The notes beneath the pieces are model-generated. The model saw nothing but the letters and a program-made list of their open reading frames with translations. It was not told the origin of the DNA and did not search any database. DNA of 14,748 nt from Verrucomicrobiota bacterium (GTDB lineage Bacteria; Verrucomicrobiota; Verrucomicrobiia; Opitutales; Coraliomargaritaceae), in assembly GCA_039815375.1 (NCBI GenBank), contig JBCBZJ010000045.1, positions 1-14,748 on the forward strand. The letters run 5' to 3'. This document shows positions 1 through 14,748 of this stretch, piece after piece; the stretch's first letter is position 1; each line of letters starts with the position of its first letter. Position numbers and translations under genes: made by a program.

Positions 1-2
1 AG

Positions 3-3000
3 ATGCGCCCGGAGCTCGATAGCGTTGTGGCAGAGGCCGGGTTTACCCACGGCGACATTATGGAGTCCTTCGGTTATGCCGCTGCAATGATGCACATGAA
101 CAGCATTCAGCAGCGCAACTTCCGGGGGCACGAGCGTCGTCGCCTGCTCAATGACCTGAAGAAGAGAAAGATCGAAGAGGGCACGCCGGATTACAAAAGT
201 GCAGTTGAGCGATTTGATAAGCTCTTTGGTCGCGCGCAGGCCGACCTCGCCCGTGGCCGTCTTGAGCTACGAACAAAGATGGAAGAGCTGGGCCTGGACC
301 CAAAGGTCCCGGAAAACGAGATCCGTGCCCGCAGCGCTCTTTATCAGGAGCGCATCGAGGCCTATTATGGAAAATTGAAGAAGCTGGATAAGCTGAGGAA
401 GAAACGCATCGGCGAACGGCCGCCGGGTCGGACGAAGAAGGATCGTGCCCGTATCCACAAAGAGATGCTGGCCAAGGAGAAGGCCGATCCCGAGCTGGTA
501 AAGCGCCGCGCTGAAATCGAGCGAGAGATGGCCTATTTCCTCCGCGAAGGAATCGAGACCTACAGCGGCTCGTCAACGCTCGACATTGTCGTCGTGCAGA
601 TGCAGATCGCCAAACTGAAGATGGGCCCGGCCCTGCTCGACCAGAATTTTACTTTGGCCGGTTCCCTGAGCGGACTGAAGAAGGAGCACATCGACTTCAT
701 GGTCCGCGACCAGTGCCTCATGATGGTTGAGCACGTCAATGGCTACTTCTATGGGCACGAACTTCCCTACAACTCGGGTAAAGCCCTTGCGAAGTATGCC
801 CAGAGAGCTTTGCTCGCGATGAAGATCAAGGGCGACCTCAACATTAAGGCACTCGTTGATGCCAGCGATATGTCCGACCCTGCACTTCGTCTCCATCGCA
901 TGTGTGAGCGTTTGATGGAGCAAAAGCCGAATCCTACAGGTTTCAACGATGTGCTTAGCAGCTTTACTCCGGAGGGAAATCCCGATGCAGGCCTTGTCGA
1001 ATTGATCAACGTCATCGAAAAAGTCGTGCCCGGGATGGAATACCAGAGCGACCGCGATAACTTCGAGCACCTGCCTAAGCTTAAGACGATGTCGGCTGAT
1101 GCAAACCCCTTCGAAGTGCGAAGATTCTTCCAGTATCACCGCTTCATCCGCCTGCGTGAAAACCGCGAAGTCGAAGAAAAAGTTCTGAAGCACGGTGGAG
1201 CCGAAGTGCTTGAGCAATACTGCAAGTCACGGATGACAGAAGTGCACACGGCGCTTCAGGAGATCGAGGAACGCTACGCACGCTACATGGAAATGGGCTC
1301 GACCTACGCGCCGAAGGACTGGCCGGAAGTCCTTCGTTTGGAGCGTTCGATTCATGGACTTAAACTGGTTTCCAGAAACGTGCCCGGTCAACCGCAGCCG
1401 GAGTGGGGTAAGATTGTGACCGGTCCGATGCAGAAGATGGAGCGGCGTCTGCAGGAGTTGAAGCAGACCAGACGCACCGACCTTGGGCCATTCAGCAGCC
1501 CTTACTATACAAGGCTCTGGCTTCAGATGAATCACTTGAAGTTGTTGATTACTTACTACGAAGAACAGCTCAAGAAGGCTGCCGAACTCAAGGTGAAGGA
1601 GGCGAAACTGACCGCGCTCAATCTCAGCGGGGTATGGACCTTCAAAAATGGTGACCAGAAGGGAAGGGCCAAGATCGAGCACAATGGGAGAGATATTAAA
1701 ATCTGGCTGACCTCCGATATTCTCACCGCCAAGGCGCCGCACTTCATCGTCGAAGGCACTTATCGCCGCGGTCATATTTTGGGCTACTGGACGGAGCTGC
1801 ACAGCCCGCCTCTTAAATTCAATGCCCGCAATCTAGCGCCTGCCAAGAATTGGAAAAACCGGGGCCTCTTTGTCGGCGATGTATCTATCGATCGCTCATT
1901 TATTAAACTGACGAATGCATCGACCGAGCTGCCGCGCAACGATGAGACAGGGCTGCGCTGGGCAGGCATGTTGCTCAATCCTGCCGGCGATGATGTGAGC
2001 GCACCGACTAACCTCGAAATCTTCAACGTGACCCAGCGCTCACTGCCGCAGAAGAAACCTGGTGAGGATTCGCCATCATCGCCGCGTCGCAAGATGGGTT
2101 CGGTCTATATAAAGCAATACGGGCCCGACGGCGGCCACGCCTCGACGCGTTTTGCGCTCTATACACCGGCAACTTATGGCACCTCGAAGCCGGATCTTGT
2201 GGCGAACGGCACGACCTTCAGTCCGAAGGAAGTCCTGCCCGGAACCTACGAGCTGGTGGTGCAACTCGGCAGTAAACTTGTCCGGAAAAACCTCTCTGTG
2301 AGGGCCGACGAGGTCACCACCTATTCACTGCCCGCGCTGGGCCAGCTCAAGCTCAAGCTTATCGACCACACTGGAAAAGAGTTTTACGATCCCAACTTCC
2401 TCCTACGCGTGGCGCGTAACAACAAGCCCATTGGTTGGGCCTCGGATACTCCCTTAAAGGTCGGAGCAGCGACCTACCAGATTACCATTCACCGAGGTGG
2501 CGGTCCGGTCGGCCGCGGCTCGTCCTACACCCGCGAGGTAACTGTGGCCGAGGGACAGGAAACACTCGTCACACTTCGATTCGGCGCTTTCCGTTTCGAT
2601 CTCACCGATGTCGACGGCAAGCCGAGCAAGGGCGCGCGTGTCGAGATAGAGTATGTCAGCGAAGACGGCAGCACCGGAGGAACCTTCAGCGAGATGTCTA
2701 GCGCCGACATTCCACTCATACCTGGGAAATACCGCTACAAAGCATGGCTGCAGCAGGGCGGTAGTCAGAGTGGCGAGGTTCAGGTTCTGCCGGCCGAATT
2801 GGAGAAGCAGTCTTCCGGGCTCGGCATGCTCAGCTTACTCGCGAACGGACGCCCGATCCGCAACAGCGACAAACACTCCATTATGCTGACGCCACTCAAC
2901 CCGCCCGGAGATTTTATCGTAGTGCACAATTTGAAACGTCCGCAGCTCTTCCCTGGCACCTACCGGGCCCAGCTTCTCGATCCCGAAGGGAAGTCATCCG

Positions 3001-3062
3001 AAAAACTCGAATTCACCGTCGAGTCCGGCAAGGCTGCCAACCTCGACTTCAAAATGAAGTAA
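3..3062 (+). CDS. Large hypothetical protein, probably 5'-truncated by the window edge; helical/coiled-coil N-terminal half and C-terminal beta-sandwich repeats (PEGA/carboxypeptidase-regulatory-like)
   Basis: 1019-aa ORF with host-like codon usage. K/E/R-rich helical N-terminus. C-terminal repeats 'LPGTYELVV', 'IPGKYRYKA', 'FPGTYRAQL' are typical of small beta-sandwich modules. No family confidently recognised. Confidence 0.8.
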   Translation: MRPELDSVVAEAGFTHGDIMESFGYAAAMMHMNSIQQRNFRGHERRRLLNDLKKRKIEEGTPDYKSAVERFDKLFGRAQADLARGRLELRTKMEELGLDPKVPENEIRARSALYQERIEAYYGKLKKLDKLRKKRIGERPPGRTKKDRARIHKEMLAKEKADPELVKRRAEIEREMAYFLREGIETYSGSSTLDIVVVQMQIAKLKMGPALLDQNFTLAGSLSGLKKEHIDFMVRDQCLMMVEHVNGYFYGHELPYNSGKALAKYAQRALLAMKIKGDLNIKALVDASDMSDPALRLHRMCERLMEQKPNPTGFNDVLSSFTPEGNPDAGLVELINVIEKVVPGMEYQSDRDNFEHLPKLKTMSADANPFEVRRFFQYHRFIRLRENREVEEKVLKHGGAEVLEQYCKSRMTEVHTALQEIEERYARYMEMGSTYAPKDWPEVLRLERSIHGLKLVSRNVPGQPQPEWGKIVTGPMQKMERRLQELKQTRRTDLGPFSSPYYTRLWLQMNHLKLLITYYEEQLKKAAELKVKEAKLTALNLSGVWTFKNGDQKGRAKIEHNGRDIKIWLTSDILTAKAPHFIVEGTYRRGHILGYWTELHSPPLKFNARNLAPAKNWKNRGLFVGDVSIDRSFIKLTNASTELPRNDETGLRWAGMLLNPAGDDVSAPTNLEIFNVTQRSLPQKKPGEDSPSSPRRKMGSVYIKQYGPDGGHASTRFALYTPATYGTSKPDLVANGTTFSPKEVLPGTYELVVQLGSKLVRKNLSVRADEVTTYSLPALGQLKLKLIDHTGKEFYDPNFLLRVARNNKPIGWASDTPLKVGAATYQITIHRGGGPVGRGSSYTREVTVAEGQETLVTLRFGAFRFDLTDVDGKPSKGARVEIEYVSEDGSTGGTFSEMSSADIPLIPGKYRYKAWLQQGGSQSGEVQVLPAELEKQSSGLGMLSLLANGRPIRNSDKHSIMLTPLNPPGDFIVVHNLKRPQLFPGTYRAQLLDPEGKSSEKLEFTVESGKAANLDFKMK

Positions 3063-3064
3063 GC

Positions 3065-4810
3065 ATGAAAACAGCACCTCGTCTCATTCTCATTTTTGCC
3101 GCACTGACACTCCTCGCGCCATTGCTTCAAGCGGATACCTTCTGGTTACGCCGTGAATCGAATCCCGGCGGCCAACCGACGATCCATCCGGAGAGTCAGG
3201 CCATGCTGATTGAAAAATTAGGTGAGGACCCGTCCTATGATTTGACCATACCGAATACCAATATCACCTATTCAACTTTGTATGGTCGTCTGCTTGGTTT
3301 AATCGAAGGGGAGCAGGTGGGCGATTCAGGATTTTCGAATGATACCCTGATCGTTCAATTCACCCGCGTGTCCGGCGAGGAGGTGGGCAACCCGATCCAA
3401 ATGCCAATGATCCACCTCTACCCGGGCGATGAAGAGTTCGACACGCTCTGGGATTTTAAACGCTTCTTCGGGAGCATTGAGTCAAGTTTTGAAACTGAGT
3501 TCGGAAGTGAAATTTTCGATATGGTACTCTACGGCATCCTCGATCCTAGTGGTGATCTCGGGCTCAATACATTGGGTGCGGCCATCAATCTGCCGGATGA
3601 TTTTGTCCATGGCTGGCTCACGCATTACGCTTACTTCGGGAATGATTACTTGCCCACCGCGACCGACCCCTTGGGCACTGACGCAGTGAACGCCTTCAAC
3701 GAAGTCATGCTCGACCCCGTCGAGATAATCTTTCAACTGGCGCGCGACACGAAATTCGGCATCTACGAGCCCGGCGTGCGTGAGCGCGTGATTCATCTCA
3801 TCGGCCTGCTTGTCGAACTTGATTACATTGATCCGTCGAAAGTGGTCGACCCGACACTCGCAGTCCGCGCCACGCGGCTCCGCGACCTCGGCGCGCGTTC
3901 GAGCATGATGTCGTTTCAAGCCTTCAATAGTGAGGATAGCAAAACGACACGTCGCGCGCACTGGGGCGGCCGGGCGACGAGTCGGGAAGAAAATGCAGCA
4001 GCCATGTGCGAAGTGGTGCTGGCCAATCTCGAGATATTTTCAAAGCGCGGATCGTCGCTCATGAAGGACTTGATCAACGCCGGCAACGGAACGGTCGAAG
4101 CACTGAATATACCGTCAGCGCTCTGCCGTGACGACGCCCTTGAAGCCTATTTCAAGCTCCTCGATGTTCCCGTGCTGACCGGTGATCCAGAGGTTGACCA
4201 GTTGCTTCAGGAAAATGCCCGCTACCGTCGCGGATTTGCCCGCGGAGCGCTCCTTCATAATAATCTAAATGATGATGCCGGTTTCACTGCCCGAACGCGT
4301 GAAGCATTTAATCGCATCGGCTACGGCACCACCGCCGAAGTGAAAGACATTGTCGATGACCTGAATTTCTTTCTCCCCAGCCAATATGCGGTGGAGTTTG
4401 AGTCCGGTATCCGCGAGTTACCGATGATCGAATTTGATGCCCCGTTCATCCCGCCCACGTTCACGCCGACTACGGAACTCCGGGCGCTGGAACTCGAGGG
4501 CGTTGACAGTGGTTTGTATTCCGAAGGGATGTCCGACGAATTCTTCATTCAGGAGCTGCTCTGGTTGGTCAAGGACATCTACTTCAACTTGCCGCCGGAT
4601 GCTCCAGGCCGCGACGGAAAGATCAACATCGTCAAGACCTGGCGGCAAAAGCACCTCGATGATTTTCAGACATTTTTAGACGGTGGCGGCATTAGCTTTC
4701 CGGGGGAGACTCCCGAACTTAGTGCTGAGCAGGAATTCTTCCGTCACGCGTTGACTGATGGCTGGAAGGTAGGCGGAGGCGGAGGTAGCGTTCCGGATGT
4801 AGAAGGTTAA
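3065..4810 (+). CDS. Hypothetical secreted acidic protein
   Basis: 581-aa ORF starting 2 nt after the ORF1 stop. Signal peptide MKTAPRLILIFAALTLLAPLLQA|D. D/E-rich. Confidence 0.8.
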   Translation: MKTAPRLILIFAALTLLAPLLQADTFWLRRESNPGGQPTIHPESQAMLIEKLGEDPSYDLTIPNTNITYSTLYGRLLGLIEGEQVGDSGFSNDTLIVQFTRVSGEEVGNPIQMPMIHLYPGDEEFDTLWDFKRFFGSIESSFETEFGSEIFDMVLYGILDPSGDLGLNTLGAAINLPDDFVHGWLTHYAYFGNDYLPTATDPLGTDAVNAFNEVMLDPVEIIFQLARDTKFGIYEPGVRERVIHLIGLLVELDYIDPSKVVDPTLAVRATRLRDLGARSSMMSFQAFNSEDSKTTRRAHWGGRATSREENAAAMCEVVLANLEIFSKRGSSLMKDLINAGNGTVEALNIPSALCRDDALEAYFKLLDVPVLTGDPEVDQLLQENARYRRGFARGALLHNNLNDDAGFTARTREAFNRIGYGTTAEVKDIVDDLNFFLPSQYAVEFESGIRELPMIEFDAPFIPPTFTPTTELRALELEGVDSGLYSEGMSDEFFIQELLWLVKDIYFNLPPDAPGRDGKINIVKTWRQKHLDDFQTFLDGGGISFPGETPELSAEQEFFRHALTDGWKVGGGGGSVPDVEG

Positions 4811-4870
4811 GCCTGCGCTCGTTGACATTTCGGGCGTGCATTTCTCTGGCCTGCGGGTTGACTCTTTCAA

Positions 4871-5302
4871 ATGGAAGAAATTCTTCAGACTATCCCGCAC
4901 CGCCCACCTTTTTTGTTTATCGATGAGATCGTCGAAGTCCGTGAGGACGGCGCTACCTGCAAACGCACCATCCGTATGGAGGAGCCTCAATTCGAGGGGC
5001 ATTACCCCGGCAACCCGATTATGCCCGGCGTGCTGCTCTTTGAGGCCTGCTTTCAAACCGGAGCCGTCTACCTCGCCAAACAGATTGAGAAGGAAGGTCG
5101 CTCGCTCAACGATGTCACACCGGTTCTCTCGCGTATCGGCGACGCCAAGTTCAAGCAAATGGTCAAGCCTGGCGATGAGATCACGATTGACGTCACGATG
5201 AAGGAAACGGTTAGCAAGTTCCACTTCCTGAAAGGTAAGGTCCTCAAGGAAGGAAAGCCCGCGCTGACCATCGAGTTTGCCTTGGCAATGATCGAGGAAT
5301 GA
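4871..5302 (+). CDS. fabZ: 3-hydroxyacyl-ACP dehydratase (FabZ/FabA hotdog family)
   Basis: Motifs IPHRPPFLFID and FEGHYPGNPIMPGVLLFEACFQ, plus 'AKFKQMVKPGD'. Confidence 0.9.
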   Translation: MEEILQTIPHRPPFLFIDEIVEVREDGATCKRTIRMEEPQFEGHYPGNPIMPGVLLFEACFQTGAVYLAKQIEKEGRSLNDVTPVLSRIGDAKFKQMVKPGDEITIDVTMKETVSKFHFLKGKVLKEGKPALTIEFALAMIEE

Positions 5303-5512
5303 GTCCGAAGGCACTCAGACTAACAGGGAGAGCTCTCATCAAGGCTCTTAAAAAACATGGGTTTGAGGTCTCTCGGATCAAAGGCAGTCACCACTTTATA
5401 AAGCATAATGACGGTCGCGCGCCGTCATTCCAGTGCATCGAGGCAAACGTTGGGTCCAGGTTTGCTCTCAAAGATTTTGAAAGACTGCGACATTACTAAC
5501 ACAGACCTATAA
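5299..5512 (+). pseudogene. hicA: HicA-family mRNA interferase toxin with two single-base frameshifts; no hicB adjacent
   Basis: Frame 1 gives LIKALKKHGFEVSRIKGSHHFIKHNDGR. A shifted frame gives AVIPVHRG, and a second shift gives [21 protein letters not shown] (TAA 5510-5512). Together these rebuild a canonical HicA. Confidence 0.85.
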
Positions 5513-5513
5513 A

Positions 5514-6317
5514 ATGAGTTTCTTAAATCTAGAAGGTAAGCGTTTCCTCGTCATGGGCGTTGCCAATCGCAAAAGCGTGGCCTGGGCCATTACGAAGTCG
5601 CTCGAAGAGGCGGGTGCCGAAGTCATCCACAGCGTGCGTTCCGAAGCACGCCTCGAGAGCCTGCAAAAACTCCTCGTCGACCGGAAGGCTTACCTCTGCG
5701 ATGTCGAATTTCCGGAGCAGATCGCCGCGCTGGCCGAACAGGTGGAGACTGATTACGGCTCGCTCGACGGGATCGTTCATTCGATCGCCTTCGCCAACTA
5801 CTCCGAGGGCTTCAAGCCCTTTCATGAAACAGTCCGCAAAGACTTTCTGCAGGCTACTTCGATTTCCGCTTTCTCACTCGTTGAAGTGGCCAATGCTTTT
5901 AAGCCGATACTCAATAACGAGGCCTCGGTTGTCTCGATTGGTATTTCATCGACCGACGTGACGGCTGAGAACTACGGCTACATGGCGCCAATCAAGGCGG
6001 CGCTGGAAACCTGTTCCTACAATCTCGCCAAGTCCTTCGGCGCCGATACCCGTGTGCGGTTCAACACCGTCAATGCTGGTCCGCTCAAGACCAGTGCTTC
6101 CGCCGGCATACCAGGTTATCTGGAGAGCTATCTCTATGCCGAGAAGCTCACCTTCCGAAAGCAGAATCTGACCACGCAGGAAGTCGCCAACACCGCCGTT
6201 TTCTTGCTCAGCCCTGCATCCAGCGGGATTAATGGGCAGGGCCTCGTCGTTAACGCAGGTATGGACCGAAACTACTTCGACAAAGAAGTGGTTAAGCTGG
6301 CGATGCGGCCTGAGTAG
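5514..6317 (+). CDS. fabI: Enoyl-ACP reductase (FabI-type SDR)
   Basis: [19 protein letters not shown], catalytic YGYMAPIK and AGPLKT motifs. Confidence 0.9.
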
Positions 6318-6332
6318 GCAATTGCTGAAATG

Positions 6333-6357
6333 GTAGGGACGCATGCCCCATGCGTTC
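6333..6357 (+). repeat. GTAG-type REP-like palindrome between convergent genes
   Basis: GTAG-GGACGCAT-gcccc-ATGCGTTC: a GTAG tetranucleotide followed by an 8-bp stem with one G-T pair. Single copy in the window. Confidence 0.5.
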
Positions 6358-6381
6358 GCTTCGCTTGTTGCGCCTGCGGCC

Positions 6382-7956
6382 TTACGGAGCAGCCAGTCGA
6401 TACGTGCTCTTTGTGGAAAAGACTTTACCGTATTTATCCGTAATCCGGACTATGATCGGGTAAGTCCCTGCCTTCATACTGGAAGGCAGCGTTGCTTGCC
6501 AGAGGTTTTTGCATTCGTCTGGATGCGGGAGTGTGTAGAGCGCAGGCGAATCGGACTCGTCGGCGAGAAGGCGTTCCAGCGTATAGCGGGGTTCGGTTTG
6601 CCCTCTTGTGTAGCGCATATTCTTCCAGCCTCTGTCGCCGACTTTGAACTCGGCCTTTGCATCTTCCGAACCTCCAAAAAAAGTCGCCGAAAGCCGTGCA
6701 TTTGGCCAGGGGACCTTGCCTACCACTTTAGGGTGAAACAGCTGGACACGGTTTTCCAGAGCCTGTCCGATGATTTTGTATTCGGTGCTGTATTGGTTGC
6801 CGTCGAAATGAACATAGACGTAGCCTCGCGGTGTTCCGTCGCGCATGGTGCTGAGCGGAATTCCATCGGGCCCAAAAGGACCGCCCCACCATGAGCCCGA
6901 GGTCGTGCCGACATTGAAATGATGATGCGGCTCCTTGTGTTTCCAGCCGTAGTCCTCACCGAAGAAATAGTGTTCGCTGCGGTGGGTGTGGCCGGAGAAT
7001 GAAACGAAGTTTGGATGATTCTCAAAGAGCTCGAAAAACTCCTCGCGTTGTTCTGCGAGGAAGGTTGTTCCAAATTGATTCTCATTGAAGAGAGGAATAT
7101 GGACGAATAAAACGATAAGTGCGTTCTCCGGCACATGCTCTAGATAATTGCCGACAAACTCGATCTGCGTATCAGTAAATCCGCCGACATATCTTTTCTT
7201 GGTGAAGGTCTGCGGGAAGTGAACGTTGTCGATGTTAATGAAGTGGACGCCTCCGCTTTGGAAAGCGTAGCTCGCAGGGCCAAAGACGCGCTCGAAAGTT
7301 TCATCAGCCAGCGCGTCAGTCTCGGCATCGAAGTTCATGTCGTGGTTTCCGTAGACATTATACCAAGGAATGCCGATCTCGGCGACACCTGCATTTAGGG
7401 GAGTATAAAGCTCCAAACTGTCATCCACAATATCACCAAGCGTCACTCCGAAACGAAAGCCTTTCACCCCGATCAGTTCCTTCACAGCACTATCCAGAAA
7501 ATAGCCGACCTCTCGCGCAGTCTTCGGTTGTGGGTCTCCGAAGAGGATGATGGAGAACTTCTCGCTTTCCGCAGTGCGGTAAAGCGGAAAGTCGACGGAC
7601 TCCGGCAGGGGTCCAGTTGGTTCGACGCCCGCATAGTTCAACTTGGGCGAACCTGCCGGCTTGTGCATGTAGTAGCCGCGAGGAAGATTCAGCTCATCAA
7701 TATGCACCTGAAACCCAGTCGGTTTGATTACGAAAATAATGGTATCTTCTGAAACTGGGAGCTCGTAGCGGCCCTCACTGTCGGTCGCAACGATTTCGAC
7801 CCCGTTGGAAACAAGCACACTTTCAAGACCAGGCTCTCCTTTGTCATGCTGTTGGTTGGCGTTCAGATCCTCAAACACGAGCCCGGTGGCGGTAGCGCCT
7901 ATCAGACCCGATAGAGAAAGGATCAAGGGAAGCGTGAATAAAAGATATCGTCTCAT
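6382..7956 (-). CDS. Secreted calcineurin-like metallophosphoesterase with N-terminal beta-sandwich domain
   Basis: Signal peptide. 'GLVFEDLNAN...GEPGL' N-domain. Metallophosphoesterase motifs GDPQ, GDIVDD, GNHD, HIP, GHTH. Confidence 0.9.
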   Translation of the reverse strand: MRRYLLFTLPLILSLSGLIGATATGLVFEDLNANQQHDKGEPGLESVLVSNGVEIVATDSEGRYELPVSEDTIIFVIKPTGFQVHIDELNLPRGYYMHKPAGSPKLNYAGVEPTGPLPESVDFPLYRTAESEKFSIILFGDPQPKTAREVGYFLDSAVKELIGVKGFRFGVTLGDIVDDSLELYTPLNAGVAEIGIPWYNVYGNHDMNFDAETDALADETFERVFGPASYAFQSGGVHFINIDNVHFPQTFTKKRYVGGFTDTQIEFVGNYLEHVPENALIVLFVHIPLFNENQFGTTFLAEQREEFFELFENHPNFVSFSGHTHRSEHYFFGEDYGWKHKEPHHHFNVGTTSGSWWGGPFGPDGIPLSTMRDGTPRGYVYVHFDGNQYSTEYKIIGQALENRVQLFHPKVVGKVPWPNARLSATFFGGSEDAKAEFKVGDRGWKNMRYTRGQTEPRYTLERLLADESDSPALYTLPHPDECKNLWQATLPSSMKAGTYPIIVRITDKYGKVFSTKSTYRLAAP

Positions 7957-8136
7957 GGCTTCAATGAATTGGATTAGACTGAACGCCGCCTCCTCAAAAA
8001 GGCAAGACGGCTCGCGACAGAAACAAAGATTGGTTCAGGCCTATTCCGAATCGGAGCAGATTTTTAGCCGGGCTACGAATTCCGTTCTAATTTCTGATTC
8101 TTATAGCCATGAGACTGTGCAAAAATTTTACTTCTT

Positions 8137-8195
8137 CTCTAACAAATGAAAAGTACCACTTTGTCGGTTAGCTCGTGTTTTTGGAGTGGTTCTGT
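8137..8195 (-). repeat. Degenerate attC-like site
   Basis: Minus strand: a stop TAA overlapping ACAGAAC-cactc...-GTTAGAG, 59 bp. Internal pairing is weak. Confidence 0.4.
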
Positions 8196-8221
8196 TATTC
8201 TTCAGCTTGTTCGAATCTGTA

Positions 8222-8323
8222 TTACAGGGTCGACCTGACCTTCCCGCTCTTCTTCAGGATGCACGCTTCGTGGGAGTTATCGCCGGAGTCGATTCCAACA
8301 GTGTCCGTGTTTGTTTTTGTCAT
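8222..8323 (-). pseudogene. IS110-family transposase N-terminal stub (33 aa)
   Basis: MTKTNTDTVGIDSGDNSHEACILKKSGKVRSTL* resembles the RuvC-like DEDD N-terminus of IS110 transposases (T-I/V-G-I-D-L-G-D...H..C-V/I-L...G). Not in the ORF track. Confidence 0.8.
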
Positions 8324-8391
8324 AAGGCATCTAGCTTAAGAGCCGTTCGCCTCAGGGGCGAGACTCACTGCTACGCCTTCACATTCCTACT
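8222..8391 (-). mobile_element. Left end of an IS1111-type (IS110 family) insertion sequence, truncated, inserted in an attC site
   Basis: Minus strand: attC arm TATGAACC, core AG, then TAGGA-ATGTGAAGGC (sub-terminal IR 8375-8384), leading to a transposase stub. The IR is the perfect inverted complement of GCCTTCACAT in the right end at 14493-14502. Confidence 0.8.
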
Positions 8392-8406
8392 GGTTCATAT
8401 ATTTCT

Positions 8407-9060
8407 TTAAAAGAATTCTCGAGGTTCCTGCTGAGTGGAACCGTTGGTCAAGCGAATTTCACTATCTATATAACCACTATTAACACCAGTGTATGTGATT
8501 GTGGCTTCTTCGGCTTCGGGTGCGGGCTGACCAAAAGTGCTAGCAAAAGACAGTGGTGAGCCGTTAAATCCAAAGTCGGGTATTATGTAGCGTGTGATGT
8601 TCGCTACTAAAGTGACGGTATTAAAATCAGAATTAGAAACGGTCCATGACCAAGTTCCTTCCGTGATAATTTCTATTCCCTCAGATGATCCACGAAGTGA
8701 GAAACTGCCGTTGGTCAAATAGGTGCCAGGTTCGATTAGAAAGCCATCTCCAAAGATTTGATCAGCTAGACTTTTATTGATTTCGACGTCTGAGAAAACG
8801 TCTTCGATCACTAAACGGTAAAAGGTCGTCGTCTCATTCCTTTCACGTGTGATTTCTTTGGTTCCGTCGTCACCTCTGTGTTTCGAACCGACTTTTCGCC
8901 ATTCACTTAAATCGTAAGATTCATATAGCTGATAAGACTTTTGTTCGTTTGATGTGTACCTTAACTCGATACCATTAACCGTGCTTTCGATTAATAACGA
9001 GCAGTATAGGGGATGCAAAATTGCCAGCAGCAGTATCGAAGAGAGTGTGCGTTGTTTCAT
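8407..9060 (-). CDS. Cassette: hypothetical secreted protein (217 aa)
   Basis: Start reassigned to MKQRTLSSILLLAIL, because the upstream ORF extension runs through the attC. N-terminal beta module 'YQLYESYDLSEW...TFYRLVIE'. Confidence 0.8.
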   Translation of the reverse strand: MKQRTLSSILLLAILHPLYCSLLIESTVNGIELRYTSNEQKSYQLYESYDLSEWRKVGSKHRGDDGTKEITRERNETTTFYRLVIEDVFSDVEINKSLADQIFGDGFLIEPGTYLTNGSFSLRGSSEGIEIITEGTWSWTVSNSDFNTVTLVANITRYIIPDFGFNGSPLSFASTFGQPAPEAEEATITYTGVNSGYIDSEIRLTNGSTQQEPREFF

Positions 9061-9067
9061 TTTCTTT

Positions 9068-9124
9068 TGTGAATGTGGAGATGGAGCGACGGCGCTAGCC
9101 GTTGCTCCGATCAATTGGTTCTGA
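9068..9124 (-). repeat. attC site (R' core altered to ATT)
   Basis: Minus strand: TCAGAAC caatt GAT(C)GGAGCAACGGC tagc GCCGTCGCTCCATC tccac ATTCACA. Confidence 0.85.
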
Positions 9125-9676
9125 TTAGTTTTCTTCGATGTTGATATTGTAGTCTTTTAGCCGAAATACCTCGGTGAAGATTCCATGGACAAAATCGGAC
9201 TGTTTTTTGCTTTTTATTTCGAAAGAACCTTCAATTGAAGTGAAAAAGTTTACAGTTTCCCCATTCGATGCAGTTCCTTTTTCTTCATTCAATTTGAATA
9301 CTACGTTCCATTCTTTCAGATAATCCTGAAGCCTCTCTTCTTCTTCAGCGCTGATGAATCTGGATAGAGTGTACCCATCGGTATTCGAGATTTCGTTTAC
9401 TTCATTGGTTTCAATTATTCCGACAAAAGCGTTTTCTGTCAGATCGTATCTCGAAATTGGGAAATCGACGAAAATGCTTTGGTCCGTGTATGTAGCAAAT
9501 TGAACATAGTTCTGAGTTGGAAGTGCCTCGATGATGACGAAGGAATCATCATTAGTTCTTTTTTTTAGCTCTGAAAGTGCCTGAGCTATCGGATCACTAC
9601 TTACGCCTTCGTTATCGGTGCAACCAAGAAATTGGATGCTTAGTGAAGCTAAAAGTAGCTGGATGAGTTTTCTCAT
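9125..9676 (-). CDS. Cassette: hypothetical lipoprotein
   Basis: MRKLIQLLLASLSIQFLG|C lipobox-like signal. Stop directly abuts the attC. Confidence 0.8.
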   Translation of the reverse strand: MRKLIQLLLASLSIQFLGCTDNEGVSSDPIAQALSELKKRTNDDSFVIIEALPTQNYVQFATYTDQSIFVDFPISRYDLTENAFVGIIETNEVNEISNTDGYTLSRFISAEEEERLQDYLKEWNVVFKLNEEKGTASNGETVNFFTSIEGSFEIKSKKQSDFVHGIFTEVFRLKDYNINIEEN

Positions 9677-9683
9677 TACTTGC

Positions 9684-9890
9684 TCACCCCTCTAGTCTGG
9701 TTGTTCCTTTTTCCCAAATCCGGATTCGAGGAACCGAGTTAGTGCACCAGTTCGCGGAGATGTGTAGGTTCCCTTCTTTATGTTCTATTTGAGCTTCGCC
9801 CATCGCATTAAGTAAGAAGCTTATGTAGGCAACGATTGCCGCTAGAAAAACGAACACTGCGATAAATCCATATTTTAGGGCGGGTTTCAT
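9684..9890 (-). CDS. Cassette: short membrane-anchored hypothetical protein (68 aa), possibly truncated
   Basis: Start MKPALKYGFIAVFVFLAAIVAYISFLL follows GTTATGCAAAGAAA. Only an attC-like left stub (GAACAAC-cagac, ~9695-9706) precedes the next gene. Confidence 0.55.
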   Translation of the reverse strand: MKPALKYGFIAVFVFLAAIVAYISFLLNAMGEAQIEHKEGNLHISANWCTNSVPRIRIWEKGTTRLEG

Positions 9891-9897
9891 TTTCTTT

Positions 9898-9955
9898 GCA
9901 TAACGATGAGATGTGGCGACGGTATTAGCCGTTGTCCCGCTCTGACTGGATATGC
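9898..9955 (-). repeat. attC site
   Basis: Minus strand: GCATATC cagtc AGAGCGGGACAACGG ctaata CCGTCGCCACATCT catc GTTATGC. Confidence 0.85.
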
Positions 9956-10287
9956 CTATTCTCGGGGAATCCACCAATGTAACCAAAGAACCAGAGGAGA
10001 TTAAGCCTACTCTCCATGGATAGCTGTGCTTGAACTTCCATTTTTATCCAAAATGGGGTGGGTGAATAAGCATTGGAGTAATAACCGAAGGTTTCTCTAT
10101 TTGTTTTATCAAATAGCTCATCTGCGTCTACGTATCTTTCCGGGTCGTTCAATTTATGGAAAGCGGTTACTTCTTTTAGTCGGTTATCTACAAGTGAATT
10201 ACACTGAGATATTCCGACTGTGGCTGTTGCCGCCCAAAGAAACAGATATGCGGAAATGATCGTCGGAACTATTTTCTTTTTTCTCAT
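9925..10287 (-). CDS. Cassette: hypothetical exported/membrane protein (120 aa)
   Basis: Start MRKKKIVPTIISAYLFLWAATATVG. Stop lies in the attC loop. Confidence 0.75.
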   Translation of the reverse strand: MRKKKIVPTIISAYLFLWAATATVGISQCNSLVDNRLKEVTAFHKLNDPERYVDADELFDKTNRETFGYYSNAYSPTPFWIKMEVQAQLSMESRLNLLWFFGYIGGFPENRHIQSERDNG

Positions 10288-10330
10288 CGTACCCCGAGCT
10301 GGCGGCATTCAGTGTAGCGCTTGGTTATGC
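10282..10330 (-). repeat. Shortened/degenerate attC site
   Basis: Minus strand: GCATAAC caagc gctacactgaatgccgccagctcggggtac GATGAGA. The R' position overlaps the next ATG. Confidence 0.6.
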
Positions 10331-10779
10331 ATTAATCGCTCCATCACAATGTTGGCTCGTGAGTATACCGGATGCCTACCTTCAAAAATTGTATGAAATC
10401 CATACTTCTTGTAGAGAGAAATCGCAGCCTTAAGTTTAGTATTAGAGACAAGGTAAACTCTTTTCGCTCCGAGGGCTTCCAATTTTCTAATTGCAGCCCT
10501 CATCAATATATGGGCATAGCCATTCCCTTGATGAATCGGCGAGACTGCCATTCGCGCTAACTCATAAACTCCTGACTCCTCAAAGAACAGAGCGCACACA
10601 CCTAAAACTTCCCCATCCTCTTCTAGCGAGAAAATATAACCACCATCATCTATTACCATTTGCGGATTTCGCGCCAACTCGCGGTCGACTTCCTCCAACT
10701 GAAAGTAACGAGAAATCCACTCTTCGTTGAGACGGACAAAATCTTGAAATACTTCAGGATGATTTTCGATCACTTCCAT
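10309..10779 (-). CDS. Cassette: GNAT-family N-acetyltransferase
   Basis: YELARMAVSPIHQGNGYA acetyl-CoA motif; 'LVSNTKLKAAISLYKKYGF'. Confidence 0.9.
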   Translation of the reverse strand: MEVIENHPEVFQDFVRLNEEWISRYFQLEEVDRELARNPQMVIDDGGYIFSLEEDGEVLGVCALFFEESGVYELARMAVSPIHQGNGYAHILMRAAIRKLEALGAKRVYLVSNTKLKAAISLYKKYGFHTIFEGRHPVYSRANIVMERLMHNQALH

Positions 10780-11458
10780 TCTCGTATAACGTGCCCGCGC
10801 TGTGACAAGCGCTTTGTTCTGCCAATTTGATTTCTAGTTTCCGATCCGAATTCTCGCGGACATCGATGTCTTCAAGATCTCTTATTCGAAAGAGAATCCT
10901 TGGGTCTGAGATGCCGCAACTTGCTCCAACTAGAACAACCGAGCAACCTGCTGAAAGTGCTGACCGCATTCCCATGTCCGAGTCCTCGAATGCTAGGCAA
11001 TCCTTCGCTAAACAACCTAAAGTTTTCGATGCTTTTAGATATGCTTCGGGGTCCGGTTTTCCTTCGTTTAATTGATCCGCTCCGATCAACACATCCGGAA
11101 TAGGCAAACCCGCCGCTTCCATTTTCCTTTTTGCAGTCTCGGTTTCGCTCGAGGTGGCTACTGCCCATGGCTTGTCCTTTATTTTCTTTATAACGCGAAA
11201 TGCCCCAGGGATCTCCTTAAGATTGATGAGTGATTCTCTTTCCATTCTTTCGATTCTCTGTGCTTCGTATGACGAATCTAGATGCGGTGCTACTTCTCTT
11301 ACTGTGTCGACCGTCCTGGAGCTGTATGACGAGCTAACAGCTTCGAAGTTAATCTCATGCTCAGCACACCATTCCTTCATGACGCGATCAACGATTGATG
11401 CGGTGTCCACTAGAGTCCCGTCTAGATCGAAAATAAATGCGTCAAATGATTTTTTCAT
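10754..11458 (-). CDS. Cassette: HAD-IA family phosphatase (sugar-phosphatase-like)
   Basis: FDLDGTLVD, ATSS, GKPDPEAY and FEDS motifs. C-terminus reads through a shortened attC. Confidence 0.9.
   Translation of the reverse strand: MKKSFDAFIFDLDGTLVDTASIVDRVMKEWCAEHEINFEAVSSSYSSRTVDTVREVAPHLDSSYEAQRIERMERESLINLKEIPGAFRVIKKIKDKPWAVATSSETETAKRKMEAAGLPIPDVLIGADQLNEGKPDPEAYLKASKTLGCLAKDCLAFEDSDMGMRSALSAGCSVVLVGASCGISDPRILFRIRDLEDIDVRENSDRKLEIKLAEQSACHSAGTLYENGSDRKSS
10784..10822 (-). repeat. Internally deleted attC (39 bp)
   Basis: Minus strand: GCAGAAC aaagcgcttgtcacagcgcgggcac GTTATAC. R'' is the exact complement of GTTCTGC at the start of this cassette. Confidence 0.7.
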
Positions 11459-11464
11459 TTCTTT

Positions 11465-11549
11465 GCAGAACGTGCCCAGAGCTGGGTCACAAGTGATTGT
11501 CGAATTTTGAAGTTACGTAACTGGGATTGTCTATGCCGACTGGTTCAGG
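11465..11549 (-). repeat. attC site with incomplete right arm
   Basis: Minus strand: CCTGAAC cagtc ggcatagacaatCCCAG...CTGGGcac GTTCTGC. Confidence 0.7.
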
Positions 11550-11642
11550 ATTCAATCGTGCTGGTGGTTTAGCTCTGAGCAAGCCTCTGATGCTGACTTT
11601 TCCAGCAGAGCTGGGACCGCTTATCTCCGCTAACATACGCTT

Positions 11643-11732
11643 ATGTTCTCTTCGTTTAGTTTTCTGTTTTCGCCGTAGTGGATTAGCGTCAATTAGCGTT
11701 CATTAGCGGTTAAAAAAACGTCGGATTGCTCT

Positions 11733-11735
<3 letters not shown>
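11643..11735 (-). repeat. 93-bp non-coding cassette leader, copy 1 (contains 3 x 10-bp tandem units)
   Basis: 90/93 identical to 12514-12606. ATTAGCGTCA-ATTAGCGTTC-ATTAGCGGTT at 11682-11711. Confidence 0.95.
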
Positions 11736-12283
<548 letters not shown>

Positions 12284-12290
12284 TTCTTTC

Positions 12291-12351
12291 GAAGAACGCT
12301 ATGCACAGACGGCGAGCGCTTGCGCTCGTTGTCTACTGCGCTTCGTTGTGC
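12291..12351 (-). repeat. attC site
   Basis: Minus strand: GCACAAC gaagc GCA(G)TAGACAACGAGCGC aa GCGCTCGCCGTCTGTGC atagc GTTCTTC. Confidence 0.9.
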
Positions 12352-12352
12352 T

Positions 12353-12514
12353 TTATTTGGTTAGTTGGTAAATGGTTGCTTTCAGGACCTGCCATGAAAT
12401 TTTGGCGGTGTGAATATCGGGACTAAATCCAGAAGCTACCTGTTGAAATGGGTGAATGTAGTTTCGAAAGTCTCTCAGTGGGTGGCTGAACTTCTTAACG
12501 TCCTCTTTGAGCAA
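12353..12514 (-). pseudogene. 3' remnant of a HEPN-like (RxxxH) protein gene
   Basis: LLKEDVKKFSHPLRDFRNYIHPFQQVASGFSPDIHTAKISWQVLKATIYQLTK* ends 1 nt before the attC. The 5' part is replaced by the 93-bp leader. Not in the ORF track. Confidence 0.65.
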
Positions 12515-12606
12515 TGTTCTCTTCGTTTAGTTTTCTGTTTTCGCCGTAGTGGATTAATGTCAATTAGCGTTCATTAGCGGTTAAAAATACGTCGGATTGC
12601 TCTTCT
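12514..12606 (-). repeat. 93-bp non-coding cassette leader, copy 2
   Basis: 90/93 identical to 11643-11735. Confidence 0.95.
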
Positions 12607-12617
12607 TCAATTGCTCT

Positions 12618-12673
12618 CCTGAACGTCAAAGTGAGGCGCGGCTTTAGCCGTTACTAGCCACAACTTGTTAGCT
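12618..12673 (-). repeat. attC site
   Basis: Minus strand: AGCTAAC aagtt GTGgctagtaaCGGCT aa AGCCGcgcctCAC tttgac GTTCAGG. The stop codon lies within R''. Confidence 0.8.
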
Positions 12674-13078
12674 TTTATCTTGCGCGTAATAGAGTTTCAT
12701 TGTTCTCTGATCTGTCTCAATCGTTCCTAAGAAGTGCTTATTATTTAGCTTGTTGAAATTGGAAGCAGGACCAAACGCGATAGAATTCCTCCACTCCACG
12801 CACGGTTCACCACTCTCCCAGAAGATGCCCTTTTCTGAGATTACCAATTTGCTCAAGGAAGCGTTTCTCGGAATCGTGTAGTGCCCAAAATCAGATTCAA
12901 TTATAATTGGCTCAAATCTTTCGCCTCTAAGTTTGATGACAATGCTGGAGTCTTGAATACTTAACAACTCTACATTCCCATTCTCGTATTTGATTTCCTG
13001 TGTACGGGCAAAATATACAAAGCATACTACTGAAAGCAGCACAACTGCGACTGTGGTAATTAAATGTCTTTGTTTCAT
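12668..13078 (-). CDS. Cassette: hypothetical protein with N-terminal membrane anchor/signal
   Basis: MKQRHLITTVAVVLLSVVCFVYFA; flanked by attC sites. Confidence 0.8.
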   Translation of the reverse strand: MKQRHLITTVAVVLLSVVCFVYFARTQEIKYENGNVELLSIQDSSIVIKLRGERFEPIIIESDFGHYTIPRNASLSKLVISEKGIFWESGEPCVEWRNSIAFGPASNFNKLNNKHFLGTIETDQRTMKLYYAQDKS

Positions 13079-13086
13079 TTTCTTTC

Positions 13087-13155
13087 AGCGAACGTGGAGC
13101 GTAGTCGCGAAGGTGAGCGGAGCGAACCGGAGTTGACTACCGCGTCTTGATATGT
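13087..13155 (-). repeat. attC site
   Basis: Minus strand: ACATATC aagac GCG(G)TAGTC...GACTACGC tccac GTTCGCT. Confidence 0.8.
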
Positions 13156-13178
13156 GTTCCCGGAAGGATTTTGTGCAG

Positions 13179-13207
13179 AAAAAAGGAAAGCCCCGCTGAC
13201 GCGGGGC
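13179..13207 (-). terminator. Rho-independent terminator of the PEP-CTERM gene
   Basis: GCCCCGC-4 nt-GCGGGGC stem (13190-13207) followed on the minus strand by TTTCCTTTTTT. Confidence 0.8.
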
Positions 13208-13231
13208 AGTAAAGGGAAAAAGGGCCAAAGT

Positions 13232-14147
13232 TTAAAGGGTGCCGCGCCCCCGGCGACGCACCAGTGCAAGCGTAAGTCCAAGACATCCCAAGATCGCAGC
13301 GTAAGCCGACGGTTCAGGAATGGGCGCGAGGCTGGAGACGCGGAATCCGAGGTAGTCGATCTCGCTGGTCGGATTGAGATTGGGGCGGAACGAGGACCGG
13401 AGGGCGCCGACGTTGCTGTAGAACGAGCCACCCCGCAGCCCGCGGTTACTGGTGGACACAATTGTATCATTCCACTCCTGGATGTTGCCGCCCTGGTCGA
13501 AGGTGCCGTAGTAGCTGGCATAGTCGCTGTAGGCGCCCAAATCCGTCACGGTGCCCACGCTATTGTTGTAGTTGGCATCCTCCGTGGTGATGCTTTTACT
13601 CGCCGTCGGCAAACGGCTGGTAGTAAGCCGCTTTATACCACTCGTTCTCGCTCGCAATGGCCACCCCGCCATTGACCCAGGCTGTGGCATCACGCGTGAT
13701 CGTAGAATTTTCCGTGCCGCCTAGATTGTAAACACCGGTTTCCGTGCCGCCGGTCGTCAGCCAGTTGCTAAAACGCGCCGCATCCCAGAACGACACATAG
13801 TTCACCGGCTTATCGCCAAAGCCGCTTTTCACACTGTAGGTGTAGCTGCCGCTCGAGCCCGTGCGGCTGATGCCGCCGTGTATACTACTACCCATGGACG
13901 AATTGTAGAGATTGTATGTATCCGTCTTTGCCATGTCATTCAGGAAGGCCGTGTATTGGCTGTTCGTCACCTCGTAGGTGCCGATGTGGTAGCCGTAGGA
14001 GACCCCGCCGTGGTCGCCAGTCAAGTTGCTGCTGTCGTTCGGGTTGCCCGCATCGCCCACGAAGACCGTGTCGATGTTGATGGTGGCGTGAGACGCTGTA
14101 GCGGCCAGTAGGCCAGCCGCGAGGAGTGAGAAATGATGTATTTTCAT
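13232..14147 (-). pseudogene. PEP-CTERM-sorted FGE-sulfatase (SUMF1/EgtB/PvdO-like) domain protein, frameshifted near 13610
   Basis: Signal peptide, YEVTNSQY and SENEWYKAAYY in ORF 13596-14147. GTFDQGGNIQEW, RGGSF, GFRV and IPEPS + TM + RRR in ORF 13232-13693. Confidence 0.88.
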
Positions 14148-14195
14148 GAGCTTGGATTCGATTTAAGGATGAGTAAGATCGGTGATTAAACGTTT

Positions 14196-14211
14196 AGCAT
14201 AAACCTTGCCT
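14196..14211 (-). promoter_or_regulatory. Putative sigma54 (-24/-12) promoter
   Basis: Minus strand AGGCAAGGTTTATGCT has exact GG-N10-GC spacing (consensus TGGCACG-N4-TTGC), ~50 nt upstream of the ATG. Confidence 0.55.
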
Positions 14212-14229
14212 GGGGGGCGGGGGGGGGGG
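14212..14229. repeat. G6-C-G11 homopolymer tract
   Basis: Directly visible; abuts the -24 element. Confidence 0.9.
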
Positions 14230-14249
14230 AGCGAAAATTCACGATTTTT

Positions 14250-14265
14250 TCTCAATATTTTGACA
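14250..14265. promoter_or_regulatory. Putative activator-binding palindrome
   Basis: TCTCAA-tatt-TTGACA (minus strand TGTCAA-N4-TTGAGA), resembling TGT-N10-ACA enhancer sites. Confidence 0.4.
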
Positions 14266-14322
14266 CAGACGGAGACGCTTGGAGGGCGTGCGAAGGCTTT
14301 GTTTTCGGCCTTTCTTTGGCAT

Positions 14323-14399
14323 ATCGCGCCCGAGGGAGACTCGCTTGGGCGAAGCCCAGCTCGGGGCGCGATGGGCGAACGCGAAGCGTTCGTCCATCG
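14323..14399. repeat. GC-rich hairpin cluster with GCGAAGC loops (REP-like)
   Basis: ATCGCGCCCGAG...CTCGGGGCGCGAT encloses TGGGC-GAA-GCCCA. It is followed by CGATGGGCGAACGC-GAA-GCGTTCGTCCATCG. Confidence 0.7.
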
Positions 14400-14487
14400 A
14401 TAAGAGTAGTCGATGCGAGCCTAACGGTTCAATCGTTCAAGTGGTTCTCGGGAAACCCGGCGGCTGGACTCGCATTGACTGCCTCGC
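14392..14487 (-). repeat. attC site body whose R'' has been displaced by the IS insertion
   Basis: Minus strand, after the IS end: gc GAG(G)CAGTCAATGCGAG...CTCGCATCGACTACTC ttatc GATGGAC. Paired arms at 14469-14485 and 14404-14419, an extra base and a 5-nt spacer. Confidence 0.65.
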
Positions 14488-14748
14488 CTTCCATGTGAAG
14501 GCATCTCAAGTTTAATGTGAAAATTTCAATTTTGTAGCTGATATTGTCTTCCTGAAGCCTGGCCGAGACTGGAATCCTTTCTGTCTGGCTTCCATGCGCA
14601 CTCTTGGATCGGGCTTACCTTGCCAGTGCTGGTGGGAGTCCTGTCTCGGAGCTGCTTACTGGTTCTCGTATTCTTTTTTTGGTGTGGTTTTACCGTGATA
14701 CTGTCGAGATAACGCAGTCATCCGGACTGGACATAAGGAAAAAGTCTG
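14488..14748 (-). mobile_element. Right non-coding end of an IS1111-type (IS110 family) element; transposase expected beyond the window
   Basis: Minus strand ends TTGAGAT-GCCTTCACAT-GGA-AG. The sub-terminal IR is complementary to the left-end IR at 8375-8384 and lies 3 nt from the core, with an outward -35 (TTGAGA). No ORF in the track over 14516-14748. Confidence 0.75.
14555..14730 (-). ncRNA. Putative bridge/seek RNA (boundaries approximate)
   Basis: Contains AGAACCAGTA (target match). The stem AAGCC..CCAAGA / TCTCGG..GGCTT encloses CATGGAAG and ATTCC (donor matches). Confidence 0.6.

Follow-up and report, generated by a model that had tools for sequence, protein, structure and literature searches.

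The minus-strand segment at the right border of the window (the whole stretch of 14,748 nucleotides that was analysed, identical with contig C58) is very probably the right end, encoding a bridge/seek RNA directed against attC sites, of an IS1111-group insertion sequence from Opitutia (Verrucomicrobiota). Comparison of related sequences established the predicted RNA fold, its four guides, the AG core shared by target and donor, the 7-bp and 3-bp ends and the attC target. An initial annotation, made from the letters alone, had drawn the same main inference of an IS1111-group right end encoding a bridge/seek RNA against the attC sites of its lineage, and this is supported by the IS110 transposase located upstream in homologs and by the covariation between guides and insertion flanks described below. 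All nine motifs that it had placed on the minus strand were found at their coordinates.

The motif GAACCAGT occurs four times in the window against 0.36 expected, and none of 200 shuffles reached four; on the minus strand one occurrence is in the RNA segment and three are at cassette boundaries. The motif CATGGAAG was found twice (0.47 expected), a number reached by 16 of 200 shuffles and thus weak if taken alone. No Rfam model matched the window at E<=1. The single-sequence fold was no better than those of shuffles (z=-0.98), and it paired the two target guides with each other. Because these three results are uninformative or weak, the case rests on the homologs. The element and its surroundings in the window comprise the following features.

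14490..14748, minus strand: probable non-coding right end of an IS1111-group (IS110-family) element, whose transposase-ward side runs off the contig.
14493..14502, minus strand: right sub-terminal inverted repeat GCCTTCACAT, a perfect 10-bp inverse of 8375-8384.
14490-14492, minus strand: 3-bp right extension GGA, after the right inverted repeat.
14488..14489, minus strand: core dinucleotide AG, common to target and donor, found at both junctions and also in the homologous empty site of contig C30.
14394..14487, minus strand: remainder of the interrupted attC (spacer end, L'', L' at 14404-14410, R' with a GAT core).
8375..8391, minus strand: left tip of the element's second copy, with the 7-bp extension AGTAGGA and an inverted repeat, located in the attC that follows ORF 8407-9114.
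8222..8323, minus strand: start of the second copy's transposase, truncated, with a frame of 33 codons, 79% identical in DNA over 137 nt to the left end on contig C11.
11733..11794, minus strand: empty attC with the target motif, L-box 7/7.
11470..11550, minus strand: empty attC with the target motif, delimited by eye with approximate limits and missed by the scanner.

The segment 14490..14748 is 70-74% identical over ~250 nt to the non-coding regions that follow full-length IS110 transposases in relatives. The tip at 8375-8391 had initially been taken for the left end of the same element. However, the right end (14490) precedes the left end (8391) in sense order, 6 kb apart, which shows that two copies are present, and that the tip belongs to the second one. 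This second copy breaks off after ~28 transposase-like codons within its 33-codon frame. The same tip precedes a fragment on contig C11, which ends in a left end with a DEDD_Tnp_IS110 frame. This N-terminal fragment, an open frame up to the contig end with four acidic residues present, is the only IS110 domain evidence in the genome and has no physical link to the copy at 14490; Transposase_20 had no match there, in a search from which 3511 bases were withheld, and the transposase of the 14490 copy was not assembled. Two further right ends, 98% identical over 132 nt, open contigs C5 and C30, and the three right ends occupy three different attC sites.

Sub-terminal inverted repeats of IS1111 elements are usually 11-13 bp long, and the repeat found here (10 bp and perfect, as read from two different copies; 9-12 bp in complete homologs) is at the short end of this range. 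Left junctions have the form (G/T)AACC-AG-left end and right junctions the form right end-AG-(G/T)CGAG. The intact attC at C30:2881-2981, which is 89.8% identical over 88 nt to the right flank at 14394..14487, joins both flanks with a single AG. The proposed shared AG core was thus recovered at both junctions and in an empty site, and there is no target duplication beyond it. If the AG is assigned to the left end, extensions of 7 bp on the left and 3 bp on the right remain outside the 10-bp inverted repeat, which is the pattern given for IS1111 in PMC11187229.

The surroundings of the element have the features of an integron cassette array: attC sites (R''-L''-L'-R', with an extrahelical base) follow single ORFs, and integrases are encoded in the genome. 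Between the two copies the cassettes consist of single ORFs (two GNAT, one HAD, the rest without assignment), followed by attC-like sites. Genome-wide, 28 of 770 matches to the target motif folded as attC and 19 of these were located after an ORF stop, whereas three scrambled motifs gave 2 of 598, 2 of 511 and 1 of 478 attC folds, none of them after a stop. By eye, all five element junctions in this genome have attC-type flanks. The attC scanners were insensitive: one found none in the window, and two others found two each of the intact sites of the array. The initial annotation had called these sites non-canonical attC of a GAAC type; the AAC/GTT core is in fact the usual one, but the preceding base does vary, being G in 13 of 33 flanks.

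Three integron integrases scored above the TIGR02249 cut-off, all on contigs other than that of the window (C51, C10 and C24 of G000, near contig ends). Two of them are in frames of 426-467 aa, compared with the 315 positions of the model; longer frames were likewise present in four of five other genomes checked, with 427 aa in the fifth. A GAT instead of a GTT core (ATC at R'') was seen in the window at 14394-14402 and at ~10290, at C2:1482 and C2:1870 of G000, and at L056, and the guides of L022, L025 and L057 read ATCC rather than AACC. This suggests that the integrases of this lineage tolerate a variant attC core.

A few other details of the array were noted. A 93-nt direct repeat (97%) is present at 11643-11735 and 12514-12606 in a small cassette without an obvious ORF, and similar sequence was found at the ends of contigs C12 and C38 and, at very high depth, in sequencing run X1. 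A GC-rich palindromic element at 14310-14400, after the GAT-core attC ends, has copies of 72-79% similarity at C40:170549 and C62:164132. On the minus strand, 13232-14147 contains a gene with an FGE-sulfatase domain that is split into two overlapping frames, and its product carries a PEP-CTERM-like tail.

Homologs were collected by DNA and protein searches, with yields of 6/60 in relatives, 16/400 in the order, 13/100 in the family and 25/400 in the phylum; two collections searched with one single-protein query yielded 7 and 11 loci, from close relatives only. Named records among them are from Thalassobacterium and other Opitutia, which makes the same affiliation the most likely one for the host of the window. 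As had been anticipated, the homologs possess an IS110 transposase (~350 aa, PF01548 + PF02371), which is directly upstream of the RNA region and on the same strand, and whose D-E-D-D and serine positions align with those of IS621. In transposase-bearing homologs the non-coding region is ~74% identical to that of the window, and in complete ones it extends ~245-360 nt downstream of the transposase.

Some of the loci have unusual arrangements. L040 and L065 (G345:3428384-3434671) are copies in consecutive attC sites ~2.2 kb apart, and the complete genome G345 contains nine right tips from two differently programmed subclades. In L047/L104 the 3' part of the non-coding region is duplicated in tandem, and the right tip with it. 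Elements L024, L080 and L083 are internally deleted and lack the RNA's 5' portion as well as the C-terminus of the transposase; since they are at different sites and both their ends are intact, they probably moved in trans.

Sequencing run X1, which is probably the source sample and therefore not independent, yielded a 478-nt contig that covers 14488-14748 and extends 216 nt beyond it, at 46x depth compared with 12-15x of its neighbours. It has six differences, all outside the guides, and its high depth fits a collapsed multi-copy repeat. A joint of 8396 to 14488 in an X1 contig was considered as a circle junction and ruled out, as it contains target bases. No circle junction was present among the contigs of four runs, a form of data from which rare forms drop out, and a scan of 14300-14748 revealed no sigma-70-like promoter or terminator. 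A seawater RNA run contained a 151-nt contig of a relative over 14560-14705 with 12 differences; as contigs do not give strand or ends and DNA was possibly present, it was not counted as evidence of expression. In run X2 a contig matching the truncated copy (~8230) continues, by eye, into transposase-like sequence, which indicates that an intact form of that isoform exists elsewhere. A short palindrome around TGAA before the right repeat (14520-14533, minus strand) is kept with compensating changes in most Opitutia homologs and is missing in distant ones. At the other end, the leader that runs from the left repeat to the start codon (8321-8380, minus strand; also in L001, L011 and L055) folds as a long hairpin that ends just before the ATG, and could mute read-through from cassette transcription.

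Taking into account that the assembly has no complete transposase, that the other copy in the window is truncated and that internally deleted relatives exist (L024, L080, L083), the copy at 14490 might be regarded as a dead or non-autonomous remnant with a genuine RNA. We consider this unlikely, because three right ends that are 98% identical occupy three different attC sites, the C11 fragment stays open as far as its contig extends and has its four acidic residues, and the 46x contig of X1 (probably the source sample), running past the window, fits a repeat present in many copies. The predicted RNA features of the element are these.

14582..14733, minus strand: predicted bridge/long seekRNA of 152 nt (RNAalifold), closed by helix P1 (14730-14733 with 14582-14585).
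14638..14727, minus strand: predicted target-binding domain of 90 nt, with P2 (14724-27/14638-41), P3, P4 (14714-17/14652-55) and an inner stem (14698-701/14668-71).
14703..14711, minus strand: right-target guide TATCTCGAC, core G plus 8 nt, predicted to pair with the top strand into the L'' box of attC.
14659..14665, minus strand: left-target guide GAACC plus core AG, predicted to pair with the bottom strand over R''.
14657..14658, minus strand: handshake-like dinucleotide TA after the left-target guide, equal to the first two left-end bases beyond the core.
14632..14637, minus strand: right-donor guide TCCCAC on the multiloop, predicted to pair with the left end's top strand at 5/6 positions.
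14589..14595, minus strand: left-donor guide ATGGA plus core AG.
14587..14588, minus strand: possible donor-loop handshake bases CC, the second of which tracks the target flank.

The fold was derived with RNAalifold from an alignment of 23 sequences. It is a three-way multiloop closed by P1, with the target domain as one arm and a variable hairpin as the other. Pairing was possible in 97.5% of 522 cells and 13 of the 23 pairs had changed on both sides; none of 500 shuffles scored as high, and slid controls had 25-44% paired. All four guides are unpaired in this fold, and its 90-nt target-binding domain has the size of published short seekRNAs (82-96 nt). Without protein the comparative fold costs ~11 kcal/mol. 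An alternative outer helix also scored well (92.5%) but is less well supported (84.8% paired, compared with 100% and 97.8%); it may correspond to a second conformation. The AAGCC/GGCTT and CCAAGA/TCTCGG stems, by which the initial annotation had closed an internal loop, paired in 40.7% of cells compared with 40.0% in shuffles and were discarded. A covariance model of homologous right ends, a check proposed at the outset, recovered 19 of 21 held-out loci of the clade (L087 and L093 were missed) and matched none of seven other loci, including ISPa21 and IS4321.

Guides were compared with insertion flanks and element ends in 41 parsed elements; three with internal deletions and four duplicates were left out, and eight were anchored by hand on stem motifs. 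Covariation with the flanks, which the initial annotation had suggested looking for, was evident. Positions -5 to -1 of the left flank agreed with the left-target guide in 23/33, 32/35, 29/35, 34/35 and 32/35 elements. The left-donor guide agreed with the right tip in 41/41, 41/41, 40/41, 40/41 and 41/41, including the G/A/C variants, whereas the third position of the right-donor guide was mismatched in 21 of 34. The following mean matches (own element, with the value for other elements in parentheses) were obtained: 6.03 (3.64) of 8 for the right-target guide, n=36; 4.62 (2.27) of 6 for the left-target guide, n=32; 3.50 (2.01) of 5 for the right-donor guide, n=34; and 3.95 (3.37) of 4 for the left-donor guide, n=41. 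In 20,000 permutations p was 5e-5 for each of the four, with the same outcome in 25 representatives picked after the table had been seen; these p-values are overstated, since the homologs are related, eight rows were hand-anchored and the representatives were chosen post hoc. Within 15 close relatives p was 1e-4 for the right-target and 0.0015 for the left-target guide, while the left-donor guide and the handshake bases were invariant in this set, making their tests uninformative (p=1).

In the genome of the window, the right-target guide matches the flank of the C30 copy at 9/9, that of the C5 copy at 8/9 and its own at 6/9 positions (the guides of the C30 and C5 copies themselves are not in the assembly), and the two empty attC sites of the window at 7/9 and 5/9. 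The initial annotation had seen no convincing right-target guide, having looked for it on the side where IS621 has it; one exists at 14703-14711, and this top-strand guide stands 5' of the bottom-strand guide at 14659-14665, which is the order of the IS1111 group. ATGACTG (~14715-14721) was also tried as right-target guide and rejected: it forms helix P4, which has compensatory changes. Of the 9/9 match on which the left-target guide had originally been based, GAACC-AG follows the flanks, but the last two bases (TA) derive from the element and not from the target. Similarly, ATGGA-AG holds as left-donor guide, but the eighth base proposed for it, C at 14596, matches in just one of the 41 homologs. 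ATTCC (14571-14575), the other donor guide put forward, does not track the left end (p = 0.89, 0.21 and 0.78 in three sets) and was abandoned.

Guide fit was poor in L028, L046, L056, L070, L086 and L094. The flank of L040 fits the guide of a sibling in the same genome, which suggests that the RNA acts in trans. Six right ends in G431 share a 9-nt flank that is predicted by the guide of the one RNA assembled there.

For IS621, each loop has been described as having handshake bases behind its 3' guide that follow the other of the two substrates (PMC11208158). The two TA positions after the left-target guide equal the corresponding left-end bases in 35/35 and 21/35 elements, the first being T, A or G (only three states, on few lineages), whereas the base after this guide agrees with the right flank of the target itself in only 14 of 40. 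On the donor side, the second base tracks position +2 of the right target flank in 28 of 40 (p=5e-5) and the first one weakly (19/40). Pairing of the handshake base with the donor guide, RNA to RNA, is disfavoured, as it follows the DNA in all three discordant elements.

The donor guides bear on a rival reading, according to which the RNA picks only the target, the protein reads the ends through the inverted repeats, and the donor matches are dispensable or vestigial. In ISEc11 a short 82-nt RNA alone supported transposition (as given in PMC11187229), the right-donor guide has the mismatched third position noted above (21/34), and the left-donor guide is 5 nt long and mostly invariant. Yet variants of the ends (T/A/G and A/G/C) are accompanied by changes in the donor guides, which are located at conserved unpaired positions, and a cross-loop base follows the left end in all 35 elements. 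These observations make the target-only reading improbable, and we favour an RNA that guides both target and donor.

Such an RNA would work as follows, by analogy with IS621 and with ISEc11/ISKpn4. The element would leave its site as a circle in which the core connects the right tip to the left tip, and a promoter formed at the junction would transcribe the transposase and the non-coding region. An RNA of ~150 nt, perhaps trimmed to the target domain of ~90 nt, would then load the DEDD/serine recombinase. Its 5' guide would pair with the attC top strand right of the core and its 3' guide with the bottom strand over R'', while the multiloop guides would pair with the circle junction. Strand exchange would take place at the core, aided by the cross-loop handshake bases. 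An element inserted 1-3 bp past R'' and oriented along cassette transcription would part R'' from L'' and should stop that attC from recombining. On the bottom strand the core reads CT for target and donor alike, with a long 5' guide, a short 3' guide and then the handshake bases. As this is the geometry of IS621, the 'reversed' guide order is most simply interpreted as the same machine on flipped DNA; Siddiquee et al. (PMC11187229) did not decide whether the reversed order reflects another mechanism.

Half of the reconstructed sites at the R'' position (10 of 20, with AAC/ATC at the expected offset) passed a strict attC test. Other positions are used within the clade: L116 and L068 insert in the R' spacer in opposite orientation, as does L059 (5-nt flank, identical RNA), L030 inserts in the right arm of an attC, and the G431 copies are at a non-attC site. 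The target guides change rapidly. Among six elements that are 96-100% identical they vary at 9 of 15 columns, compared with 93 of 1400 outside the guides; in G303, two copies are different at 5/15 guide positions and at 31/1350 others; and elements 96-98% identical differ at 4-9 of 15 guide positions but at only 1-8 of ~270 positions in the remaining non-coding region. Guides with several new bases often match a new flank at 8-9 of 9 positions. In one group 3 of 15 pairs have identical guides, and some copies fit the guide of a sibling better than their own. One could imagine that target guides are actively rewritten, for example templated from the target flank or swapped between copies, which would let the element follow the attC diversity of its host and jump among three attC positions. 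We regard this as quite doubtful, because strong diversifying selection combined with action in trans explains the divergence without a new mechanism.

The idea that the matches are chance or by-products and that the protein recognises folded attC DNA by its shape, for which it may be said that the motifs are short, that CATGGAAG occurs twice in 16 of 200 shuffles and that attC sites are structured, is hardly credible and already largely refuted by the covariation: guides also follow non-attC flanks in distant members (none of ten elements from outside the order passes the attC test, and most match their guides), and the six right ends of G431 share the 9-nt flank that the guide predicts.

If RNA-guided attC targeting is the correct interpretation, it would have arisen at least twice, in distant transposase branches and with different positions and orientations; this suggests that attC sites have served repeatedly as a safe harbour, and that the elements act as brakes on cassette shuffling in a phylum whose integrons have been little studied. 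The attC-targeting lineage appears to be independent and to be naturally and rapidly reprogrammed. The mapping of all four guides and of the handshake bases in an IS1111-type multiloop RNA bears directly on whether IS1111 seekRNAs have a mechanism distinct from that of IS110 bridge RNAs or work as the same machine bound to flipped DNA. The many pairs of guide and target that occur naturally among near-identical elements, some of them in cultured Thalassobacterium strains, offer material on guide reprogramming in nature, and the compact recombinase branch is worth screening as a tool.

The type of system is already known: targeting of attC by IS1111 seekRNAs is established experimentally for ISKpn4 and ISPst6, whose seekRNAs co-purify with the transposases, and ISPa25 has the same guide-attC matches (PMC11187229). 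The clade described here resembles the IS1111-attC group (ISKpn4, ISPst6, ISPa21, ISPa25) in its 7/3-bp ends and inverted repeats, in an RNA region downstream of the transposase with the top-strand guide 5' of the bottom-strand guide, in RNA sizes of ~150 and 90 nt, and in a target at the R''/L'' end of attC. It differs from ISPa21 (plasmid pME-1a) in its transposase, which is 26% identical, in unrelated inverted repeats and in an RNA that the covariance model of the clade does not match. On pME-1a ISPa21 is oriented opposite to the cassettes, ~6 nt past AAC, whereas the clade inserts in the same orientation, 1-3 bp past AAC; ISKpn4, ISPst6 and ISPa25 are tabulated with the placement of ISPa21 in PMC13604230. 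Transposases of the known group are 46-89% identical to each other, and the clade falls outside this range (26% to ISPa21); its host phylum, Verrucomicrobiota, is also different. The best plasmid match of any kind to the clade transposase was 34%. Twelve representatives from the order of the host and from metagenomes grouped in a single branch (SH-aLRT 98) that lies among elements whose targets are not attC, and a tree constrained to place ISPa21 within it was rejected (AU test p=1.4e-21, from a quick LG+G4 tree of 31 of 49 proteins with one known attC-group member and long outgroup branches). The attC tropism thus appears to have arisen independently of the ISKpn4/ISPst6/ISPa21 group.

The nearest named elements found were ISCARN52 and ISAcp5 of ISfinder, which by eye have the same signature motifs along the whole transposase. 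They form a diverged branch in the data of PMC11187229, ~25% identical to ISPst6, ISKpn4 and ISPa21 in its matrix. No description of their RNA, target or activity was found in the papers searched, where ISAcp5 is only mentioned in passing. A search judged on listings and abstract openings returned nothing on the clade, its attC targeting or the hypervariability of its guides, and figures and ortholog supplements may hold members of it.

With the IS621 bridge RNA the predicted RNA has in common four guides that overlap with a 2-bp core, handshake bases that follow the other substrate and a recombinase with a DEDD plus serine active site; with a bottom-strand core of CT, its guide lengths are mirrored. 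In contrast to IS621, where the RNA is in the left end and has two simple internal loops, it is located in the right end and carries the donor guides on a three-way multiloop enclosing the target domain, and the element has long inverted repeats and targets attC instead of REP sequences. Multiloops were noted in many IS1111 RNAs by Durrant et al. (PMC11208160), whose Fig. 6d presents three RNAs of IS1111 elements. Compared with these systems, what is new is the unrelated transposase branch, the other attC position and orientation with sister programs at two further attC positions, the handshake bases that resemble those of IS621 in mirrored form, and a divergence of the guides about ten times as fast as in the remainder of the element.
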